A stretch of 64,000 bases of DNA from positions 195,579-259,578 of the forward strand of contig JBQTHB010000006.1 of assembly GCA_052390235.1 (NCBI GenBank), read 5' to 3'. Each line of letters begins with the position of its first letter. Within the stretch, counting starts at the first letter, position 1. Under the pieces are notes generated by a model that saw only the letters and a list, made by a program, of their open reading frames with translations, did no database searches and was not told the DNA's origin. This document shows, one piece after another, positions 1 to 64,000 of this stretch. The translations under genes and the position numbers were made by a program. The stretch is from Deltaproteobacteria bacterium (GTDB taxonomy: Bacteria > Desulfobacterota_D > UBA1144 > Nemesobacterales > CSP1-2).

Positions 1-407
1 CTCGAGCGTACTGTTTCATTGTGGGATTCCTCCAGAGGGGGAGATTTTCCACTATTATAGAACCCAAGCGCAGAATTTGTAAAGGTGATTTTAATTTCCG
101 ATTAAGATTCGGCTAAAACCCGGGATATGGGATTCAGCATAGATACTCGTCATTTTGGGTCATGGTCGGGTATGGCATATCTGGCCTCCGCTCAGTATGA
201 AGGGTCATTCTATTCGAGCGGGAGCGGCTGAGGCTGAGGTTGTGAACTCTTCACGCCTGACACACTGCGAACACCTCATTTCAGTCATTCCGAACTCAGA
301 GAGGAATCTTACTTAAGATCTCTCGCCTCGCTCGAAATGACACAGCGGGGCAGAGCGGCTCGGCGCATGACGATGATTTTATATCGCCATAAACGGACTC
401 ACATAAA

Positions 408-2366
408 TTAATCCTCCGGCACGGCGATTTCATATACGACAAACCCCTGGCTAATCCCCTTTGCCGTGATACTGCCCGCGCACCTCGCAGATACGAAATC
501 CTTCACGCGCTCAAACACAGGCTCGCTTACTAAAATCCCCTCCACTGGGGCGACGCTCTCTAGCCTCTGAGCCAAATTCACATTCGCCCCAATGACCGTA
601 TAATCCATGCGCTTGAGCGACCCCATGTTGCCCACAACGACGTCGCCCGTATTAATTCCGACGCGGATTTTTATCGCAAGCCTCCCCTCGGCTTCCCACC
701 TGCGCCTAAGCCGGCGCGTTTTTTGCTGCATTTCAATGGCGGCTCTGACGGCGCGAAGGGCGTGGTCTGGCTGATGAACCGGATCTCCGAAGAATACCAT
801 CAGTCCGTCGCCGATGAATTTGTCTATCGTCCCCTCGTGTTTGAATACGATTTTTGCCATCTCGTCGAAATATTCGTTTAGCGTAAGCCGTATCTGCTCC
901 GGCTCTTGAGTGGTTGACCACGATGTGAAGCCCGATATGTCGCTGAATAGGACGGTGAGGGATTTTCTCTCGCTCGCCATGAGTTTTTCCGGGGATTTTA
1001 AAATTTTATTCAGCACCCCAGGGGCAAAATAATTCTCGAACATACGCCTCAGATACGCCTTTTCCCGTTCCTCGGCGAGATAGCGGTAGGCGTTCACGGA
1101 AACGAGGGCGAATATAAATCCGAGCGACGGGCGGACGGCGTTTGTGAGGGTGTTCTGATGGAGAAAGAGCCAAACGACCGAGGCGGCAAAGACGACGAAG
1201 AGGAGCAGAGCGCATATTGAAAATCGCGCCGCCCGAAACCTGAGCGCGAATAACACGAGAAACACTATTAAGCCCACATCGGCAAGCGCGCTCCAAGCGG
1301 GTGAAAGCTCGCTTAGGAAATTCTCCGTCAGCACCGTGTTGGCAATATTCGCATGGACGCCGCTCAGGGGATAGGCGTTCTCAAGGGGGATGGGCCCTAT
1401 GTCCCCGGCTCCGGTGGAAACATCTGCAACAATTGCCAAATCCCCCTGCATGACCTCCCGCAGTTCGTCGAGAGCGGCGGCATCTCCCTCGGCCCCCAGG
1501 AGAGCCGAGAAGGAGTAGTGCTTGAAAGAATCGTTCCATGTACCTGCGAAGTTCAGAATCATACGCCCCCTGCCGTCAACGGGAATGGCAACATCCCTCA
1601 CCCCGCCGTCTGGGAATTTCGCTCCCCGAAGGGTAATCCTCCCGCGAGATAGCTCGATACGCTCCGGGGGAACGCCGAGATAATCGCATACCATGCGAAA
1701 TGTCAAGCTCGGCGCGTAGCCGTCTCCATATCGGATGAGAAGGGCAAACCGCCTATAGACTCCGTCTGCGTCGGGATATGCCGTGATGTGTCCGACTCCC
1801 TTGGCAAATTTCGCCAAATCTGGAAAAGTCGGATACGCCCCCTTTGCCGCCAGCATGGATTCGCCGCCGCCAAAATCGCGGGGACGCCAGAGGGTCTCGT
1901 CCATCAGCGCCTGCTCTTGAGGGGATAGCGCAGGGGGAGCAGATACGCCACCATATTCCTCAAGGGCAAGCACAACGGGGAAATAGACCGTCTTGGCGCG
2001 CTCTGTCGCCTCGATAAAATAGGAGTCGCTCTCTTGGGCAGACGGGCGCTGGAACAAAATGTCGTAGGTTATGGTTTCCGCTCCGCCCTTGGAGAGGATG
2101 TCCGTAATACGCCCGTAGAGGGTTCTATCCCAGGGGAATCCCCTGAGTTCCTGAAGGCTTGAGTCGTTGAGGTCAACGTGGGCTATGTGGGGGTAAATCT
2201 CCTGCCTGCCGAATAATTTATAGCGGAGTTGAAAGAGCTGGTCGTTAGTCTGAAGATTCCACACGCTAAAAACGCTTGGCAGAAGGAGAAATAGGAGCGA
2301 CGCAATGAGAAAAGAGCCGGCGACAAGAGCGGCGATGCGGATTTTATAAGCCCTATTTGTGTTCAA
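408..2366 (-). CDS. Membrane-bound class III adenylate/guanylate cyclase with periplasmic CHASE2 sensor domain
   Basis: 652 aa. The layout is N-terminal TM, a ~300 aa extracytoplasmic region, a cluster of TM helices (LIVFLVLFALRF...LLLFVVFAASVVWLFL), then a C-terminal cyclase catalytic domain with the FSDISGFTSWS...FIGDGLMVFFG signature. Its start overlaps the upstream gene by 14 nt. Confidence 0.85.
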   Translation of the reverse strand: MNTNRAYKIRIAALVAGSFLIASLLFLLLPSVFSVWNLQTNDQLFQLRYKLFGRQEIYPHIAHVDLNDSSLQELRGFPWDRTLYGRITDILSKGGAETITYDILFQRPSAQESDSYFIEATERAKTVYFPVVLALEEYGGVSAPPALSPQEQALMDETLWRPRDFGGGESMLAAKGAYPTFPDLAKFAKGVGHITAYPDADGVYRRFALLIRYGDGYAPSLTFRMVCDYLGVPPERIELSRGRITLRGAKFPDGGVRDVAIPVDGRGRMILNFAGTWNDSFKHYSFSALLGAEGDAAALDELREVMQGDLAIVADVSTGAGDIGPIPLENAYPLSGVHANIANTVLTENFLSELSPAWSALADVGLIVFLVLFALRFRAARFSICALLLFVVFAASVVWLFLHQNTLTNAVRPSLGFIFALVSVNAYRYLAEEREKAYLRRMFENYFAPGVLNKILKSPEKLMASERKSLTVLFSDISGFTSWSTTQEPEQIRLTLNEYFDEMAKIVFKHEGTIDKFIGDGLMVFFGDPVHQPDHALRAVRAAIEMQQKTRRLRRRWEAEGRLAIKIRVGINTGDVVVGNMGSLKRMDYTVIGANVNLAQRLESVAPVEGILVSEPVFERVKDFVSARCAGSITAKGISQGFVVYEIAVPED

Positions 2367-3069
2367 TCCTGATAGTCTTACTGAAGAAATTCACTGCCTC
2401 AACCACTGTCGCAAGCGTTTCAATATCGGTCTCGCGAGGGTATGTCGGAATATAGACGTAGCCGTATGAGCCGGCGACCTCTATCGGTTTTTCAGGCTCG
2501 GCGGCAAATTTGCTATTGCGCCGCTTGAGGTCTCTAATCTCGGCAATCAAATCCGCCGAGGCGCGCTCTTTGGCCGATTTAGCGGCGGCGAGGTATTTCT
2601 CGGTCAGCGTCTCAAGACGGCGGAGTCTCTGGGCGGAGGCGAGGAGATAAATTACGGATTTCCCCCCCTTTTGTTGCTTTGGCAATAACCAATCTCCGCC
2701 AGCGGGGATGTAGTATTTCCCTCCGCCGTTGGCGCGGCTTTGATTGAAATCCTCAATTGAAGCGGGAAAAAGTAGCCTCACGTCGTTTTCAGGCTCAGCG
2801 AGATAGGCATAGACGTAGGCGTTTTTAACCGGGCTGATATAGATTTTCAGCACATCGCCCGGATAGAGCGAGTAGTCTTCGGTTATTTGAATTATTTCAC
2901 TGCCGCCCAGAGAGTCCAAACACGCCGCAACAGTCCACCTGAAGCTGAGAGTTGATTCATCATCTGCGGCGGATTGAGAGTCCTCGGCGCGCCCCCCCAC
3001 TCCTAAGGAAACCACCGCAGTCAGCAATAACGCAAGCGGCAATCTCAATTTAGCCCATAGGTTCTGCAT
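2353..3069 (-). CDS. Secreted hypothetical protein, paralog 1 of a tandem pair (possibly DUF4384-like); translationally coupled to the CHASE2 cyclase
   Basis: 238 aa with a signal peptide (LALLLTAVVSLGVGG). It has a beta-rich N-domain carrying a YVYAYL motif. The C-terminal helical tail (RLRRLETLTEKYLAA...ADLIAEIRDLKRRNSKFAAEP...KTIRIEHK) is nearly identical to that of the upstream paralog. Confidence 0.6.
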   Translation of the reverse strand: MQNLWAKLRLPLALLLTAVVSLGVGGRAEDSQSAADDESTLSFRWTVAACLDSLGGSEIIQITEDYSLYPGDVLKIYISPVKNAYVYAYLAEPENDVRLLFPASIEDFNQSRANGGGKYYIPAGGDWLLPKQQKGGKSVIYLLASAQRLRRLETLTEKYLAAAKSAKERASADLIAEIRDLKRRNSKFAAEPEKPIEVAGSYGYVYIPTYPRETDIETLATVVEAVNFFSKTIRIEHK

Positions 3070-3096
3070 CTAGCCAGCCCCCTTTTTTTCAGGCAC

Positions 3097-3765
3097 TTAT
3101 TTGTGTTCTATTCTGATGGTTTTAGAGTAGAAACCCTTAGCGCTCGTCCGAGTGGCGAGTTTCTCAATATCCGCATCCCCGCGGAAACTCCCCGCAATTT
3201 GAACGGGCTTCTGAGGTTCAGCGGCAAATTTACTGTTCCGGCGCTTGAGGTCTCTAATCTCGGCAATCAAATCCGCCGCGGCGCTCTCTTTGGCTGTTTT
3301 AGTTGCGGCGAGGTATTTCTCGGTCAGCGTCTCAAGACGGCGGAGTCTCAGGGCGGAGGCGAGAATATGGAAAGTCTCTTCGCCTGTATTTTGGTCTAAG
3401 GCGAGCCACTCCCCCCCGCTGGGGACGTAGTATTTCTCCCCAAAGGCGTAGCGCTTATCAAAATCACTGAGGGAGCGGGGGAAAAGGAGATGCACGTGCC
3501 GCAGTGAGTCAATCAGATAGATATAGACATAAGAGTTGTCAATGGGATTAACAAAAATTTTGAATAAGTCGCCGGATTTAAGAGACGTATCCCCCACGAT
3601 GGGCAATATCTCATCGCCTTTGGACTCGATTCGCGCCGCTATCGCCCACCGGAAGCTGAGTTCCAAATCCTCAGCCGAAGCTCCCCGCATATCGGTCAGA
3701 GCAAACAGAGAGCCGATAAAGAGGGATGAGCTAAGTAGAAAAATATAGAGTCGCGCTCTCATCAT
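3097..3765 (-). CDS. Secreted hypothetical protein, paralog 2 of the tandem pair
   Basis: The maximal ORF is 3097..3813. The probable start is the MMRAR methionine at 3765, which is preceded by AGGGA and followed by a signal peptide (LYIFLLSSSLFIGSLFA). The C-terminal ~70 aa match paralog 1, with ~92% nt identity between 3217-3363 and 2497-2643. Confidence 0.6.
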   Translation of the reverse strand: MMRARLYIFLLSSSLFIGSLFALTDMRGASAEDLELSFRWAIAARIESKGDEILPIVGDTSLKSGDLFKIFVNPIDNSYVYIYLIDSLRHVHLLFPRSLSDFDKRYAFGEKYYVPSGGEWLALDQNTGEETFHILASALRLRRLETLTEKYLAATKTAKESAAADLIAEIRDLKRRNSKFAAEPQKPVQIAGSFRGDADIEKLATRTSAKGFYSKTIRIEHK

Positions 3766-3896
3766 GGGGCTTGTCCCTATTTTTAAACCGCCGCGCAGGC
3801 AATGAGGTTTCATTTCTCGCCCCCCTATCCCCCGCTAAACGCAAAAAAACCGCGCAGAGGGCATAAGCCGCCCCGCCCTAGATTATTTTCGGGAAC

Positions 3897-4103
3897 TTAA
3901 GATGCGGTTTTGTATTTTCTATTAAACCTCTCCACCCTGCCCCTAGCTTCAGCCGACCTCTCTCTGCCGGTATAGAAGGGGTGGCAATTCGAGCAAATTT
4001 CCACGGAGAAATTCGACGCACGGCTTGACCTCGTCTTGTATGACGCTCCGCAGGCGCAGGATATTACGATGTCATTATACTTAGGATGAATATTGGCTTT
4101 CAT
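3897..4103 (-). CDS. rpmE: 50S ribosomal protein L31
   Basis: 68 aa starting MKANIHPKY, with the C-x-C ... CSNCHPFYTG zinc-ribbon pattern typical of L31. Confidence 0.9.
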   Translation of the reverse strand: MKANIHPKYNDIVISCACGASYKTRSSRASNFSVEICSNCHPFYTGRERSAEARGRVERFNRKYKTAS

Positions 4104-4179
4104 GTTCTGTAAAACCTCCTTAAACAGAGGGGAATTCTACATTGAAAAGTGGATTTGGCAATGCGGGCATCAATTCAAT

Positions 4180-4211
4180 ATAAAAAAGAGAGCGGCAAGC
4201 CCGCCGCCCTC
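4180..4211 (-). terminator. Rho-independent terminator downstream of dnaK
   Basis: Read on the minus strand the sequence is GAGGGCGGC-gggctt-GCCGCTCTC followed by TTTTTTATA. It lies 18 nt after the dnaK stop. Confidence 0.5.
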
Positions 4212-4228
4212 CCGTTCGCATAGCCAAT

Positions 4229-6139
4229 TTATTTCTCTGTAAATTCGGCGTCTATCACGTCGTCGCCGTCCTTGCCGGGTCTCTGCCCCGCGCTGCCGCC
4301 AGAAGCCGGATTCGAGGCATCTTCGCCTGAGCCAGATGTCTGCTTGTACATCATCTCGGCGATTTTGTGCGAGGCTCTGGTAATGCGCTCCATTGCCGCC
4401 TGCACCTCGCCCGCGTCTTCGCCCTTAAGGGCTTTGCGCCCGGATTCAAGCGCGTCTTCGAGTTCCTTTTTATCCTCTTCGGTGAGTCTCTCCTCGAATT
4501 CCTTGAAACTCTTGGAGGTCCTATAAATCAGGTCGTCGAGCTTATTTCTGCTCTCGACAAATTCCCGCCGTTTCTTATCGTCTTCAGCCTGCTCTTCGGC
4601 GTCTGTAACCATTTTATCAATCTGGTCCTTAGAAAGCCCGCTCGAAGCCTCGACCCTGACCTTCTGCTGTTTCTGAGACGCCATATCCTTCGCCCCTACA
4701 TGGAGAATCCCGTCGGCGTCAATATCGAACGACACCTCAACCTGCGGAATCCCTCTCGGCGCGGGCGGCATCCCATCCAATATAAACCTCGCCAGTGTCC
4801 TATTATCGCGCGCCATCTGACGCTCCCCCTGAAGCACGTGAATCTCGACCGAGGTCTGACTGTCTTCGGCTGTGGTAAACACCTGGCTCTTTTTTGTAGG
4901 GATAGTGGTGTTTCTCGTAATGATGGACGTCATAACGCCGCCCAGAGTCTCGATACCGAGCGACAGGGGCGTGACGTCGAGCAGAAGCACGTCTCTGACC
5001 TCGCCCCCCAGCACCGCGCCTTGAATCGCCGCCCCTACGGCTACGACCTCGTCCGGGTTGATGCCCTTTTGCGGCTCTTTCCCGAAGAAATCGGTTACGA
5101 CCTTCTGCACGAGGGGAATTCTCGTAGAGCCGCCGACAAGGACGACCTCGGTAATGCCGCTTGCCTTAAGCGCCGCGTCTTTGAGGGCTTGGCGGCACGG
5201 CTCAAGCGTTCCCATGACTAAATCCTCGACGAGTTGCTCGAATTTCGAGCGCGTGAGTTTCATAATAAGATGCCTCGGCCCAGCGGCGTCAGCCGTGATG
5301 AAGGGCAGGTTTATCTCGGTCTCAAGCGTGGTCGAAAGCTCGCACTTCGCCTTTTCCGACGCCTCGCGCAGACGCTGAAGCGCCATTTTATCCCTCCCAA
5401 GGTCAATTCCCGACTCCTTCTTAAACTCGGCAATTAGGTAGTCCATTATGCGGGCGTCAAAATCGTCTCCGCCCAAGTGCGTGTTTCCGTTCGTGGACTT
5501 CACCTCAATGACGTTGTCGCCAATTTCGAGTACGGAAATGTCGAAAGTCCCTCCGCCAAGGTCATAAACGGCTATCATGCCCTCTTTTTTCTTATCGAAT
5601 CCATAAGCGAGAGCGGCGGCTGTGGGCTCGTTTATGATGCGTTTTACGTTTAGACCCGCAATCTTGCCCGCGTCTTTGGTTGCCTGACGCTGGCTATCGT
5701 TAAAATAGGCAGGAACAGTGATTACGGCTTCTTCAACCTCGCTTCCGAGATAGGTCTCAGCCGCTTTTTTGAGCTTCATTAGAACGTGAGAGGATATTTG
5801 GGGCGGGGAGTACTGCCTGCCAGAGGCTTCGACCCAAGCGTCCCCGTTTGGAGATTTGGCAATTTTATAGGGGAGGCGTTTTGCCTCGTTCTGGACTTCG
5901 TCGCTACGGCGTCCCATGAGCCTCTTTACGGAGAAAATGGTGTTTTCGGGATTCACGACTGACTGCCTCTTAGCGGGGCCCCCGACCAAAATCTCTCCGT
6001 CCTTTGCAAAGGCAACGATGGACGGGGTAATTCTCGAGCCTTCTTCGTTTATCAGCACTTTTGGCTCGCCTCCCTCGACTATGGCTACGACGGAGTTCGT
6101 AGTGCCGAGGTCAATTCCTATTATCTTCTTCGTGGACAT
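4229..6139 (-). CDS. dnaK: Molecular chaperone DnaK (Hsp70)
   Basis: 636 aa. It carries [23 protein letters not shown] and [10 protein letters not shown] motifs and an acidic EEVD-less bacterial C-terminus. Confidence 0.97.
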
Positions 6140-6171
6140 CTAAATTATTTCCTCCTGAGATTTATATTAGA

Positions 6172-7032
6172 TTATATATTCGCGCATCTGAGGCGTTTTT
6201 GTATCGAGGCGTTCAATTTGCGCAGAGCCTGAACCTCGATTTGGCGCACCCTCTCTTTGGACACCCCAAGCTCGTCCCCAAGCTCGCCGAGTTTTGCGGG
6301 CGGCTCTAGGAGGTATCTGCTCTCGACGACGTAGCGCTCCTTTGGGGTGAGGCTCTGAAGACCGATTCTGAGTCCTTCCTGAGTTAAGCCGCTCATCTCG
6401 GCGGCGGCTACGACCTCCTCTTGGTTCGCCGAGGTATCGGGGATTAGATCCGCATACTTCGCCGAGGATTCGTCTTCGCCCGTGGAGCTATCGAGTGAGA
6501 AATCGCGCGATGCCGTTCTGATTTCCATGCTCATAACCTCGCGCTCCTTCACGCCGAAGAGGTCTGCGACTCTCTTGAGATTCTCCGCCGAGGCGTCGTC
6601 CCTGTCTATTGCGAGCCGCTTTTTTCCCCTGCCGATTTTATGAAATAGCTTTCTTTGGGCTTGAGTCGTCCCCATCTTCACTACGCTCCAAGAGCGCATG
6701 ATGAAATTATGAATCCGCGCCCGTATCCACCAAACGGCGTAGGAGATGAGCCTGTAGCCTCTGTCGGGATTGAATTTTTTTACCGCCTGCATAAGCCCCA
6801 TCGATCCTTCCTGAAACAAATCGAGTATTTGGAAGCCGTACGAGGCGTATTCGGATGCGATTTTCACGACGAATCTGAGATTGGATACAACGAGCTTCTC
6901 CGCCGCGCCGACATCGCCCTCGGCTCTATACCTTTGGGCAAGTTCTATCTCCTGCTCGCGGGTCAGAAGGGGGTAGCTCTGTATTTGATTTGCAAGAATT
7001 CCAAGCGAATCATTGATGGCAAGTGGTTTCAA
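6172..7032 (-). CDS. rpoH: RNA polymerase sigma-32 factor RpoH
   Basis: 286 aa sigma-70 family protein with regions 2 and 4 and the RpoH box QAQRKLFHKI. It lies 32 bp upstream of dnaK on the same strand. Confidence 0.85.
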   Translation of the reverse strand: MKPLAINDSLGILANQIQSYPLLTREQEIELAQRYRAEGDVGAAEKLVVSNLRFVVKIASEYASYGFQILDLFQEGSMGLMQAVKKFNPDRGYRLISYAVWWIRARIHNFIMRSWSVVKMGTTQAQRKLFHKIGRGKKRLAIDRDDASAENLKRVADLFGVKEREVMSMEIRTASRDFSLDSSTGEDESSAKYADLIPDTSANQEEVVAAAEMSGLTQEGLRIGLQSLTPKERYVVESRYLLEPPAKLGELGDELGVSKERVRQIEVQALRKLNASIQKRLRCANI

Positions 7033-7235
7033 TCTCTGGGCGCCTCCTCAATGCCTGAAGCTAATCATCTTCGGGGAAATGTCAAGCGCATAGGCAGGGG
7101 CGGGAGGCTACATACATTTACCCCTCTAGACGCGCCCAAAATGACGCTTAGAGATTGCGCTACTGAGATATTTGCTATGCCAACCCTATTTAAAATTTCA
7201 CCCTTTCAGAGAGGCGAAATGGCAGGGGAGTGGGG

Positions 7236-8951
7236 TTATCTGCCCAAAATCGAGGCGGCTTCGCGCGGGGCGTTGCCAACTGCTACCTTTTTCAACGCTC
7301 CCCCACGCCTAATCTTTATCTCGACCAAACCTTCTTTGAGCGTTCTCGGCCCCACGTTGACCTGAACGGGGATGCCAATGAGGTCTGCGTCCTTGAATTT
7401 AAACCCCGCGCTCTCGTCTCTGTCGTCTATTATGGCGTCAACCCCAAGCTCAAGGAGCTGCGAGTAAATAGCCTCGGCGGCGGATTTGACCTCGGCATCC
7501 TTCATATTCAGAGGCAGGACGGCAACCTCGAACGGTGAAAGCGCGGGTGGGAATATAATCCCGTTTCCGTCGTAGTTCTGCTCGATGGCGGCGGCGACAG
7601 TCCTCCCGATGCCGATGCCGTAGCATCCCATGATAAATGGTTTCTCCCTGCCGTCCGAATCAACGAACATGGCATTCATAGCGAGGCTGTATTTCGCGCC
7701 GAGCTTAAAGACGTGTCCGACTTCAATGCCCCGGCTTGAGCGCAGACTCCCCCCGGCGCACTTGGTGCAGGAATCCCCGTCCGCGGCGACTCTAATATCG
7801 GCGAATAGGCTGGGATTAAAATCCCTGTTCAAATTGGCGTTTGCGAGGTGGTAATCCCTCCGGTTCGCGCCCACAACTGCATTGGCGAGATTCTTAACCG
7901 AGTTATCGGCGACAATTCTAACCCGAAGCCCGACTGGCCCGCTGAAGCCGGCCGAGCCTGCGCCGCAAATCTCTTCAATGGTCTTTTGCGTGGCAAGCTC
8001 TACGGTGTCCGCGCCAATGGCTTTTCTGAGTTTCGTGAGGCTCAGTTCGTGATTGCCAGACACAAGCGCGACGAGCACCCCGCCTTCGGTCTCGACTATC
8101 ATGGTTTTTATGAGCGACGACGGCTCAATTTTGAGGTAGGACGCCACCTGCTCCACGGTTTTCATCCCAGGGGTGTGAACCTCGCAGATTGCCTCTGGAG
8201 AGTGGGTAGGGGTTGCCTCCTGCGCGTCTTTTATCTCGGCAAGCTCGAGATTGGCGGCGTAGCTGCAGCCTCCACAGCTCATCACAACGTCTTCGCCCGT
8301 TGGGGCAAGCACCATAAACTCGTGAGAGAAATTCCCTCCGATATTGCCCGTGTCGGCAAGCACCGCCCGAAACTCTAGCCCGCAACGCTCGAATATCCTG
8401 TGATAAGCATCGTACATCGCCCAGTAGGATCTGTCCGCGCCCTCATCGGTTGCATCAAAGCTGTAGGCATCTTTCATAACGAATTCCCTCCCCCTCATGA
8501 CGCCGAATCGGGGGCGAATTTCATCTCTGAATTTCGTTTGAATCTGATATAGGTTCACCGGAAGTTGTTTGTAGGAGCGAATCTCCCTGCGGACAACGTC
8601 CGTTATGACCTCTTCGTGCGTAGGCCCAAGGCAGAATTCCCTCTCGGCTCTGTCCTTGAAGCGCAGAAGCTCCCTGCCGTATTTATCCCATCTGCCGCTT
8701 TCCTTCCAGAGTTCCGAGGGCAGAACCCCGGGCATTAGAAGCTCTATCGCGCCGGCGCGGTTCATCTCCTCGCGCACGATATTTTCAAATTTTCTTATCG
8801 AGCGCAGTCCCAAGGGGAGAACGTTATAGACCCCCGCGGCGAGCTTGCGTATCATCCCTGCGCGAACCATGAGTTTGTGGCTTACCACTTCGGCGTCGGC
8901 GGGGTCTTCTTTGAGCGTCGGAATAAAGAATCTGGAGTATCTCATTAGCAC
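7236..8951 (-). CDS. proS: Proline--tRNA ligase (bacterial type with editing domain)
   Basis: 571 aa with the N-terminal pattern MLMRYSRFFIPTLKE...HKLMVRAGMIRK, class II aaRS motifs and an inserted editing domain. Confidence 0.95.
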   Translation of the reverse strand: MLMRYSRFFIPTLKEDPADAEVVSHKLMVRAGMIRKLAAGVYNVLPLGLRSIRKFENIVREEMNRAGAIELLMPGVLPSELWKESGRWDKYGRELLRFKDRAEREFCLGPTHEEVITDVVRREIRSYKQLPVNLYQIQTKFRDEIRPRFGVMRGREFVMKDAYSFDATDEGADRSYWAMYDAYHRIFERCGLEFRAVLADTGNIGGNFSHEFMVLAPTGEDVVMSCGGCSYAANLELAEIKDAQEATPTHSPEAICEVHTPGMKTVEQVASYLKIEPSSLIKTMIVETEGGVLVALVSGNHELSLTKLRKAIGADTVELATQKTIEEICGAGSAGFSGPVGLRVRIVADNSVKNLANAVVGANRRDYHLANANLNRDFNPSLFADIRVAADGDSCTKCAGGSLRSSRGIEVGHVFKLGAKYSLAMNAMFVDSDGREKPFIMGCYGIGIGRTVAAAIEQNYDGNGIIFPPALSPFEVAVLPLNMKDAEVKSAAEAIYSQLLELGVDAIIDDRDESAGFKFKDADLIGIPVQVNVGPRTLKEGLVEIKIRRGGALKKVAVGNAPREAASILGR

Positions 8952-9065
8952 CTCAAGGCGTATAAACTACCGACTCGCCCGCTTAAATTCAATGATAAAT
9001 AGATAAAAACCCCGAATCTAGATATTATATTGCTACAATTAAATTAAAGCTCGGAGGCGGCAGTA

Positions 9066-9536
9066 ATGAAAAACATTTTTGGGCTTATCAGCCTAGTGGC
9101 AATTTTAACCGTTCTGGGTATCGGGGGGATTTCACTATTTTCGCCCTCCAAGTCCGACGCTTCAACAACGGTTGTGGTATATAAAACCTCGACCTGCGGG
9201 TGCTGCAAAAAATGGGTTACGCACCTTGAGAAAAACGGCTTCAAGACCTCCGTGCAAGACCTCGACACCTCATCTCTCAATCAGATTAAGTCCCAGTACG
9301 GAGTCCCCAGCGGACTTGAGTCCTGCCACACGGCTACCGTGGGCGGATACGTAGTTGAGGGACACGTGCCGGCGGACGTCGTGAAACGACTGCTGGAGGA
9401 GCGTCCGAAAGTCGCCGGGATCACTGTTCCCGATATGCCCGTAGGCTCTCCGGGAATGGAAGGGGACTACAGCGAGGCTTACGACATTCTCACGTTCGAT
9501 GCCGAGGGCAGGACGCAGATCTACACGAGCAGATAA
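9066..9536 (+). CDS. Periplasmic DUF411-family metal-binding protein (CopG/Cus-associated family)
   Basis: 156 aa with a signal peptide, a CGCC motif and an H-x-x-x-VGGYVVEGHVP motif. The gene is preceded by a GGAGG ribosome-binding site. Confidence 0.7.
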   Translation: MKNIFGLISLVAILTVLGIGGISLFSPSKSDASTTVVVYKTSTCGCCKKWVTHLEKNGFKTSVQDLDTSSLNQIKSQYGVPSGLESCHTATVGGYVVEGHVPADVVKRLLEERPKVAGITVPDMPVGSPGMEGDYSEAYDILTFDAEGRTQIYTSR

Positions 9537-9541
9537 CCTGT

Positions 9542-10435
9542 GTGCGGGGAGAAACCATGGCAAATGGGCTAAGAGGAGCGGCCGATAGCCGCGCTGTCGA
9601 GCGAATCTCGGTGCAGAAGGTCAGCCGCAGAGGGTTATACACCGAAGAAGAAGACCTCGTCGCCGTCGAAGAGCCGCTTCAAATACGCCTTAATTACCAC
9701 TCTGGCGGGGCGCACAGGCGCAAAACCCTATCAATCACGATGCGCACCCCAGGAGACGACGAAGAGCTTGTCGCGGGGTTTTTATTCACCGAGGGGATTA
9801 TCCAAAGCGCGGGGGACGTCGAGCGTATCAGCGCCGAGGGGAACGTCGCCGAGGCGGAATTGACCACAGATGCGGAGGTTGACCCGTCGGCTTTCGAGCG
9901 GAATTTCTATATGCACTCCGGCTGCGGCGTCTGCGGCAGGGCTTCAATCGAATCCCTAGCCGGGTTGCTCCAGCATCGGAGACTTAAAGAGGGGTATCGC
10001 CGTTTCAGAGCGGACGTTATCTCGCGCCTGCCGATGACTCTGCGAGAGGCGCAGTCGGTCTTTGGATTCACCGGAGGGCTTCACGCCGCCGCCCTTTTCG
10101 ATTCCGAGGGCAATTTACTGGCGATTAGAGAGGACGTGGGTCGCCACAACGCGGTGGATAAGCTCGTAGGCTCGCTCCTGCTCAAAGGGGAAATCCCGCT
10201 CCCAGACAGACTCGTGATGGTAAGCGGGCGGGCGAGCTTTGAACTCGCGCACAAGGCAATTGCCGCCGGATTCTTAGCGCTTGCCGCCGTTGGCGCGCCG
10301 TCGAGCCTGGCTGTGGAGGCGGCGCGGGAATTCAACCTGACGCTTCTTGGGTTTGTGCGCGACGGCAGATTCAACATTTACTGCGGGAGCGAGCGAATCA
10401 CAGAGAGCGGCGAAGGGAATATCGCGGCGCTCTGA
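9542..10435 (+). CDS. fdhD: Formate dehydrogenase accessory sulfurtransferase FdhD
   Basis: 297 aa with the conserved HSGCGVCG active-site cysteine motif and a RHNAVDK motif. Confidence 0.85.
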   Translation: MRGETMANGLRGAADSRAVERISVQKVSRRGLYTEEEDLVAVEEPLQIRLNYHSGGAHRRKTLSITMRTPGDDEELVAGFLFTEGIIQSAGDVERISAEGNVAEAELTTDAEVDPSAFERNFYMHSGCGVCGRASIESLAGLLQHRRLKEGYRRFRADVISRLPMTLREAQSVFGFTGGLHAAALFDSEGNLLAIREDVGRHNAVDKLVGSLLLKGEIPLPDRLVMVSGRASFELAHKAIAAGFLALAAVGAPSSLAVEAAREFNLTLLGFVRDGRFNIYCGSERITESGEGNIAAL

Positions 10436-10518
10436 ATAATCCATGCCGATGGGTGCATCCACAAGTTACCCCTGCCCTACCCCCACAGTCGGAGGGGGCG
10501 GTTTTGGGACAATAAGCC

Positions 10519-12825
10519 ATGGACGAGAGAGAGAAATTAAAACCTAGTCCGCAGACCCCGCAGGAGAGCGGCAAGCCGAGGATTGGGGCGAGGGCAAAGT
10601 CAGCCGCAGGGGGTTTTGCTATCGTCTCCGCAATCAAGCGCGCATACTCGGAAATGGGCGTATCGAGAGGGGTTAGAACGCTTCTTAGGGTGAATCAAAG
10701 GGGCGGTTTCGACTGCCAGAGCTGCGCCTGGCCCAACCCGGAAGAGGAGCGGCATACGGCTGAATTCTGCGAGAACGGGGCAAAAGCCGTCGCCGATGAA
10801 GCGACTCTAAAGCGCGTGAATCCAGATTTTTTCCGCAATTGGACGGTTTCGCGGCTCGCCGAGCAGTCGGATTTCTGGCTCAACGCGCAGGGGCGGCTCG
10901 CTCATCCGATGATTCTTAGGGAGGGAAGCCGGCGCTACGAGCCTCTGTGTTGGGAGGAGGCGTTCGAGATTATCGCAGAGGAGCTAAAATGCCTCTCATC
11001 GCCGGATGAAGCGCTCTTCTACACCTCCGGGCGGACGAGCAACGAGGCGGCTTTTTTGTATCAGCTCTTCGCAAGGGAGTTCGGCACGAATAACCTTCCG
11101 GACTGCTCCAATATGTGCCACGAGTCAAGCGGCAGAGCGCTCGGCGAGGTCATAGGGGTGGGCAAAGGCACGGTGAGCCTCAGGGATTTCGAGCTTGCCG
11201 AGGCGATATTCGTCGTCGGGCAGAACCCGGGGACGAATCATCCGAGAATGCTCGCATCTCTGGAAAAGGCAAAACGCGGGGGCGCGAAAATCGTCGCCGT
11301 AAACCCCCTGCCCGAAGCCGGACTCATGCGCTTTAAAAACCCTCAGGAAATCCTAAGGGGAATCATCGGGGGCGGCACAGAGCTTGCCGACCTCTTCCTT
11401 CAAGTGCGCATCGGAGGGGATATCGCGCTTTTCAAAGGCATCATGAAGCAGATGCTTCAGCGTGAGACCCTGCGCCCCGGCTCGGTCTTAGATTCGGGTT
11501 TCATCAGCGAATTCACCGCAGGATTCGAGGGCTTCAGGGATAGCACAGAGCGCGCGGGATGGGACGAAATCCTGCGGGAGAGCGGCGTCTCGCGGGAGGC
11601 TATCGGCAAAGCCGCGCAGATTGCGGCGCAGTCCAGGGCAACTATTGTCTGCTGGGCTATGGGGATTACTCAGCACAAACACGCCGTGGCAACGATTCAA
11701 GAGATAGTCAATTTCCTGCTCCTGCGAGGGCAAATTGGCAAACCCGGCGCGGGGGTCTGCCCCGTCAGAGGGCATAGCAACGTCCAAGGCGACCGCACCA
11801 TGGGTATTTGCGAGCGACCGACTGAGGCGTTTTTGGACGCTCTGGCGCGCGAGTTTGGCTTCACCCCGCCCCGCCGGCACGGATTCGACACCGTGCAGGC
11901 AATTGAGGCAATGCACAGCGGCAGAGCAAAGGTGTTTATTGCAATGGGAGGGAATTTTCTCTCTGCAACGCCCGACACCCGATACACCGCCCGCGCTCTG
12001 GGAAAATGCTCCCTCACCGTTCAAATATCCACTAAACTCAGCCGCTCGCACCTCATCACTGGAAGGCGCGCTCTCATCCTCCCCTGCCTCGGACGCTCCG
12101 AGCAGGACACTCAGGCATCAGGCGGGCAGTTCGTAACGGTAGAAGACTCGATGAGCATCATAAGCTCCTCACAAGGATTCCTCCCGCCGGCATCAGAGCA
12201 TCTCATGAGCGAGCTTGCTATAGTTGCAGGAATTGCAAGGGCGACTCTCGGAGGGAGAAGCCGAGTAAACTGGCAGGGGTTCGCCGGAAACTATGACCGC
12301 ATCCGGGACTCCATCGAGCGGGTAATTCCGGGATTCGAGGGCTTCAACAAACGCATCCGCGAGGGGAGCTTTTATCTTCCGAACAGGGCAGGAGAGCGAA
12401 AATTCGACACGCCGACGCAGAGGGCGACATTTACAACCCACCCGATCCCCCGCGCCGGAGTGGAATCGGGGCGATACGCGATGATGACCATCCGAAGCCA
12501 CGACCAGTTCAACACGACCGTTTACGGCTTGGACGACCGCTACCGCGGGGTTTATGGCGGCAGGCGCGTAATTTTTCTCAACGCCGAAGATATGAGAGAT
12601 GAGGGGATTGCCGAGGGTCAGTTTGTGGACATCACGAGCCACTTCGAGGGCGAAGAGCGCGGGGCAGAGAAATTCGCCGCCGTCCCCTATGACATCCCCA
12701 GAGGGTGCGCCGCGACTTATTTCCCCGAAGCAAACCCTCTAGTGCCGATACGCAGCACGGCTGAGATTAGCAATACGCCCACGTCAAAATTCATCGTCAT
12801 AAGCCTCAAGCCCTCGGAGCAATAA
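10519..12825 (+). CDS. ydeP: Molybdopterin oxidoreductase alpha subunit, FdhF-like YdeP family
   Basis: 768 aa with an N-terminal Cys cluster (CQSCAWPNPEE...C) and a molybdopterin-binding domain. It is closely similar in length and architecture to the YdeP family, and it sits next to fdhD. Confidence 0.8.
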   Translation: MDEREKLKPSPQTPQESGKPRIGARAKSAAGGFAIVSAIKRAYSEMGVSRGVRTLLRVNQRGGFDCQSCAWPNPEEERHTAEFCENGAKAVADEATLKRVNPDFFRNWTVSRLAEQSDFWLNAQGRLAHPMILREGSRRYEPLCWEEAFEIIAEELKCLSSPDEALFYTSGRTSNEAAFLYQLFAREFGTNNLPDCSNMCHESSGRALGEVIGVGKGTVSLRDFELAEAIFVVGQNPGTNHPRMLASLEKAKRGGAKIVAVNPLPEAGLMRFKNPQEILRGIIGGGTELADLFLQVRIGGDIALFKGIMKQMLQRETLRPGSVLDSGFISEFTAGFEGFRDSTERAGWDEILRESGVSREAIGKAAQIAAQSRATIVCWAMGITQHKHAVATIQEIVNFLLLRGQIGKPGAGVCPVRGHSNVQGDRTMGICERPTEAFLDALAREFGFTPPRRHGFDTVQAIEAMHSGRAKVFIAMGGNFLSATPDTRYTARALGKCSLTVQISTKLSRSHLITGRRALILPCLGRSEQDTQASGGQFVTVEDSMSIISSSQGFLPPASEHLMSELAIVAGIARATLGGRSRVNWQGFAGNYDRIRDSIERVIPGFEGFNKRIREGSFYLPNRAGERKFDTPTQRATFTTHPIPRAGVESGRYAMMTIRSHDQFNTTVYGLDDRYRGVYGGRRVIFLNAEDMRDEGIAEGQFVDITSHFEGEERGAEKFAAVPYDIPRGCAATYFPEANPLVPIRSTAEISNTPTSKFIVISLKPSEQ

Positions 12826-12896
12826 ATCTCAAGAAGCGAATTCCCAGCTCAAGAGGGGCGGAGAAAAGGGTTTATACATCACCCCGTACTCCCGCC

Positions 12897-15671
12897 CTAA
12901 TGCGCCTCAGCCCAGTTTGCGCCGACCCCCATCTCCACGGAAAGCGGCACGGATAGCTTCCACGCCCCCTCCATTTCGGCTTTGACAATTCTGCGAAGCT
13001 CGTAGAGTTCGTCCTCGTGAACCTCGAATAGAAGCTCGTCGTGTACCTGGAGTATCATGCGGGACTTATAGCCCCTGAGGCTCTCTCGGATTTTAATCAT
13101 CGCTATCTTGATTATGTCGGCGGCTGTGCCTTGAATGGGCGTATTGATTGCCGTGCGCTCGCCGAATCCGCGCAGAGTTCTGTCTTTCGAGGCAAGCTCA
13201 GGTATCGGGCGGCGGCGTCCGAGGATGGTCTCGGCAAAGCCCCTGCCCCTCGCCTCCTCAATCGAGCGCTCCATGTAGGATTTCACCCCTCCGTAGCGCT
13301 TGAAATACTCGTCTATGTACCCCTTGGCGACGGTGTTTGAAGAGCCTAGCTGTCTTGCCAGCCCGAACGCGCTAATGCCGTAGATGATGCCGAAGTTTAT
13401 CGTCTTGGCGAGCCTTCTCATATCCGGGGTAACGCTCTTTTCATCCACGCCAAAAATCTCCGCTCCGGTTCTCGTGTGAATATCCGCCCCCCTCAAGAAC
13501 GCTTCAATTAAATTCTCATCCCCTGAGAAATGGGCGAGAAGCCGAAGCTCAATTTGGGAATAATCCGCCGAGAGCATGACGAACCCCTCTTCGGGGACGA
13601 AGGCCTCTCTGATGCGTCTGCCCTCGGGGGTTTTAATTGGGATGTTCTGGAGGTTTGGCTCGCTTGAACTGAGCCTGCCCGTGGTTGTGCCGGTCTGATT
13701 GAACGAGGTGTGGATGCGCCCTGTTTTGGGGTTTACGAGCCTCGGCAGGGCATCAACATAAGTGGATTTGAGCTTCATAAGCCCCCTGTGTTCCAGCACG
13801 CGCGCAGGCACTTCGTGAATCTCGGCAAGCTCGGATAGGACTTCGACGTCCGTAGAAGCCTCGCCGCCTTTGGTGAGCTTCTTGCGCGGGAGCCCGATTC
13901 TCTCGAATAGAATTTCCCGAAGCTGCGCCGGGGAGTTGAGATTAAACCTCTCGCCGACCTGCGAATAAATCCCCTCGGCGATTCTATCGAGTCCCTTTTC
14001 AAATTCAACCGAGAGCCTGCCGAGAAACCGCGAGTCAATCCCAACGCCGCAGGATTCCATATCCGCAAGCACGGGAATAAATCTAAGCTCGACCTGCCGG
14101 TAATTGTCCATCAATCCGAGATTGTCCAAATCCGGCGAGAGTCGCCGCTCCAGAGCAAGCGCAACGTCCGCATCCTCGCATGAATAGACCCTAGCCCGCT
14201 CCAAATCTACTTGGTCGAAGGCAATTTTACCCTTTCCCGACCCCGTAACGTCCTCGTAGGTGATGGTCTTGTGCGCGAGGTAAATGCGGGAAAGCTCGTC
14301 GAGGCTATAGCTCATGCGGGATGAGTCGAGCGTGTGGGCGGCTATCATGGCATCAGAGGATATGCCCCTTAGCTCAATCCCGTGCCGGCGAAGGATAATA
14401 TACTCGTACTTGAGATTCTGCCCGATTTTACGAATCCCATCGCTCTCTAAGAGGGGTTTTAGCTTATCGAGCAGGAATTCGAGTTTTAACTGCGCGGCGG
14501 GGGCTCCGAGAAGAGAGCTATGCCCGACGGGAACGTAGTGAGCCTCCCCAGGGGCGTGGCAGAGGGCAACGCCAACAATTTCCGCATCTATCGGGCTAAG
14601 GGACGTCGTCTCGAGGTCAATGGAAAGCTCCCCGGTGCGCGCTATTGCCTCGATAACCTCGGCGAGGGCTTCGCCGGAGGATACGAGCCGGTAGTTATCA
14701 TAGGAAATTGTGTCCGCGTCAGCGCCGCCGGGGGATTTTTCCGATTCCTGCGCCCTGACGATGCGCGAATCGAGCGGGCGAATGAATCCGGCGGGCCTAT
14801 TTACCGGCCCTGCGGCTTCGGATTTAAGCGCGTCTCGCAGGAGGGAGTGGAACTCGAATTCCTCGAACAGAGCGCGAAGCTCGTCGCGGCGCGCGCCCTC
14901 GTACTTGAAATCGGCAATAGAGGCGGCAATGGGGACTTTTATGTCTATCGTCGCAAGGGCTTTGCTGAGGATGACCTTGTCTCTGTCGTTTATGAGAATT
15001 TCTCTCTGACGGGGGGATAGGGAGTCTAAATTTGCGTATAGACTATCGAGCGAGCCGAATTTTTTAATAAGCCCCGAGGCGGTTTTATCGCCGATTCCCC
15101 TAGCCCCGGGAATGTTGTCCACTGAATCCCCTGAGAGGGCAAGCACGTCAACGACTCTCTCGGGCAGGACGCCGAATTTCTCCTCGACATCTCTGGCGCC
15201 CGTCCGCCTGCCGTGCATCGTGTCGAAGAGCGTGATTTTATCCGAGACGATTTGGCAGAAGTCCTTATCGCCCGTTACGATGACGACGCTTATTCCGTCC
15301 CTCTCGGCGGATTTGGCGAATGTGCCAATGATGTCGTCAGCCTCAAAACCCTCCATCTGGAAATCGGCGACTCCGATGGCGCGGGTAATATCAAAAATCC
15401 GCGGGAATTGGATTTTTAGCTCGTCGGGCGGCTCGGAGCGTCCCGCTTTGTAGAGGGGATAATACTCGTGGCGGAAGGTTTTATCCTTGGAATCGAAGAC
15501 GGCGGCTATGTATCGGGGGTTTGCGCCTTTGATAAATTTCATTAGCATCGAGGAATAGCCAAATAGCGCGTTCGTGGGAAACCCCCGCGAGGTGGCAAGA
15601 CCCCTCACGCCGTGAAAAGCCCGAAACACGTAGGAGCTTGCGTCAATTAGGTATAAAATTGGCTCGGTCAT
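12897..15671 (-). CDS. polA: DNA polymerase I
   Basis: 924 aa containing a 5'-3' exonuclease domain, a 3'-5' exonuclease domain, and the polymerase motifs DYSQIELR and QVHDEL. Confidence 0.97.
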   Translation of the reverse strand: MTEPILYLIDASSYVFRAFHGVRGLATSRGFPTNALFGYSSMLMKFIKGANPRYIAAVFDSKDKTFRHEYYPLYKAGRSEPPDELKIQFPRIFDITRAIGVADFQMEGFEADDIIGTFAKSAERDGISVVIVTGDKDFCQIVSDKITLFDTMHGRRTGARDVEEKFGVLPERVVDVLALSGDSVDNIPGARGIGDKTASGLIKKFGSLDSLYANLDSLSPRQREILINDRDKVILSKALATIDIKVPIAASIADFKYEGARRDELRALFEEFEFHSLLRDALKSEAAGPVNRPAGFIRPLDSRIVRAQESEKSPGGADADTISYDNYRLVSSGEALAEVIEAIARTGELSIDLETTSLSPIDAEIVGVALCHAPGEAHYVPVGHSSLLGAPAAQLKLEFLLDKLKPLLESDGIRKIGQNLKYEYIILRRHGIELRGISSDAMIAAHTLDSSRMSYSLDELSRIYLAHKTITYEDVTGSGKGKIAFDQVDLERARVYSCEDADVALALERRLSPDLDNLGLMDNYRQVELRFIPVLADMESCGVGIDSRFLGRLSVEFEKGLDRIAEGIYSQVGERFNLNSPAQLREILFERIGLPRKKLTKGGEASTDVEVLSELAEIHEVPARVLEHRGLMKLKSTYVDALPRLVNPKTGRIHTSFNQTGTTTGRLSSSEPNLQNIPIKTPEGRRIREAFVPEEGFVMLSADYSQIELRLLAHFSGDENLIEAFLRGADIHTRTGAEIFGVDEKSVTPDMRRLAKTINFGIIYGISAFGLARQLGSSNTVAKGYIDEYFKRYGGVKSYMERSIEEARGRGFAETILGRRRPIPELASKDRTLRGFGERTAINTPIQGTAADIIKIAMIKIRESLRGYKSRMILQVHDELLFEVHEDELYELRRIVKAEMEGAWKLSVPLSVEMGVGANWAEAH

Positions 15672-15780
15672 CGCCCTACATTATGCAGGATGCCGGGCGC
15701 AGGATGCAAGATTTACGATACGCGATGCAGCGCCTAAGTTGTCGCGAATGGGAAAATATGCAAAGCTCTAATAACTCACA

Positions 15781-16980
15781 ATGGACAGGGACTGCGAAAT
15801 TCTCATCGCCGGCGCAGGCATCACGGGGCTTGCCATAGCGCGCGAGCTTCTAAGACGCGGCGAGGGCGGCATTGTCATCATCGAGAAGGAAAAATCCCCC
15901 GGCATCCACGCAAGCGGCAGAAACAGCGGAGTGCTTCACGCGGGAGTCTATTACGCCCCCGACACGCTAAAGGCAAAATTCTGCGCCGAGGGAAACCGTC
16001 TCATGAGAGAGTTCTGCCGCGAAAAGGGACTCGCCCTCATAGAATGCGGCAAGTTGATAGTTACGCGGGATGAGTCTAGGCTCGAAGGGCTGTTTGAACT
16101 CAAGGCAAGAGCCGACCTCTGCGGCGCAAGGGCTTTTATAGTGGATGAAAGAGACGCCGCGCAAATTGAACCCTACGCCAAGACCTGCGGGAGGGCGCTC
16201 TTCTCCCCCGATACAGCCGTGATTAACCCGGGGCAGATAGTTTCCGCTCTCGCCCGCGAGATTGAACTTTCGGGAATGGCGCACATCCTCTATGGGGCGC
16301 GTTTTATGAGGCTCAAAGGGAGCGGCAGGGCGGTAACATCGGCTGGAGTGATAAAATTCGGCAAATTTATAAACGCCGCAGGAGCGCACGCCGACACCTT
16401 AGCGCATACATTCGGAGTCGGGAGAAATTTCAAAATTATCCCCTTCAAAGGGAGCTATAAAAAGCTCAGGAAAGAGCGCGATTTTCTCGTGCGAGGCAAC
16501 ATTTACCCCGTGCCGGATTTAAGAAACCCATTTCTGGGTATTCACTTCACCAGAGGGGCGGACGGGAGCGTTTACGCAGGCCCAACGGCAACTCCGGCGT
16601 TCGGGCGCGAGCAGTACGGCGGTTTCGGGAAACCGTCTTTTGAAGCCCTCTCGATACTCTATCGGGACGGGGCGATGTTTCTGCGCAATGAGGCGTTTCG
16701 AGCCTCCGCCGTGGACGAGATAAAAAAACTCGGGAAGCGGTATTTCTTTGAAGAGGCGGCGGGACTCGTCCAGGGGCTTGCGCCGGAAGACCTAGTTGAG
16801 ACGGATAAATCCGGCATCAGGGCTCAACTCGTGGATTGGGAAGCGAAGAGGCTCGTCATGGATTTCATGCTAATCAGGGACGGGGGCTCGCTCCATGTGC
16901 TGAACGCAATATCGCCGGCTTTCACCTCGTCAATGGCGTTTGCAAGGCACGCGGCGGACGTGTTTCTTGCAAAATCATAG
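15781..16980 (+). CDS. lhgO: FAD-dependent L-2-hydroxyglutarate oxidase/dehydrogenase (LhgO/YgaF family)
   Basis: 399 aa with the N-terminal dinucleotide fold ILIAGAGITGLAIAREL and an SGRNSGVLHAGVYY motif. Confidence 0.75.
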   Translation: MDRDCEILIAGAGITGLAIARELLRRGEGGIVIIEKEKSPGIHASGRNSGVLHAGVYYAPDTLKAKFCAEGNRLMREFCREKGLALIECGKLIVTRDESRLEGLFELKARADLCGARAFIVDERDAAQIEPYAKTCGRALFSPDTAVINPGQIVSALAREIELSGMAHILYGARFMRLKGSGRAVTSAGVIKFGKFINAAGAHADTLAHTFGVGRNFKIIPFKGSYKKLRKERDFLVRGNIYPVPDLRNPFLGIHFTRGADGSVYAGPTATPAFGREQYGGFGKPSFEALSILYRDGAMFLRNEAFRASAVDEIKKLGKRYFFEEAAGLVQGLAPEDLVETDKSGIRAQLVDWEAKRLVMDFMLIRDGGSLHVLNAISPAFTSSMAFARHAADVFLAKS

Positions 16981-17103
16981 CGGAGAGGGAAGAGAGTTTT
17001 TAGTGGCGAGTGATGAAACCTGGAGCTGGAAACCTGAGATTATCCAGCCCCTGCGAGAATTCGCGCCCAAGTCCCCCCCCAACCCCTGCGCCATCGAGCT
17101 AAA

Positions 17104-18402
17104 TCACGATGTAACGCGGGCGAGAAATCCGCTAAAAAGAACGCCGCGCAGGTTCGGGCTTCTGAGGATTTTAACAACGGCGTCCTTGTGCCAGTCAAAC
17201 TTGCCCCTTTCGGCGATGAACGAGAAAAGCCCGTCGGTTTTTGCGGCGTGAAATAGCTTGTCAATGTAGGGGTCGTCGAGCTTTGAGTAAAACCTGTGGA
17301 AATACTCGCCGAACCTGACCTCTCTGCCAACGCTTTTTTGCCATATTCTCTCATATTCAGAAAGCGCGCGGGCATCGAGGGAGCCTTTGGCGAGCGCCTT
17401 TCGGATAACATCTGAGGCGATTTGAGCCGTGATGAGACCGTAGTAAATCCCCCCGCCCGTGGTGGTTTTTATATGCCCCGCCGCCTCTCCTATGGCGATG
17501 ATTCTATCAGCGTAGCTTCGGCGTATCGCTCCGAATGCTATGCCTCGGCGCATCGCGCGGCTCAATTCTAAATCCGCATCAATCCAGGGGCTGACCTTGG
17601 CGATGGTGTTTTTCAACTCCTCGGATGCGTCCCCCGTGGTCATCACGCCGATTCTCGTCCGCCCGTCAAGCAGGGGAATCGCCCAGCCGAAAAATCCTCT
17701 TGAGGAGCCGTTGCCGAAGTAAATTTTAAGGCGGTCGGCTTCGTTGAATTTCACGTCAACCTGAATGCCTTTGATGATTTTTTTCGGACGCCCAAGCCCA
17801 AGAGCAGACTGTAGATTGAAGCTAACCCCAGTGGCTAGGACGGCGATGCGGGCGTGTATAGTAGAAATCCCGTACTCGGTTTGAACCCGGGCCTCAACTC
17901 GGTCTGCGGTGGGATGGAGCGAGAGGACTTTTGCGCCGAGGCAAATGGACGCGCCCCTGTCCCGCGCAATATCGGCAAGACGCGCGTCAAATGCGTGCCT
18001 GTCAACCACAACCGCGGCTTCCTCCGGGTGGGAGTAGCTAATTGAAATCCCTCCCGGCGAGATGAGTTCGGCTTCCTGAAGCCTTGCGGCTACCGTCTCT
18101 TTGGGAAGGTCAAACCTCCTGAAAGCCTCGGCGCTTATGACCCCGGAGCAGACAACCCCCTCGCCGATTTCGGAATCCTGCTCAAAGAGAACCGTTTCAC
18201 AGCCGTATTCGGATAGCTCGGATGCGGCGTGAAGGCCGCTTGGCCCTCCGCCAACGATAATTACATCACAACTGGCTCTGTGCAATTTAGCTATTTTTTT
18301 CCCGCAATTGTTGATTGGACACGAGAATAATACCTGATAACGCAGAATTTTCTTGCCGCCGCGCCCGCCCATAGCCCCAAATTGACAGACTCTCCTAGGC
18401 AA
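17104..18402 (-). CDS. Geranylgeranyl reductase family FAD-dependent oxidoreductase
   Basis: The maximal ORF is 432 aa, and the true start is probably downstream near the DVIIVGGGPSGL Rossmann motif. It has a GGR-family C-terminal domain. Confidence 0.75.
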   Translation of the reverse strand: MPRRVCQFGAMGGRGGKKILRYQVLFSCPINNCGKKIAKLHRASCDVIIVGGGPSGLHAASELSEYGCETVLFEQDSEIGEGVVCSGVISAEAFRRFDLPKETVAARLQEAELISPGGISISYSHPEEAAVVVDRHAFDARLADIARDRGASICLGAKVLSLHPTADRVEARVQTEYGISTIHARIAVLATGVSFNLQSALGLGRPKKIIKGIQVDVKFNEADRLKIYFGNGSSRGFFGWAIPLLDGRTRIGVMTTGDASEELKNTIAKVSPWIDADLELSRAMRRGIAFGAIRRSYADRIIAIGEAAGHIKTTTGGGIYYGLITAQIASDVIRKALAKGSLDARALSEYERIWQKSVGREVRFGEYFHRFYSKLDDPYIDKLFHAAKTDGLFSFIAERGKFDWHKDAVVKILRSPNLRGVLFSGFLARVTS

Positions 18403-18410
18403 ACTATAAT
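18382..18410 (+). promoter_or_regulatory. Consensus sigma70 promoter for the fur-family/cbiMQO operon
   Basis: TTGACA at 18382-18387, a 17-nt spacer, and TATAAT at 18405-18410. The ATG at 18435 is ~25 nt downstream. Confidence 0.6.
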
Positions 18411-18418
18411 CAATTGAT
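18409..18418. promoter_or_regulatory. Perfect 10-bp palindrome ATCAATTGAT overlapping the -10/+1 region; candidate (auto)regulatory operator
   Basis: The palindrome is self-complementary and sits immediately upstream of the Fur-family regulator gene. Confidence 0.4.
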
Positions 18419-18434
18419 AGAGTTTCTCAATTAG

Positions 18435-18899
18435 ATGCAGATGACGAAGAAGCAACACAGGTCAACAGAAAGCTCGGAAGAGAGGACGCTCTCGGCAAAA
18501 GCCCTGTTTCACAATCGCGGGTTTAAATGCACCCCTCAGCGTCTCGCCGTACTCAGGGCGCTTGAGCAGTGCAGAGGGCATATGGCTATATCGGAAATTC
18601 ACGCAAAGGTCAGAGACACACTCCCAGGCACGGGGCTTGCCACGGTATATCGCGCCCTTGAGACGCTCATCAATATATCGCTAGTCGTGAAAGTTCACCT
18701 CGAAGACAATCGCCATAGCTATTCCATCGCCCCTGAGGGACACCGCCACCCCGTAGTGTGCGTCGAGTGCAGCAGCGTCGTGGAATTTGCCGAATGCCCG
18801 CTTCAGGACATAGCCGACGCGGTATCGAAGCGGACCGGATTTTTAGTGGAGAGGCACTTTCTGCAACTGTTCGGCAGATGTCAAAAATGCAGGCTTTAA
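18435..18899 (+). CDS. Fur-family metal-responsive transcriptional regulator (likely Ni/Co-responsive, given the operon)
   Basis: 154 aa with a winged-helix region (TPQRLAVLRALE...GLATVYRALE), a metal-binding H-x-H motif and C-x-x-C pairs (CVECSS...CPLQ...CQKC). Confidence 0.85.
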   Translation: MQMTKKQHRSTESSEERTLSAKALFHNRGFKCTPQRLAVLRALEQCRGHMAISEIHAKVRDTLPGTGLATVYRALETLINISLVVKVHLEDNRHSYSIAPEGHRHPVVCVECSSVVEFAECPLQDIADAVSKRTGFLVERHFLQLFGRCQKCRL

Positions 18900-18922
18900 T
18901 AAACATCGGAGAGAATAGATAA

Positions 18923-19633
18923 ATGTCCCATTTTCATATACCCGACGGCGTGTTTCCGGTATGGCTCGTGATGGCGGGCTGGATAATTTGCGCCGCGGTG
19001 CTTTGGCTGTGCATCAGGAGGGCGCAGAAAGAGGGGATTGAGAGAAAACTGCCGCTTCTTGGGATAATTTCAGCCCTCATGATAGTCGGCATGACTCTTG
19101 AGATCGCCCCGATAGCCTATCACCTCAATCTAAGCGTTATCGCCGGAGTGGTGCTTGGGCCCGCGCTTGGTTTCATAGCGGTTTTCATCGTGGATTTAAT
19201 TATCGCCATGTTCGGACACGGCGGAATCACGGTCGTGGGGCTCAACACGCTCATAGTCGGGGCGGAGGTGGCGGTTGGGTTTTACCTGTTCCGTTTTTTC
19301 CTGTTTTTCCTAAGACACAGGAACTTCTCCGTGGGTATATCCTCTGCGCTTGCAACGGCGCTGAGCTTAATCCTAAGCGCCTCGTTTATGATAGCCTCGG
19401 TCTATTTATCCGAGATAAAACCCGAGGTCATCGCCGCCGCCGAGCATGGACACACTGAGCAAACCGCCGCGCCACACAGCCCCGCGGCAACAGGGGTGGA
19501 CATCGGCAGATTTGCCAAAATGACATTTATCCTCGGCGCCTTCGGATGGATTCTCGAAGCGGCAATAACGGGGCTTGTCATCGGCTATGTATTCCGCGTG
19601 AGACCCGATTTAATTCCGCACGGGGCTAGGTAG
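18923..19633 (+). CDS. cbiM: ECF transporter substrate-specific component CbiM/NikM, with a C-terminal extension containing an extra TM helix (possible fused N component)
   Basis: 236 aa. It starts MSHFHIPDG, the hallmark N-terminus of CbiM/NikM. The C-terminal extension carries a His-rich segment (EHGHTEQTAAPHSP) and an additional TM helix. Confidence 0.85.
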   Translation: MSHFHIPDGVFPVWLVMAGWIICAAVLWLCIRRAQKEGIERKLPLLGIISALMIVGMTLEIAPIAYHLNLSVIAGVVLGPALGFIAVFIVDLIIAMFGHGGITVVGLNTLIVGAEVAVGFYLFRFFLFFLRHRNFSVGISSALATALSLILSASFMIASVYLSEIKPEVIAAAEHGHTEQTAAPHSPAATGVDIGRFAKMTFILGAFGWILEAAITGLVIGYVFRVRPDLIPHGAR

Positions 19634-19635
19634 TC

Positions 19636-20463
19636 ATGGATATAGGACTCATTGACTACTTTGCCAACTCAGGCGGCAGTTTTCTTCACCGCGCATCGCC
19701 CTCTGCCAAATTAGGATTTACCGCCATCGCCATCGCCTCAATCATCGCGGCTGAGGATTTTATCCCCCTCGCCTGCATATATCTGACTCTCGCCGCCATA
19801 ACGGCGCTGACGCGGCTCCCCTTTATTAAAATCCTCTCCATAGCCGCCTATCCCGCCATATTCGCCCTGCTCTTCGCCCTGACCGCTTGGAGGGGAGATT
19901 GGACGCAAAGCGCCGCTCTCGTTCTCAAAGCCCTCGACGCCGCACTCTTAATGACCATTTTTATAACGACGACGCCCTATCCCGCAGTCTTTGCGCGCAT
20001 AAGCTCGGTTCTGCCGAAAATCGTAGCCGAGGGACTTTTTATGACCTATCGCTCCCTTTTCATACTGCTTGGGCTAATGGATAACCTCCTTCGGGCGCTG
20101 ACCGTAAGGGGAGGTTTCAGCCCCGGGGCGTATCTCAGAAACACGATGAACTTCGCCTCTGGCATAGGGCTTTTGCTCATCAAAGGGTTTGACCTATCTG
20201 AGAAAATGTACGGGGTCATGAAAATACGAGGCTACGAGGGCAGGCTGTCCGGCGGAGGCTTCGGGGAAGGCGAGACATCGGGCTGGGAGGATGCCGCCGT
20301 AATTTCTATCGGATGCCTGTACTTAGGATTTTCCCTCGCTTGGAGGGCAGTGGAGCCGTCGTGGGAGGTTCAATGCGCCGCCCTTGCCGCATCCGCCATA
20401 CTAGTCTCGGGGATTTCAATATATCGCGCTATTTCGAGAGGTTTGCACATTTGGAAGAGATAA
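19636..20463 (+). CDS. cbiQ: ECF transporter transmembrane (T) component CbiQ
   Basis: 275 aa polytopic membrane protein lying directly downstream of cbiM. Confidence 0.8.
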   Translation: MDIGLIDYFANSGGSFLHRASPSAKLGFTAIAIASIIAAEDFIPLACIYLTLAAITALTRLPFIKILSIAAYPAIFALLFALTAWRGDWTQSAALVLKALDAALLMTIFITTTPYPAVFARISSVLPKIVAEGLFMTYRSLFILLGLMDNLLRALTVRGGFSPGAYLRNTMNFASGIGLLLIKGFDLSEKMYGVMKIRGYEGRLSGGGFGEGETSGWEDAAVISIGCLYLGFSLAWRAVEPSWEVQCAALAASAILVSGISIYRAISRGLHIWKR

Positions 20464-21341
20464 TCCGCGTAAGCGGGCTTAGGCACAAATACCCCGATGG
20501 AACGGCCCTTAGCTTCAGGGGAATAGAATTTAGCGTCCAAAGAGGGGAGCGAGTCGCAATTTTGGGACCAAATGGGAGCGGCAAATCCACGCTCCTCTTT
20601 CACCTCGTGGGACTGTTTAAATCCTCCGAGGGTACAATAAACGTCCTCGGGGCGAACCCCGCCAGAGAGTACGCGAAAATTCGGGAGCGCGTCGGGGTCG
20701 TCCTCCAAAACGTCGAAGAGCAAATCATCGCCCCCACAGTTTGGGACGACATCACTTTCTCCCCCAGGAACTACGGCTACAAAAAAGAGCGAATCCGAGA
20801 GCTTGCCGAAGGGGTAATTGCCAGCCTCGACATCGCCCACATTAGAAATAAAGTCCCCCACTACCTAAGCGGCGGAGAGAAAACCAAAGTGGGTCTCGCC
20901 GGAGCGCTAGTGGTAAACCCCGAAATCCTAATTTTGGATGAGCCGTTCGAGGGGCTAGACCCCATCTGCAGAACCGAGCTTATAAACCTGCTAAACCGCA
21001 CGAACCGCGAGAGGGAAACCGCTCTGGTCGTCTCTACGCATAATATTGACACCGTTCCCCTAGTTGCCGACACGGTCTATTTAATGGCTGTAGGGGGGGA
21101 AATCGTCGCCAAAGGCACGCCTAAGGAAATATTCTCAAAGCCCGAGCTACTTGCCGGATGCCACGTGGAGCCACCTGTTTTAGGAGCGCTGTTCTCGGAA
21201 TTAGGCAGGATGGGAATCCATCTGGATACGGCCCTGACGGTGGCCGAGGCGGCGGCGGTAATTGCCAAAGCGCTAAAATTCGGGAATATCCGCGAGGGCG
21301 GCGGAGCAGAGGCGCGGCTTGCTAACCTCGCCAATCCGTAA
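20451..21341 (+). CDS. cbiO: ECF transporter ATPase component CbiO
   Basis: It has the Walker A GPNGSGKST, the ABC signature LSGGEKTKV and the Walker B ILILDEP. The ORF extends upstream to 20313 inside cbiQ. I chose the TTG at 20451, overlapping the cbiQ stop, as the start, though an ATG at 20373 is also possible. Confidence 0.8.
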   Translation: MEEIIRVSGLRHKYPDGTALSFRGIEFSVQRGERVAILGPNGSGKSTLLFHLVGLFKSSEGTINVLGANPAREYAKIRERVGVVLQNVEEQIIAPTVWDDITFSPRNYGYKKERIRELAEGVIASLDIAHIRNKVPHYLSGGEKTKVGLAGALVVNPEILILDEPFEGLDPICRTELINLLNRTNRERETALVVSTHNIDTVPLVADTVYLMAVGGEIVAKGTPKEIFSKPELLAGCHVEPPVLGALFSELGRMGIHLDTALTVAEAAAVIAKALKFGNIREGGGAEARLANLANP

Positions 21342-21374
21342 TAAAATAGTCTAACCCCGATGGTTTGAGAGGAT

Positions 21375-22670
21375 TTGCCCATGCCAGAGATGAGAATCAT
21401 AAGAAACTACGTTGACCGAAAGAACTCCGAGACTATCGGCTCTTACATGGATTCCGGGGGGTATGCGGCGCTCCCAATTGCGCTCAAAATGGATCCGATG
21501 CAGATTATCGAAGAGATTAAGAAATCCGGGCTTCGAGGGCGCGGCGGAGCGGGCTTTCCCACGGGAATAAAATGGAGCTTCATCCAGAGGGACTCGAAAA
21601 AGCCGATTTACCTGTGCGTAAATGCCGATGAGAGCGAGCCGGGGAGTTTTAAGGACAGAGAAATTCTGGAGCGAGACCCGCATCAGATGATAGAGGGCAT
21701 CATCATCGCCTGCTACGCTATAAACTCCCATAAATCCTACATTTACATACGCGGCGAGATGCCCAATGGAGCAAAAATAATAGAGCAGGCAATCCGCGAG
21801 GCTTACGAGAGAAAATTCCTCGGTGAAAACATCCTAGGCTCAGGGTTCGACCTCGACATAGTTCTATTCCGAGGCGCGGGGGCGTATATCTGCGGCGAAG
21901 AGACGGGACTGCTCGAGTCCATCGAGGGCAAAAACGGCGAGCCGAGACCGAAACCCCCGTTTCCGGCGCAGGTCGGGCTTTTCGGATGCCCCACGATAGT
22001 CAACAACGTCGAGACCCTAGCCTGCGTCCCGCACATTATAAACCGCGGGGCGGAGTGGTTCGCTGGAATTGGAATCCCGAAGAACACGGGGACGAAAATC
22101 TACGGACTCAGCGGGTGCGTCAACCGACCGGGTCTATACGAGCTTCCCCTCGGAATTACCCTAAGGGTGCTCATTGACGAATACGGAGATGGGATGCTCA
22201 AGGGCAAAGCCCCGAAGGCGTTTTCTCCCGGAGGCTCTTCTTCGGCTATTTTGACGGCTGAGGAGATGGATGTGACGCTTGATTTCGACACCCTAGCAAA
22301 GGCAGGCTCGATGCTCGGCACGGCTGGGGTAACGGTGATGGACGAGGACACTTGCATGGTCAGAGTGGCGCAGAATCTCGCGCATTTCTACAGGGACGAG
22401 TCCTGCGGGCAGTGCGTTCAGTGCCGCGAGGGGACTTGGTGGCTTGAGAAAATGCTCACGAGAATCGAAGAGGGCAGAGGACAGCCCCACTACATTGATA
22501 CGATTCTCGACGCCTGTTTCCAGATGCGCGGGACGACTATCTGCGCCCTAGCCGACGGATGCGCTATGCCAGTGGAGTCAATTGTGAAGAAATTCCGCCC
22601 CGAGTTTGAAGAACACATCAGGCTCGGCAGATGCCCTTTCCCGAATAAATACATGGGAAGCTGGGATTAA
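21375..22670 (+). CDS. nuoF: NADH-quinone oxidoreductase subunit F-like flavoprotein (NuoF/HoxF family, 51 kDa)
   Basis: 431 aa with the NADH/FMN motifs [16 protein letters not shown] and [19 protein letters not shown], and the 4Fe-4S motif [15 protein letters not shown]. Confidence 0.85.
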
Positions 22671-22698
22671 AAAATCTCCAAAACGGAGGAATTAGGCA

Positions 22699-23121
22699 AT
22701 GGCATCATCGTGGAGAGAAACATCTACTACGCTTGGATTGCTTTGGCTTCGTGGGCTGACAGGTCTGTTCATGGCTATATTTCATGGCTATGGAAAGATT
22801 TTCGGCGGGCGTATGGATAAATTCACCGCAGGAGTCGCCGAGCTTGGCTTCCCAATGCCGGAGGTTTTTGCGTGGGCGGCGGCTCTGTCGGAATTCCTAG
22901 GGGGAATTTTAATTGCCCTCGGCTTGGGCGCTCGCATCTCGGCTCTGCTTCTGTTTGCCACTATGGCGACGGCGGCTTTCCTACAGCACGGCGCTGACCC
23001 GATAGATGTAAAAGAAAAAGCGCTCCTGTTTTTGGCTATGTCCGGGGCGATTGCGCTCCTAGGACCTGGGAAACTCTCGCTAGATTACGCGATATGCAGG
23101 TATTGGCGCAAAAAACCATGA
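22699..23121 (+). CDS. DoxX-family membrane protein
   Basis: 140 aa with four predicted TM helices and a DoxX-like composition. Confidence 0.7.
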   Translation: MASSWRETSTTLGLLWLRGLTGLFMAIFHGYGKIFGGRMDKFTAGVAELGFPMPEVFAWAAALSEFLGGILIALGLGARISALLLFATMATAAFLQHGADPIDVKEKALLFLAMSGAIALLGPGKLSLDYAICRYWRKKP

Positions 23122-23219
23122 CGCGCAACGAGAGAGAAATTTCCCCTCGCGCGGGATTTTATGCTTGCGGCGGGTTTTGAAATATGTAATTTTAATACAC
23201 ACTCACTAGGGAGTTATAC

Positions 23220-23693
23220 ATGGCGTTCTCGGAAGAGTTGAAGCAGAGAATTGACGACATCATATCGAAATCGGAGACGAATCAGTCGGCCCTCATTCCG
23301 ACCCTGCACGAGGTTCAGCGGCATTTGGGATGGATCTCGGACGACTCTATGAGAGAGGTATCGGAGATTCTCAATATCTCTGCGGCAGGGGTGCAGAACG
23401 TGGCGACGTTTTACACGATGTTTTTTAGAAAGCCCGTTGGGAAGCACGTAATTTGGCTCTGCCGGACGCTGTCGTGCGCCCTTAGAGGGGCTGAACTCGT
23501 GGAGCATCACCTCTGCCATAAGCTCGGAGTCCGCATGGGCGACACCACGCCGGATGGAAAAATCACGCTCCTTGAAGCCGAGTGCCTCGCCTCCTGCGGG
23601 ACTGCTCCGGCTATGCTCGTTGACGACACTCTGCTCGAGAACATCACCAGAGCGCAGGTTGACGAACTCATTGAAACACTGAGAAATGACTAA
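23220..23693 (+). CDS. nuoE: NADH-quinone oxidoreductase subunit E-like (24 kDa, 2Fe-2S thioredoxin-like)
   Basis: 157 aa with the cysteine pattern CRTLSC...C...LEAECLASCGTAPAM typical of NuoE/HoxE. Confidence 0.85.
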   Translation: MAFSEELKQRIDDIISKSETNQSALIPTLHEVQRHLGWISDDSMREVSEILNISAAGVQNVATFYTMFFRKPVGKHVIWLCRTLSCALRGAELVEHHLCHKLGVRMGDTTPDGKITLLEAECLASCGTAPAMLVDDTLLENITRAQVDELIETLRND

Positions 23694-25041
23694 TTTCAGC
23701 CGCGCCGAGAATGGGATGAACTTCACCGTAGCCAAAAGCCATGCCCGAGACATATTCAGAGAAGCCCTCGAAGCCGTTGACCCGAAGCGGTGCGTTCACG
23801 AACATATCGCGCTGGAAGGCAACATCCTCACAGTCGAGAGCAAGCAATACGACCTGGTCAATTACCGCTCTGTCTCGGTTATCTCATTCGGGAAAGCCGC
23901 CTCCGCCATGAGCAAAGCCCTCGAAGAAATCTTGGCGGATAAAATCACGGACGGCATCGTCATATCAAATGCAAAACCCCCTTATTCGTTCTCGAAGATG
24001 AGGTTCTACCAATCAAGCCACCCGATACCCGACGAGCGCAGTCTCGGAGCGGCGCGGGAGGTGCTTAAAATCCTAGACGGCACGGATGAGCGCGACCTCG
24101 TGATATTTCTCATCTCCGGCGGCGGAAGCTCGCTCATCGCAATGCCCGCTCAGGGAATCTCGCTCGAAGACAAGCGAAAAACAACCGAGATGCTCCTAGT
24201 TTCAGGGGTTGACACCTACGGGCTTAACGCCGTGAGAAAGCACATCTCGCAAATCAAAGGCGGAGGATTGCTTAAAAAAGCCCTGCCATCGCAGATAATC
24301 ACCCTCGTGCTTTCAGACGTCGTCGGCGATAAACTGGACGTTATAGCCTCAAGCCCCACCTTTCCCGACTCGACCACCTTTGAAGAGGCATGGAAGGTTA
24401 TCGAAGCCCTGAGACTCGAACACAGACTCCCCCCTCAAGTGGTCATCCGCCTCGAAGAGGGCAGGAAAGGGGAAATCCCCGAAACACTCAAAGATGGGGA
24501 ATTCGACCCCGAAAAGGTTCAAACCGTCTTCGTCGGAAACAACTTCAAAGCCCTAGTAGCGGCGCAGTCCAAGGCGGAGAGCCTCGGCTACAACACGCTT
24601 ATGCTCTCTTCTCAGACCAAGGGAGAGGCGAGGGAAGTAGCCAAGGTCATAGCGTCGGTCGCGTTCGAGATAGAGCGGCTCGGCATTCCGGTGCAAAAGC
24701 CCGCCTGCGTTATTTTCGGCGGAGAGACGACCGTAACCGTTACGGGAAGCGGCAGGGGAGGCAGAAACACCGAAACCGCGCTTTCGTTCGCCATGGAGAT
24801 AATGGGACACAACGCAGTGGGGCTGTTCTGCGGCACGGACGGCGTTGATGGACCCACGGACGCCGCCGGAGCTATATGCGACGGAGAGACGCGGCAGAAG
24901 GCGAGGGAATTAGGTATTAGCGCAAGGGAACACCTAGCCCGAAACGACTCCTACACCTTTTTCGAGAGAACCGGAGGTCTCATCAAAACGGGCCCAACGG
25001 GAACGAACGTCATGGATATAGGAGTGGTAATTGTCGAGTGA
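23686..25041 (+). CDS. Glycerate kinase (glycerate 2-kinase, DUF4147/MOFRL family)
   Basis: 451 aa with a LISGGGSSL motif, an HISQIKGGGL motif and a C-terminal MOFRL region. It overlaps the nuoE stop by 8 nt. Confidence 0.8.
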   Translation: MTNFSRAENGMNFTVAKSHARDIFREALEAVDPKRCVHEHIALEGNILTVESKQYDLVNYRSVSVISFGKAASAMSKALEEILADKITDGIVISNAKPPYSFSKMRFYQSSHPIPDERSLGAAREVLKILDGTDERDLVIFLISGGGSSLIAMPAQGISLEDKRKTTEMLLVSGVDTYGLNAVRKHISQIKGGGLLKKALPSQIITLVLSDVVGDKLDVIASSPTFPDSTTFEEAWKVIEALRLEHRLPPQVVIRLEEGRKGEIPETLKDGEFDPEKVQTVFVGNNFKALVAAQSKAESLGYNTLMLSSQTKGEAREVAKVIASVAFEIERLGIPVQKPACVIFGGETTVTVTGSGRGGRNTETALSFAMEIMGHNAVGLFCGTDGVDGPTDAAGAICDGETRQKARELGISAREHLARNDSYTFFERTGGLIKTGPTGTNVMDIGVVIVE

Positions 25042-25175
25042 GGCGGCTCAAATGACACATCCTGCATCGAGCCTAGTGAACACCCGGCATTAGGGCAATG
25101 TAAAAGCCGCAGGGGATAGGATAATCCCTCCATTTTACACCCGCCTATTCTCGGCTTATAATTCCCACCTAAGCC

Positions 25176-25898
25176 ATGAAATACGCCATCATCTCCGATA
25201 TTCACGGCAACCTGCAAGCCCTCGAAGCAGTTCTTGGGAGGATTGACTCCCTAGGCGCGGACAGCATTATCTGCCTCGGCGATATTGTCGGCTACGGGGC
25301 AAGCCCCAACGAGTGCGCGCAAATTATCGCAGGCAGGGGCATCGAGAGCATTCTCGGCAACCACGACGCCGTAGCCTGCGGCAGACAAGAGGCGGACAAT
25401 TTCACCCCAATGGCAAAACGCGCCGTCCTTTGGACGCGGGACACCCTTACGCCAGAAACCCGAGATTTTCTGCTAACCCTCCCCGAAAGCCGACACTACG
25501 GGGAATTCATGGCGGTTCACGGGGCGATTTCAGACCCGAATCTCTATATAATGACTATCTATGAGGCGATTTGGGAATTCACCCTCATGGACGGCACAAA
25601 CCTGTGTTTCTTCGGGCATACGCACATGAGAATTACATTTAGCCGCCGCGCAAGCGTAGTAAAACCCGTTAGGGATATGACCATCGAGCTTCAGCCGGGG
25701 CTGAGCTATCTCGTCAATCCGGGGAGCGTTGGACAGCCGAGGGACGGCAATCCCAACGCCTCTTTTCTCATTTACGACAGCGCTGCGGGGAGAATAGAAT
25801 ACTTTAGGGTTGAATATGACATTAAAACGGCTCAGAGAAAAATCATTGACGCCGCGCTCGACACGAGGCTTGCCGAAAGGCTCGCGCTGGGAGTATAA
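25176..25898 (+). CDS. Metallophosphoesterase (YfcE/MJ0936-like calcineurin-fold phosphodiesterase)
   Basis: 240 aa with the motifs ISDIHGN, GDIVGYG and GNHD. Confidence 0.8.
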   Translation: MKYAIISDIHGNLQALEAVLGRIDSLGADSIICLGDIVGYGASPNECAQIIAGRGIESILGNHDAVACGRQEADNFTPMAKRAVLWTRDTLTPETRDFLLTLPESRHYGEFMAVHGAISDPNLYIMTIYEAIWEFTLMDGTNLCFFGHTHMRITFSRRASVVKPVRDMTIELQPGLSYLVNPGSVGQPRDGNPNASFLIYDSAAGRIEYFRVEYDIKTAQRKIIDAALDTRLAERLALGV

Positions 25899-26014
25899 CG
25901 ACAGCTCGAGGCGCAAATTAAGACCGCCGTCCAGAAATGAAGAGAGCTTCGAGTTTCACGCCAGAAACTAATCACTAGCCACTAGAAACTTTCTCGATAC
26001 TGTCTCGGCGGCGG

Positions 26015-27490
26015 CTACAGGCTCTCGACAAAATCGGCGACGTTCTCAAGCCTAATCCCCTCGACGGCGATTTCCGGCGCAACGACGACCTCCTTGGAGT
26101 CCCAAATCCGGGTCGCCCGCTTCTCCCTCGAGATGGCGGTAATATTGCGGAGCAGACTCATGAAGTTATCGCTGATTCTGACCGTGTTAGGTTTTAGAGG
26201 CTCGGCGAGCGTTCCGTTCCGAATGATGTACGAATCCCCCACGACGGTGCCTGTAAAGTAAGCCCTCGCAAGCCCATAGACCGGATAGAGATACCAGAGC
26301 CGCCCGATGTATATCCCGTTTTCAACCCCCGCAATTATAGCCTCAGAGGGAATCTCTTGAGTTCCTTCAATGATAAAATTTGTGGCGAAGATGGAATTTG
26401 TGCGGCGGAAATCCCGTCCTGCATCGCCGAATCTAAAACCGTTTCGCGGGGGGAATTTGACGACTTTGGAATTTAGCTTTTCGGCGTAGTAGTGATTTGC
26501 CAAGAACCCGACGAGCCTGCCCTGTAGGATTAAATCCGTCCTTCCGGCGGGGAGTCCCTCGCAGGTAGCCCTCCTGCTTCCGGGCTGAAATTGAGCCGCC
26601 CCGTCATCATAGACGTTGAGAATAGGGGAGGCGACCTGCGCGCCCAATTTCCCCGCAAAAGGGGAGTTGCCAGAATCTATCGAGGCAAGCGATAGGGCAG
26701 ATGCAATCATCTCGGATACGAGCATCGAGACGGCGTTGCTCCCGAAAACGACTCTATACTCGCCTGATTGGATTCTCCTGCCGTGGACGGTTGCCGCCGC
26801 GCCCCTCGCCGCCTCGCGCCCTGCCTCTTCGGGGTGGAATCGGGCAATATGCGTCGCGCTGGCAGAGCCTGTGCCTTTGGCGTCCGCCTCTTCAATCATC
26901 GCAGTTATCGAGGCAAAAAGGCAGGAATTCTCATCCGACGCTTGAACCCCCTGGGTGTTTGCGACCGCCATCCGCTCTTTCAATATAGTTATGTCGCCGC
27001 CGACTATTAGGCTCTTTAAGAAACCGCGCCCTTTGAATTCGGCAAGCGCCCCCGAAAGCGTATCCCATCCGAGAGCTACAGCCCTCTCATCGTCCAAGTC
27101 CATCACCAATGGGTCTGCGAACGACTCAGCGCTCGCTTTTTCATCGGGCGGCGATGGGAGGGACTTAAAATTGGGGTCTGCCACGGCGTTGCCCCTTGCT
27201 TTTTCGAGCGCAGTCCTGACGCCTTCGAGCGAGAGGTCGGCGGTTTCGCTTCCGTGTCCGGTTTTAATCCCCTCGGGGGAGTGAAATGCGGCAAACACCG
27301 ACACGCCGTATCCGGCGATATTTTTCGGCTCGTGAACCCCGTTGCAGAGGATGTCCGATGTGTAATTTATACGCACGGTTACGTTGTCATTCCACGAGGC
27401 ATAGACCTCTGCTTCTCTCACATCGGCTTGGGATTTCACATATTCAATCCCCTCGCTCACGCAGCGTCTCAAATCGTCAGTAGCAATCAT
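26015..27490 (-). CDS. TldD/PmbA-family metallopeptidase (PmbA/TldE-like partner, no HExxxH)
   Basis: 491 aa with the peptidase U62 family architecture. It lies downstream of, and on the same strand as, the second TldD-family gene. Confidence 0.75.
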   Translation of the reverse strand: MIATDDLRRCVSEGIEYVKSQADVREAEVYASWNDNVTVRINYTSDILCNGVHEPKNIAGYGVSVFAAFHSPEGIKTGHGSETADLSLEGVRTALEKARGNAVADPNFKSLPSPPDEKASAESFADPLVMDLDDERAVALGWDTLSGALAEFKGRGFLKSLIVGGDITILKERMAVANTQGVQASDENSCLFASITAMIEEADAKGTGSASATHIARFHPEEAGREAARGAAATVHGRRIQSGEYRVVFGSNAVSMLVSEMIASALSLASIDSGNSPFAGKLGAQVASPILNVYDDGAAQFQPGSRRATCEGLPAGRTDLILQGRLVGFLANHYYAEKLNSKVVKFPPRNGFRFGDAGRDFRRTNSIFATNFIIEGTQEIPSEAIIAGVENGIYIGRLWYLYPVYGLARAYFTGTVVGDSYIIRNGTLAEPLKPNTVRISDNFMSLLRNITAISREKRATRIWDSKEVVVAPEIAVEGIRLENVADFVESL

Positions 27491-27630
27491 TCACTCTCTC
27501 CACAAGTTCTGCGACTCAGAAAAGCAGTTTTTAGTAGCTGGTTTCTAGTTATAAGCATCCGGCGCTCTGCTCCTATTGGCGTTCATAATACCCAATTTGT
27601 GGCTAAAGCCGTCCTGCATCATGAGCAGCG

Positions 27631-29175
27631 CTACCTTGCCCCGGTAAGCCTCGCCCTGCTTCTCATCGTGGGAGCGCCGTTTCCGACTCTAAGCGCCTGC
27701 ATCGGGACTCCCTTACCACAGTTGGGCATCGGCAGGAGGCGAAAATCGCTCCCGACGGCGTCAACGTTGAGCAGATAATCCCTTGAATCCGACATCATTC
27801 CGCCGCTCCTGTAGAGGGTCTGAAGCTCGCCGTTTTTAATCCTATACACGCGCCTCGCCGAGATGCTGAAATTCTCCCTTGACTCGCCGATGGACGGGGT
27901 GTGATGCCCGGCGAGATAGTACCCGTCGTCAACCTCGCGGATGATGTCCTCGGCATTTGTCTCGCCGGGAGCAAATACCGTGTTCGTCATCCTCACCAGC
28001 GGGACAAAGTAGGTATGCGTCGTCTGCATCGCCCCGTTCGGCTCTTCTCCGAGTATTGCGGCGGACTCTCGGCTGTTGAGAAAACCCCGGAATACCCCGC
28101 GCTCGATGTGGGTAACCCGCCTGCCTTTGACCCCCTCGGCGTCGTATTTATAGAATCCGTAGCCGGGAAGCGAGGTGTCGGAATACGCCGAAACTAGGTC
28201 TGAGGCGACTTTGCGTCCGATTTGGTTTTTGCTAAAACTCCTAAAGAGCCAGCTCCGTCCGGCGTAGGCGGTCTCGGTTTTAAGGGCGCGGTCTGCCTCG
28301 CAGGGATGCCCTATGATTTCATGCGCCAGAAGGGAGTTATAGTGCGGGTCTGAGACGACGACGACCTCTCTATCAGTAGCCGGGAGCATTTGGGCTTTGG
28401 ACAGCTCCAGTGTCTCGCGTCCGAGGTCTAGGGCGAAATCCCGAAATGTCTTTGCGAGGTGATTCTCTCCGTAAAGCCCCTCAATGCCGCATCTGCCGCC
28501 GATGTGGTCATAGTTTGCCTCATCCCCCACCACTACATAGACAAACCCCTCGGTCAGGGGATAGGTCTGGTCTATAAGCGCCCCTTCGGAGGAGACGAAA
28601 AGCTCCCTCGATAGGGCCGTATAAATTGACACCATATTAAACCCGCCCGCCCCGCAGAGTTTCTCTAGGGATTCGGAGACGGATGCGGCTTCATGCGTAA
28701 TCACCCCAAGCGGGGAGTCCGATGGGCTTTGCTTGCAAGGGAAAACGACGGTGTCTCTGTGGATTTCAACGGGCATCAGCGATGTTGAATAGAGCGACGA
28801 GCCAAGCTCTCTCAGCGCGGATTTGGCGCGCGCCTTCATAGAGGCATTGGCAGAGGCGCGCTTCCATGCCTGCTCGATGGCGGATTTTACGACCCCGTCG
28901 AGAGTTGCCACATCCGACGCGCCAAGGTAAGCGGCGAAGTACCCTGGGGCTTTCATTTCGCCGTCTCCGGCAATGACCCTTACGGACAGAGACATCAGGG
29001 TTTCTTCCCTGCTCTCTTTGGACGCGCCGCTCTGAGCAAGGGCGTATTTGGAGTCGCTTACGCCGAGCCTTAGGTCAAGGTAGGAGCATCCGGGGAGGCG
29101 TTTTTGGGAATCCGCGGCAATGGAGAACATCCTATCTTTTTCGGCTTCAATAATTTCAGTCGAGATTTTCCTCAA
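27631..29175 (-). CDS. tldD: TldD-family zinc metallopeptidase
   Basis: 514 aa containing HEIIGHPCEAD (an HExxxH zinc-binding motif) and a C-terminal GxC...G cluster. Confidence 0.8.
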   Translation of the reverse strand: MRKISTEIIEAEKDRMFSIAADSQKRLPGCSYLDLRLGVSDSKYALAQSGASKESREETLMSLSVRVIAGDGEMKAPGYFAAYLGASDVATLDGVVKSAIEQAWKRASANASMKARAKSALRELGSSLYSTSLMPVEIHRDTVVFPCKQSPSDSPLGVITHEAASVSESLEKLCGAGGFNMVSIYTALSRELFVSSEGALIDQTYPLTEGFVYVVVGDEANYDHIGGRCGIEGLYGENHLAKTFRDFALDLGRETLELSKAQMLPATDREVVVVSDPHYNSLLAHEIIGHPCEADRALKTETAYAGRSWLFRSFSKNQIGRKVASDLVSAYSDTSLPGYGFYKYDAEGVKGRRVTHIERGVFRGFLNSRESAAILGEEPNGAMQTTHTYFVPLVRMTNTVFAPGETNAEDIIREVDDGYYLAGHHTPSIGESRENFSISARRVYRIKNGELQTLYRSGGMMSDSRDYLLNVDAVGSDFRLLPMPNCGKGVPMQALRVGNGAPTMRSRARLTGAR

Positions 29176-29294
29176 CGAAAAAACCTCCGAATTTAGGGGT
29201 ATAAAATGGACTCGGCACAGCGCCGCCGGCAGGAGCCGCGCCTCGATGAAACATCACATCGGGCTATGGATTCCAGCGCGCCCCTAGAAACACA

Positions 29295-30872
29295 CTAGTA
29301 CTGCGCGTTGAGGACGCTAATTTCTATTTCCTCAGGGGTGAAATTTAGAAACCCGATGCTCACGTCGCGGAATATTTTTTCGCTCTGAGGCGGGAGAATC
29401 CCCAGAATTTTTATCCTGTTCGAGCCAAGCGGATTTCTACTGCCCGTGCGGGAGTAAAAATCCACGCTGAGTTCGATGTTTCTATAGGTGATTCCGCTCC
29501 TATTTTCAAGCACGATTTCCTTGAGTACGCCTATCGTGCCTGTGATTCCGCTTTTGAGTTCAAATTCCTTGACGATAATATCCTGCTGAGGGAACGCCTC
29601 TTCCTCTTCTTCATAAACCTCGACCGAATCCCTGCTCACGGAGGATTTAAACGCGTCGTCATCTTCCACGGTCAGCGATCCGTCGTCCGCTCCCGATTCG
29701 GCGGCTTGGTCTTCTCCGTCGTCATCGCCTTTGAAAATTCCGACTATGCTCTTGCCGATTCGAGATACCCCGCTTGAGACCCGCCCGACTATACCCGTCT
29801 GTTCCTCGGCAAATTCCTCTTCACTCAGAGCTTCGGGGGTTTCCGAGTCCCGCGACGCGATTTCTCTCTCGACAAGCTCTCCTTTGGGCTTGGATTTCGC
29901 AGACGGCTCGGCGGCGTTGGCGTCTTTAACGCCTCCGTCTTTGGCGGCTATTTTCTTCTTATATCTATCGGCTAGGGTCTGCTTTTCGGAGGGTGCGCCA
30001 TCTTCTTCGGCGGATAGAACCGTTGAAGAGCCTTCGCCAGAGGACTTTACTCTCGTGCCTCTTTTAACCGGAATGCCGTCTTCGGCGATTCTGAATTTCA
30101 GCTCTTTTAGTCCTATCTCTTCGGCGTTTATGACGCTTATGAGGGTGTTTTTCGTATCGGGATGCTTGAATCCAACGTTAATCTCCCTAAAGGTCTTCGT
30201 GCTTCCCGCTGGGAGAACCTTGTGTATGACGGCAACTGATGTGTAGCCCTCTTTGATGCCGAGCTTAGGCCCTCCGACTCCGAGGTTGTTCACCTTGATT
30301 TTGATGTCTTTATAATTATTCGCGCTCGTGTTTTGGAGGGTTATTTCCTTGAGTATGCCCTCGGTTCCGTATTGCCCGGCTTCCCACTGCCAGTTCTTGA
30401 CCAAAATGAGATCTTTCGGAAGCGCCGGAGAGCCTGACTCGATGAGTTCGGCTTTGACAACTCTGAGGACGGATTGTCGAAGCTCGGAGTGCATGAGACC
30501 GAAGCTGAGATTATAGAAAGTCTTCTCGGCGCCCGGCTCTATTACGTCTTTAACCGTAGCCCGGAGCGAACCGAGCGGGGCGTTGCCATCGCTGAAGAAC
30601 TCGGCCTCGATTTCTATGTTGCTGTAGGTGTTTTTTCCCCTATTCTCGATGGTGATTTCTCTTATGACGCCCGGTCTGCCCATGCCGCCCGACTGCCATT
30701 CAAAGCTCTTGACGAAAATCGAATTCTTCGGGGTTTCAGGCTTCGGCTTTTTCGGCGTGGCTGAGGACGGAGCGGACAGCAAAAGAGGCAGGAGAAGGGA
30801 CGCAAACGCGACCACTGCTAAAGCTCTAACCCCGAAATTGAATTTACCGTTAAATGAAAAAATGTGTGGCAT
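29295..30872 (-). CDS. Secreted protein with three copies of a ~100-aa repeat domain and a long polyacidic low-complexity linker (unrecognised family)
   Basis: 525 aa with an N-terminal signal peptide. The three repeats begin IFVKSFEWQSGG...EITIEN, ILVKNWQWEAGQ...EITLQN and IIVKEFELKSGI...EIVLEN. The linker (EEEFAEEQ...DDDGEDQAAESGADDGS...EEEEEA) lies between repeats 2 and 3. Confidence 0.6.
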   Translation of the reverse strand: MPHIFSFNGKFNFGVRALAVVAFASLLLPLLLSAPSSATPKKPKPETPKNSIFVKSFEWQSGGMGRPGVIREITIENRGKNTYSNIEIEAEFFSDGNAPLGSLRATVKDVIEPGAEKTFYNLSFGLMHSELRQSVLRVVKAELIESGSPALPKDLILVKNWQWEAGQYGTEGILKEITLQNTSANNYKDIKIKVNNLGVGGPKLGIKEGYTSVAVIHKVLPAGSTKTFREINVGFKHPDTKNTLISVINAEEIGLKELKFRIAEDGIPVKRGTRVKSSGEGSSTVLSAEEDGAPSEKQTLADRYKKKIAAKDGGVKDANAAEPSAKSKPKGELVEREIASRDSETPEALSEEEFAEEQTGIVGRVSSGVSRIGKSIVGIFKGDDDGEDQAAESGADDGSLTVEDDDAFKSSVSRDSVEVYEEEEEAFPQQDIIVKEFELKSGITGTIGVLKEIVLENRSGITYRNIELSVDFYSRTGSRNPLGSNRIKILGILPPQSEKIFRDVSIGFLNFTPEEIEISVLNAQY

Positions 30873-31004
30873 CTGCCTCCTCGCTGTCTAAGTGGATTAA
30901 AACGAATGAATAAGACTATATATTATCAAACTTTTAGATAGTATCAATTTAAGATTATACACAGAGACGGGACAGGGCGATTTTCCTGCCTTATCGGGGC
31001 TAAC

Positions 31005-31033
31005 TTGACAATTAAGACATTATATTTTACGTT
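31005..31033 (+). promoter_or_regulatory. Candidate sigma70 promoter for rpsU-dnaG-rpoD
   Basis: TTGACA at 31005-31010, a 17-nt spacer, and TACGTT at 31028-31033. It sits in an AT-rich region ~40 nt upstream of the rpsU ATG. Confidence 0.35.
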
Positions 31034-31070
31034 GTACGTTAAACTTTTAATCCGGTGGAGGAGAGTATTA

Positions 31071-31262
31071 ATGCCAGGAATTGTTGTAGGTAGTAACGAG
31101 AGCATTGACAGCGCGCTGAAGCGTTTTAAGAAGCAGGTCGAGAAAGGCGGTGTGCTTTCCGAGCTGCGCAAAAGGGAATTCTACGAAAAACCGAGCGAAA
31201 GAAAGAAGAAAAAGATGTTTGCCGCCAAAAAGCGCGTCGTAAAGAAAGTGAGAAGATCCTAA
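31071..31262 (+). CDS. rpsU: 30S ribosomal protein S21
   Basis: The N-terminus is [22 protein letters not shown]... with a basic C-terminal tail. A GGAGGAGAG ribosome-binding site lies 6 nt upstream. The longer ORF from 31005 is an artefactual extension. Confidence 0.9.
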
Positions 31263-31380
31263 TCCGAGAATTAATATCATCTTAAATTGAATCCGAAGGC
31301 GAGCGGTTAATGTGCGCTCCCTTAGTTGCTTTTATCTTTTCCGTTATTACTAAAGTCAACGGCATTTTTTATTTATTCCA

Positions 31381-33144
31381 ATGCAAGACGCTGCCTACGA
31401 TTTAGTTATCAAAGAGATAAAAGGAAGGTTGAGCATTTTAAACCTCGCGGAAAATTACATATCCCTCAAAAAGTCCGGCAGGGGCCATATTGGTCTATGC
31501 CCGTTTCACGATGAAAAGACCCCGTCCTTTCACGTGAACGATGAAAAGGGCATATTTCACTGCTTCGGATGCGGCGCAGGAGGGGACGTTTTCGGGTTCA
31601 TCATGCGCTATAAAAATATCTCGTTCCCCGAAGCCGTCGAAGAGCTTGCAAAGCGGGCGGGCATAGTAATTGAAAAGAAAGCCGCCGATACGAGAAAACC
31701 GGCAAACGGCGCGCTATTTAAAATCAACTCGCTGGCCTCAGCCTTTTATCATGCGAACCTCCTTGAGACCGAAGCCGGAGGGAAAGCCCTCGCCTACCTG
31801 GGCAATAGGGGCATTTCATCGGATATGATACGGGAATTTCGCTTGGGTTACGCCCCAGCGGCATGGGATGGGCTGGGTAAGTTTCTCGCCTCGAAAAAAG
31901 CGCCGATGCCCCTTGCCGAACGCCTCGGACTCGTGATTAAACGCGCCGGCGGCGACGGGTACTACGACAGGTTCAGGGACAGGATAATTTTTCCGATAAC
32001 GGATGTCGAGGGGAAAACCGTAGGGTTCGGGGGCAGGGTTCTGCAGGACGGGCAGGAGCCCAAGTACTTGAATTCGCCGGAATCCGAGATTTACCGCAAG
32101 AGAAGCGAGCTGTTCGGGCTTGATAAATCCAGAGACCATATACGCAGAGCCGAAATGGCGCTTGTAGTGGAAGGATACATGGATTTTCTCGCCCTCTACG
32201 CCTCTGGAATAAAGAACGTCGTAGCCACTCTCGGCACGTCGCTCACACAGGATCACGCATCTCAAATTAGACGGCACGCCGATAAAGTTCGCATTGTATT
32301 CGATGGAGATAAAGCCGGGCGGGCGGCGTCGCTCAGAGTGCTTGAGATTTTCATCGAACAGGGGTTGTCGCCAAACATGGTTCGGATACCGGAGGGCGAA
32401 GACCCGGCGTCGCTAATGGCGGCGGGAAGGCGTGAGGAATTTGAGCGGCTCTCGAATAACGCCTCGCCTCTCCTCGATTTTTTCATTGAAAAAGCGGCAT
32501 CGGACTTAGGTATTGGGAAAACTACGAGAGCCAAAGCCGCTGAAACCATAGCCGATGTGCTTAGGAAAATGAAAGATGCCGTGGAGAGGAGCCATTACAC
32601 GAGAAAAACCGCGGAAATCCTGGGCGTACGAGAAGAGGATATCCTGTCCCTGACTAGAAATAGAGAGAGAAAAGAGAAAATGACGGATTTAAAAGCCCCA
32701 AAACAGCCCGACACCACAGAGCGGTTAATGCTTAAAATCTTAATTAATTTTCCGAACCTCTCGAAATTTCTCCCCCTGAATGATAGATTAATTGACGCCT
32801 TCGCCGATGACGAGCTAAAGCCGATATTTGAAGAAATCACGCTGGGGGGGGTTGGCGATTTATCTTCGCTACTCCTCAAGTTCATCGGGACTCCCACTCA
32901 GAGCATGATTTCGGAGATTATTCTCTCCTCCGACACGGTTAATGAAGAGGCGGCGGCAGAGAGGATGCTAAAGGACTGCGTGAGAAAGCTGAGAAGAAGG
33001 AGACTCGAAGACGCATTAAAAGCGCTGAGGCTTAAAATTGACCGGGCGGTAAACGAAAAAGACGGCACTCTGGAACAAAATCTGATTGCGCAATATAGGG
33101 ATTTAATGGAGCGAGGCAAAGCGCTAAAGGGAGAGACGTTATGA
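31381..33144 (+). CDS. dnaG: DNA primase
   Basis: 587 aa with a zinc ribbon ([13 protein letters not shown]...HCFGCG), a TOPRIM domain and the EGYMD motif. Confidence 0.95.
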
Positions 33145-34751
33145 AGATGAACAGCAAGAAGGGCAAGTACTCAATGGAGAGCAAACCAGCGGGCGTTATT
33201 TCCGATGCTTACACTCTGGAGACCGATGCGCAAGAAGGCGACTTTGCCCCAATCAGCGGCAACGGCGACGCGGCGGTAGCCTCCGAGAGTTATGACGAAT
33301 ACTCTGCAGAAGGCGCGAAACCTGAGAAAAACCACGAAGAGCCGCTCTACTCCTCCCCAAGCGACCTGAACAGAAACGGGCAGAGCCTCAGCGAATATGA
33401 TTTAATCAAATACTACCTCTACGAAATCGCCGGATACTCCCTCCTGAGCAGAGAAGAAGAGGTTAAAATCGCAAGGCAAATTGAAAAGGGAAAGAGAATT
33501 ATCGCCCGCGCCATCGTGAGCTCTTCGCTCATGCTCAAGGAAGTAATCAACCTCGGCGATAAGCTAAAGAGGGGGATGCTCACCGTGCGCGATATTACCA
33601 ACTCGGTTGACGATGATTTCGATGACGTGGGCGAAGAGGAAACCCTGCTCGGAATCAAGAGGTCAATAAACGAGATTAAGAAGCTCTATCTGGACAACGG
33701 CAAGGTGAAGGATAAATTCCTCATGGCCTCGGCAAGCGTTAAGAGCCTCTTAAAACAAAAACTCAAGAAAAACAACGAAAAAATCATCTCCTGTTTAGAG
33801 CAGATTAACCTGAACAAAAACCAGATGAGCCGGATGCTTTCCGTAGTAAAAACCTTCATAAATCGAAACGACCAACCCAGAAACCCCCATCACGCAGCCA
33901 CGTCGGAACCCCAAGTTGTCGCCCCGAAGAGAAGGGATTCGTCCGCAAAAAACCTGGGCGAGAGCATCCCGAAGCTCAGAACCGCTATCAGGCGAATAGA
34001 GCTTGGCGACAAAGAGGCTTACAAATCGAGAAAACGCCTAGTGGAGTCTAACCTCCGCCTCGTTGTGAGCATCGCAAGGAGGTACATTAACCGAGGGCTT
34101 CCGTTCCTCGACCTCATCCAAGAGGGAAATATGGGACTCATGAGAGCGGTGGATAAGTTCGAGTATCACCGAGGGTATAAATTCTCGACTTACGCCACTT
34201 GGTGGATACGGCAGGCAATAACCAGGTCAATCGCCGACCAGTCGAGAATCATCCGAATCCCCGTTCACATGACCGAAACCATCAACAGGCTCATCAGGGT
34301 CTCAAGGGCGCTCGTTCAGGAGCTTGGGCGTGAGCCGTTCCCCGAAGAGGTCGCCGAGAGGGTCGGGATGCCAGTTGATAAAGTCGCCAGAGTGCTTAGG
34401 ATTTCCAAAGACCCGATTTCGCTCGAAACCCCCATTGGAGACGAGGAAGACAGCAAGCTCATGGACTTCATTGAGGACTCCAATACCCTCTCGCCAATTC
34501 AGGCTTTCCAGATGAACGAGCTTAAGCAAATCATCGGCGAGGCTCTGTGCTCGGTCTTAAACACCAGAGAAAAGGACATAGTGAAACTGCGCTTTGGAAT
34601 TGACGAGGATAAAGAACACACGCTTGAGGAAGTGGGGCAGGAGTTCTCGGTAACCAGAGAGAGAATCCGCCAAATCGAGGTCAAAGCCATCAAGAAACTC
34701 AAGCGCGCGAGCAGAACCTTCCCGATAAAAAGCTACATCGAAAACAGCTAA
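33141..34751 (+). CDS. rpoD: RNA polymerase sigma-70 factor RpoD
   Basis: 536 aa with regions 1.2-4 and the conserved [19 protein letters not shown] and [13 protein letters not shown] motifs. It overlaps the dnaG stop. Confidence 0.95.
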
Positions 34752-34863
34752 CCCTAGGGGTGAATTCGGAGTAATGGGAAGGTAATTAATAATATAGATT
34801 GCGCCATTGAAGTCCGGTCGTCCAGAATCCGGCATGACAGGGAATAAATAGAGAGGTTATCGC

Positions 34864-35343
34864 CTATTTTAAATCCCCGAAGACGAACCCGCCGAGGAAG
34901 TCGGCTTTGGACTCTTTGACTATCATCCACACGCCGTTCACTTTGGCAAATGCTATCACTTCCTGCGCCAGAAACTCGCCCTCGTCCTTATCCACTTTCA
35001 CGCGAACCTTTACCTTCTGAAACACCTCTATTTGCTCGCCGCGCCTGTAAACGTCCCTATCGAGCGACGAGAGCGCGATTTCATCGAATATAGAGATATT
35101 GGCGAGGAACCTCTTTTTAATATCCTCCAAGCCCAGATGCTTGCCCTCTGCATCTTCCCTGTAATTGGGGGCTATTAAAGAGAGATATTTCTCAACGTCT
35201 CTGGTCTCGAAGGCGTTTTCCCTAGACGCAAGAACCGCCTCAATGTCGCGCTCGGATGTGTCGGCGCAGGAAAGGGCGGCGGCAAGAGCGAGGCAAATAA
35301 TAAGGGCGAGAATCGGCAACTTAGTCATTTTTCCGCTTCTCAA
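34864..35343 (-). CDS. Lipoprotein with NTF2-like (SnoaL/DUF4440-type) fold
   Basis: 159 aa with a signal peptide plus the lipobox LSCAD. Its start overlaps the bamD stop. Confidence 0.5.
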   Translation of the reverse strand: MRSGKMTKLPILALIICLALAAALSCADTSERDIEAVLASRENAFETRDVEKYLSLIAPNYREDAEGKHLGLEDIKKRFLANISIFDEIALSSLDRDVYRRGEQIEVFQKVKVRVKVDKDEGEFLAQEVIAFAKVNGVWMIVKESKADFLGGFVFGDLK

Positions 35344-36149
35344 TTGGTTGAATCTCTCTCCTTTTTTTCTATCTTGGAGAGCAAATCCGAGGCTTCGGAG
35401 CGGTATTTCGTGCGTGGAAACTCATCTACCACGCGGGTCAGGGCTTCGCGGGCAGGGGAGAACTGCTCAGCTTCAAAATAGAACTTCCCCATGAGAAACA
35501 GGGACTCCTCAAACACTTTCGTGTCGGGATAGTTGGTTACGACGCCTCTGAACCTCTCGGCGGCGGCTTTGGGATTATCGCGGCTCGCGTAGTATCTGCC
35601 GATGGTAACCTCGCGTTTAGCTAGGATGTTGCGGCACTCGACGATTTTCTTTTTAACCTCTTCGGCTTCGGGAGCGGCGGGGAATTTATCGAGATAGGCG
35701 GTGAAGCGGTTTATAGCCTCCCTAGTGCTTGTGGGGTCTCTGTCGTAGTCGCGTCTCAGGTTGTAGTGAGAAACGGCGAGGCGGTAGGTGGCGTAGGAGG
35801 CCTCTTTGTGGTTCGGATGCCGGCTTAGAAAAGCCTCGTATTCAATGGCGGCTTGCTCGTATTCTTCTTTTTTGAAATACGCGTCGGCGGCTCTGAGTTC
35901 GGCTAGAGTGGCGTAGGAGCTATAGGTGTATTTGAGCTGTATGTCCCTGAGGACGGCAAATATCCTCTCGTAATCCGTGCCGCTTAGAAAACCTATCCTA
36001 CCCTCTTTTTTGGACAACTCCTTGATTGCTATCTGATAGAGCTGTTCGGGGGATTCTTTGCCCGTGGTTAGTTTCTTGCCCCCACCACAGGAGGAGACGG
36101 CTACAACGGCAAAAACGACGACGAGAAGAGAGGCTAATTTTTTCATCAT
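35340..36149 (-). CDS. bamD: Outer membrane protein assembly factor BamD (TPR lipoprotein)
   Basis: 269 aa with the lipobox VSSCGGG and TPR repeats (AAIEYEAFLSRHPNHKEASYATYRLAVSHY). Confidence 0.8.
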   Translation of the reverse strand: MMKKLASLLVVVFAVVAVSSCGGGKKLTTGKESPEQLYQIAIKELSKKEGRIGFLSGTDYERIFAVLRDIQLKYTYSSYATLAELRAADAYFKKEEYEQAAIEYEAFLSRHPNHKEASYATYRLAVSHYNLRRDYDRDPTSTREAINRFTAYLDKFPAAPEAEEVKKKIVECRNILAKREVTIGRYYASRDNPKAAAERFRGVVTNYPDTKVFEESLFLMGKFYFEAEQFSPAREALTRVVDEFPRTKYRSEASDLLSKIEKKERDSTN

Positions 36150-36343
36150 TTTAACATATTAGTAAGGGGCGAGGTCAATGTCAAGCAGGGAAACGCACAG
36201 AATCACCGGCGTATTAGGCAGTGCGCCGAGGTGTCAGGAGGCGGGAGGGTTATTTGACAAAATTACGGCGTCGCTTATTATTAAAACTGAAATTGCGTCC
36301 CAAGCCTCATAATTCACAGGAAAATCCATAGGGTTATTATCTA

Positions 36344-37552
36344 ATGTCTATTTGCTCGATAGAAGAAGCAATAAGTGAAATTCGCAGCGGTAAAATGGTA
36401 ATTCTCGTTGACGACGAGGATAGAGAAAACGAAGGGGATCTAGTTATAGCGGCGGAATTTGCGACGCCTGAGATGATAAATTTCATGGCGAAGCACGGGC
36501 GGGGACTCATCTGCATCGCCATCACGCAGGGCAACGCCGACCAGTTAGGACTCCAGCAGATAAAACCCGAAAACACCCCCGTTCCGCAATACACAGCTTT
36601 TACAGTCCCCATTGACGCAAGGCACGGCATCACCACTGGAATCTCCGCCTATGACAGAGCCTCCACAATAAAACTCGCCATCGCGGACGATTCGAGACCC
36701 GAGGATTTCATCCGCCCCGGTCATGTCTTCCCCCTCATATCCCGGCCCGGCGGGGTGCTTGTAAGAGCGGGACACACCGAAGGCTCGGTTGACATGGCGA
36801 GGCTCGCAGGGCTCAAGCCGGCATCCGTAATCTGCGAAATCATGCGCGACGACGGCGACATGGCAAGGCTCCCAGACCTCGAGAAGTTTGCCGCGCATCA
36901 CGGGATTAAAATGGCGACCATTGCCGACCTCATAAGCTACCGCCTGCGCTCGGAGAGTTTAGTAAAGAAATCCGCCTCGGCTCACCTCCCCACATCATTT
37001 GGCGAGTTTCAAGTCATGGTCTATGAGAGCGAAATTGACTCTCAGCATCACGTGGCGCTAGTTAAGGGGGAGATTAATCACGAAGAAGATGTGTTGGTGA
37101 GGGTTCACTCCGAATGCCTCACGAGCGACGTTTTTGGCTCTATTAGATGCGACTGCGGCCCTCAAATTCATCAGGCTATGCGGATAATCGAAAAAGAGGG
37201 CAAGGGAGTAATCCTGTACATGAGGCAAGAGGGACGCGGCATCGGGCTGGTGAATAAAATCAAAGCCTACGCCCTTCAGGACAGTGGTTTCGACACAGTT
37301 GAGGCGAATGAGGCGCTCGGATTCAAGCCCGACCTAAGGGATTACGGCATAGGCGCGCAGATGCTCCTCGATTTGGGCATCAGAAAAATGAGGCTTCTGA
37401 CGAATAATCCGCGGAAAGTAAAAGGGCTCGAGGGGTTCGGGCTTCAAATCAGCGAGAGAATCCCGATAGAAATTCCGCCCAACGAGAGAAACTCCAAGTA
37501 CCTTAAAATAAAAAAAGACAAACTAGGCCATCTTCTTTCCATGGTGGATTAG
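36344..37552 (+). CDS. ribBA: Bifunctional 3,4-dihydroxy-2-butanone-4-phosphate synthase / GTP cyclohydrolase II
   Basis: 402 aa. The DHBP synthase motifs are [12 protein letters not shown] and [10 protein letters not shown]. The GCH-II zinc motif is [15 protein letters not shown]. Confidence 0.95.
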
Positions 37553-37567
37553 CCCCAAGGAGAATTA

Positions 37568-38044
37568 ATGCCTCACGTTTACGAAGGTAGATTCGACGCC
37601 GCCGGCATGAAATTCGGTATCGTCGTGAGCCGTTTCAACGGCTTTATAACCGACAGAATGGTGGAAGGGGCGCTAGATGTGCTTATAAGACACAACGCTT
37701 CGGACTCGGACATTGACATAATCAAAGTGCCCGGCTCTTTTGAAATTCCCTTAGCGGTGAAAATGGCGGCGAAATCCGCCAGATACGACGCCGTCATCGC
37801 CATCGGGGTAATCATCAGAGGGGAGACCCCGAATTTCGACTATCTATCGTCCGCGGTCATAAAGGGCATAGCCTCTATCGGGCTTGAGACCTCAGTTCCA
37901 GTGGCATCAGGGGTTCTCACCACAGAGACCGTCGAGCAGGCTATAAACCGCGCAGGGGTGAAATACGGCAACCGCGGCGGCGAGGCGGCGGCCTCGGCTA
38001 TCGAGATGATAAACCTCGCCAGAGCGTTCCACAATAAAAAATAA
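37568..38044 (+). CDS. ribH: 6,7-dimethyl-8-ribityllumazine synthase
   Basis: 158 aa containing GIVVSRFN and an EIPLAVK motif. Confidence 0.95.
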   Translation: MPHVYEGRFDAAGMKFGIVVSRFNGFITDRMVEGALDVLIRHNASDSDIDIIKVPGSFEIPLAVKMAAKSARYDAVIAIGVIIRGETPNFDYLSSAVIKGIASIGLETSVPVASGVLTTETVEQAINRAGVKYGNRGGEAAASAIEMINLARAFHNKK

Positions 38045-38149
38045 CCGGACGCGCTATCTTGATTCCCTGCCGGCGCACCCGCAAACGCGGTTAAGGCGTG
38101 GTGAGCGCGTCGAGCATCTGAACATTCACAGACACATCGAATCGTAATC

Positions 38150-38593
38150 ATGGGCAAAAGAAGACGCGCCAGAGAAATTACCATTCAATTCCTATATCAA
38201 TACGAATCCCAAGCCGAGTTCACTTCGGAAGGGGTGAACCGCGAAGAGGTGGTGAAATTATTCTGGGCGGCGAGAGAATCCGAACGGGATGACGGCGATG
38301 TTTTGCGCTTTGCCAATAGCCTCATCAGCGGGGCGTGCGATAATCTTCAGAGCATTGACGACGTCCTCAGCAAATATTCAAAGCACTGGCGAATCTCGCG
38401 AATGTCCAAAACTGACAGAAATGTCCTCAGAATGGCGGCTTATGAGCTGGTCTATTTGAGAGATATCCCCCCCCCTGTTACTATTAACGAGGCGGTCGAG
38501 CTTGCCAAGAAATACGGCACGGAGGAATCAGGCGCGTTCGTAAACGGGATTTTGGACAGAATTCGCCAAGCCCTAGAAAGCGGAGAGCTTTGA
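38150..38593 (+). CDS. nusB: Transcription antitermination factor NusB
   Basis: 147 aa starting RRRAREITIQFLYQ with an ELAKKYGTEESGAFVNGILD motif. Confidence 0.9.
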   Translation: MGKRRRAREITIQFLYQYESQAEFTSEGVNREEVVKLFWAARESERDDGDVLRFANSLISGACDNLQSIDDVLSKYSKHWRISRMSKTDRNVLRMAAYELVYLRDIPPPVTINEAVELAKKYGTEESGAFVNGILDRIRQALESGEL

Positions 38594-38594
38594 G

Positions 38595-39632
38595 ATGATT
38601 AAAGAAGCCATTGCTAAAATCATAGAACGTATAGATTTGCAGGAATCCGAGATGTCGCAGGTGATGCGCCAAATTATGGATGGAATAGCCACTCCGAGCC
38701 AGATGGCGGCGTTTCTCGTGGGGCTTCGAATGAAGGGAGAAACGGTCTCCGAGATTACCGGCGGGGCGAAGGTGATGATGGAGAAAGCGGTCAAAATCAA
38801 ACCCGCTCGCCCGATAACAGTTGACCTCTGCGGCACAGGGGGCGACTACACGGGGACATTTAACGTCTCGACGGCGGCATCGTTAATTGCGGCTGGGGCG
38901 GGATGCTCAGTAGCCAAGCACGGAAACCGCTCGGTTTCAAGCCCGGTTGGGAGCGCGGACGTGCTTGAGGAGCTTGGGGTAAATATCAACCTCTCGCCCA
39001 AAGGGGCCGAAGCGTGCCTAAACGAGGTGGGAATCGCCTTCCTCTTCGCCCCAGTCTATCACACGGCAATGAAAAACGTTGCCCAGTCCAGACGGGACAT
39101 AGGCATAAGAACGGTCTTCAACCTACTAGGTCCCATTTCAAACCCGGCGGGGGTGAAGCGCCAAGTCCTAGGGGTTTATTCCGACATACTGCTCGAGCCG
39201 ATAGCCAAGGTTCTAAGAAACCTCGGACACGCAAGGGCGATGGTCGTTCACGGCGTTGACAGCCTCGACGAGATAACCGTAACGGGGAAAACCACGATTG
39301 CCGAGCTTAAGGACGGAATGGTAAAAACCTACGCGTTCGACCCCGCTGAACTCGGCTTCAAGAGGCGAAAGCTCGAAGAAATCAAGGGCGGAAACACGAG
39401 GGAAAACGCCCAGATTTTGCTCTCGATTCTAAGAGGAGAGGAGCGAGAAGCGAAAAGGGAAACTTCTCTCCTCAACGCCGCCGCCGCAATACTGGTATCA
39501 GGAGAGGCTTCGGACATGAAAGAGGCTCTGGAGCGCGCTGAGGATTCCATTGATTCTCAGAAAGCGCTCGATAAGCTCAACGAACTGACGAAATTCTCAA
39601 GGGCTTGGATAGAGGAGATTCCCGCGAATTAA
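38595..39632 (+). CDS. trpD: Anthranilate phosphoribosyltransferase
   Basis: 345 aa containing CGTGGD, KHGNRSVSS and PVYH motifs. Confidence 0.9.
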   Translation: MIKEAIAKIIERIDLQESEMSQVMRQIMDGIATPSQMAAFLVGLRMKGETVSEITGGAKVMMEKAVKIKPARPITVDLCGTGGDYTGTFNVSTAASLIAAGAGCSVAKHGNRSVSSPVGSADVLEELGVNINLSPKGAEACLNEVGIAFLFAPVYHTAMKNVAQSRRDIGIRTVFNLLGPISNPAGVKRQVLGVYSDILLEPIAKVLRNLGHARAMVVHGVDSLDEITVTGKTTIAELKDGMVKTYAFDPAELGFKRRKLEEIKGGNTRENAQILLSILRGEEREAKRETSLLNAAAAILVSGEASDMKEALERAEDSIDSQKALDKLNELTKFSRAWIEEIPAN

Positions 39633-39684
39633 CCCGCACTCACCGCCGCTCGGTGATTTGCGAAATCTTAAATTAAACTCCGAT

Positions 39685-40470
39685 ATGATTCTCGATAAAA
39701 TCATCGCGCATAAAAAAATTGAGGTCGAAAGGGCAAAACTCTCTCTGCCGCTTCGGGAGATTATAGCTCGCGCCGCCGACTCGCCGCCGACGCTCGATTT
39801 CCAAGCGGCGCTCCAAAGCCCCGACGGAGCGGCAAAGGTCATCGCCGAGATAAAGCGCGCATCCCCCTCGAAGGGGATTATCCGCGAGGATTTCGACCCC
39901 GTCCGGATAGCCCGAAGCTACGCCGCCGCAGGGGCTTCGGCTATATCCGTCCTCACAGACGAGGAATTCTTTGGGGGGAGACTCGAATACCTGCGAGCAG
40001 TGCGCGAGGCAGTCCGGGCACCGCTTTTGAGAAAGGATTTCACCGTTGACGCATATCAGATTTACGAGGGGAGGCTCTTCGGAGCGGATGCAATTTTGCT
40101 AATTGCCTCGGCGCTTGAGACATCCCAAATTGCCGAATTTATTGATATTGCCGAGTCCCTAGGCATGAGCGCCATCGTTGAGGTGCATAACGAAGCAGAG
40201 CTCGAAAAAGCCCTATCCGCGCCAAGCCGGATTATTGGCATCAACAACCGCGACCTAAAGACCTTCAGCGTGAGTTTGGACGTATCGGCGAGGCTCCGCA
40301 AACTCATCCCCGAATCAAAGCTCGTGATAGCCGAAAGCGGCATCCGAAGCGCGGGCGACATTGAGGCTCTCAAGAATGCGGGAATCTGGGCATTTCTCAT
40401 CGGGGAGACTTTCATGAGGGCCGAAGACCCGGGGGCGGCTCTTTCGGACTTGCTCCGGCAGTCCCTGTAA
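39685..40470 (+). CDS. trpC: Indole-3-glycerol phosphate synthase
   Basis: The start is chosen at MILDKIIAHKK within the ORF that begins at 39658. The protein contains KRASPSKG, an IGINNRDL motif and an ESGI motif. Confidence 0.9.
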   Translation: MILDKIIAHKKIEVERAKLSLPLREIIARAADSPPTLDFQAALQSPDGAAKVIAEIKRASPSKGIIREDFDPVRIARSYAAAGASAISVLTDEEFFGGRLEYLRAVREAVRAPLLRKDFTVDAYQIYEGRLFGADAILLIASALETSQIAEFIDIAESLGMSAIVEVHNEAELEKALSAPSRIIGINNRDLKTFSVSLDVSARLRKLIPESKLVIAESGIRSAGDIEALKNAGIWAFLIGETFMRAEDPGAALSDLLRQSL

Positions 40471-40486
40471 TCTGCAACCAACCAAA

Positions 40487-41527
40487 TCACGGGAACACGG
40501 GCGGCATATCAATCCCCATGGATTCAGGAAATCCCATCATGAGGTTCATATTCTGCACAGCCTGACCGGACGCCCCTTTCACTAGGTTGTCGAGAACAGA
40601 AACCACGATTGCCGTCTTATTCTTCGGATTCGCCCGCAAGCCAATATCGCAGAAGTTCGCCCCTTTAACGTCTCCAGTGGCGGGAAACGTCTTCTCAGGG
40701 AGGATTCTCACGAACTTTTTGCCTTCATAAAACGACTCTAATATCGAGAGAAGCTCGGCTGAGGACGCCTCTTTGCGGAGTCTGAGGTAAATTGTCGAGA
40801 GTATGCCCCTATCCATCGGGATGAGATGGGGAGTGAAAATTACCCTCGCGCCGAGTCCAGAGAAATTGGAAAGCGCCTCTTCGATTTCAGGCGCGTGGCG
40901 GTGTTCCCCTATTTTATAAGCCTTGATTCCCTCGTTGACCTCGGAGAAATGAAGCCCAAGCTCAGGGGAGCGTCCCGCGCCGGATACGCCGGATTTTGAG
41001 TCAATTATGATGGAATCCTCTTCGATAAGCCCGCTGCGAAGGAGCGGCGCAAGGGGGAGAATTGAGGACGTTGGGTAGCAGCCGGGATTCGCCGTGAGTC
41101 TAGCCCGTTTAATCTGCTCTGGGTAAAGCTCGGATATTCCGTAAACTGCCTCTTCGAGGAGATACGGGCAGGGATGCTCCCCGTACCATTGTCTGTACGC
41201 GTCATGGCTTAGCCTAAAATCCGCCCCCAAATCTACGACCCTCTTGCCCATTGATAGAAGCTCCGCCGCCGCCCCTGCCGACGCGCCGTGGGGAAGGGCA
41301 ATAAAAACGAAGTCTATATCGCCGGGGATGTCTCTGATAGCGAGCGGCTCAAGTTTCAAGTCGTAAAGCCCGCGAAGGTGCGGCAGAACCTCCGAGATAC
41401 GCCTGCCCGCGTGCTTGTCAGCGGTCAAATAGGCGACCTCAACGCCGGGGTGAACGTAGAGAAACCGAAGCAGGTCGCTTCCCGTGTATCCGCTTGCTCC
41501 GAGGACGGCAACTTTTATCTTTTTCAT
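40487..41527 (-). CDS. argC: N-acetyl-gamma-glutamyl-phosphate reductase
   Basis: 346 aa with the NAD-binding VAVLGASGYTG motif and the active-site GCYPT motif. Confidence 0.92.
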   Translation of the reverse strand: MKKIKVAVLGASGYTGSDLLRFLYVHPGVEVAYLTADKHAGRRISEVLPHLRGLYDLKLEPLAIRDIPGDIDFVFIALPHGASAGAAAELLSMGKRVVDLGADFRLSHDAYRQWYGEHPCPYLLEEAVYGISELYPEQIKRARLTANPGCYPTSSILPLAPLLRSGLIEEDSIIIDSKSGVSGAGRSPELGLHFSEVNEGIKAYKIGEHRHAPEIEEALSNFSGLGARVIFTPHLIPMDRGILSTIYLRLRKEASSAELLSILESFYEGKKFVRILPEKTFPATGDVKGANFCDIGLRANPKNKTAIVVSVLDNLVKGASGQAVQNMNLMMGFPESMGIDMPPVFP

Positions 41528-41598
41528 GGCAGATGAAAATATACGACGCGCGCGGGAAATTCAAGTTTTATGGGCTCGCTGTAAATGCGCCGGCAGTC

Positions 41599-41627
41599 TT
41601 GACTACCATCGGTCTCAGAGGTAATTT
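41599..41627 (+). promoter_or_regulatory. Candidate sigma70 promoter for gap-pgk-fbaB
   Basis: TTGACT at 41599-41604, a 17-nt spacer, and TAATTT at 41622-41627. It lies ~55 nt upstream of the gap ATG. Confidence 0.3.
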
Positions 41628-41681
41628 AAATTGCCAATTAACTGGGATTTAACAGAGAATTAACCGCACCGGAGGAATTGA

Positions 41682-42689
41682 ATGTCAATTAAAGTGGGAA
41701 TAAACGGATTCGGGAGAATCGGACGGCACGTTCTTAGAATCGGCCTCACCAAAGGGGATTTGGAATTTGTAGGAATAAACGACGTTACCGACGCGCAGAC
41801 GCTCGCGCATCTATTCAAATACGACTCTGTTTTTGGCCCATACAAGGGCGAGGTCGCATCCGAAAACGGGCATATCGTGGTTAATGGGAAACCTATCAGG
41901 GTGTTCTCCGAGAGAGACCCGGCTAAAATCCCCTGGTCTGAGGCGGGGGCAAACGTCGTCGTCGAGTCAACCGGACTTTTCATCTCTCAGGAAGCGGCGT
42001 CGCTTCACCGCAGGGGATCCGTAAAAAAGGTAATCATCACCGCGCCCTCCAAGGGAGACGTTGACCTCACGGCGGTATTCGGCGTAAACCACAGAGACTA
42101 CGACGCAGAAAAGCACAATATCCTGTCGAACGCCTCCTGCACCACGAACTGCTTCGCCATAATGGTAAAAGTTCTCCACGATAACTTCGGCATCAAGCGG
42201 GGCGAGATGTCCACGATTCACTCCTATACAAATGACCAGCGTATCCTCGATGGCCCGCACAAGGACCTAAGACGGGCGCGCTCGGCGGCTCTGTCCATCA
42301 TCCCCACAAGCACGGGGGCGGCAAAGGCGATAGAACTCATATTCCCATCGCTCAAGGGCAAGCTCAGCGCCATAGCGATGAGAGTACCCACGGCGGATGT
42401 GTCGGTGGTGGATTTCTCCTGCGAGGTGGAAAAGACGACGAGCGCCGAAGAGGTAAACCAGAGATTTAAAGAAGCTGCGGCAGAAGGGCTTAGGGGTTAT
42501 CTGCGCTACACCGACGAAGAGCTCGTGTCGGCGGATTTCATCGGCGACTCGCACTCAGCTATTTTCGACGCCCCGCTCACTTCGGTCGTCGAGGGAAACC
42601 TGGTGAAGGTCATCGGCTGGTACGACAATGAATACGGCTACTCGTCGAGGGTGGTGGACTTAATCAAGCTCATAGGAGATACACTCTAA
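41682..42689 (+). CDS. gap: Glyceraldehyde-3-phosphate dehydrogenase
   Basis: 335 aa containing INGFGRIGR, the ASCTTNC active site and a WYDNEYGYS motif. Confidence 0.95.
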   Translation: MSIKVGINGFGRIGRHVLRIGLTKGDLEFVGINDVTDAQTLAHLFKYDSVFGPYKGEVASENGHIVVNGKPIRVFSERDPAKIPWSEAGANVVVESTGLFISQEAASLHRRGSVKKVIITAPSKGDVDLTAVFGVNHRDYDAEKHNILSNASCTTNCFAIMVKVLHDNFGIKRGEMSTIHSYTNDQRILDGPHKDLRRARSAALSIIPTSTGAAKAIELIFPSLKGKLSAIAMRVPTADVSVVDFSCEVEKTTSAEEVNQRFKEAAAEGLRGYLRYTDEELVSADFIGDSHSAIFDAPLTSVVEGNLVKVIGWYDNEYGYSSRVVDLIKLIGDTL

Positions 42690-43886
42690 ATGGCAAAAAT
42701 GGTGATTTCCGACCTAGCAGACGGCGATTTTAGCCGGAAGAGGGTTTTCGTCAGGGTTGATTTCAATGTCCCCATTCGGGACGGCGTTATTAGCGAGGAC
42801 TACAGGATTAGAAGGTCAATACCGACTATTGATTTCCTCGTGGAGAGGGGAGCGAAAATCATTCTCGCATCTCATCTGGGCAGGCCCAAGGGCAGGGTAA
42901 CGCTCGATTTGTCCCTTAGAGCCGTGGCGGCGCGGATTTCCGAGCTATTGGGGAAACCCGTAAAATTTTCCGCCGGAAAGGTCGTGGGAAGCGAGGTGCG
43001 CGCCGAGGTGGATAGACTCAAGCCCGGCGAAGTGATGATGCTCGACAACCTGCGATTTCATAAGGAAGAGACCGACAACGATTCCGAATTTTCTGGGGAA
43101 CTCGCCTCGCTCGCGGATATTTATGTCAACGACGCCTTCGGCACATCGCACAGGAAACACGCCTCCACATACGGCATGGCTACGCATTTTAATTTAAAAC
43201 TCGCCGGCTTTCTCGTTCATCGCGAGCTTAGATTCCTCAGTAAAATCCGGGACAACCCCGAACACCCCTTCGTGGTCATAGTCGGCGGGGCAAAGATTAA
43301 AGACAAAATCAGCGCGCTCAAAAACCTCATCGAAAAAGCAGACAAGGTCTTAATAGGCGGAGGCGTTGCCTACACGTTCCTCAAAGCCAAAGGGGTCAGC
43401 ATCGGAAGCTCCATAAGGGAGAACGAGATGCTTGAGTGGGCGGGCTGGGCGCTCAGTAAGTACAAGGAGAAGATTTTTCTCCCCCTCGACCACGTAGTCG
43501 CCGAGAATTTCGAGAGAAAGACCTGCATGGTCGTGGACAGCGAGATACCCGACGAGTATCAGGGGTTTGACATCGGGCCCAAAACCGTAGCCAAATATGC
43601 CTCTCATCTCCAGAGGACGGGGACGATTTTCTGGAACGGGCCCATGGGGGTTTTCGAGACCGATAACTTTGCGGCAGGAACCACTCACCTAGCCCGCGCC
43701 GTCGCCCTTGCCACATGGCGAGGCTCAGCGACCGTCATCGGAGGCGGGGAAACCATTGCCGCCATTAGAAAAGCCGAGGTGCTGGACTCAGAAATTGTCC
43801 ATATCTCAACGGGCGGAGGGGCGTCGCTTGAATTTCTGGGCGGCGAGGAACTCCCCGGAATCTCTATACTCAGCGATACCAAATAG
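42690..43886 (+). CDS. pgk: Phosphoglycerate kinase
   Basis: 398 aa. It contains the VRVDFNVP and ASHLGRPKG motifs and the hinge/ATP motifs. It starts 1 nt after the gap stop. Confidence 0.95.
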   Translation: MAKMVISDLADGDFSRKRVFVRVDFNVPIRDGVISEDYRIRRSIPTIDFLVERGAKIILASHLGRPKGRVTLDLSLRAVAARISELLGKPVKFSAGKVVGSEVRAEVDRLKPGEVMMLDNLRFHKEETDNDSEFSGELASLADIYVNDAFGTSHRKHASTYGMATHFNLKLAGFLVHRELRFLSKIRDNPEHPFVVIVGGAKIKDKISALKNLIEKADKVLIGGGVAYTFLKAKGVSIGSSIRENEMLEWAGWALSKYKEKIFLPLDHVVAENFERKTCMVVDSEIPDEYQGFDIGPKTVAKYASHLQRTGTIFWNGPMGVFETDNFAAGTTHLARAVALATWRGSATVIGGGETIAAIRKAEVLDSEIVHISTGGGASLEFLGGEELPGISILSDTK

Positions 43887-43943
43887 GCTGGCGAAACTGG
43901 AGAATTAAAAATCCCGAGAAAACATCCTAAAGGAGGCAGAGAA

Positions 43944-45023
43944 ATGGAAGTAGCATCAAGCGCGCCGTCGGGGCTTGAGGGAGTGATTCGGGTACTGGGA
44001 GACGAAGCGGGCTATCTGCTGAACCACACCTGCAAGACCGTATCGAAAGAGCATCTCATACTGCCTAGCCCCACGTTTGTCGAGGACGTGATGATGCTGA
44101 CCGACAGACACCCCGCTGTGCTTCGCAATATGCAGACCCTCTTTAACTCCGGGCGGCTCGGCGGCTCGGGGTATCTGTCCATTTTACCCGTTGACCAAGG
44201 AATCGAGCATTCGGCGGGAGCATCATTCGCCCCGAACCCGATTTATTTCGACCCTGAGAATATAGTAAAACTCGCCATCGAGGGCGGATGCAACGCCGTA
44301 GCCTCGACCCTCGGCGCGCTCGGCTCGGTATCCAGAAAATATGCTCACAAAATCCCCTTTATCGTCAAAATCAACCATAACGAACTGCTCACCTACCCCA
44401 ATAAGCACGACCAAATCCTATTTGCCAATGTGGAGCAGGCATTTGACATGGGCGCGTTGGCAGTGGGGGCTACAATTTATTTCGGTTCAGACGAGAGCGC
44501 GCGCCAGATTCAAGAGGTATCCGAGGCGTTTCGGCACGCTCACTCTATGGGCTTAGTTACGATACTTTGGGCGTATCTGAGAAATCCGGCGTTTAAAGCG
44601 GGGGATGTGGACTATCACCTTGCGGCGGACCTGACCGGTCAGGCAAATCACCTCAGCGCCACTATTGAAGCCGACATCGTAAAGCAGAAACAAGCCGAGA
44701 GCAACGGCGGCTTTAAAGCCCTCAAATTCGGCAAGACAGACGAGCGGGTTTATAGGGAACTCTCATCAGACCACCCAATAGACCTCGCGCGCTACCAAGT
44801 TGTAAACTGCTTCATGGGCAGAGCCGGTCTAATCAACTCCGGCGGCGCGTCCGGCAGAAACGACATCCAAGAGGCGGTGCGCACGGCTATTATCAACAAG
44901 AGGGCTGGGGGAATGGGACTCATCTCAGGCAGAAAATCCTTCCAAAAGCCGATGAGCGAAGGAGTCGCCCTCCTCAACGCCATTCAAGATGTATATCTCA
45001 ACGCAGAGATAACCATCGCCTAG
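43944..45023 (+). CDS. fbaB: Class I fructose-bisphosphate aldolase (DhnA/FbaB type)
   Basis: 359 aa that are near-collinear with E. coli FbaB along the full length. Matching segments include [37 protein letters not shown] and [11 protein letters not shown]. Confidence 0.9.
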
Positions 45024-45115
45024 TTTTAGTTTATTCTCCGCGCATATTGAGATTTGTGGATAGCGCGGCGGGGGGGTAATCACCCCTATTAATTAGGGTG
45101 ATTTCAATGCTGGGC

Positions 45116-45155
45116 AAAAAAAGGGGGGCAGGGCTTTTATGATTCCCCTACCCCG
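45116..45155 (-). terminator. Rho-independent terminator downstream of cysC
   Basis: Read on the minus strand it is GGGGTAGGG-gaatcataaaag-CCCTGCCCC followed by CCTTTTTTT, a 9-bp stem with one G-U pair. It lies ~30 nt after the cysC stop. Confidence 0.55.
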
Positions 45156-45185
45156 CTCAGCTTCGCATTAATTCGTGGACGCTTT

Positions 45186-45710
45186 CTATGAAATGTAGCT
45201 GAGCTTGCGCAAGGCGGCGATGATTTTCGCTAGGCTCTCCTCATGCGTTTCCTTGTGAGTTTCAACGACGACCTCTGGGGCTAGAGGCGGCTCATAGGGG
45301 TCTGAGACTCCGGTGAAATTTTTTATCTCGCCGGCGAGCGCTTTTTTATAGAGTCCTTTCACGTCGCGCCGCGCGCACTCTTCCAATGTACAGTCCACAT
45401 AGACCTCGACGAATCTGCCAATTTCGGCTCTAGCCTCCTCCCTCACGCCGCGATAGGGCGATATGGCGCAGGTAATAGCCGCCGCGCCGCACCTGGTGGC
45501 GATATTTGCAACATAGGAAATTCTGCGAATATTCTCATCGCGGTCTTCTTTGGAGAATCCAAGACCTTTGGAGAGCCTAAGCCTAATTTCATCTCCATCT
45601 AAAACCTCGATGTGAAGCCCCGTGTTCTCCAGTTCCTTCTCCAGCAATCTAGCCAGAGTCGTTTTTCCAGACCCTGAGAGTCCGGTAAACCAAACGGTAA
45701 ATCCCTTCAT
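45186..45710 (-). CDS. cysC: Adenylyl-sulfate (APS) kinase
   Basis: 174 aa with the P-loop motif GLSGSGKTT and the pattern LDGD...[11 protein letters not shown]. Confidence 0.9.
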
Positions 45711-45813
45711 TGCGATTTATCTCCTCTTGATTTGGTATTTGATTTCGATGCCTTGCCCGCGCCGCGGCGATGCAGCCCAGAGCGGGGTAATTATAGTACC
45801 CTCGGCGGGATAC

Positions 45814-46860
45814 TCAAGTTTGCGCCCTACCCGCCCAGCCCTGACCTCTCGAATATTTAGGGCGCGACGTAGAGCGGGAGGTCAACCCGAAGTCTGAGCG
45901 CTCCCCCTTTTTTAGCCTCTGGTAGCCGAGCGCGGCGACCATTGCGGCGTTATCCGTGCAGTATTTGGGCGAAGGAATAAATAGCGATATTCCCTCAGCG
46001 GAGAATCTCTCATTGGCGAGCGCCCTCAGACGAGAGTTGCAGGCAACCCCGCCGGCGATGACAACAGCCCTGACCCCGCTCTGCTTAGCGGCCCAGAGGG
46101 TTTTCTCCACAAGGGTTTCGGCTATCGCCTCCTGAAACCCGGCGCAGACGTGCCTCAGATGCTCGGCGCCTGAGAGGGGGCGCTTTTTGAGGTAATAGAC
46201 GAGCGCGGTCTTTACGCCGCTGAAGCTAAAATCATGGGTTTTTGAATTCATAAACGGGCGCGGGAAATGGATTTGGGCGGGGTCTCCCTCTCTGGCGAGC
46301 CTGTCAATCTCGACCCCTCCCGGATAGCCAAGCCCTAGGAGCTTTGCCCCTTTGTCGAAAGCCTCCCCGGCGGCGTCGTCTCTAGTTCTTCCGATAAGCT
46401 CAAATTCCGTATGGCTTGACACCAAATACAGGCTCGTGTGTCCGCCCGAGACGACGAGTCCCAAATACGGAAACGGCACATCAAACTCAAGCGAGCTTAC
46501 GGCAAGGTGGGATTCGAGATGATCCACTCCGATAAACGGCGCCCCGATGGAGTAGGCAAGGGCCTTTGCCGTTGCCACACCGACCATGAGACAGCCGATG
46601 AGTCCGGGGCCGCTGGCTACGGCGACTCCTTCGACTTGCGAGAACCCCACGCCTGCCGTCTGCAGAGCCTCCCGCAGAACGAGCGAAATGCACTCGATGT
46701 GTTTTCTTGAGGCGATTTCGGGAACTACCCCTCCGAACTCGCGGTGAACGGCGATTTGCGAAGCCACTACCGAGGATAGAGCCAGGGCTCCGTCCTTAAC
46801 CACGGCGGCGGCGGTCTCGTCGCAGGAGGATTCTAATCCAAGCACAAGCGATGATGGCAT
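45814..46860 (-). CDS. tsaD: tRNA N6-adenosine threonylcarbamoyltransferase
   Basis: Kae1/YgjD family. The start is chosen at MPSSLVLGLESSCDET within the ORF that extends to 46896. The protein carries H-x-x-H metal motifs (VDHLESHL). Confidence 0.9.
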   Translation of the reverse strand: MPSSLVLGLESSCDETAAAVVKDGALALSSVVASQIAVHREFGGVVPEIASRKHIECISLVLREALQTAGVGFSQVEGVAVASGPGLIGCLMVGVATAKALAYSIGAPFIGVDHLESHLAVSSLEFDVPFPYLGLVVSGGHTSLYLVSSHTEFELIGRTRDDAAGEAFDKGAKLLGLGYPGGVEIDRLAREGDPAQIHFPRPFMNSKTHDFSFSGVKTALVYYLKKRPLSGAEHLRHVCAGFQEAIAETLVEKTLWAAKQSGVRAVVIAGGVACNSRLRALANERFSAEGISLFIPSPKYCTDNAAMVAALGYQRLKKGERSDFGLTSRSTSRPKYSRGQGWAGRAQT

Positions 46861-46945
46861 GAGCGGATATTCTACAGCATCGCCGCGGGTGTACAAGCGC
46901 GCGAGTAGCCCAGAGCCCTGATATTCGATATAAATATAGAAATTT

Positions 46946-47003
46946 GAGCCGCCGAATTGTAAAATAAATGCGGAGACTCTGCTAATATTTTACAATTCGG
47001 CTC
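46946..47003. repeat. Inverted repeat of 16 bp (GCCGAATTGTAAAATA / TATTTTACAATTCGGC) with a 19-nt spacer, in the tsaD / lytic-transglycosylase intergenic region
   Basis: The arms at 46951-46966 and 46986-47001 are perfectly complementary. They are flanked by GAGCC/GGCTC partial extensions. Confidence 0.7.
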
Positions 47004-47047
47004 AGATTAAGTATCCTCACCCTAAGATTCACCGCGAGTAAAGTGCC

Positions 47048-47908
47048 ATGAAAATATCCATAGCCTCTGCGCTAATTATCTTCTCATCCCTTTTCGCCGC
47101 CTATTTAACCCCTGCCCTAGGGGAGGAAACCCCAAGTTCCGCCCTCTCAGAGCCAATTAACGCAAAGATTCTAATATCGGATTTGGCGAGAACCGACCTC
47201 AACCTCGCCCTTCTCGGCACTATGAATCGCGGGGGAGCGGGCAAGGCAATCCTCAAAAACCTCAATTCTGGCATACTCAGAATCTACGGCGAGGGCGAGA
47301 CGATAGACATCGTTTCCGAGGAGACCGTAACGCTCGTGCGCACCGACGACTGCCTAGCCATCATCGAGCGCCGAGGCAGATATGAAACCTTGGGGTGCGA
47401 CGGCGGCACATTTAACGGCGCTGTGGCGTCTTATAAAATCCCAACCCCGCTTGCAAAGTACAAAATCACCCAAGCCCCCGCAAAGCCGAAACAGCCCAAA
47501 GCCGTGAAATTAAAATCCGATTATGATAAGGAAATCGCCCTTGCAAGCGAGAAGCACGGGGTTGACCGCTATCTGGTCAAGGCCGTAATAAAGGCTGAGT
47601 CCAATTTCAATCCCGACGCGGTCTCGCCCAAAAACGCCCAAGGCATTATGCAACTCATGCCAGAGACGTCCAAAGACTACGGCGTGGAAGACCCGTTCAA
47701 CCCGATGGAAAACATAGACGGAGGCGTGAGACTGCTCCGAGACCTGATGTCTTATTTCAAAGGGGACTTGGGGCTTGCCCTAGCCGCATACAACGCAGGA
47801 AAAGGCACGGTTATAAAATATGGCAACAAAGTGCCTCCCTACCCGGAAACCGAGAACTATGTTAAAAAAGTAGAGGGCTATTACGATTTTCTCAGAAAAA
47901 ATAAGTAA
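47048..47908 (+). CDS. Lytic transglycosylase (SLT domain), secreted
   Basis: 286 aa with a signal peptide and the catalytic SLT motif AESNFNPDAVSPKNAQGIMQLMPET...AYNAG. Confidence 0.8.
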   Translation: MKISIASALIIFSSLFAAYLTPALGEETPSSALSEPINAKILISDLARTDLNLALLGTMNRGGAGKAILKNLNSGILRIYGEGETIDIVSEETVTLVRTDDCLAIIERRGRYETLGCDGGTFNGAVASYKIPTPLAKYKITQAPAKPKQPKAVKLKSDYDKEIALASEKHGVDRYLVKAVIKAESNFNPDAVSPKNAQGIMQLMPETSKDYGVEDPFNPMENIDGGVRLLRDLMSYFKGDLGLALAAYNAGKGTVIKYGNKVPPYPETENYVKKVEGYYDFLRKNK

Positions 47909-47998
47909 TCCGCCCGTTCCCGGAATATCCCCAAAGGTTCGCATTAAGCAAAATCCCCGCCTCTTGAATAAAACCGCGCTTCGGTCATAATCGGATTT

Positions 47999-48820
47999 AT
48001 GGAGCGGATTTGGGTTCTAATTCAGGCGAGCAGGCCCCTTGGGTGGCTAATTGCGCCTTTTGTGTTCTCGTTCGGCTTGGTTTATTCGGGGGCGGCGTTC
48101 TCAAAATTAGCCGTTTTGGAGCTGATTTTATTATCATTTCCATATTCGGTTCTGCTCTTTGGGATAAACGACATCTATGACTCGGAATCGGATGGGATAA
48201 ATCCGAGAAAAAAGCTACGCGCCCTGCCCCCGCGCTACCGCCCGCTCATTGCGCAGTCATCCCTTGCCGCATCGGCCCTGCTCATTTCAGCCTCGATAGC
48301 GACGCTAAACCCATCGAACCTCTTGGGCATGGCTCTAGCCCTGTTTATATCCTACTTTTATTCAGCCCCCCCGCTTAGATTAAAAGAGCGCCCCCCGCTC
48401 GATTCTATATCGAATGGAGCGGTGTTTTTCCTCATCTTCGCCGTTGGCCACAGCTTTGGCAAAGGGATTGGGGAAATACCGTGGAAGATATACTTTGTGG
48501 CAATGTGCGTGATGGGGATTCACGCGTTCAGCACGATTATGGACTCAGAGGCGGACAGGGCGGCAGGGCAGAGAACCTTTGCCGTCGCGCTTGGGGGAAG
48601 AGCGGCGGCGCTATTCGCGGCGGGGACGTTTATTGCCGCTTTAATTTATTCGGATATCGGCTCGGCGGTGATTAATTACTATTTTCTCTACTGCGCTCTG
48701 CTGTTTGCGGCGGCGGCTTTTAATCCAACCCAGAGGCGGGCGGGGGCTATATTTAAGCTCGTATTCGCGGGATTCGTCGCCACTGCCATCGCATTTTTAA
48801 TGACTTATAAGCGGCATTAA
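47999..48820 (+). CDS. UbiA-family prenyltransferase
   Basis: 273 aa polytopic membrane protein with the NDIYDSESD (NDxxDxxxD) prenyl-diphosphate binding motif. Confidence 0.7.
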   Translation: MERIWVLIQASRPLGWLIAPFVFSFGLVYSGAAFSKLAVLELILLSFPYSVLLFGINDIYDSESDGINPRKKLRALPPRYRPLIAQSSLAASALLISASIATLNPSNLLGMALALFISYFYSAPPLRLKERPPLDSISNGAVFFLIFAVGHSFGKGIGEIPWKIYFVAMCVMGIHAFSTIMDSEADRAAGQRTFAVALGGRAAALFAAGTFIAALIYSDIGSAVINYYFLYCALLFAAAAFNPTQRRAGAIFKLVFAGFVATAIAFLMTYKRH

Positions 48821-49005
48821 TCAAATTTAAGTAATTATATTAATTTTTCCTATTTTCCTATTGCATTTTCCTCTCGGATTAGGCATTATCAGGGAGGTTA
48901 TTTCATAGCTCCATGGAATCTCGCGGAGGCAATATCGAAGTAAATCAACCAACCCGTACTTTTATTTCATAATAAATTAAGCAAAATCACCTGAGGGGGT
49001 GCAGA

Positions 49006-49836
49006 ATGCAAGACGAACATATGACTTTTTTAATGGTCGTTCCGAGGAGGAGCGGCGTAAGGTCGGTCAACTTGAAATTTTCTCATATTAAAATGGCGGC
49101 AGGTGGGTTAGCCGCTTTTGTTTTATTGGTTTTCTGCTTTTTTATCTATACCTTCAGCGTATATAGAGACGCAACCGATAAAGCCGGCTCGGTTAATCAC
49201 CTCAAAAGCCAGATAAACGCCCTAAATACAAACCTCAATACCAACGAAGCGCAAAAACAAGACCTCAGAGAGCGATTCGAGGAAATCGAGGGGAAACTGC
49301 TCGAAATGCAGGAATTACTCGATAAAAAAGGCATCAAAAACGACCTATCCGTCGGAGGCGAATTCATCCCGGCAGATAAGGCAACCTCCACATACCTAGA
49401 CATTATGGAAAAAGACATAAGATCACTTTTTGAAGCCGTGCAAACCCTGCCTATTGGAAGACCAATGCCCGGCGAGATAAACTCCGGCTTCGGCAACAGA
49501 ACCGACCCGTTTAACTCAAAACCCGCCTTCCACTCTGGCATAGATATTGAGGCAAAACTCGGAGACCCGATAATTTCCACCGCGGACGGCGTTGTGGCGC
49601 AGGCAGGCAACTACGCTAGATACGGGGAAACTGTCATTGTGAAGCATAAAATCGGATATAAAACCCTCTACGGGCATTTATCCAAAGTAGGCGTAAAAGT
49701 GGGAGAGAGGGTTAAATCCGGCGATGTCATCGGATACGCCGGCTCCACGGGACGCTCAACAGGCGTACACCTCCACTATGAAGTCATCTTAAACGGCAAA
49801 GCTGTTGACCCAATGAAATATTTATCCCTGAGGTAA
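49006..49836 (+). CDS. M23-family (LytM-domain) peptidoglycan endopeptidase
   Basis: 276 aa with an N-terminal TM and coiled coil. The LytM motifs are HSGIDI, GYAGSTGRSTGVHLHYEV and GHLS. Confidence 0.85.
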   Translation: MQDEHMTFLMVVPRRSGVRSVNLKFSHIKMAAGGLAAFVLLVFCFFIYTFSVYRDATDKAGSVNHLKSQINALNTNLNTNEAQKQDLRERFEEIEGKLLEMQELLDKKGIKNDLSVGGEFIPADKATSTYLDIMEKDIRSLFEAVQTLPIGRPMPGEINSGFGNRTDPFNSKPAFHSGIDIEAKLGDPIISTADGVVAQAGNYARYGETVIVKHKIGYKTLYGHLSKVGVKVGERVKSGDVIGYAGSTGRSTGVHLHYEVILNGKAVDPMKYLSLR

Positions 49837-49842
49837 AACGCT

Positions 49843-50304
49843 ATGTTTGGAAGAAACAAAGACAAAAAGCAACTCGGACTCAAACCCAAGGAAGTAACCA
49901 CGCTCATAGGCGAGGGGAGCATTGTCGAAGGGGATATAAGCTGTCCCCTGTCCATAAGGCTCGATGGCCACGTTAAGGGAAACGTTAAGGCTAAGGGAAG
50001 CGTCATAGTCGGGGAAAAGTCGGTTGTAACGGGCATAGTGAAAGCCATTGAAGTTATGGTCTATGGTAAGGTGGAAGGGGGAGTCGAGGCGCAGAGGCTT
50101 GAGATAAAAAAATACGCCACTGTATCGGGAGACGTCATCACGAGGCATCTGACAATAGAAGAAGACGGCTTCTTCAACGGCAGATGTATAATGGAGAGGT
50201 CTTCCGAGAGATACGCCGAGAGAATAGCCGGCTACGAAAGCGTCTCGGTGGAAACAAAGCCCGCTCAGGGCGAGCTTGAAGCAAAGAATCAGGAACACAT
50301 CTAA
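49843..50304 (+). CDS. Bactofilin (CcmA-like polymer-forming cytoskeletal protein)
   Basis: 153 aa with beta-helical bactofilin repeats (GSIVEGDIS...GHVKGNVKAKGSVIVGEKSVVTG...GKVEGGVEA). It lies 7 nt after the M23 peptidase gene. Confidence 0.85.
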   Translation: MFGRNKDKKQLGLKPKEVTTLIGEGSIVEGDISCPLSIRLDGHVKGNVKAKGSVIVGEKSVVTGIVKAIEVMVYGKVEGGVEAQRLEIKKYATVSGDVITRHLTIEEDGFFNGRCIMERSSERYAERIAGYESVSVETKPAQGELEAKNQEHI

Positions 50305-50376
50305 TCTCTTGATATGCGGGCCCGGCTGCGAATAAAATTCCGCAAACGGCTCGGAGGAGGCGGCGGCTATGCCATC

Positions 50377-50422
50377 CAAGAAAAATGAAAAGCGGGAACA
50401 TCTGTTATTTCGACATTCCCGC
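50377..50422 (-). terminator. Rho-independent terminator downstream of coaBC (hairpin also positioned after bactofilin on the plus strand)
   Basis: Read on the minus strand it is GCGGGAA-tgtcgaaataacagatg-TTCCCGC followed by TTTTCATTTTTCTT. Confidence 0.45.
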
Positions 50423-50545
50423 TCTCATAAAGGAGGATGGAGGATGATTTTTATTAAGTCATCAGATTAATTACATAAGTAATAATAAAGTGATGCGCTT
50501 AAGTTGTCAAGGGAAATTTTTCTATTCCAAGAAATATGCGGTTTC

Positions 50546-51748
50546 CTAAGAGAGTAGCTTTATTTCGGCTATCCTATCGAGAATCCTCTCGGCTAGTTCG
50601 CTCTTAGCCAGGAGGGGATATTCCTCGACTTTCCCCGTTTTATCGAGAAAATAAGCGACGTTCGTATCCTCGCCGAAGCCCGAGCCGGGCGCTAATATGT
50701 CGTTTGCCACGATGAGGTCGAGGTTTTTCTTTCGGAGTTTCCCCATGGCGTTTTCCACAATGTTTTCAGCCTCGGCGGCAAATCCGACGAGAATTTTCCC
50801 GTTTTTGACCCTGCCGAGTTCCTGTAGAATATCCACCGTGCGGACAAGGTGAAGGGTAAATTCGTTTGGCCCCTTTTTAATTTTTCCCACTACCGCGTTA
50901 ATCGGAGAGTAATCCCCGACTGCGGCAGCTTTTATCACTACGCTTGACCAATCGAGGGAGTCCATAACGGCCCTGTGCATTTCAGCGACGCTTAGAACGG
51001 GAATTAATTCAACCCCATTAGGGGCAGGCACGTCGGCTTTGCCTGAGATGAGCTTTACCTCTGCCCCTCTCATCCAAGCCGCTTTTGCGATGGCGTAACC
51101 CATTTTGCCGCTCGATGGGTTGGATATAAACCTCACCGAGTCAATAAATTCCCTCGTGGCGCCTGCGGTAACGATAATTCTCTCTCCCTTGAGGTCTTGA
51201 GGGGAGAAAATTTTATTTATCTCATCGGCAATCTCGCCGACATCCGGCAGTCTCCCCCGCCCCTCCCATCCGCAGGCAAGAGAGCCTTCGGCGGGTTCAA
51301 CTACGGTAAATCCGCGCCTCCTGAGCGCTGCGATATTATCCTGCACGGCGGGGTTGGTATACATATTCACATTCATTGCCGGGAATATCATTACCGGAGC
51401 CTTAGTTGCCAGAATCACGGTAAGCAGGAGGTTGTCGGCGAGTCCCGAAGCCGCTTTGCCTATGAAACCCGCAGTCGCCGGAGCCACCACAACGAGGTCG
51501 GCGCAGTCAGCGAGCTTTATATGGCCTATCTCGGATTCCCATTCGGTATCAAAGGTACTCACCGCTACGCGCCGCCCGGAGAGGGTTTGAAACGTGAGAG
51601 GCGTAACGAATTCCATGGCGTTTTTCGTCATAATCACCTGAACCGAGGCTTTAGCCTTAACGAGCATCCTTACAAGCTCGCACGCCTTGTAGGCGGCAAT
51701 GCCTCCGGTAACGCCGAGAATTATATTTTTCCCTTCGATTTTTGTCAT
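50546..51748 (-). CDS. coaBC: Bifunctional phosphopantothenoylcysteine decarboxylase / phosphopantothenate-cysteine ligase
   Basis: The start is chosen at MTKIEGKNIILGVTGGIAAYK, with an AGGAGA ribosome-binding site 8 nt upstream. The ORF extends to 51802. It has an N-terminal flavoprotein domain and a C-terminal CoaB domain. Confidence 0.92.
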   Translation of the reverse strand: MTKIEGKNIILGVTGGIAAYKACELVRMLVKAKASVQVIMTKNAMEFVTPLTFQTLSGRRVAVSTFDTEWESEIGHIKLADCADLVVVAPATAGFIGKAASGLADNLLLTVILATKAPVMIFPAMNVNMYTNPAVQDNIAALRRRGFTVVEPAEGSLACGWEGRGRLPDVGEIADEINKIFSPQDLKGERIIVTAGATREFIDSVRFISNPSSGKMGYAIAKAAWMRGAEVKLISGKADVPAPNGVELIPVLSVAEMHRAVMDSLDWSSVVIKAAAVGDYSPINAVVGKIKKGPNEFTLHLVRTVDILQELGRVKNGKILVGFAAEAENIVENAMGKLRKKNLDLIVANDILAPGSGFGEDTNVAYFLDKTGKVEEYPLLAKSELAERILDRIAEIKLLS

Positions 51749-51889
51749 CTGCCCGGTCTCCTTTCGAGGAGTAATTATAGAAGATGACAGATGGAGTGGC
51801 AAACCAAGCGGGCGAGAGGATAAAGCGGCGGGTAATTCGGGGTTTTTTCAGATATTCGGAACAGGAGTCTAAACAGCCTACGCGGCGGC

Positions 51890-52297
51890 TTAAGCCTCCC
51901 AAGCGATTTTGAATTTTCTTCCGTTTGACTCGATTTCTCTTGCTTTTTTATAGGAGAATATATTTTCCCAGAAATAATTTTCGGCGTCTCTGACCCCTCT
52001 GGATTTCAGCTCGCGCATGATTTCCCTGTATTTCTCGTCCGGCGGAAGGTCAGGGAGCAAATCAAAGAGAGTCGCCACGCAGGGACGCTTCGAGGGTTCT
52101 ATCCTCTCCCACCCTACCCATTTTTTGGTTGTCTTGGAGATTAAAATCTTCTCGCCGACAGCGCAAAGAGGCATATCTTTTATCGTCCAAGCAGGGAGGA
52201 ATTCACCGTAGTAGTATTCAAAAGCGCTCTCCAGCACTTCGCTCCACTTGAGCGGCACGTCGTCAGAATTTGATAAATCCCTAGCTATTGAATCCAT
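51890..52297 (-). CDS. Hypothetical protein
   Basis: 135 aa ORF with coding-like composition and no recognisable motifs. Confidence 0.4.
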   Translation of the reverse strand: MDSIARDLSNSDDVPLKWSEVLESAFEYYYGEFLPAWTIKDMPLCAVGEKILISKTTKKWVGWERIEPSKRPCVATLFDLLPDLPPDEKYREIMRELKSRGVRDAENYFWENIFSYKKAREIESNGRKFKIAWEA

Positions 52298-52422
52298 TAC
52301 AATCGCCTCTGTTCACGATTTATTATTGGCTCACAGCTATAAGTCGCAAGATATATGCCATGAGAGATAAAAACTTAATACTCTGATTTCATTGGATTAT
52401 TTGAGAATTTGCGCCCGCTCTA

Positions 52423-53415
52423 TTGCAGTCATGGGGCAAATTTCGTCATCCGGATGCCAATTTAGGTCATCGAACGAGGTTGTGCCGGGCGAGATTGTCG
52501 CATAGTATTTACTCAATGCCTGAGATTGCGCCGGAGAAATTAAAATCCATCTTACATGAGGACGGAACTCTCAGAGACGGGGGTGAGGCGGTTATCGAGG
52601 AAATTATATCAAACCCCCGAACCGACGATGTAACGGTCGCCTATATTGCCCAGAGGACTTATAATTCGAGGCTCATTGAACTCATCTTGGGCGATAAAGC
52701 CAGAGTTCTGCGCTCGCCGGATATTATCGAGGCTCTCGGCAACAACCCCTCGGCAAACCGCTCGGCTCTGGACAAAGCCCTCGCGATGCTCTGCGCATAT
52801 CTGAAGGCAAAAGGGCTGATACCGAACCCTGCGGCGGAAAGTAGCGATGATGCAACGGCGGATGAGGCTCAGGCTGAGGAATCGGATATTGCATCGTTAT
52901 CCGGCGTGGTGAAGGAGTCGTTCCTAGATAATATTCCAACGTCCGCGGACTTTATAGTGGAAAACGGGGGCGGCGATGCGCCCGGCAGTAAGAAACCGAT
53001 TAATTTCCTATATCGGATAAAGCGCATGACCGTGCCAGAGCGGATAAAGCTCGCCATGATGGGCAACGCCGACGCAAGGAAAATCCTCATTCGAGACCAA
53101 AACAGAATCGTAGCCGCCTCGGTGCTGAGAAATCCCCGCCTCCCAGACAGCGAAATTGTCCTCATCGCGCAGATAAAATCCGTTGGCGAAGACGTGCTTA
53201 GGGAAATCGCCGCAGTGCGCAAGTGGACGAAGATATATCTCGTAAAAGTCGCCCTGGTGAATAACCCCAAGACCCCGTCGGACGCGACATTGGGACTGCT
53301 CCGCCACCTGCGGGACAGGGAACTTAATCTGCTCACACGAAACCGAGAGATACCGGGAGTTATCCTCAGCGCCGCGCGAAAAATTGCAAAAGACAGAAAA
53401 GAGCAGAAAAACTAG
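52423..53415 (+). CDS. Hypothetical repeat-containing protein (HEAT/ARM-like N-P-x-x repeats)
   Basis: The maximal ORF begins at a TTG, with an alternative ATG at 52516 (MPEIAPEK). It carries recurrent motifs: SNPRTDDVTV, NNPSANRSAL, RNPRLPDSEI and NNPKTPSDATL. Confidence 0.45.
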   Translation: MQSWGKFRHPDANLGHRTRLCRARLSHSIYSMPEIAPEKLKSILHEDGTLRDGGEAVIEEIISNPRTDDVTVAYIAQRTYNSRLIELILGDKARVLRSPDIIEALGNNPSANRSALDKALAMLCAYLKAKGLIPNPAAESSDDATADEAQAEESDIASLSGVVKESFLDNIPTSADFIVENGGGDAPGSKKPINFLYRIKRMTVPERIKLAMMGNADARKILIRDQNRIVAASVLRNPRLPDSEIVLIAQIKSVGEDVLREIAAVRKWTKIYLVKVALVNNPKTPSDATLGLLRHLRDRELNLLTRNREIPGVILSAARKIAKDRKEQKN

Positions 53416-53435
53416 AGCGAAGTGAATTTAAACCC

Positions 53436-54401
53436 ATGAGCGCTGAAAGCCCGATACAAACATTTGAGGTGTCGCCGGAGCTTGCCGGTAGGCGAACGGA
53501 CGTATTTCTCGCGGAAATCCTAGAGGCAGTAAGCCGCTCTCAAATTCAGCGACTGATTGACGGGGGATTCATTCTCGTGGACGGCAGAGCCACAAAAGCG
53601 TCAAAAAAGCTCATTGCTGGGCAGAGGGTATCGGTAAATCTCCCCGAGCCTGAGCCGATAGAAGCCGAACCAGAGGACATAGAGATAGAAATTCTCCACG
53701 AGGACGCGTGGATTGTCGTCGTGAACAAACCCGCCGGACTCACCGTGCATCCCGGCGCGGGGCAGAAAAGCCGCACGCTCGTTAACGCCCTTCTCTTTAA
53801 ATGCCGAGGGCTCTCAGGGATAGGCGGCAAAATCAGACCCGGCATCGTCCACAGACTCGACAGAGACACCTCAGGCGTAATAGTAGCCGCCAAGAACGAC
53901 GCGGCGCACCGCTCGCTCGTCAACCAATTCAAATCAAGGGACGTGAAAAAGCGGTATTCGGCAATCATCACCGGGAGTCCCAAAGCGGATTCAGGCTCTT
54001 TTTCAGACCGCATCGCAAGGCACCCCGCTAATAGAGTGAAAATGGCGGCGGTCAAGAGCGGCGGAAGAGACGCCTTAACGCTCTGGCGCGTGAAAAGGAG
54101 ATTCGCATCTCGGGCGGCTCTCGTCGAAGCCGAGCCTAAGACAGGACGCACGCATCAGATCCGGGTGCATTTTGCCGAGAACGGACACCCGCTCCTTGGG
54201 GACAGGGTCTATTTGGCAAATGAGAGGCAAGGGGCGCTAAGTAGGATTTCAAAGCGGCTAAACCGCCAAGCCCTCCACGCCGAAGCCATAGGGTTTTTCC
54301 ATCCCGAAGGCGGACAATATGTGGAGTATTCAGCGCCCATGCCCGAAGACATGATGTCGGCAATATCCGAGCTTGAGAGGATGGGAAATGGGCTGGATTA
54401 A
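53436..54401 (+). CDS. rluD: 23S rRNA pseudouridine synthase RluD (RluA family)
   Basis: 321 aa with an S4 domain and the catalytic HRLDRDTSG motif. Confidence 0.9.
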   Translation: MSAESPIQTFEVSPELAGRRTDVFLAEILEAVSRSQIQRLIDGGFILVDGRATKASKKLIAGQRVSVNLPEPEPIEAEPEDIEIEILHEDAWIVVVNKPAGLTVHPGAGQKSRTLVNALLFKCRGLSGIGGKIRPGIVHRLDRDTSGVIVAAKNDAAHRSLVNQFKSRDVKKRYSAIITGSPKADSGSFSDRIARHPANRVKMAAVKSGGRDALTLWRVKRRFASRAALVEAEPKTGRTHQIRVHFAENGHPLLGDRVYLANERQGALSRISKRLNRQALHAEAIGFFHPEGGQYVEYSAPMPEDMMSAISELERMGNGLD

Positions 54402-55068
54402 ATCCGACATTTTATTGCGAGTATCAGGAATCGCTCACGGCTTTTCGGACGGCAACCTCGGCGGCGCTTCGGCTGATGCCGCGCGCTCCTTGGGGCTTGA
54501 GAGAATCGTAACCGTGAGGCAGATTCACGGCGATTCGGTCTATTGGGCAGACGGCGCGCGGTATGATGAAAGTTCAATGCCTGAGGCAGACGCGATAGTT
54601 TCAGGCGCGAAGGGGGTCGGCGCGGGGATTTTCACGGCCGACTGCGTGCCGGTTCTCATTGCCGGAGAGCGGGGAGTGGTAGCGGCGGTTCACGCGGGCT
54701 GGAGGGGAATTTATCGGGAGGTTGTTGAGGCCACGCTCCTTCAAATTACAGAGAGAAGGCACATCGGAGCCGGAGAGCTTGCCGCCGCCGTGGGCCCCTG
54801 CATCGGGAGTTGCTGTTACGAGGTGGGCGAGGAGGTAGCGTCGCAGTTCACGGAGAAATTCGAGGACGCCGGGGCATACATCCGCGCTACAGGGGCAGGG
54901 AAATACAGACTTGATTTGAGAGAGGCTACACGCGCCGCTCTTGAGAAAGCCGGAGTGCGAAGGGTGGATGTAATTGATATTTGCACGAAATGCAGGGCGG
55001 ATTTTCACTCCTACAGGAGAGACGGCAGGGATTCTGGAAGGCAGATTAGCGTTATCGGCATCCTCTGA
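54388..55068 (+). CDS. pgeF: Peptidoglycan editing factor PgeF / YfiH (laccase-domain protein, DUF152)
   Basis: It overlaps the rluD stop. Its motifs include QIHGD, TADCVPV, HAGWRG and CTKC...FHSYRRDG. The ORF could start at 54373. Confidence 0.85.
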   Translation: MGWIKSDILLRVSGIAHGFSDGNLGGASADAARSLGLERIVTVRQIHGDSVYWADGARYDESSMPEADAIVSGAKGVGAGIFTADCVPVLIAGERGVVAAVHAGWRGIYREVVEATLLQITERRHIGAGELAAAVGPCIGSCCYEVGEEVASQFTEKFEDAGAYIRATGAGKYRLDLREATRAALEKAGVRRVDVIDICTKCRADFHSYRRDGRDSGRQISVIGIL

Positions 55069-55221
55069 TGCGAAGAGGCATCCCCGCCAAATTACTGCGC
55101 GCAAATAGACGATCAATGAGTTTTTATGCGAAAAATACTCTGCTTATTGTATCTTTAAAATCGTGTTATTATTACGGGCTGTTTAAGGGAATTTCGGATG
55201 AAAACATTAATTTAATCGGAG

Positions 55222-55671
55222 GTGTCGTCAATGATAAAGATTTTGTGCTACGTAGAACCTGAGGATTATTGGACGCTGGACTCGACTGGGAAATCCAATG
55301 TGCCGGTGAATTATTACGGCTACACGTTTGAAGTTAAAGGGGGCGGCGGAGAGACCTCAGGGGGATTCAGCTCAGCTAGGGTGTCCGTTATAGAGTTTTC
55401 AAATCTCCGAATGGCGATGGGACTTGCTCTGCCGGAAGGTATAAAACTCGACGGAGAGTTCGAGCTTAGATTTATCTGCCATGAGAGAATGGAAGGCGAT
55501 ATTCCAGTGGTGTGCAAGCTCTCAAAAGAGGTAAAAAGTGCCTCCTACAAAGGGGACGACGAAGAGAAGCTCGAATTCATAGGGTTTACCCTAGAGAGGT
55601 TTTATGAGGGGAAAAATGCGAGATTCTATTTCTACGACCTGAGGAAAGCCAAAATTGCCGACCCCAAATAG
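55222..55671 (+). CDS. Hypothetical cytoplasmic protein (orphan)
   Basis: 149 aa ORF preceded by a markedly AT-rich 150-bp leader. It contains a Gly-rich segment, GGGGETSGG. Confidence 0.45.
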   Translation: MSSMIKILCYVEPEDYWTLDSTGKSNVPVNYYGYTFEVKGGGGETSGGFSSARVSVIEFSNLRMAMGLALPEGIKLDGEFELRFICHERMEGDIPVVCKLSKEVKSASYKGDDEEKLEFIGFTLERFYEGKNARFYFYDLRKAKIADPK

Positions 55672-55773
55672 CACCCTCATGATTGACGGATGAGCCCCGA
55701 CATGGGGCGGGGGTGAGATGGGCGCAGAGGGGGTTTTGTTTTCAGAAATTTATGAGGAGGCTTAGAAAAAGTA

Positions 55774-56976
55774 ATGGCGCAAATCAAGAAAATTGTGCTT
55801 GCGTACTCCGGCGGCTTGGATACGTCCATCATTCTGCGCTGGCTCATCGAGGAATACGGGGCGGAAGTCGTGGCGTTCGTCGCCGACCTTGGGCAGGGCG
55901 AGGATTTGGACGAGGTACGCCAGAAGGCTCTGAAAACAGGCGCGAGCAAGGTCTATATCGAGGATTTGAGGGAGGAGTTCGTAAGGGATTTCGTATTCAC
56001 GGCTCTTCGGGCGAACGCCGTCTATGAGGGGACGTATCTGCTGGGAACGTCTCTGGGCAGACCGCTTATCGCAAAGAAGCAGATAGAGGTTGCCGCCATG
56101 GAATCCGCCGACGCCGTAGCGCATGGAGCTACGGGAAAGGGGAACGACCAGGTGCGCTTCGAGCTGACTTATTACGCCCTTAATCCCGGAATTCGGGTCA
56201 TCGCCCCTTGGCGGGAGTGGAATCTGAAATCGAGGACGGATTTAATCGAGTACGCCAAGCGGCACGGCATTTCGATTCCTGTAACCCCGAAAAAACCCTA
56301 CAGCTGCGATAGAAACATCTTCCACACGAGCTACGAGGGCGGAATCCTCGAAGACCCTTGGGCTGAGCCGCCTGAGGCGATGTTCGAGAGGACGGTCAAC
56401 CCCGAAAATGCCCCCGACGAGCCGACTTATGTGGATATTGAGTTTTATCAGGGCGTTCCCGTAAGCGTTGACGGCGAGGAGTTGCCGCCCGTCGCCCTGC
56501 TTGCCAAGATAAACGACATCGGCGGCAAAAACGGCGTCGGCAGAGTGGATATGGTAGAGAACCGCTTTGTCGGCATAAAATCCCGCGGAGTCTATGAAAC
56601 CCCCGGCGGAACGATACTTCACGCCGCCCACAGAGGGGTTGAATCCATCACCATGGACAGGGAATCCATGCACCTCAGAGACGACCTAATGCCGAGATTC
56701 GCCGAGCTTATCTATTATGGATTTTGGCACTCGCCGGAGATGAAAATGCTCAGAGCCGCAATAGAAGAATCGCAGAAGACGATAACCGGCGCGGCAAGGG
56801 TTAAAATTTACAAGGGCAACGTTTGGGTAGCCGGAAGGCGCTCGCCCTATTCGCTCTATCAGAAGGACTTGGCGACGTTTGAAGAGGATAGAGTCTATAA
56901 TCAAGCCGACGCCACGGGGTTCATCAAACTCAACGCCCTTAGACTCTCCGTAAACAAGCTCTCGGAAAACAAATAA
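55774..56976 (+). CDS. argG: Argininosuccinate synthase
   Basis: 400 aa with the ATP-PPase motif AYSGGLDTS and the pattern [13 protein letters not shown]. Confidence 0.95.
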
Positions 56977-57027
56977 ACGGGCGGGGCGGATTGCCCACCG
57001 GGCGGGAGTCCGTCCATCGTTGCCGAA

Positions 57028-58035
57028 ATGAAAACCTCGGATTTCGACTACCCGCTTCCCGAAAATCTCATCGCCTCATACCCGCTTCCAGGCAGAGACG
57101 CATCTAGGCTGCTGCGCTTGGACAGGTACAGCGGCAACATCGCCCATCTCGGATTCCGAGACCTTCCCGCGCTTCTCGTCGAAGGCGACCTCCTCGTGCT
57201 GAATGATACGAAAGTGATACCGGCGAGGCTCATGGGCAAATCCAGAGGATACGGCAGATTCGAGGTTTTACTACTAGAGAAGCTCTCGCCGACGCTCTGG
57301 AAGAGCATGATGCGAAACCCTAAGCACGGGGCGGCGGTGGAATTTCAATCTGGAATGAGGGGGAGAATTATCAAAAACGGGAGAGAGGGCTGGCTCTTTG
57401 AATTCGAGCGCGCGGCTGAGGAATACATCGAGCAGTTCGGGAGTATGCCTCTTCCGCCCTACATCAGGCGGGACGCTGAGGAGGCTGATAGGCAGAATTA
57501 TCAGACCGTTTATGCGAGGCAGGACGGCTCAGCCGCCGCGCCGACAGCGGGGCTGCATTTTACCGAAAACCTGCTTGGGCGGATTAGACAAAAGGGCGTG
57601 GATTTGTGCTTCGTTACGCTCCACGTCGGGGCGGGAACTTTTCAGCCCGTAAAAAGCGAAGAGATAGAGAAACATAAAATGCACTCGGAGTGGAGAGAAA
57701 TCGGCGCTGACGCGGCGGCGGCGATAAACAGCGCGAAACGCGATGGAAGAAGGGTCATAGCCGTAGGCACGACAGCCGTGAGAACTATTGAGTCGGCGGC
57801 GGCGGGCGAGGGGGAGATTCAGCCTGCTTTGGGCTATACGGATATTTTTATCACTCCCGGATTTAATTTCCGCATCGTGGACGGGATGATAACGAATTTT
57901 CACACTCCGCGTTCGACGCTTCTGATGCTGGTTTCGGCTTTTGCAGGTCGCGAGAGGATACTGCGCGCCTACGATGCCGCAGTCGGAGAGGGATACAGAT
58001 TCCTAAGCTACGGCGACGCCATGATAATCCTCTAA
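57028..58035 (+). CDS. queA: S-adenosylmethionine:tRNA ribosyltransferase-isomerase
   Basis: 335 aa starting MKTSDFDYPLPENLIA, with an AGLHFT motif and a GTTAVR motif. Confidence 0.92.
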   Translation: MKTSDFDYPLPENLIASYPLPGRDASRLLRLDRYSGNIAHLGFRDLPALLVEGDLLVLNDTKVIPARLMGKSRGYGRFEVLLLEKLSPTLWKSMMRNPKHGAAVEFQSGMRGRIIKNGREGWLFEFERAAEEYIEQFGSMPLPPYIRRDAEEADRQNYQTVYARQDGSAAAPTAGLHFTENLLGRIRQKGVDLCFVTLHVGAGTFQPVKSEEIEKHKMHSEWREIGADAAAAINSAKRDGRRVIAVGTTAVRTIESAAAGEGEIQPALGYTDIFITPGFNFRIVDGMITNFHTPRSTLLMLVSAFAGRERILRAYDAAVGEGYRFLSYGDAMIIL

Positions 58036-58040
58036 AGGGT

Positions 58041-58271
58041 TTACTTCGAGAATAAGAGCTGTTTTATCCCCTTGAATAGGGAAAATGATTCGTTATGACG
58101 GCTTGCAGAGTCCGACTCTTGAACCCTAATTGACGATAAATAAAGCCCCATCTGCTGAATTTTCCTCTTGGCATCAACCTCGGTCCACGCCTTAACAGTG
58201 GCGTTTTTTTTTCTTCCCGATGCGTTCAGGGCCTCAAATTCATAGGTTTTCATTATCTCTCGCGCCTCCAA
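58041..58271 (-). CDS. Small hypothetical protein (possible terminal gene of the lipoprotein cluster, or spurious)
   Basis: 76 aa ORF with weak support. It lies downstream of a candidate terminator hairpin at 58494-58519. Confidence 0.2.
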   Translation of the reverse strand: MEAREIMKTYEFEALNASGRKKNATVKAWTEVDAKRKIQQMGLYLSSIRVQESDSASRHNESFSLFKGIKQLLFSK

Positions 58272-58559
58272 AATAACCGGTTGATTGATGATTCAGTTAT
58301 TGAATCGCAAGATGTGTGCCACGAGGCGAGATTTTATATTTCAGCTATAACTCATCTAAACCACTACAGAAATTGGCAAAGCAGAGTAAAGGTGAATTAT
58401 CTGGGCAGACGGTTTAGCGCAAGATTGCCATAGAAAATTGCCAAATTTTGGGATAACTTGAAATTTATCGCCGAGATGAATTCAAAACCACAAGGCGGCT
58501 TTTCAGCAATCGCGCCGCCGAAGAAGATGCCAACCCAAATAAATCACAGACGGCGTAAA

Positions 58560-60074
58560 TTACCGACTACACTCAAACGCCTCAAAACAGTCCGGGTCGT
58601 TGCAATCTATAAGTCCGTCGCCGTCGTTATCGAAATTGTCGGAGCAGGTTGACTCCGTGGGTTCGCATCCCGTGGAAAGGGCGCAGTCCGGGTCGGCGCA
58701 GTCGAGAAAACCGTCGCCGTCGTTATCAATGCCGTCAGCGCAGCCGGGTATTTCCACCGCGGGCGTCGGCGTAGGTGTTGGAGTAGGAGTAGGCGTAGGT
58801 GTTGGAGTAGGCGTTGGTGTGGGCGTTGGTGTCGGAGTTAGACAAATCCCGCCGGTGCATATCCCCGCTATTCCATGAAGTACACACATCTGTCCATCAC
58901 AGTCGGAATCAGCGCAGTCGGTAAATTCATCCGAGTCGTTATCAGCCGAATCACTACACTCCAGCCCCGTCTCAGTGCAAGCGGAAGAGCCAGCGCAATC
59001 GGAATCCGCGCAGTCGAGAAGCCCATCGCCGTCGTTATCAGCGCCGTCGCTGCAGGTTGCCTCTGGAATCTCGCAGACAGCGCCGCAGGGCCCCGTTTGC
59101 CCCTCGCAATCCGAATCCGCGCAGTCTATGAAATTATCGCCGTCGTTATCGGCGCCGTCGTTGCACGTTGCCTCTGGAATCTCGCACACCTGCCCGGCGT
59201 CTCCCATTTGCCCCTCGCAGCTAGAATCGGCGCAGTCCGCGAGATTATCGCCGTCATTGTCCATAGAATCGCTACAATCCGAGCCAGACTCGACGCAGGC
59301 GGGGGAGTTATTGCAGTCCGCATCCTCGCAGTCAGCCGCGCCGTCGCCGTCGTCGTCAACTACATTTGAGCAGTTCTCGCCGGGAATCGGAGTAGGCGCA
59401 GGGGTAGGAGTAGCAGGTACGGGACTAGGGGTAGGCGTGGGAGTTACGACCGGAGGTTCTACTTCACACATCCCGTTTATGCAAATCCCAGAGTCGCCGC
59501 CGAGAACGCAAGCCATGCCATCGCAGTCTGCATCTTGGCAATCAACGGATTCGTCCGAGTCGTTGTCAATCCCGTCCACGCAGACCTGCTCGACCTCACT
59601 TGGCGGTTCAACCAGAACGCATTGAATCGCTATGCTATTGCTAGCTCCGGGACTGACATTTACGTTAGCTCCCCCTCTGCAGACAATATCTCCGTTGGCA
59701 TCAAAGGCTATAACGGTAATAAACGACTGACCCTGCGGGACAAATATTCTACTGCTAATCGGAAAGTCAGAAACTTCTATGATTTCTTCGACCGTTTCCG
59801 AGCCAGATTGGCCTGAGATGAGAATAGACACTATGGAATCAAAATCCTGCCTGGATACGGCATCCTGAGGCGATTCCGAGGCTACGAGAGAGCATGAATT
59901 TCTATTGACCACGCTCAGAGAGACTCTTAAAGAGCCGTCGTCGAATTCCTCATCCCCCGGCGACCCGCCGCATGAAAGGAAAAGAAAAATAGAAGCAACC
60001 AACAACATAGCCCTAGCCGCAAATTTTCGTGTGTAGAACACAGAACCCCTGTAATTGTTTCTATATTGCGCCAA
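58560..60074 (-). CDS. Lipoprotein with 8 tandem Cys-framed EF-hand/Excalibur-like (DNDGDG) calcium-binding modules and Pro/Thr-rich stalks; paralog A
   Basis: 504 aa with a signal peptide and lipobox (FLSCGG), then a conserved ~120-aa N-domain. Eight modules of the form C-x-D-G-x-D-N-D-G-D-x-L-x-D-C-x-D-x-D-C follow. A (TP)13 linker separates modules 6 and 7. Confidence 0.7.
   Translation of the reverse strand: MAQYRNNYRGSVFYTRKFAARAMLLVASIFLFLSCGGSPGDEEFDDGSLRVSLSVVNRNSCSLVASESPQDAVSRQDFDSIVSILISGQSGSETVEEIIEVSDFPISSRIFVPQGQSFITVIAFDANGDIVCRGGANVNVSPGASNSIAIQCVLVEPPSEVEQVCVDGIDNDSDESVDCQDADCDGMACVLGGDSGICINGMCEVEPPVVTPTPTPSPVPATPTPAPTPIPGENCSNVVDDDGDGAADCEDADCNNSPACVESGSDCSDSMDNDGDNLADCADSSCEGQMGDAGQVCEIPEATCNDGADNDGDNFIDCADSDCEGQTGPCGAVCEIPEATCSDGADNDGDGLLDCADSDCAGSSACTETGLECSDSADNDSDEFTDCADSDCDGQMCVLHGIAGICTGGICLTPTPTPTPTPTPTPTPTPTPTPTPTPAVEIPGCADGIDNDGDGFLDCADPDCALSTGCEPTESTCSDNFDNDGDGLIDCNDPDCFEAFECSR
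58761..58838 (-). repeat. Hexanucleotide tandem repeat (13 x NGG-NGT on the plus strand) encoding (Thr-Pro)13
   Basis: The repeat is an in-frame microsatellite inside paralog A. Wobble positions vary between units. Confidence 0.8.
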
Positions 60075-60123
60075 TATAAAGCCCCCTAACTAACAAGCCC
60101 TCAGCCGATATTGCAGGTCAGCA

Positions 60124-61338
60124 TCATGGAAGAAGACACACACCCTCGCTACATATTCCAGCCTGATCGTGAATCAAACACACTTCGCCATCGCAGTCAA
60201 AATCTTGGCAGTCGCTATTTCCATCTCCGTCGTTATCGAAATTGTCATTGCAGGTTGACTCTGGGAATTCACAATTTGAGAATAACCCTCTGCAGTCCGG
60301 GTCGGCGCAGTCGTGTAATTGGTCTCCGTCATTATCCTGTCCGTCCAGACACTCGTCTCCGGTCTCGGTGCATCTGGGGTCGGAGGCGCAGTCGGAATCC
60401 TGACAGTCGAATTGGAAATCCCCGTCGTTGTCGGCAAAATCATCGCAGGTTAGCTCTCTAGAGAATTCGCATTGGAAGGGCTGACCTTCTTGCAAGGGGG
60501 AGGATCCTACAGTAACTCCGTCGCAATTCGAGTCGGCGCAGTCAATAAGCCCGTCGCCGTCGTTATCGGCGAAATCATCGCAGGTTGACTCGGAAAATTC
60601 GCAAATAGCCTGACATGGGCCCACCTGTCCGACGCAGTCGAAATCGGCGCAGTCTATAAGCCTGTCCCCGTCGTCGTCCATCCCGTTTGCGCAATTTTCA
60701 TTCATGCCGGGCGTAGGGGAAGGCTCGGGGGTTATTATTGGGGATGTCGTGGGCGTGGGTTGAACGCTCGGCGTTGGCGCTGGGGAGGTCTGAATTACGC
60801 ACAAGCCAAGCGAGCAGACCCCGCTAATGCCGTCTATGGAGCAGACATCGCCGCTGCAATCTGGGTCGGCGCAATCAGTTAAATCGTCTCCGTCGTTATC
60901 CTGTCCATCGCCGCAGACCAGTTCTATGCCCTCGCCGGGTACAAGCGCGCAGGGGATTACCACTGCGTTCTCTCCGGGGAGAATTTCGGTGTTAATACCC
61001 CCCATGCAGATGACCGTCTGATTTGCGTCCGTCCCTACGACGGTAATGGCGAGGGGCCCAAGCGGGAAAAAGATTTGAACCTGAGCGGTTAGCCCGCCGA
61101 CAGCAAAGGATTCTTCAATTGTTTCAGAGCCGGACAGCCCCGAAATTGTTACAGAAGTAATGTCCTGAAACTGTCTCGGAGAAGAACCAAAACCGCCAGG
61201 GCAAAAGCCCTCGTCAAATCTCAACGAGACCCTCAGCGAAGAGCCGCCAGAAATTTCGCCGCCACCACCAGCTCCTCCGCAGGATATGTAAATCATCAGC
61301 GTCAGCATTAACGGAGCAAGGAGGAGTCTCTTATTCAA
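60124..61338 (-). CDS. Lipoprotein with 6 tandem Cys-framed DNDGDG calcium-binding modules; paralog B
   Basis: 404 aa with a signal peptide and lipobox (YISCGG). The N-domain is homologous to paralog A (LRVSL...SGxSGSET...). The P/T/S-rich linker is IQTSPAPTPSVQPTPTTSPIITPEPSPTP. Confidence 0.7.
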   Translation of the reverse strand: MNKRLLLAPLMLTLMIYISCGGAGGGGEISGGSSLRVSLRFDEGFCPGGFGSSPRQFQDITSVTISGLSGSETIEESFAVGGLTAQVQIFFPLGPLAITVVGTDANQTVICMGGINTEILPGENAVVIPCALVPGEGIELVCGDGQDNDGDDLTDCADPDCSGDVCSIDGISGVCSLGLCVIQTSPAPTPSVQPTPTTSPIITPEPSPTPGMNENCANGMDDDGDRLIDCADFDCVGQVGPCQAICEFSESTCDDFADNDGDGLIDCADSNCDGVTVGSSPLQEGQPFQCEFSRELTCDDFADNDGDFQFDCQDSDCASDPRCTETGDECLDGQDNDGDQLHDCADPDCRGLFSNCEFPESTCNDNFDNDGDGNSDCQDFDCDGEVCLIHDQAGICSEGVCLLP

Positions 61339-61396
61339 TTTATCACCTCAAAGTTAAATTTACTCGGATGAACCTAACCACTAGCGATTGTGCAGA

Positions 61397-62194
61397 TTAC
61401 TGTCCCCCGGGAGATGGCGGAATCACTATATCCACTGGCGCTCTGCCTTCGGAATCAACCCCCGGAAGCTGGTCTGCGGGCTGTTCCAGCGGGAGCTCCG
61501 GCAGAGAGCGCAGTACAGGAGAATCGTCTGAAGCCGGAGTGTTAGGGTCTTTGCCCGGATAATCTTCATACAATGAGTCCCTGAGCGGAACGCCCTCTTG
61601 GAAGTCTGTATCGCTGAACTCTTCTTTTAATTTACTGCTGAGTGCCTCTGGGTCGGAAGGGTCGCCATCTATGATTCTCGTACACTCGCCAGAGTTAAGC
61701 AAAACCTCTCTGGTTTTCCCCTTCACCGACACTGCCCCCTCGACGACGCAGAATATCCCCTTGGCGTTAACGAGCAGAGTCGTTCCCTTCACGCCGGCGA
61801 CGGCGTTGGGGGTGGCGTACTCAACGGTTGACTCGCCTTCAATTCTCTGCACGATGGATTTGAGCTTTCCCTTCGTGAGGGTGGATAAGGACTTTCTTTT
61901 TCCCGGATTATAGGCAAATTCGGTGATTTCAAACTCGGCGTTTGCTCCGAGAGAAATTAAAGTATCGTCCTCAAATAGTATCTTAGCCCCGGAATCGTCT
62001 CCAGTTTCGATTAAATCCCCAAGATAGGCTCTCGCGCCTTGCTTGACCTGCTCTAGGGTCTCTACGCCCGTGATTTTAACCTGCCCATTGGCGGCTGTAA
62101 TCACCCCTACGGGCTGAGGGGACTGGGCATTGGCGACTGAAAGCCATAAAACCGAGAGCATTATATATGATAAAACAACAGAGCTAATTTTCAT
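61397..62194 (-). CDS. Secreted FecR-domain protein
   Basis: 265 aa with a signal peptide and a FecR-like beta-sandwich region (ITAANGQVKITGV...GARAYLGDLIETGDDSGAKILFEDDTLISLGANAEFEI). The C-terminal tail is Pro/acidic-rich. Confidence 0.65.
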   Translation of the reverse strand: MKISSVVLSYIMLSVLWLSVANAQSPQPVGVITAANGQVKITGVETLEQVKQGARAYLGDLIETGDDSGAKILFEDDTLISLGANAEFEITEFAYNPGKRKSLSTLTKGKLKSIVQRIEGESTVEYATPNAVAGVKGTTLLVNAKGIFCVVEGAVSVKGKTREVLLNSGECTRIIDGDPSDPEALSSKLKEEFSDTDFQEGVPLRDSLYEDYPGKDPNTPASDDSPVLRSLPELPLEQPADQLPGVDSEGRAPVDIVIPPSPGGQ

Positions 62195-62223
62195 GTTTTC
62201 CCCGTACCTCGCGGATAAACTTT

Positions 62224-63732
62224 TTAGAACCTAACGCTCAGCGTGGCTGAAACCACGTTTCTCGAATAATCGAACGGCTCGCCTGCAGGAACGTCGCTGT
62301 CCGAGAGGTTTGAAATGTGCTGATAGCCAAAATCAACCGATAAATTCTTATAAACCTTCTTTGACACTACGACCCTGAAGCGAAGCTCATTATCAACCCT
62401 CTCGAAGGGGTCGTTGTGGTAATCCTCTCTGGAATAGCTCGCATCGGAGAAAACCACGAGGTCATAGGGAAGAAGCAAGAATCCCTCGACGAAAACCCCC
62501 GGCGCGTAGTAATCGAAATTGCGCCTGCCCGCTATGTCATCGGCGCTGTTGATTTCAAATTTAACCCCCGGCCTAATGAGCAACTTGCCATCCCGAAGGA
62601 GGAACGTCTGGGCTAGGACAACGGCATTATTTACGGCGTCTCTTTCGGGGAAATCCTCAAAATCGTCGAATCTCAACTGATAGGAGAGGTCAGTACTGGT
62701 GATATTGCTCCATTTAACTGTTATCTTGGGGCTGACCAGATGGTACTGAGAGAATAAATCACTCGCAGGAGAGCCGTCTATTAGCACAACGTCGTAGGCG
62801 TAATCGAGTCTGAAGGAGACGAGTTTCTCGGCTAAAGTAACCCTCTTTTCCCCATACACGCCGAAGCGGTGGTCTTGGATGTTGAACTCGTCCAGGTCGT
62901 TATGGAAAGAGAAATAGGTCTTATAATCTAAGCCTATTACGGCATCGGGTTTCAAATAGGGCTTAAAGCCGAGGTTAGCGATGAAAACCCCGCGCACGTC
63001 GCTTTGGTCTGTAATTTCAACGTCGTTAGGCTCAAGCGAGACGTTGTCGTCGAACTGGGCGCCCACGCTGACCAAGCCGTAGTATTTTTTGGTGAGCCTC
63101 TCAATGGCGGCGAGATAATCTATCGAGGCTTTGGCAAAGCTAGTTTCAGGCTGGAGCGTGCGGACAGTCTCGAAGTCAGTTTTTGCGGTTTGATATTCGG
63201 CAATCTGGTAGTGGCTCGCCCCCTTGTAAAACTTGGAAGGAAGCAATACCTCGGAGTCGAGTCCCGCCGCTTTATCTAGGGACGCGGCAGAGGCTTGATA
63301 TTTGCCGAGCTGATACTGCGTATAGCCTAGGTTATATTGGGCGAGGCCGCTTTTAGGGTTTCTAGTTACGGCTTCGGTAAATTCCGCCTCTGCCATGGCT
63401 AGGTCTCCGGTTTTAAGATAAACAGCGCCCAAGTCGAGATTTATATCCATGATATTCGGGTCTAGGGATTTTGCCCTCTCGAGATATTTTATTGACTCCA
63501 AGTCCCTTTCCATCTTATAGAGCGAGAGTCCAAGAGCGTGATGAGCCACGGCGCTCTGAGGATTTTCAGCAATAGCCCGCTCGAGGGAACTGACGGCTTC
63601 GGGATAATTCTTATCCAAATAACCGGCGATGCCTTTGTTTAGGTTCACTTCGAATTCCGCAAAAGAGGGATAAGACAGTGTTAATGTTAAAACGGTTAGG
63701 AGAAGACAGTTTCTTAGTTTCAATCCCGCCAC
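62224..63732 (-). CDS. Outer-membrane protein with N-terminal periplasmic TPR domain and C-terminal beta-barrel (Slam/DUF560-like or PgaA-like porin architecture)
   Basis: 502 aa with a signal peptide (LTLSYPSFA) and ~4 TPR repeats. The C-terminal ~290 aa has alternating-hydrophobic beta-strand patterning. The protein ends in an aromatic residue (LSVRF), typical of outer-membrane barrels. Confidence 0.6.
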   Translation of the reverse strand: MAGLKLRNCLLLTVLTLTLSYPSFAEFEVNLNKGIAGYLDKNYPEAVSSLERAIAENPQSAVAHHALGLSLYKMERDLESIKYLERAKSLDPNIMDINLDLGAVYLKTGDLAMAEAEFTEAVTRNPKSGLAQYNLGYTQYQLGKYQASAASLDKAAGLDSEVLLPSKFYKGASHYQIAEYQTAKTDFETVRTLQPETSFAKASIDYLAAIERLTKKYYGLVSVGAQFDDNVSLEPNDVEITDQSDVRGVFIANLGFKPYLKPDAVIGLDYKTYFSFHNDLDEFNIQDHRFGVYGEKRVTLAEKLVSFRLDYAYDVVLIDGSPASDLFSQYHLVSPKITVKWSNITSTDLSYQLRFDDFEDFPERDAVNNAVVLAQTFLLRDGKLLIRPGVKFEINSADDIAGRRNFDYYAPGVFVEGFLLLPYDLVVFSDASYSREDYHNDPFERVDNELRFRVVVSKKVYKNLSVDFGYQHISNLSDSDVPAGEPFDYSRNVVSATLSVRF

Positions 63733-63926
63733 CTTGTGTCCTTAAGGATTTAAATGAAGAAAAGCCGCGCGCCGTGATACACAACAGCCCAGCTTTCAGC
63801 TTACAACTATAACTTTTTATTGTCAATACTAAGCCGCAAATCTCGTAGCAATCGGCGCTCACCCGATAAATTAATCCCGCATACAAGTGTTGACAGCTAA
63901 AATCGAACCCTGTATTTTGTACTCGG

Positions 63927-64000
63927 TATGAGCGAATATAAAGCGTGGTTTCAGTGCATAGACGATGAATGCGGCGAGCGATACGCCCTTAACGAGATAG
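63927..64000 (+). CDS. Partial ORF (N-terminal 24 codons) with Zn-ribbon-like C-x-x-C start (MSEYKAWFQCIDDECGERYALNEI); possibly threonine synthase-like
   Basis: It is truncated by the window end. A TTGACA-17-TATTTT promoter-like element at 63889-63917 lies just upstream. Confidence 0.25.

Follow-up and report, generated by a model that had tools for sequence, protein, structure and literature searches.

Sensors that depend on an accessory protein are already known. In LuxP-LuxQ, TorT-TorS and ChvE-VirA, a separately encoded periplasmic protein gives input to a membrane sensor, and in ExoR-ExoS/ChvI and CpxP-CpxA, periplasmic regulators bind the periplasmic domain of the sensor and are removed by proteolysis. 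For some CHASE2 sensors, exported proteins with a FecR domain (often LysM-FecR) are encoded directly upstream, and this pairing is kept across genera (PMC5192318, PMC5498481), with examples in the Burkholderia 'BiofilmReg' operon, a related operon of P. aeruginosa PAO1, SMc02177 in S. meliloti, and plasmids of Ruegeria and Paracoccus. The CHASE2 cyclases CyaD1, CyaD2, and CyaK of S. meliloti need the outer-membrane protein NsrA together with a protein signal, plant uL2 (PMC13001267). DUF4384, the domain studied here, is a recurring extracytoplasmic module in caspases and Ser/Thr kinases (PMC7475262, bioRxiv 10.1101/2025.01.12.632604), and C14-DUF4384 and C14-CHASE2 fusions exist in cyanobacteria (PMC7475262, PMC3501461).

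Here we analysed a locus in a 64,000-nucleotide stretch of DNA from Deltaproteobacteria bacterium (GCA_052390235.1 JBQTHB010000006.1:195579-259578; hereafter the window), in which three same-strand genes encode two paralogous exported DUF4384 proteins (the partners) and a CHASE2/class III cyclase. We consider it likely that the DUF4384 protein serves one orthologous subfamily of CHASE2 adenylate cyclases as an obligate regulatory subunit, or co-sensor, in the periplasm, and that it is possibly switched by proteolysis. We found no publication that describes this pairing. The features of the locus, counted from the first letter of the window, are as follows.

408..3813, minus strand: the three-gene operon
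408..2366, minus strand: cyclase gene, 652 aa, TTG start; putative CHASE2 receptor-type class III (IIIb-like) adenylate cyclase
456..971, minus strand: catalytic domain of the cyclase, residues 466-637 (Pfam Guanylate_cyc and PDB matches)
1251..2300, minus strand: CHASE2 domain, residues 23-372 (Pfam), predicted periplasmic
2353..2366, minus strand: 14-nt overlap of paralog 1 and cyclase; cyclase TTG at 2366-2364, paralog 1 TAG at 2355-2353
2353..3069, minus strand: paralog 1, the proximal copy, 238 aa; divergent member of the partner family, with the cyclase start in its last codons
2486..2648, minus strand: copy of the gene-conversion tract in paralog 1 (codons ~142-192, helical hairpin)
3070..3096, minus strand: 27 nt separating the two paralogs; a purine-rich AAGGGGG resembling a Shine-Dalgarno sequence precedes the ATG of paralog 1
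3097..3813, minus strand: paralog 2, the distal copy, longest ORF 238 aa; canonical member of the partner family
3181..3183, minus strand: Arg211 codon of paralog 2, the conserved linker Arg and a candidate protease site
3206..3368, minus strand: copy of the gene-conversion tract in paralog 2 (163-nt direct repeat)
3844..3878, minus strand: terminator candidate downstream of rpmE, with a GC-rich hairpin and a U7 run

The locus resembles the FecR systems in that the gene of an exported protein without enzymatic function directly precedes, in the same orientation, that of a TM-CHASE2-3TM sensor, and in both cases the role of the partner is putative. The FecR proteins, however, are paired with other CHASE2 subfamilies, whose outputs are either histidine kinases or cyclases that share ≤34% identity, and neither a start-in-stop overlap with codon-level conservation nor an associated caspase-like protease is reported for them. 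The partner is itself not of the FecR type, as it had no FecR (PF04773) match at E ≤ 1, and an hhalign comparison of its family profile with a FecR partner returned a probability of 0.2%. CyaD1, CyaD2, and CyaK are likewise receptor-type CHASE2 class III cyclases activated through a separate envelope protein, but NsrA is a predicted outer-membrane beta-barrel whereas the DUF4384 partner is soluble, and these cyclases share only 22-26% identity with the CHASE2 region in the window and have no DUF4384 partner on their replicon. The ExoR and CpxP systems follow the same logic as proposed here, in which an exported protein would dock on a sensor and a periplasmic protease would change the output. 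They differ in their folds (Sel1 repeats and helical CpxP folds), their histidine kinase outputs, their proteases, which are not of clan CD, and their partner genes, for which no translational coupling with the sensor is known.

Results and discussion

The cyclase matched CHASE2 (PF05226) over residues 23-372 with 138.4 bits (cut-off 26.3) and Guanylate_cyc with 95 bits (cut-off 21.9). As read by eye from the translation and alignment, residues ~9-31 form a hydrophobic helix and a second hydrophobic stretch covers residues ~375-445; the CHASE2 domain, between the two, is predicted to be periplasmic. In a search of the PDB, the best solved relative of the catalytic domain was CyaB of P. aeruginosa (3r5g, E = 9e-46), and no solved structure matched the CHASE2 part. 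Across 17 orthologues, there is no variation in the metal-binding residues Asp476 and Asp520 or in the transition-state pair Asn597 and Arg601. The substrate-specifying positions are occupied by Lys (in IDKF) and Thr (in DYTVIG), a pair that confers ATP specificity in class III cyclases. We infer from these residues that the enzyme is a class IIIb, CyaB-like adenylate cyclase, with cAMP as its product.

Both paralogs exceed the gathering score of Pfam DUF4384 (PF14326; 27 bits), paralog 1 with 36.8 bits over residues 69-147 and paralog 2 with 41.5 bits over residues 78-154, and homologues bear precomputed PF14326 annotations, so that the DUF4384-like fold tentatively proposed in an earlier note on this DNA was right. 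The two proteins share 52% amino-acid identity (E = 4e-76). At E ≤ 1e-10, the family comprised 378 cluster representatives, nearly all of 200-250 aa and matching end to end, and both paralogs showed full-length collinear similarity to it (F-x-W motif, linker, and C-terminal ...TI(D/E)H); the partner family is a distinct and widespread group of exported proteins of ~230 aa. When scored with a family HMM built without the window copies, paralog 2 reached 240.6 bits and kept 27 of 28 highly conserved positions, while paralog 1 reached 209.2 bits and kept 24 (the changes being D to K131, E to S138, F to I140, and R to G203). The earlier note had described two proteins of 238 aa, which holds for paralog 1. 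For paralog 2, 238 aa is the longest ORF and not necessarily the real protein, since its public record has 222 aa and begins at 3765, the latter Met codon of an adjacent pair, making this the likelier start.

The signal peptides that had been proposed for both paralogs are consistent with their N-termini, where basic residues precede a hydrophobic segment; this segment was found in 130/144 family members by a hydropathy heuristic (not SignalP). Neither paralog has a Cys after the segment and a lipobox-like motif was detected in just two of the 144 members, which rules out a bacterial lipoprotein. Searches of NCBIfam and PADLOC with the partner gave no match, and DUF4384 was the only Pfam family above its cut-off, in agreement with proteins that lack an established unrelated function.

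In the predicted architecture, the DUF4384 beta-sandwich is followed by a helical hairpin, then by a flexible linker that contains the conserved Arg, and finally by a C-terminal beta-hairpin ending in ...TI(D/E)H(K/Q). In the AF2 model of paralog 1 (mean pLDDT 81.1), the sandwich spans residues 40-145 and the helices residues 150-184, followed by a disordered stretch (197-207) and the terminal hairpin (221-237); the model of paralog 2 had a mean pLDDT of 81.9. The linker Arg lies in a G-x-[VIT]-R-[GS] motif that is present in nearly all of 52 related loci, and the Arg itself is 93% conserved in the family. Paralog 2 carries it as R211, in a segment of low-to-moderate pLDDT between the helices and the C-terminal hairpin, and paralog 1 has Gly203 and an 8-residue insertion. 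A Foldseek search of the PDB with the partner model returned nothing at E ≤ 0.001, just weak Ig-like matches, and with no informative relative the fold is uninformative on ligand or mechanism. A periplasmic solute-binding protein was rejected as an identity for the partner, as no SBP family was matched in Pfam and no PBP fold was seen in the AF2 model. The analogy with periplasmic binding proteins that the earlier note had drawn therefore survives in its logic, which is that of LuxP, TorT, and ChvE, but not in the fold, here a predicted Ig-like beta-sandwich with a helical hairpin.

Across genomes, an orthologous CHASE2 cyclase gene lies immediately downstream of the partner in 52/52 related loci retrieved with the small protein, one of these being a 1.1-kb contig (L048) on which only the start of an overlapping downstream ORF is visible. 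At each of 38 genome loci, which represent at least seven phyla, the next gene after the partner in the same orientation encodes a full-length cyclase orthologue (35-49% identity). The same arrangement was found on 7/7 contigs traced through other homologues, where the six complete downstream genes carry precomputed Pfam annotations for CHASE2 and Guanylate_cyc, and the closest relative (P0003) has an overlapping downstream ORF. In the reverse direction, among 80 cyclase relatives from metagenomes, the partner was present beside 6/6 orthologues with ≥39% identity and available upstream DNA, and beside none of the relatives with ≤34% identity. Among 33 upstream genes of these distant CHASE2 cyclases, there were no DUF4384, eight FecR, and five FHA genes, and none of 22 plasmid-borne CHASE2 genes had the partner on its replicon. 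The enrichment of this family beside CHASE2 genes, on which the earlier note had made its proposal of co-sensors, ligand-presenting partners, or negative regulators depend, is thus evident from both sides of the pair, and it fits these three roles alike.

Distances between partners correlated with those between CHASE2 domains (r = 0.82, partial 0.73) and between catalytic domains (r = 0.69, partial 0.50), mirror-tree values that are inflated by shared phylogeny and carry no valid p-value. Evolutionary rates were 0.57 for the partner, 0.58 for CHASE2, and 0.42 for the catalytic domain. The partner and CHASE2 thus evolve at the same rate, and the partner tracks CHASE2 better than the catalytic domain, a pattern suggestive of co-evolution.

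Strict one-to-one synteny and coupling would also be expected of a stoichiometric structural subunit, and the partner could be a biogenesis or stability factor of the cyclase (a periplasmic chaperone, assembly, or anchoring subunit) with no signalling role, which would agree with the lack of a recognised ligand-binding fold. We regard this as unlikely. Other CHASE2 cyclases and kinases exist without the partner and with other exported neighbours such as FecR, so that the partner is no general requirement for CHASE2 folding, and the recurrence of DUF4384 in signalling proteins, as well as the frequent co-encoding of a protease with interaction domains (see below), points to regulation.

The ORF geometry agreed with the arrangement first described for the window, in which the cyclase start lies inside the end of paralog 1 and 27 nt separate the two paralogs. 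No canonical start codon other than TTG 2366 precedes the first membrane helix of the cyclase, and the N-termini of orthologous cyclases align from this TTG. It arises out of frame from the Ile-Glu codons ATT GAA of paralog 1, and the homologous TTG overlap is kept in 37/42 distinct junctions elsewhere. The junction Ile codon is ATT in 35/37 cases, compared with 8/30 at a control Ile. In paralog 2, which is not directly followed by a cyclase, the codons are ATA GAA, and hence no TTG is formed. Codon-level selection thus keeps the out-of-frame TTG, and the translational coupling of the cyclase to paralog 1 suggested by the earlier note gains from both the conserved overlap and the ATT bias.

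Tandem duplication of the partner was seen in the window alone among the loci examined. The two copies share a 163-nt direct repeat with 89% identity, compared with ~56% over the rest of the genes. Within this tract, identical residues use the same codon at 38/45 positions versus 30/66 in the flanks (Fisher p = 3e-5), and the region is not specially conserved across the family, which marks it as a gene-conversion tract. Conversion keeps the helical hairpin of paralog 1 like that of its sister despite the residues lost elsewhere, as would fit docking of both copies on the same cyclase. Separately, we observed that paralog 1, the copy coupled to the cyclase, is the one with lost conserved residues, contrary to the simplest model.

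An exported caspase-like protease (C14 or CHAT) is co-encoded in ~42/52 loci. C14 genes occur in 37 of these loci, and 36 of the 38 C14 genes are upstream on the same strand; their products have the His motif (37/38), the Cys motif (38/38), and an N-terminal hydrophobic segment (37/38). TPR-CHAT genes were found in five to six further loci, and the co-encoded proteases carry WD40 or TPR modules. Orthocaspases cleave after basic residues (PMC6426788), and the partner would most plausibly be cleaved after its conserved linker Arg. The three components are also linked pairwise as single polypeptides in the orthocaspase and metacaspase fusions, where Peptidase_C14, DUF4384, and CHASE2 are joined rather than encoded by neighbouring genes; the Trichodesmium fusion, however, lacks a cyclase, and its caspase domain has a predicted cytoplasmic location, whereas here the exported protease and the partner are separate and the output is a cyclase. 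No such protease gene was found in the window, nor in the DNA available for a few other loci (L033, L036, and L051), indicating that not every system receives its input by proteolysis, unless the gene lies elsewhere in such genomes.

The upstream position of the protease genes in most loci, the conserved linker Arg, and the fusion of DUF4384 to orthocaspases elsewhere (PMC7475262) could together mean that the partner is chiefly a substrate, inhibitor, or adaptor of the protease, with the cyclase merely co-expressed or sensing a released peptide and no standing complex between them. We think this improbable, as the tightest link of the partner is to the cyclase, adjacent and overlapping even in protease-free loci such as the window, while the protease is missing in ~20% of loci and shifts in type and position.

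The cyclase domain matched the PADLOC PycC models (best E = 8.5e-32), and the neighbouring C14 proteins matched the PADLOC 'caspase' model and, below its cut-off, the NCBIfam 'caspase, EACC1-associated type'. It is nevertheless very improbable that the module is a Pycsar-like anti-phage or conflict system rather than an envelope sensor. These matches are generic and at the domain level, with CyaB much closer; the Lys/Thr pair indicates ATP; there is no adjacent effector gene; the partner has no PADLOC match; and the sensor, partner, and protease are all predicted to be extracytoplasmic, the cyclase being a CHASE2 membrane receptor. Moreover, the operon in the window lies among the housekeeping genes rpmE, dnaK, rpoH, and proS. 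The hairpin and U7 at 3844..3878 probably form a terminator that separates it from the ribosomal protein gene rpmE; the hairpin and U-run were present in the predicted fold, the z-score over the whole 87 nt was not significant, and the element was absent from the output of a consensus terminator scan.

The co-sensor reading that we favour builds on observed features, namely the domain identities, the two-way synteny, the conserved overlap under codon selection, the predicted fold, the co-occurring protease, and the conversion tract; from these we infer that the partner physically binds CHASE2, which way it regulates, that proteolysis switches it, and that the product is cAMP. Mechanistically, the partner and the cyclase would be made from one mRNA, on which ribosomes ending the partner would re-initiate on the cyclase because its TTG is embedded in the last codons of the partner. 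The exported partner would then bind the periplasmic CHASE2 domain and thereby tune the class IIIb cyclase domain on the cytoplasmic side, which would produce cAMP. In most lineages, the exported caspase-like protease with its WD40 or TPR modules would probably give the input by cleaving the partner. The window presents a variant without an operon protease and with a duplicated partner, in which the distal copy is canonical and the proximal copy lacks the Arg and three other conserved residues.

Conclusions

It is possible, though rather doubtful at this stage, that these genes represent an unrecognised envelope cascade, in which an exported caspase-like protease (C14 or CHAT, with WD40 or TPR) cuts a dedicated DUF4384 adaptor at the conserved Arg and CHASE2 reads the state of the adaptor to set cAMP. 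On this view, what CHASE2 domains sense would be partner proteins of the DUF4384 or FecR type and not small molecules directly; if true, this would account for the lack of any identified CHASE2 ligand. Under the same tentative scheme, the window would be a protease-independent derivative, in which a cleavable and a non-cleavable paralog may compete or pair on one cyclase. Overall, the pairing of DUF4384 proteins with CHASE2 cyclases across many phyla provides a testable lead on how this long-unexplained sensor gets its signal.

Organization of the operon

Three tandem minus-strand ORFs lie at one end of the window, with two predicted exported DUF4384 proteins encoded in front of a membrane-bound CHASE2 cyclase.

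Features of the operon region (window positions)
3844-3878, minus strand: GC-rich hairpin followed by U7, after rpmE and upstream of the operon; visible in the RNA fold, absent from the terminator-scan list
3097..3813, minus strand: paralog 2, the distal copy (ORF call)
2353..3069, minus strand: paralog 1, the proximal copy (ORF call), separated from paralog 2 by a 27-nt spacer
408..2366, minus strand: cyclase, 652 aa (ORF call), with a TTG start 14 nt inside paralog 1

This order, the coordinates, the 14-nt overlap and the 27-nt spacer agree with an earlier note, which had also taken the large ORF for a CHASE2 cyclase and guessed at DUF4384 for the small ones. Pfam bore out both identifications, as the 652-aa protein carries CHASE2 (138 bits) and a class III cyclase domain (95 bits), and both small proteins score above the curated DUF4384 cut-off. 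The paralogs are 52% identical at the protein level, and each has basic residues at its N terminus and then a hydrophobic stretch; no lipobox was found when the N-termini were inspected. The length of 238 aa once given for each is correct for the ORFs but probably too long for paralog 2, whose start probably lies at the 17th codon (222-aa public record).

The three genes appear to form a self-contained unit, because the hairpin and U7 tract after rpmE probably insulate the operon from that gene on the upstream side, while the ~390 nt 3′ of the cyclase (window 17-407) contain no ORF of at least 60 aa, and neither this non-coding stretch nor the operon region has an Rfam match at E ≤ 1e-1. The neighbors are housekeeping genes (e.g., rpmE, dnaK, rpoH, and proS), and the 64-kb window holds no further copy of the small protein or of the cyclase. 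Beyond the operon, a strong sigma-70-like promoter match (11/12) at 83..54 on the minus strand precedes a gene that starts at about position 17 and leaves the window.

A distinct protein family tied to one cyclase subfamily

A word-indexed homologue search with paralog 1 retrieved only the query and its paralog, so an exhaustive HMMER search was needed. It returned 1017 cluster representatives at E ≤ 1e-3, of which 378 reached E ≤ 1e-10; lengths are almost always 200-250 aa and the matches end to end. A second search added 413 homologues. Their database names say nothing beyond "DUF4384 domain-containing" or "hypothetical", and neither NCBIfam nor PADLOC has a model for the family. The conserved features comprise an F-x-W motif directly after the signal peptide, a DUF4384 core (GD..K, YVY, LLFP, YYIP, and W.xLD...G.ETFYLLAS), two helices, a linker with AE(R/K)P..I.G..R(G/S), and a C-terminal motif, ...F(Y/F)S(K/R)T.TI(D/E)H. 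In the AlphaFold2 models of the two paralogs (mean pLDDT 81-82), a beta-sandwich is followed by a helical hairpin, then by a linker of low confidence, and finally by a confidently modeled beta-hairpin at the C terminus. A Foldseek comparison of these models with the PDB gave nothing at E ≤ 0.001 and only weak Ig-like matches (e.g., filamin and RhoGDI), and profile comparison ruled out kinship to FecR. Judged from their sequences, the small proteins form a real, distinct family. One member, in a Dadabacteria MAG (L033:2070-2743), is split over two frames (two tblastn segments) with an ORF that stops early at ...GTLRG, which is attributable to a frameshift, to a pseudogene or to faulty assembly.

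The proposed association with CHASE2 genes was then found well beyond the window. A search with a 12-sequence alignment of these small proteins (hereafter partners), using the C-terminal motif as the pattern, yielded 38 genome loci from Ignavibacteriota, Bacteroidota, Acidobacteriota, Spirochaetota, Dadabacteria, Desulfobulbales, and Proteobacteria, and in all 38 a full-length homologue of the window cyclase (35-49% identity) lies directly downstream on the same strand. As this pattern could favor overlapping junctions, loci reached by other routes were added. Seven contigs with homologues picked irrespective of the motif have the same arrangement: where the downstream gene is complete, on six contigs, it carries precomputed Pfam CHASE2 and Guanylate_cyc matches, and on the seventh (L045, otherwise identical to L044) it is cut by the contig end. 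The nearest relative of the window proteins, on a 1.1-kb contig, has an overlapping ORF downstream.

Approached from the cyclase side, a metagenome scan gave 590 confirmed relatives, and among the best 80, which were examined, a partner precedes the gene in 6 of 6 relatives with at least 39% identity and available upstream sequence, and in none with 34% identity or less. Directly upstream of 33 distant CHASE2 cyclases (L056-L128), we found genes for FecR-domain (8) and FHA (5) proteins and none for DUF4384, and the replicons that carry 22 plasmid or chromid CHASE2 genes of alpha- and beta-proteobacteria encode no partner at all; in the two such loci that were inspected, a FecR-domain gene lies directly upstream (L046:2810-3751 and L047:1910-3877). 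Because synteny is strict from both the partner and the cyclase side, the partner is specific to one orthologous subfamily of CHASE2 cyclases, which was not seen without it. The FecR and FHA neighbors of the distant cyclases suggest that the various CHASE2 subfamilies have accessory proteins of their own.

A conserved start-in-stop overlap

The cyclase TTG at 2366, with no other canonical start ahead of the first hydrophobic helix, lies out of frame in the codons ATT GAA of the paralog 1 terminus (...R-I-E-H-K-stop). Among 42 distinct junctions, 37 have such an out-of-frame TTG within the codons for I/L-(D/E) of the C-terminal motif, with overlaps of 14 or 11 nt, and two more have an overlapping ATG. 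For the isoleucine that gives rise to the TTG, 35 of the 37 use ATT, compared with ATC 13, ATA 9, and ATT 8 at a control isoleucine two residues upstream. The same difference exists inside the window, with ATT GAA in paralog 1, directly ahead of the cyclase, and ATA GAA in paralog 2, which no cyclase gene directly follows. Cyclases translated from the TTG align from residue 1 across phyla. The conserved junction, the ATT bias, and the aligned N-termini together provide good evidence for selection on the overlap, for TTG as the true start, and for translational coupling of partner and cyclase, as suggested earlier.

Translational coupling would usually accompany a fixed subunit ratio. In the simplest interpretation, the partner would be a periplasmic subunit that binds to CHASE2 and regulates the adenylate cyclase. 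Partner and CHASE2 domain diverge at equal rates, and their pairwise distances correlate with r = 0.82 (partial 0.73) versus r = 0.69 (partial 0.50) for partner and catalytic domain, correlations of a kind that shared phylogeny inflates; these figures lend weak backing to this interpretation. A pure assembly factor for the cyclase, the role that would leave the partner without a part in regulation, appears improbable to us.

The catalytic domain

The catalytic domain is closest to Pseudomonas aeruginosa CyaB (3r5g, E = 9e-46) in a PDB sequence search, in which no solved structure matched the CHASE2 part. Both metal-binding aspartates and the transition-state asparagine and arginine are invariant in 17 orthologues. 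At the substrate-specifying positions the window cyclase has lysine (IDKF) and threonine (DYTVIG), a pair that is the mark of class IIIb adenylate cyclases and marks this protein as a putative member. Two orthologues (L035:968-3328 and L039:6686-9022) have glutamate in place of the lysine (DEL/NEI versus DKF) and share a C-terminal extension of ~130 residues; a different product or nucleotide specificity is possible for both. We considered and rejected a role of the module in defence as a Pycsar system, which is very unlikely given that its basis is PADLOC matches of a generic, domain-level kind only. In another locus, two cNMP_binding proteins are encoded directly downstream of the cyclase (L041:9094-11658 and L041:11713-12696), one fused to AP_endonuc_2 and the other to a protein kinase, and these are possible cyclic-nucleotide effectors.

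A co-encoded caspase-like protease

A gene for a caspase-like protease (C14 or CHAT) accompanies the pair in ~42 of the 52 partner loci (e.g., L012:3591-5972, L042:4468-5982, and L037:8215-11589). Peptidase_C14 accounts for 37 of the 52, and 36 of 38 C14 genes precede the pair in the same orientation, mostly within 100 nt. Some of the encoded proteins are fusions with WD40 propellers (~800 aa, in Ignavibacteriota and Bacteroidota), some with TPRs (504 aa), and others are a short form of 345 aa (Spirochaetota). Since they retain the catalytic motifs (His in 37/38, Cys in 38/38) and an N-terminal hydrophobic segment (37/38), they are probably active, exported proteases. To our knowledge, the substrates of exported bacterial caspase homologues are largely unknown. 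A large TPR-CHAT protein adjoins the pair instead of C14 in 5-6 more loci; in one of these contigs, Peptidase_C39 and small TPR proteins are encoded between the TPR-CHAT gene and the pair (L039:2858-3454). The remaining loci are mostly short contigs. The window, L033, L036, and L051 truly lack a protease gene within the available DNA; no caspase or CHAT gene was found in the 64 kb of the window, where the best tblastn match had E = 0.1.

Published fusions join the same modules pairwise in one protein, as orthocaspase-DUF4384 (PMC7475262) and metacaspase-CHASE2 (PMC3501461), whereas the partner loci encode them as separate genes. Orthocaspases cut after basic residues (PMC6426788), and the arginine of the flexible partner linker, 93% conserved in the family, would be the obvious candidate cleavage site. 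A partner that is merely cut by the protease, with no standing contact to CHASE2, would fit such a site, yet we judge this reading unlikely. In the docking model that we prefer, the partner would sit on the periplasmic CHASE2 domain and set adenylate cyclase activity, and the input in most lineages would be the exported caspase-like protease; the window has a second partner copy, without the arginine.

Duplication and gene conversion

None of the 52 other loci showed two partner genes; ahead of the partner gene, L051 encodes a flavin reductase-like protein and L049 a protein with a PAS domain. Against the family HMM, paralog 2 is canonical (240.6 bits, 27 of 28 highly conserved positions kept), whereas paralog 1 (209.2 bits) has lost four of the 28 (D→K131, E→S138, F→I140, and R→G203) and has an 8-residue insertion at the linker. 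One tract departs from the general divergence of the two genes.

Tract shared by the paralogs (window positions)
2486-2648, minus strand: 163-nt tract encoding the helical hairpin, paralog 1 copy
3206-3368, minus strand: the corresponding tract of paralog 2, 89% identical to the first versus ~56% elsewhere in the genes

Identical residues use the same codon at 38 of 45 positions inside the tract versus 30 of 66 in the flanks (Fisher p = 3e-5), and the segment is not especially conserved across the family, its middle being the most variable part. On these nucleotide-level grounds the pattern is one of gene conversion. If selection kept the conversion, the hairpin would be the part that both copies must match to the same cyclase.

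Implications for CHASE2 sensing

CHASE2, defined in 2003, occurs widely as an extracytoplasmic sensor domain in bacterial cyclases, kinases, and diguanylate cyclases. What this domain recognizes has been stated to be still unknown (PMC5192318), FecR-type exported proteins are encoded upstream of CHASE2 histidine kinases and cyclases (PMC5192318, PMC5498481), and the only CHASE2 cyclases studied depend on both an envelope protein and a proteinaceous signal (PMC13001267). The DUF4384 partners share with the FecR type the theme of an exported protein encoded upstream of a CHASE2 sensor but are unrelated to it, and they are unrelated to periplasmic binding proteins as well. In the searchable literature, whose coverage is incomplete so that this is absence of evidence only, we found no report of the DUF4384-CHASE2 cyclase pair, the conserved start-in-stop overlap, or the triad with the protease, nor any publication on CHASE2 together with a CHAT domain.

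The pairing would be a case of accessory-protein-dependent extracytoplasmic sensing. A large CHASE2 cyclase subfamily spanning at least seven phyla was not seen without a dedicated exported partner, while others tend to FecR, and the question of CHASE2 input thereby becomes experimentally approachable. The association also gives a DUF4384 family its first functional context and links exported bacterial caspase homologues to second-messenger signaling.

Follow-up and report, generated by a model that had tools for sequence, protein, structure and literature searches.

Lipoprotein translocons of the Slam or type XI secretion family (Neisseria Slam1 and Slam2, Xenorhabdus NilB; Pfam PF04575, i.e. 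DUF560) combine a periplasmic N-terminal TPR domain with a 14-stranded C-terminal barrel (PMC5449769), and their genes adjoin those of lipobox proteins. These systems are classically proteobacterial, their cargo carries a C-terminal 8-stranded TbpB-like barrel (PMC5449769) and their neighbours include a TonB-dependent receptor; the survey of type XI secretion mentions neither FecR proteins nor cyclases. The window analysed here, 64,000 nucleotides (64 kb) of a Thermodesulfobacteriota-type metagenome-assembled genome, contains an operon that shares with Slam loci the TPR-barrel protein and the adjoining lipobox genes. In contrast to Slam, its barrel family has its centre in Nitrospirota, Desulfobacterota and Binatia, its cargo is characterized by a conserved N-terminal beta-sandwich, and its obligatory neighbour is a FecR-domain protein, often accompanied by a CHASE2 enzyme.

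Coupling of an outer-membrane barrel to a CHASE2 enzyme has a precedent in Sinorhizobium meliloti, where the barrel protein NsrA is required for external signals to activate the inner-membrane CHASE2 adenylate cyclases CyaK, CyaD1 and CyaD2 (PMC7529298, PMC5498481, PMC13001267). Compared by description, NsrA differs from the protein studied here in being one chain of ~1200 aa whose barrel occupies aa 600-1200, and no lipoprotein partner has been described for it, whereas the window encodes two lipoproteins but lacks the cyclase at the locus. FecR-domain genes adjoin CHASE2 genes both in S. meliloti (PMC5498481), with smc02177 next to cyaD1, and in Burkholderia (PMC5192318), whose 'BiofilmReg' operon encodes a periplasmic LysM-FecR protein and a small DUF4136 lipoprotein together with a CHASE2 histidine kinase; this operon differs in having no outer-membrane barrel, a histidine kinase output and a LysM domain on the FecR protein. 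In the FecA-FecR-FecI system, a FecR-type periplasmic domain likewise couples an outer-membrane barrel to an inner-membrane/cytoplasmic output, although the loci considered here have neither a TonB-dependent transducer nor a conserved ECF sigma factor. The earlier note had not recognized the present gene combination as a described system. However, a cluster of CHASE2 cyclase, phosphodiesterase, FecR and TPR genes has been noted in Campylobacterota, from which its authors inferred a common signalling pathway without giving a mechanism (PMC9239204). The same four gene types occur at L002, L004, L008-L011 and other loci of our set, a likeness of gene types alone; for the Campylobacterota cluster no lipoprotein partner was reported, and the TPR protein was not recognized as a Slam-like barrel. 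We propose, with about an even chance of being correct, that the window operon is the envelope part of a widespread uncharacterized module in which a Slam-family barrel and a lipoprotein 'antenna' are coupled through FecR to CHASE2 sensors, the cyclase having become uncoupled at this locus.

The four-gene operon and its TPR-barrel protein

Four co-directional ORFs occupy the minus strand between 58560 and 63732 (in transcription order 62224-63732, 61397-62194, 60124-61338 and 58560-60074), and the gaps of 29, 58 and 49 nt computed from these coordinates are those given in the earlier note. The four genes form a single operon, and their arrangement far exceeds what chance would give, as homologous strings of genes are found in dozens of genomes from several phyla. 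Positions 58041-58559, which had been included with the set, instead carry a 76-aa ORF of their own plus 288 nt of spacer and lie outside the four genes. Upstream of gene 1, the 195 nt at 63733-63927 are presumed to be the promoter region of the operon and are common to a divergent plus-strand gene starting at ~63928, a 74-aa gene fragment in L001.

Gene 1 (62224-63732, minus strand) encodes a 502-aa outer-membrane protein with a signal peptide (aa 1-25, MAGLKLRNCLLLTVLTLTLSYPSFA, followed by EFE), a periplasmic TPR domain (aa ~26-213; nt 63094-63657), within which residues ~30-205 match Pfam TPR_2, TPR_1, TPR_16 and related models, and a barrel (aa 216-502; nt 62227-63087) ending in Phe (...SATLSVRF). 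An AlphaFold2 model built from a 27-sequence alignment (mean pLDDT 90.1) comprises 12 helices and then a C-terminal half with 14 long beta-strands, whose best structural barrel matches, CymA and OmpG, are both 14-stranded. Pfam and AlphaFold2 uphold the domain layout read from the sequence in the earlier note, and the strand number is that of Slam, against 16 in PgaA.

The Slam-like identity proposed for this protein is largely borne out at the level of its family; gene 1 itself has no direct match to Pfam SlipAM (PF04575) at E ≤ 1. A barrel-only profile assigned 1654 representative clusters to the barrel family, and among members compared with Pfam, 37/70 matched SlipAM and 51/70 TPR_Slam. 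Two relatives exceed the 22-bit SlipAM threshold over nearly the whole barrel, P0163 with 35.2 bits (profile positions 44-288 of 288) and P0162 with 28.3 bits (56-284 of 288); above-threshold matches span ~245 barrel residues in some members, and both of these proteins are also matched by the window-clade profile at ~5e-32. The lipoprotein translocon model SlipAM is the best full-length family match of the barrel family, and on these profile comparisons gene 1 is placed as a remote member of the Slam/type XI secretion (SlipAM, DUF560) barrel superfamily. Homology between gene 1 and SlipAM is transitive, passing through relatives such as P0162 and P0163. PF04575 is known to catch some 16-stranded PgaA proteins (PMC8406197).

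It is highly improbable that the barrel is instead a PgaA/BcsC/EpsL-like porin for polysaccharide or PEP-CTERM-type export, the remaining three genes being unrelated passengers. PgaA and BcsC also consist of TPR and barrel, relatives of gene 1 weakly match NCBIfam TIGR03016, EpsL and PgaA and Pfam BBP2_2, and a GT2-like gene adjoins the barrel gene in six Nitrospirota loci. However, the EpsL and TIGR03016 matches involve no more than the last 60-90 residues and reach 20-37 bits where the cutoffs are 91-275, while those to PgaA and BcsC land in the TPR region. Together with 14 rather than 16-18 modelled strands, the tight synteny with FecR and lipoprotein genes and the absence of any synthase or glycosyltransferase from the window locus and the close clade, in keeping with the earlier remark that polysaccharide-synthesis genes are missing, these partial, sub-threshold matches largely refute a porin identity.

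The FecR-domain protein, the lipoproteins and their synteny

Gene 2 (61397-62194, minus strand) encodes a 265-aa soluble periplasmic FecR-domain protein, as had been proposed, with a type-I signal peptide (...LSVANA/QSP) and a Pfam FecR core (PF04773; aa 60-155; nt 61730-62017) that scores 41.2 bits (cutoff 24). Weak NCBIfam matches are to the Leptospira FecR-type proteins Lsa33 and LipL45. Unlike FecR of the FecA system, it has a cleavable signal peptide and neither an anti-sigma domain nor a transmembrane helix. Its Pro-rich C-terminal tail of ~60 aa closes with a conserved strand-like motif, in this clade ...LPGVDxxxxAPVDIVIP; strand-like, aromatic-terminated C-terminal motifs were found in 17/55 FecR proteins and in 6/629 background ORFs.

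Genes 3 and 4, both on the minus strand, encode outer-membrane lipoproteins of a family defined by a ~105-residue beta-sandwich, here termed lipoN, directly behind the lipid anchor. Gene 3 (lipoprotein A, 60124-61338; 404 aa from a TTG start, or 394 aa from 61308 in the gene caller's version) has its lipobox Cys at aa 20 (IYIS/CGG; nt 61279-61281), lipoN at aa 28-130 (nt 60949-61257) between a Gly-rich and a PT-rich linker, and six acidic double-disulfide repeats at aa 142-382 (nt 60193-60915). The Y at position -3 of this lipobox is slightly non-canonical. Gene 4 (lipoprotein B, 58560-60074), a collinear paralog with 44% identity, has its lipobox Cys at aa 35 (LFLS/CGG; nt 59970-59972), lipoN at aa 45-152 (nt 59619-59942; lipoN HMM E 8e-22), a (PT)n linker and eight repeat stretches at aa 165-496 (nt 58587-59582), with tandem repeats at 58762-58838 and 58994-59255. 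The 493-aa version of the gene caller, with an ATG start at 60008, is probably the correct one, in which case the last intergenic gap would grow to ~115 nt. The repeats, with the consensus C-x-D-G-x-D-N-D-G-D-x-x-x-D-C-x-D-x-D-C, match NCBIfam NF033662 'acidic double-disulfide repeat' with 138 bits in gene 3 and 222.6 bits in gene 4 (cutoff 41); the mature proteins contain 33 and 41 cysteines and carry net charges of -69 and -93, respectively. The lipobox and NF033662 matches agree with the earlier description of two paralogous SCGG lipoproteins with Cys-framed acidic modules. The same Cys-framed DNDGDG repeat is common to hundreds of Myxococcota and other proteins, including NF033662 proteins and MopE-related PF11617 proteins, but these mostly lack lipoN (carried by 3/120 among the matches listed) and, unlike genes 3 and 4, are not linked to a barrel/FecR pair.

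Synteny was compared for 85 barrel genes from Nitrospirota, Desulfobacterota, Binatia, Myxococcota, Dadabacteria and others. In 56/76 loci the next gene downstream of the barrel encodes a FecR protein, and 11 of the loci without it have a lipoN lipoprotein directly upstream of the barrel instead. The third partner in these loci is a lipoprotein in which lipoN always follows the lipobox while the C-terminal module is interchangeable: acidic repeats here, and elsewhere fn3 plus beta-helix, beta-propeller or FG-GAP repeats, with passengers (beta-helix, fn3 arrays, propellers) reaching up to 1500 aa. With a strict lipobox regular expression, lipoprotein neighbours were found for 25/68 modules against 21/639 background ORFs, and by lipoN adjacency was 25/43. 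In this synteny comparison, of the kind suggested in the earlier note, the arrangement is thus kept across phyla.

These adjacency values are close to the 52% of Slam (PMC5449769) and are consistent with pure Slam-like export and display, a reading that we nevertheless consider rather doubtful. The barrel would flip both acidic lipoproteins to the cell surface, to serve there as adhesins, as a protective layer or in the binding of Ca2+ or other metals, with FecR as a periplasmic chaperone, adaptor or second cargo. The TPR domain, the 14 strands and the SlipAM overlap fit this reading, as do the resemblance of the variable C-terminal modules to surface/adhesin domains and the 10-11 Nitrospirota loci that consist of barrel and lipoN without a FecR or CHASE2 gene. 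Against it, Slam substrates are defined by a C-terminal barrel that this cargo does not have, and FecR, the most conserved neighbour, is left unexplained.

Association with CHASE2 enzymes and a possible sensing role

All close relatives (at least 44% identity) carry a CHASE2 adenylate/guanylate cyclase gene directly upstream, and most of their loci also carry a phosphodiesterase or cNMP-binding gene. The window locus is the only one in the close clade without an adjacent CHASE2 cyclase; its intergenic region 63733-63927 stands where all close relatives have this gene, and no cyclase remnant was found there. Within the 64 kb, the sole CHASE2 cyclase gene (408-2366) encodes a paralog with 30% identity that has DUF4384 partners of its own. 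At L006, the closest relative of the window locus, the cyclase has an internal deletion and a frameshift while the module apparently persists intact. Across the wider set, a CHASE2 protein is encoded within 8 kb in 18/32 FecR-positive loci against 1/11 FecR-negative loci, counts that are not corrected for phylogeny, and none within that distance in 14/32 FecR-positive loci. One locus couples the module with a CHASE2-SpoIIE phosphatase, and the link is therefore to the CHASE2 domain.

Persistence of an intact module where the cyclase is lost, or apparently decaying as in L006, would suit display alone, in which case the cyclases of relatives would only be regulators of the system or under common control with it. 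However, this leaves unexplained both the tracking of CHASE2 by FecR and the tight grouping of cyclase, phosphodiesterase and cNMP-binding genes around the module throughout the close clade. The CHASE2 association would also suit a receptor complex without translocation, in which an NsrA/FecA-like barrel transduces the signal via FecR to CHASE2 and the lipoproteins, as co-receptors or pilotin-like assembly factors, never leave the periplasmic leaflet. NsrA offers a precedent (PMC7529298), and a FecR domain is known to contact outer-membrane transducers, as in E. coli FecR-FecA (PMC5498481). This is unlikely, more so than display alone, as large variable passengers typify surface proteins, not periplasmic co-factors, and the best full-length family match of the barrel is a lipoprotein translocon.

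For the proposed FecR-coupled module, we infer both surface export and signalling. The barrel would take in the lipoprotein via lipoN and either retain it at the outer membrane or translocate it across, leaving the variable module exposed to the outside; at this locus that module may have divalent cations (Ca2+ or other metals) or cationic/mineral surfaces as ligands. FecR would dock on the barrel through its own tail and the TPR domain, and would report the state of this complex of barrel and lipoprotein, across the periplasm, to an inner-membrane enzyme via the periplasmic CHASE2 domain of the latter. For every close relative, this enzyme would be the cyclase encoded immediately upstream, next to a cNMP-binding protein, a class-II cNMP phosphodiesterase or both. 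This cis-encoded cyclase appears to have been lost in the present genome, in which case the module would signal to a CHASE2 protein encoded elsewhere, or would only display lipoproteins.

The earlier proposal of plain Slam-type display retains its Slam-like features, but the linkage to CHASE2 cyclases, phosphodiesterases and cNMP-binding proteins in close relatives moves the likely role of these genes from display to envelope signalling. As far as gene content and homology indicate, the module probably serves a signalling pathway as its sensing arm at the outer membrane.

The barrel protein and its relation to Slam

The first gene of the operon (gene 1, 62224-63732, minus strand) encodes a protein with a signal peptide, N-terminal TPR repeats and a C-terminal half that ends in ...SATLSVRF. 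The repeats are matched in Pfam by TPR_2 (71.6 bits), and also by TPR_1, TPR_16 and others, over residues ~30-205, and an AlphaFold2 model built from a 27-sequence alignment (mean pLDDT 90.1) places 12 helices ahead of 14 long strands. A TPR domain joined to a 14-stranded barrel is the defining architecture of Slam (PMC5449769). Both of these Slam/type XI secretion (T11SS) traits, the N-terminal periplasmic TPR domain and, as modelled, the C-terminal 14-stranded outer-membrane β-barrel, are present in the window protein, in agreement with the Slam-like organization proposed in the earlier note.

The window protein itself has no match to Pfam PF04575 (SlipAM/DUF560) at E ≤ 1 and a weak one to TPR_Slam PF24575 (15 bits), which is matched by 51 of 70 relatives. 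A profile restricted to the barrel (A2, built from the window clade) was run against 1.84 billion representative proteins and retrieved 1654 clusters at E ≤ 1e-3, of which 727 reach E ≤ 1e-10; the barrel family is accordingly put at 1654 clusters or more (50% identity). PF04575 is matched at E ≤ 0.1 by 37 of 70 relatives found with this profile (best 2.1e-11), and two of the ten relatives checked singly lie above its 22-bit threshold (P0163, 35.2 bits; P0162, 28.3 bits); P0214, at 21.9 bits, lies just under it. Both of these matches take in almost the entire barrel, that of P0163 covering positions 44-288 of the 288 in the PF04575 profile, and A2 in turn matches P0163 and P0162 at about 5e-32. 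The DUF560/Slam search thus finds a match for part of the relatives but not for the window protein, so that homology of the latter to SlipAM is transitive. On the basis of this transitive homology and the modelled TPR/14-strand architecture, we conclude that the window protein probably belongs, as a remote member, to the Slam/type XI secretion barrel superfamily, with the caveat that PF04575 also catches a few 16-stranded PgaA proteins (PMC8406197). Sequence searches of the PDB returned TPR proteins only with a full-length profile of the barrel protein and nothing at E ≤ 10 with a barrel-only profile, and tblastn searches of plasmids with P0163 and the window barrel as queries gave TPR matches only, then no match.

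The possibility that the protein is a polysaccharide export porin of the PgaA/BcsC/EpsL type was also considered. NCBIfam BcsC and PgaA models do match it, but these matches are confined to the TPR region, while those of TIGR03016, EpsL (PEP-CTERM-associated barrels) and Pfam BBP2_2 involve the last 60-90 residues only and fall far under the cutoffs. With 14 modelled strands rather than 16-18, no full-length match to any of these families and, as the earlier note had observed, no polysaccharide synthase genes at the window locus, this identity is effectively excluded.

Operon anatomy and recurrence across genomes

The operon comes from a Deltaproteobacteria/Thermodesulfobacteriota metagenome-assembled genome. 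Gene 1 is followed on the minus strand by genes for a FecR-domain protein (61397-62194) and for two lipoproteins, LipoA (60124-61338) and LipoB (58560-60074). The four genes, separated by gaps of 29, 58 and 49 nt, were all recovered in ORF calls as previously described, but the lower limit of 58041 originally assigned to the system takes in a separate 76-aa ORF (58041-58271, minus strand) that lies outside it. In its source collection this ORF carries the label T2SSF_N (PF28597), for a GspF/PilC N-terminal domain standing on its own, and it had no match in a Pfam search. In L006, L008 and L009, three loci carrying relatives of the module, its homologs are 1.3-2.1 kb away from the lipoprotein gene, on the downstream side; the ORF therefore follows the synteny around queA, not the module, and was rejected as a fifth operon member.

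The gene upstream of gene 1 is divergent, and the operon therefore starts at 63732. A GTG codon at this position, with AAGGA ahead of it, is a more plausible start than that of the NCBI entry for the identical protein P0001 (474 aa, 28 residues below the window ORF), whose shorter start would drop the signal peptide. Rfam and promoter/terminator scans of 57900-64000 yielded nothing meaningful. The divergent gene (63928-64000, plus strand, continuing at 3-224 of locus L001) opens MSEYKAWFQCIDDECGERYALNEIVYRCKRCANLLEV..., contains two Cys pairs suggesting a zinc ribbon and has no homolog at the related loci; it sits where the cyclase gene would be.

When each GTDB species was represented by one genome in a scan, with ORFs called and HMMs from the window proteins iterated, 80 loci were identified, spanning Nitrospirota, Desulfobacterota, Binatia, Myxococcota, Dadabacteria, Methylomirabilia and other groups. 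The barrel/FecR/lipoprotein arrangement recurs in these genomes, as would be expected of the system first proposed. A FecR gene lies immediately downstream, on the same strand, of 56 of the 76 barrel genes with downstream room; outside this count, L047 has two more barrel genes with a same-strand downstream FecR gene, one at 352 nt, slightly more than the distance accepted as adjacent, and the other as part of a long ORF that overlaps the barrel gene. Eleven of the barrel genes lacking a downstream FecR, all of Nitrospirota type, have directly upstream a lipoprotein bearing lipoN, the N-terminal domain that it shares with LipoA and LipoB. Such lipoproteins are found in 25 of 43 well-flanked loci, and a strict lipobox regex detects a lipoprotein neighbour in 25/68 modules vs 21/639 background ORFs, a frequency comparable to the 52% recorded for Slam loci (PMC5449769). 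A cargo gene beside the barrel gene, which is a lipoprotein gene in about half of cases, is a further Slam/T11SS trait, and the window operon has two lipobox genes.

A variant without FecR or CHASE2 is seen in L019-L026, L031, L033, L039, L044 and L046 (Nitrospirota, Manganitrophaceae, Troglogloeales). Directly upstream of the barrel, this variant encodes lipoN lipoproteins of very large size, singly or in pairs, which reach 1520 aa and combine fn3 arrays with DUF1565 β-helices; CsgG/LpoB-like TPR lipoproteins are encoded farther upstream, and six loci have a convergent downstream GT2-like glycosyltransferase gene.

The acidic lipoproteins and the FecR protein

LipoA and LipoB, with lipoboxes IYIS/CGG and LFLS/CGG respectively, are collinear paralogs (44% identity) with 6 and 8 copies of the unit C-x-DG-x-DNDGD-x3-DC-x-D-x-DC, which upholds their initial description as two paralogous SCGG lipoproteins made of cysteine-framed acidic repeats. 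The mature proteins contain 33 and 41 cysteines and have net charges of -69 and -93. NCBIfam NF033662 ('acidic double-disulfide repeat', cutoff 41 bits) matches LipoA at 138 bits over six stretches and LipoB at 222.6 bits over eight; both thus have the ~32-residue unit with four Cys and a DNDGD core that is scored above 41 bits in NF033662 proteins. The DNA of LipoB contains tandem repeats at 58762-58838 and 58994-59255, one a 12/24-nt repeat encoding the (PT)n linker; the other, a 111-nt repeat (2.4 copies, 80% matches), points to recent duplication of 37-residue acidic repeat units.

Across the lipoprotein family the N-terminal domain is conserved and the C-terminus variable. The conserved part, lipoN, is a β-sandwich of ~105 residues, always placed right behind the lipobox Cys, from which a short Gly-rich linker separates it. 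It is followed by acidic repeats in the window clade and, in other family members, by fn3 arrays with DUF1565/NosD β-helices, a GH43-like domain, propellers of lactonase, Vgb-lyase or YncE type, FG-GAP repeats or DUF3108-like domains, giving proteins of up to about 1500 aa. A homolog search with the full-length lipoprotein as query returned mostly repeat-only proteins, with three lipoN homologs among the matches listed. The model of LipoA consists of an N-terminal 7-strand sandwich and then small disulfide repeats. Slam cargo has a C-terminal eight-stranded (TbpB-like) β-barrel, whereas the window lipoproteins are without one; the Slam reading of the earlier note is thus supported in part, by architecture, remote homology and synteny, while the rule for cargo is a different one.

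The window FecR protein (265 aa; Pfam PF04773, 41.2 bits, cutoff 24) has a cleavable type-I signal peptide and a FecR domain alone. Its relatives are almost always 260-300 aa in length, with a type-I signal peptide, a ~200-residue FecR region and a Pro-rich tail of 50-100 residues, which in the window is encoded by 61397-61575 (minus strand) and has a conserved strand-like motif at its end. Members of the window clade have ...LLPGV(D/N)xxxxAPVD(V/I)(I/V)(I/V)P here, and distant members ...PP(I/L)xQxP...(V/I)x(I/V)xF(P/Q). The motif, often Phe-terminated, is found in the FecR genes of L005-L014, L025, L048, L057, L076, L079 and others, and a C-terminal [VIL]x[VILF]x[FY] is present in 17/55 FecR proteins vs 6/629 background ORFs. 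It resembles an outer-membrane β-signal or a strand-augmentation peptide. Outer-membrane barrels pair strands through a C-terminal amphipathic strand with an aromatic end and, since the FecR tail ends in a similar manner, we infer from sequence that it may tether FecR to the barrel or to the TPR domain of the barrel protein.

Anti-sigma signalling of the FecIRA type was rejected as a role for this protein. FecR of that system has an N-terminal cytoplasmic anti-sigma domain and a transmembrane helix, whereas the window protein has neither, and no sigma factor or TonB-dependent receptor (transducer) was found among the recurrent neighbours of the module.

CHASE2 sensors and a possible trans-envelope system

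As a sensor domain, CHASE2 is common in bacteria; to our knowledge, the sole functional lead on its input is NsrA of S. meliloti. This outer-membrane barrel protein is needed for protein-signal perception by the CHASE2 cyclases CyaK and CyaD1/D2 (PMC7529298, PMC13001267), and in the S. meliloti regulon the FecR-domain gene smc02177 adjoins cyclase genes (PMC5498481). A LysM-FecR protein is encoded with a CHASE2 histidine kinase in Burkholderia and P. aeruginosa, in a report that describes the signals recognised by CHASE2 as unknown (PMC5192318). A Campylobacterota cluster contains a CHASE2 cyclase, a phosphodiesterase, a FecR 'outer membrane' protein as well as a TPR protein, for which one pathway was inferred (PMC9239204). 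The T11SS survey makes no mention of FecR or cyclases. The parts of the module are therefore known separately, which qualifies the original claim of an undescribed combination, but no source was found that joins a Slam-type barrel, an N-terminally tagged modular lipoprotein, FecR and CHASE2. The giant FecR proteins encoded at L083 (1529 aa) and at L065, L078, L028 and L036 (940-1400 aa) may be NsrA-like fusions.

All relatives at 44% identity or more (L002-L014) have, directly upstream of the barrel gene, a gene for a CHASE2 + class III cyclase. Most of these loci also encode a class-II cNMP phosphodiesterase, a small cNMP-binding protein or both, two add a GAF-HD protein, and the cyclases of close relatives are mutually orthologous (49-83% identity). 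Where 6 kb or more of flanking sequence was available on each side of the locus, a CHASE2 protein is encoded within 8 kb in 18/32 FecR-positive vs 1/11 FecR-negative cases (Fisher p = 0.012, uncorrected for phylogeny). In L083 (7032-16125) the gene preceding the barrel encodes a CHASE2-SpoIIE (PP2C) phosphatase, which points to the CHASE2 domain, rather than the cyclase, as the link to the module.

Of the traits of CHASE2-linked envelope signalling, the window operon has a FecR-domain periplasmic or outer-membrane component (PF04773, type-I signal peptide); a CHASE2 enzyme encoded with the envelope genes is absent at the window locus but present in L002-L014. No remnant of the cyclase was found at the window locus, the unrelated divergent gene occupying its position. 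In L006, the closest GTDB relative (60% identity), the cyclase (2198-4301) is missing ~48 residues of the CHASE2 domain and has a frameshift at the junction, which could reflect a decaying pseudogene or an assembly error; this defect and the absence of the gene from the window hint at cyclase loss in the sub-lineage. The CHASE2 + class III cyclase encoded elsewhere in the window (408-2366, minus strand) is a paralog, ~30% identical to the module-linked enzymes. It is preceded, in an apparent operon (408-3813), by genes for two secreted DUF4384 paralogs (2353-3069 and 3097-3813), accessory proteins of another kind for a CHASE2 sensor of this genome.

The barrel/lipoN pair occurs alone in Nitrospirota, with neither FecR nor CHASE2 beside it, and FecR/CHASE2 alone in Burkholderia, with no barrel beside it (PMC5192318); barrel-FecR adjacency joins these two separable sub-modules. 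A three-step account, for and against which we see the case as evenly poised, can be proposed. The barrel would dock the lipoprotein via lipoN and probably export it; a receptor complex that does not translocate its lipoprotein is a quite improbable rival of the account. The variable C-terminal module would then sense an external cue, the DxDxDG-type acidic array of the window being expected, from the general properties of such loops and a relation to Pfam PF11617/MopE-related proteins, to bind Ca2+ or another cation, or else surfaces that are cationic or mineral. FecR would finally pass the state of the barrel-lipoprotein complex to the CHASE2 enzyme. With its cis-cyclase gone, the window module would signal to a distal CHASE2 protein or serve display only. 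Pure Slam-like display, the role originally envisaged, draws support from the Slam-like traits and from persistence of the module without its cyclase, but the strong CHASE2/cNMP context shifts the likely role away from it and we regard it as rather unlikely. More tentatively than the three steps themselves, the module may constitute a previously unrecognised, phylum-spanning trans-envelope sensory system, in which a barrel of Slam/T11SS type displays a modular lipoprotein, the 'antenna', on the cell surface and a soluble FecR protein, tethered to the barrel by its C-terminal strand, relays the ligand state of the antenna to the CHASE2 domain of inner-membrane cyclases or phosphatases.

The Slam/type XI secretion superfamily would be extended well past the host-associated Proteobacteria where it was first defined, with a cargo-recognition logic that appears to differ from that of Slam in relying on an N-terminal domain. 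At no fewer than 1654 clusters, the barrel family represents a large block of unannotated envelope biology, and the groups it sits in, Nitrospirota, Desulfobacterota and Binatia among them, are of environmental importance. If trans-envelope sensing is correct, CHASE2 sensors would gain the input mechanism that has long been missing and the Slam family a second function, in signalling rather than nutrient capture. A compact group of recurring CHASE2 partners emerges from the window locus and its relatives, made up of a Slam-like barrel, FecR as an adaptor and a modular lipoprotein, which opens the input question to protein-protein and ligand-binding experiments, and this large unannotated family could make the CHASE2 input mechanism experimentally tractable.

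Follow-up and report, generated by a model that had tools for sequence, protein, structure and literature searches.

What is the acidic, cysteine-framed repeat arrayed in two adjacent predicted lipoproteins of a deltaproteobacterium, what does it bind, and what role might its host proteins perform? Both genes lie on the minus strand of the 64,000-nucleotide stretch of DNA analyzed here (the window), as do all their protein-coding features described below. The first, P1 (58560..60074), encodes 504 amino acids with eight acidic double-disulfide repeats and starts with a TTG codon, about 8 nt downstream of an AGGGGG ribosome-binding site. The second, P2 (60124..61338), encodes 404 amino acids with six repeats; its product is 100% identical to ACT4NX_08855, an NCBI MAG protein of Deltaproteobacteria bacterium annotated as hypothetical. 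P1 and P2 share 40% identity (E 4e-104) and are thus paralogs. A first-pass annotation had assigned eight and six modules to these two reading frames; the counts, the limits of both frames and the three example peptides that it quoted are all borne out.

Each protein begins with a signal peptide and lipobox (P1, ..IFLFLS-C35-GG, 59970..60074; P2, ..LMIYIS-C20-GG, 61279..61338), which orthologs keep as [IVF][IY][SY]-C-GG. The lipidation signals proposed earlier are indeed present, with the S-C-G-G lipobox of P1 and P2 recurring as S-C-G-G-G in BamD (35340-36149, minus strand; PF13525 E 2e-37). There follows a beta-rich N-terminal domain, spanning aa 36-158 of P1 (59601..59969) and aa 21-135 of P2 (60934..61278), where about seven strands are predicted with low confidence; the P1 domain matches no Pfam or NCBIfam model and is family-specific. 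The repeats are interspersed with a Pro/Thr-rich linker (aa 204-231, 59382..59465) and a (Thr-Pro)n linker (aa 412-441, 58752..58841; a 6/12/24-nt tandem repeat at the DNA level) in P1, and with a Pro/Thr/Ser-rich linker in P2 (aa 181-212, 60703..60798). P1 is extremely acidic, with 99 Asp and Glu residues versus 11 Lys and Arg, and so is P2.

A regular expression combining C-x13-C-x4-C with an acidic pattern located modules with the first cysteine (C1) at residues 165, 235, 267, 304, 341, 373, 445 and 477 of P1 (P1.1 to P1.8) and 142, 216, 253, 298, 330 and 363 of P2 (P2.1 to P2.6); scanning the whole 64 kb in six frames yielded these 14 modules and no others. The full frame is C-x13-C-x4-C-x4..17-C, the fourth cysteine being invariant in the 14-module alignment. 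The module therefore measures 28-41 aa, rather than the 22-25 aa first estimated, once this cysteine, 4-17 residues past the third, is included. Five residues separate C3 from C4 in the canonical form, but eight of the 14 copies have 4, 6, 10 or 17 there, and the position three residues before C1 is usually acidic. Two modules per protein are followed by a putative beta-hairpin element, C-x4-C-x8-C-x4-C, giving four copies: after P1.1 (aa 184-203, 59466..59525; the P2 equivalent has predicted strands), P1.6 (58842-58901), P2.1 (60799-60858) and, terminally, P2.6 (60136-60195). One module in each protein has a fifth cysteine (C330 of P1.4, in GQTGPC; C242 of P2.2, in GQVGPC).

The module had been presented as an undescribed variant forming a family of its own, with a profile-HMM search proposed as a check. 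That search collapses it into a described family with identical cysteine spacing, which matches every copy. The NCBIfam model NF033662 (acidic double-disulfide repeat, acid_disulf_rpt; 32 positions, cutoff 41 bits) reports eight stretches in P1 (222.6 bits, E 1.9e-67) and six in P2 (138 bits, E 5.5e-41), and these independent counts, at such E-values, exclude chance for the 14 modules. The cysteines of the model, at positions 7, 21, 26 and 32, are spaced as in P1 and P2; all 14 modules match nearly the whole profile and share its Asp-rich core and its occurrence as tandem arrays in secreted proteins. Judged by sequence, then, all 14 modules represent the NF033662 repeat. Nothing essential sets them apart, the varied C3-C4 loops and the four hairpin cysteine elements being the differences, whereas their hosts constitute a narrow subfamily defined by the lipobox, the private N-terminal domain and a CHASE2 gene cluster.

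The frame is also far from rare. A profile built from the 14 modules matched 12,980 cluster representatives (E<=1e-3), in which the longest arrays reach 44 copies, and the C-x13-C-x4-C frame accounts for 872 modules in 126 top representatives. Homologs fuse the repeat to many domains of secreted proteins, including LTD, P-domain, PPC, SLH and dockerin. NF033662 is thus a repeat found very commonly in extracytoplasmic proteins of bacteria and of some archaea; the entry has no attached function as far as the profile output shows, and our literature search found no paper on the bacterial repeat.

Among solved structures, the nearest relative of the module is the C-rich domain of teneurins (human teneurin-4 residues 834-871, 7PLP; Meijer et al. 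2022, PMC9058538). When the PDB was searched with the 14-module profile, the significant matches were to teneurins only (7PLP, E 1.2e-8), through an ungapped alignment of profile positions 3-32 (30 residues) that includes the fourth cysteine; in the first PDB search, with phmmer, P1.8 was the best single module against teneurin-4. Conversely, the human teneurin-4 C-rich peptide scores 44.9 bits against NF033662 (E 7e-12), above the model's own cutoff. The teneurin consensus ExxCx(D/N)xxDx(D/E)xDxxxDCxxx(D/E)C is kept in the P1 and P2 modules, whose C1, C2, C3 and C4 align with teneurin C838, C852, C857 and C863. Being catalogued, present in thousands of microbial proteins and matched to the teneurin domain, the repeat is a typical representative of a family already known and not a new motif.

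The 1.5 A structure of the teneurin-4 domain holds three Ca2+, liganded by E835, D840, D843, N844, D845, D847, D851, D854 and D856, that is, eight acidic residues and one Asn, and contains the disulfides C838-C857, C852-C863 and C858-C869 (PMC9058538). Across the 14 modules, 116 of the 126 equivalent ligand positions (92%) are kept. All nine persist in about 7-8 of the 14, including P1.1 (aa 162-189, 59508..59591), P1.4 (aa 301-334, 59073..59174), P1.5 (aa 338-366, 58977..59063; the canonical C-x13-C-x4-C-x5-C), P1.8 (aa 474-502, 58569..58655), P2.1 (aa 139-166, 60841..60924), P2.4 (aa 295-323, 60370..60456) and P2.6 (aa 360-387, 60178..60261). Eight are kept in P1.6 (aa 370-397, 58884..58967), P1.7 (aa 442-470, 58665..58751), P2.3 (aa 250-290, 60469..60591; a long x17 C3-C4 loop) and P2.5 (aa 327-356, 60271..60360), and seven in P1.2 (aa 232-260, 59295..59381), P1.3 (aa 264-297, 59184..59285) and P2.2 (aa 213-246, 60601..60702). 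Because the calcium-holding teneurin domain is homologous and its ligand positions are so well conserved, the P1 and P2 modules likely bind Ca2+, and the earlier claim to this effect now appears very probable.

The correspondence has its limits. The teneurin domain has six cysteines, including a CC doublet, whereas the bacterial module has four and lacks both the doublet and the sixth cysteine, so the third disulfide (C858-C869) is absent and the site geometry could differ. Teneurins, moreover, are eukaryotic type II membrane receptors that carry a single copy, between the EGF repeats and the TTR domain, where it stabilizes a compact dimer; the bacterial module is instead arrayed six to eight times in lipoproteins.

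The first-pass annotation had described the module as EF-hand/Excalibur-like, and its broader reading was of an undescribed family whose arrays may act as a high-capacity store of Ca2+ or other divalent metals, a biomineral nucleator or a surface adhesin. The loop pattern underlying it is real: the module core reads D-x-D-x-D-G-x-(I/L)-D-x-x-D, as in the loops of EF-hands, dockerins and Excalibur domains. The assignment itself does not hold, as EF-hand_7 reaches 12.3 bits where 30 are required, PDB chains with EF-hands have E-values above 0.5, the domain-model search found no Excalibur or dockerin match on P1 or P2, and the low-confidence predicted model of P2 shows no helix-loop-helix or flanking helices. 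Those loops, furthermore, form one site each, whereas the module would, by homology, form three overlapping Ca2+ sites with shared acidic residues.

A different metal is suggested by the MopE-type motif (PF11617, CxDxxDNDCD), which shares the C-x-D-G-x-D-N-D start of the P1 and P2 modules; in this reading, the modules would bind copper or another transition metal and not calcium. Tucker et al. 2012 (PMC3278476) matched the teneurin core to the MopE motif in an alignment, our 14-module profile also finds CxDxxDNDCD repeats (181 modules in the top representatives), and some homologs contain both repeat types (PF11617 in P0067, P0082 and P0090). Nevertheless, we regard binding of copper or another transition metal as very improbable. 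On a two-module fragment PF11617 gives 8.2 bits, far under its cutoff of 27, and it has no match on the full proteins, upholding the earlier distinction between the two repeats; searching the PDB with the profile brought up no MopE chain at E<=10. The cysteine inside DNDCD is replaced by Gly or Ser in P1 and P2, and, further downstream, the frame D-C-x-D-x-D-C-x5-C is peculiar to NF033662. The ligands are all oxygen (Asp, Glu, Asn), as is typical of Ca2+, which the solved homolog contains, and conserved His, Met or free Cys residues are absent from the module.

On the model of the teneurin structure, the chemistry of the module would resemble that of thrombospondin type 3 repeats and LDL-receptor class A modules and not that of EF-hands: in the teneurin domain, Ca2+ sites I and II show the coordination known from thrombospondin type 3 repeats, and site III that of LA modules (PMC9058538). 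These two module types are small, stapled by disulfides and dependent on Ca2+; they lack regular secondary structure and come in arrays, and the P1 and P2 modules likely work in the same way. The resemblance concerns coordination and comes with no detectable sequence relationship, as there was no Pfam match to TSP_3 or Ldl_recept_a in P1 or P2 and no such chain at E<=10 in the PDB profile search. Each module of about 30 residues would accordingly be modeled as a small knot lacking regular secondary structure, stapled by the disulfides C1-C3 and C2-C4, the pairing that the alignment with teneurin implies, and holding up to three Ca2+, with backbone carbonyls supplementing one Asn and eight Asp/Glu side chains as ligands. 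With a mean pLDDT of 58.9, the AlphaFold model of P2 is of poor quality and has no significant fold match, so the fold lacks independent confirmation. Strung together and spaced by the Pro/Thr linkers, such modules might form a strongly acidic, calcium-stiffened stalk exposed in the cell envelope.

How the arrays arose bears on the storage or adhesin reading. A tandem repeat with a 111-nt period (37 aa; 58994..59255, 2.4 copies, 80% match) spans P1.3-P1.5 and indicates a recent in-gene duplication. Orthologs at the same place in the operon have a single module or a degenerate one. Only the lipobox, the N-terminal domain, the first module and the hairpin are widely kept in relatives; toward their C-termini, the lipoproteins differ in architecture and share 34-35% identity, compared with 55-62% for the operon partners. 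The long arrays are lineage-specific expansions by tandem duplication. The extreme acidity of P1 and P2, a capacity that by homology could reach 24 (P1) and 18 (P2) Ca2+ per protein, and fast-evolving C-terminal parts, as often found in surface-exposed proteins, would all suit a store or an adhesin. However, a large Ca2+ capacity is not the conserved function, since the same-slot orthologs have one module or a degenerate one. The repeat, moreover, belongs to a very large, already curated family, and its gene neighborhood favors a CHASE2-cyclase signaling cluster instead. We therefore consider this explanation improbable, although less so than transition-metal binding.

P1 and P2 stand at the end of a conserved gene cluster consisting of a CHASE2 adenylate/guanylate cyclase, a TPR-barrel protein, a FecR protein and the lipoprotein. 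Upstream of P2, also on the minus strand, lie genes for a secreted FecR-domain protein of 265 aa (61397..62194; PF04773 E 2.4e-10), whose counterparts in related loci share 55-57% identity with it, and an outer-membrane protein (62224..63732) with N-terminal TPR (aa ~25-213) and a 14-strand beta-barrel (aa 217-501; model pLDDT 89.4). Only 268 nt separate the TPR gene from the upstream edge of the window, so the cyclase gene is not visible there; synteny suggests that this gene is present here as well. The order cyclase, TPR-barrel, FecR, N-domain lipoprotein recurs in 12 of 14 distinct related loci; two related loci (L008 and L017) have no recognizable copy of the lipoprotein N-domain.

The architecture of the TPR-barrel protein raises the possibility that it is a Slam-like or PelB/BcsC-like translocon delivering the lipoproteins to the surface as cargo, or threading their acidic arrays to it, with a purely regulatory link to the cyclase. 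Slam genes usually adjoin genes for their own lipoprotein substrates, and the rapid variation of the C-terminal parts would befit cargo. There is a weak TPR_Slam match (E 0.035), but at 15 bits it falls short of the cutoff of 35.2, and the Slam barrel (PF04575) is not matched at E<=1; relatives show faint PF24575 matches. Foldseek places the whole protein near BcsC (E 7e-12) and PelBC (E 3.6e-10), albeit with low TM-scores to BcsC and PelB (0.34-0.40), and the best matches of the barrel are to the generic 14-strand channels CymA and OmpG. We know of no precedent for Slam-type systems tied to FecR proteins and CHASE2 cyclases. On balance, the cargo role appears unlikely, although it is the strongest of the alternatives.

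We favor, as the probable explanation of the whole, an NF033662/teneurin-like Ca2+ module in lipoproteins of an envelope cAMP signaling cluster. Clusters of a CHASE2 cyclase with FecR and TPR genes are known in Campylobacterota (PMC9239204), and the same three component types are adjacent in Sinorhizobium meliloti, in cyaD1-smc02177 with NsrA (PMC5498481, PMC13001267), where CHASE2 cyclases sense their signal via the outer-membrane barrel NsrA (PMC13001267). These papers mention no fourth, acidic-repeat lipoprotein, and, in contrast to those clusters, the TPR protein beside P1 and P2 itself carries a 14-strand barrel. Most likely, the lipoprotein would serve as the outer, calcium-stabilized partner or sensor arm of an envelope-spanning cAMP signaling module. 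The tested FecR and TPR genes of S. meliloti are dispensable for signal perception (PMC5498481), so the cluster partners could be outputs of the pathway and not sensors. Several of the related loci also contain genes for a cAMP phosphodiesterase and cNMP-binding proteins near the cluster.

Two minus-strand genes of the window encode the putative lipoproteins that we denote P1 (58560-60074; a complete open reading frame of 504 aa with a TTG start codon and AGGGGG upstream of it) and P2 (60124-61338; a complete open reading frame of 404 aa). The two proteins are paralogs, with 40% identity over nearly their full length (E 4e-104), and P2 is 100% identical to ACT4NX_08855, a protein annotated as hypothetical on a 334-kb contig of a metagenome-assembled genome named 'Deltaproteobacteria bacterium'. 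Both are extremely acidic, with 99 Asp and Glu against 11 Lys and Arg residues in P1 and 76 against 9 in P2. A regular expression for the cysteine frame of their acidic repeat module matches eight times in P1 and six times in P2, and a scan of the window in all six frames recovers the same 14 modules (58569-60924) and no further copy, so the copy numbers, coordinates and peptides reported in the first-pass annotation are correct. The absence of additional modules from the six-frame translation, along with the E-values obtained with the family model described below, rules out a chance or low-complexity artefact.

The first-pass annotation presented the module as undescribed, and proposed to check this by a profile search; by the refutation criterion given there, the claim is refuted, because the modules fall, with identical cysteine spacing, into NF033662, the 'acidic double-disulfide repeat' of NCBIfam, a 32-position repeat model with a curated cutoff of 41 bits. 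P1 scores 222.6 bits over eight stretches and P2 138 bits over six, and even one lone module reaches 52.7 bits. The frame of NF033662 is C-x13-C-x4-C-x5-C, with the cysteines at profile positions 7, 21, 26 and 32, as deduced from the alignment of residues 337-366 to profile positions 3-32. Pfam, by comparison, has no model for this repeat: a Pfam scan of P1 and P2 yields no family at E<=1 except for one CDC48_2 match that we judge spurious. This gap in Pfam is probably the reason why the module was taken to be new, and in the literature searched we found no paper on the bacterial acidic double-disulfide repeat.

The family to which P1 and P2 belong, by sequence comparison, is very large. With the 14 modules combined into a profile, a search of 1.84 billion cluster representatives retrieved 12,980 proteins at E<=1e-3; of these, 4,862 also passed E<=1e-10 and 969 passed E<=1e-30. 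A single protein can hold as many as 44 matched stretches. In 126 of the top representatives, we counted 872 modules of the identical frame, 683 of them with the fourth cysteine at x5, alongside 181 modules of the MopE type. The supposed Gly-for-Cys variant is thus the common form, and arrays of six to eight copies are modest. Judged by source names, the homologs include members of Myxococcota, Polyangia, Desulfuromonas, Fibrobacterales, Gracilibacteria, Pacearchaeota and Nanoarchaeia, and the domains joined to the repeat in them are of the lamin-tail, P-domain, PPC, SLH, dockerin, trypsin and pseudopilin types. A claim of a new calcium-binding module therefore does not stand, the module being already catalogued and ubiquitous.

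Alignment of the 14 modules shows four invariant cysteines (C1 to C4), with the x13 and x4 spacings exact in every module. The gap between C3 and C4 is more variable: five residues in six modules, four in four, six in two, and 10 and 17 in one each. The description of the module as an acidic, cysteine-framed repeat holds, but it overlooked the invariant fourth cysteine, located 4-17 residues past C3. Most modules carry Glu or Asp at position -3 or -1 relative to C1. In both proteins, a C-x4-C-x8-C-x4-C element, hereafter the hairpin, comes after modules 1 and 6 and is predicted to form a small three-stranded sheet, and one module of each protein contains a fifth cysteine within a GQxGPC motif.

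The module had also been likened to EF-hand and Excalibur calcium-binding motifs, and this identity is not borne out. A loop pattern of the DxDxDG type is common to the modules and the EF-hand, but membership in the family fails: a two-module fragment scores 12.3 bits against EF-hand_7 (E 0.22), for which the cutoff is 30, and full-length P1 and P2 have no EF-hand match in Pfam at E<=1. Excalibur (PF05901) was absent at E<=1 in the full proteins and at E<=10 in the fragment, a result to be read with the proviso that the HMMER filters may hide very weak matches. An AlphaFold2 model of mature P2, built from an eight-sequence alignment with a mean pLDDT of 58.9, contains only three-residue turns around the loop, and no helix-loop-helix, again at low confidence; a Foldseek search with it against the PDB gave nothing at E<=0.001. 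Support for the fold of the module comes instead from homology, to which this low-confidence model adds nothing independent. By contrast, the proposed distinctness from the MopE-type repeat is upheld. The score against PF11617 is 8.2 bits (E 4.1) with a cutoff of 27, and the cysteine of the D-N-D-C-D motif is replaced by Gly in 12 modules and by Ser in two.

A PDB-wide sequence search with P1 and the module profile detected significant similarity only to teneurins. The best match was the C-rich domain of teneurin-4 (7PLP; E 1.2e-8), aligned without gaps over profile positions 3-32, followed by teneurin-2, teneurin-3 and fly Ten-m (E 3e-5 to 2e-3); EF-hand proteins appeared with E above 0.5, and thrombospondin, LDL-A and MopE chains were absent at E<=10. 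In the reverse test, NF033662 scored 44.9 bits (E 7e-12) on the human teneurin-4 C-rich peptide (~834-863), above its own cutoff, and 37.1 and 27.8 bits, respectively, on the diatom and Monosiga core sequences given by Tucker et al. The modules conform to the core consensus of teneurins, ExxCx(D/N)xxDx(D/E)xDxxxDCxxx(D/E)C (Tucker 2012; PMC6425310), as indicated by the 7PLP match together with the conservation of ligands.

The teneurin-4 domain has been solved at 1.5 A by Meijer et al. in 2022, who describe it as unlike any known fold when taken as a whole and do not mention bacterial homologs (PMC9058538). It contains three octahedrally coordinated Ca2+ ions, bound through E835, D840, D843, N844, D845, D847, D851, D854 and D856 and three backbone carbonyls, with sites I and II resembling thrombospondin type 3 repeats and site III resembling LDL-receptor A modules; its disulfides are C838-C857, C852-C863 and C858-C869 (PMC9058538). 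Across the 14 modules, 116 of the 126 Ca2+-ligand positions are kept, all nine of them in eight modules, and C1-C4 align with C838, C852, C857 and C863. By analogy with the teneurin-4 pairs C838-C857 and C852-C863, each module would be closed by disulfides C1-C3 and C2-C4. The teneurin domain differs in having six cysteines with a CCxxxxCxxxxxC tail, whereas no module here has the CC doublet, the canonical modules stop at the fourth cysteine, and the third teneurin disulfide, C858-C869, is without a counterpart. Sequence comparison thus identifies the modules as homologs of the teneurin domain that are not themselves six-cysteine domains of the teneurin type.

Calcium binding, part of the original proposal, remains plausible on a changed basis, namely, conservation of the teneurin ligands in place of a relationship to EF-hand or Excalibur. 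Up to three Ca2+ ions could be bound per module, which would amount to up to 24 ions in P1 and 18 in P2. Such a load might be taken to indicate a calcium store, a mineral nucleator or an adhesin, roles that we consider improbable, and copper binding by the modules is very improbable. Probably, each module folds into a knot that is stapled by disulfides and filled with Ca2+, and the arrays make an acidic stalk, stiffened by Ca2+, outside the cytoplasm. The statistical connection between a bacterial family and a solved, Ca2+-loaded domain provides a concrete, testable model for the entire family, in which every 30 residues would contain two disulfides and hold at most three Ca2+ ions.

The score of the human domain above the NF033662 cutoff is also relevant to the ancestry of the teneurin C-rich domain. 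Tucker et al. in 2012 remarked that the teneurin core resembles the MopE motif as well as a glucosidase of diatoms, and suggested that it came from a diatom or an alga (PMC3278476); the very large prokaryotic NF033662 family may be the real source. A link to the bacterial teneurin-like YD-shell proteins was considered and dropped, as none of the 246 fetched repeat proteins contains three or more YD motifs. One fetched homolog, P0065, has a TTR_TEN1-4 match at residues 140-210.

The number of cysteines is odd at two places in these proteins, which co-vary: the first cysteine of the N-domain, the family-specific beta-rich domain at the N-terminus, and the fifth cysteine, which one acidic module carries within a loop of the form G-x-x-G-(P/G/S)-C. 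The extra residues are C61 (59892-59894) and C330 (59085-59087) in P1 and C46 (61201-61203) and C242 (60613-60615) in P2. Among P1, P2 and the orthologs P0003, P0005, P0006, P0044, P0117, P0119 and that of locus L007 (10383-11399), both cysteines are present in seven proteins and both missing in two (P0003 and L007_4). This pattern suggests a disulfide that would tie the array back to the N-domain or, alternatively, an intermolecular bond.

Lipidation of P1 and P2 had been proposed from an S-C-G-G lipobox shared with BamD, and is plausible with one qualification. By motif, a hydrophobic signal precedes the lipobox in both proteins (..FLFLS-C-GG in P1 and ..MIYIS-C-GG in P2), and Ser at -1 and Cys at +1 fit the pattern [LVI][ASTVI][GAS]-C, but the residue at -3, Phe or Tyr, is atypical. 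The motif [IVF][IY][SY]-C-GG is kept in all orthologs. BamD (35340-36149, minus strand; YfiO family, PF13525 E 2e-37) has the similar lipobox VSS-C-GGG, and a C-G-G start of the mature lipoprotein seems habitual in the source genome.

In a large-database search, the N-domain alignment brought up a single new protein and failed to recover known members; the word index may have missed the family, or the family may be very small. Relatives were found instead by local HMM searches of fetched loci related to this one. Most of them retain the lipobox and N-domain together with a single acidic module and the hairpin; in L008 the module is degenerate, and no N-domain is recognisable in L008 or L017. 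What follows, beyond a Pro/Thr linker, is zero to seven more acidic modules, other Cys-rich segments or a CARDB/DUF11-like domain, and the outer end of the lipoprotein is thus interchangeable. In L015 (8414-9466), L007 (10383-11399) and L008 (10297-11205), the part beyond module 1 consists of CARDB/DUF11-like domains or unrelated Cys-rich repeats, with no acidic array. A 111-nt (37-aa) tandem repeat in the DNA (58994-59255; 2.4 copies, 80% match) spans the third to fifth modules of P1, from which it follows that the array grows by recent duplication within the gene. The lipoprotein gene is duplicated in locus L011, too.

Upstream of P2, on the same strand, lie the genes for a secreted FecR-domain protein (61397-62194; PF04773 E 2.4e-10) and a 502-aa protein with TPR repeats (62224-63732, minus strand), separated from each other and from P2 by gaps of 29-58 nt. 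In the latter protein, the TPR domain is fused to a 14-strand outer-membrane barrel that is confidently modelled (pLDDT 89.4) and that no Pfam family covers. This architecture is like that of Slam and of the exopolysaccharide porins BcsC and PelB. Membership in Slam was rejected, PF04575 giving no match at E<=1 and TPR_Slam (PF24575) 15 bits against a cutoff of 35.2, and the resemblance is one of architecture, a TPR domain plus a 14-strand barrel. Barrel-dependent surface display of the lipoproteins, compatible with a role in signalling, is in our estimate rather unlikely.

In related contigs, found in part by a genome scan with the TPR-barrel alignment as the query, the gene order is conserved: a CHASE2-domain adenylate/guanylate cyclase (~710 aa), the TPR-barrel protein (~500 aa), the FecR protein (~265-300 aa) and the lipoprotein, the last with the same lipobox and N-domain in 12 of the 14 distinct loci. 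These loci come from metagenomes and GTDB genomes of Candidatus Dadabacteria, Thermodesulfobacteriota and 'Deltaproteobacteria' and from bins assigned to Spirochaetia and Ignavibacteriales, and genes for a class II cAMP phosphodiesterase and cNMP-binding proteins often adjoin them. Only 268 nt of the window lie upstream of the TPR gene, so the cluster's own presumed cyclase is not visible here. Of the cluster members, the lipoprotein evolves fastest, with 34-35% identity compared with 55-62% for its partners.

Clusters of CHASE2 cyclase, FecR and TPR genes have been noted in Campylobacterota (PMC9239204). The CHASE2 cyclases of S. meliloti perceive their signal through the outer-membrane barrel NsrA (PMC13001267), and the FecR and TPR genes tested in that organism were dispensable for signal perception (PMC5498481). 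The lipoproteins are a recurrent fourth component of such clusters. Tentatively, the lipoprotein, the FecR protein and the TPR-barrel protein may work together on the outer side of a signalling module built on CHASE2 and cAMP, with the variable array as the exposed, diversifying end. A bolder version, which we regard as doubtful, would place the lipoproteins as the outermost, calcium-dependent subunit of an uncharacterised envelope-spanning machine composed of the lipoprotein, the FecR protein, the TPR protein with its 14-strand barrel and the inner-membrane CHASE2 cyclase, the array reporting envelope or external Ca2+ or surface contact to cAMP synthesis, and would at the same time derive the teneurin C-rich domain from NF033662 and not from the diatom enzyme proposed in 2012. 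If it were true, CHASE2, for which as a sensor domain no ligand is known, would gain a defined input pathway.

Several smaller features of the region accompany these genes. A second CHASE2-cyclase gene (~426-2357, minus strand), at the opposite end of the window, is ~30% identical to the cluster-linked cyclases of the related loci and, as far as checked, has no adjacent FecR or TPR gene. A terminator-like hairpin with a T-run (63764-63785, minus strand) lies ~30 nt ahead of the start codon of the TPR-barrel gene, between it and the presumed upstream cyclase gene; it may be due to chance, such sites in the region being fewer than expected from shuffling. At the lipoprotein end, the cluster is adjoined by queA in the window and in both related genomes, L007 and L004, and argG is likewise adjacent in the window and in L007 (window 55774-58035, L007 11633-13971, L004 10572-11579); by these placements, the whole neighbourhood is syntenic within the lineage.
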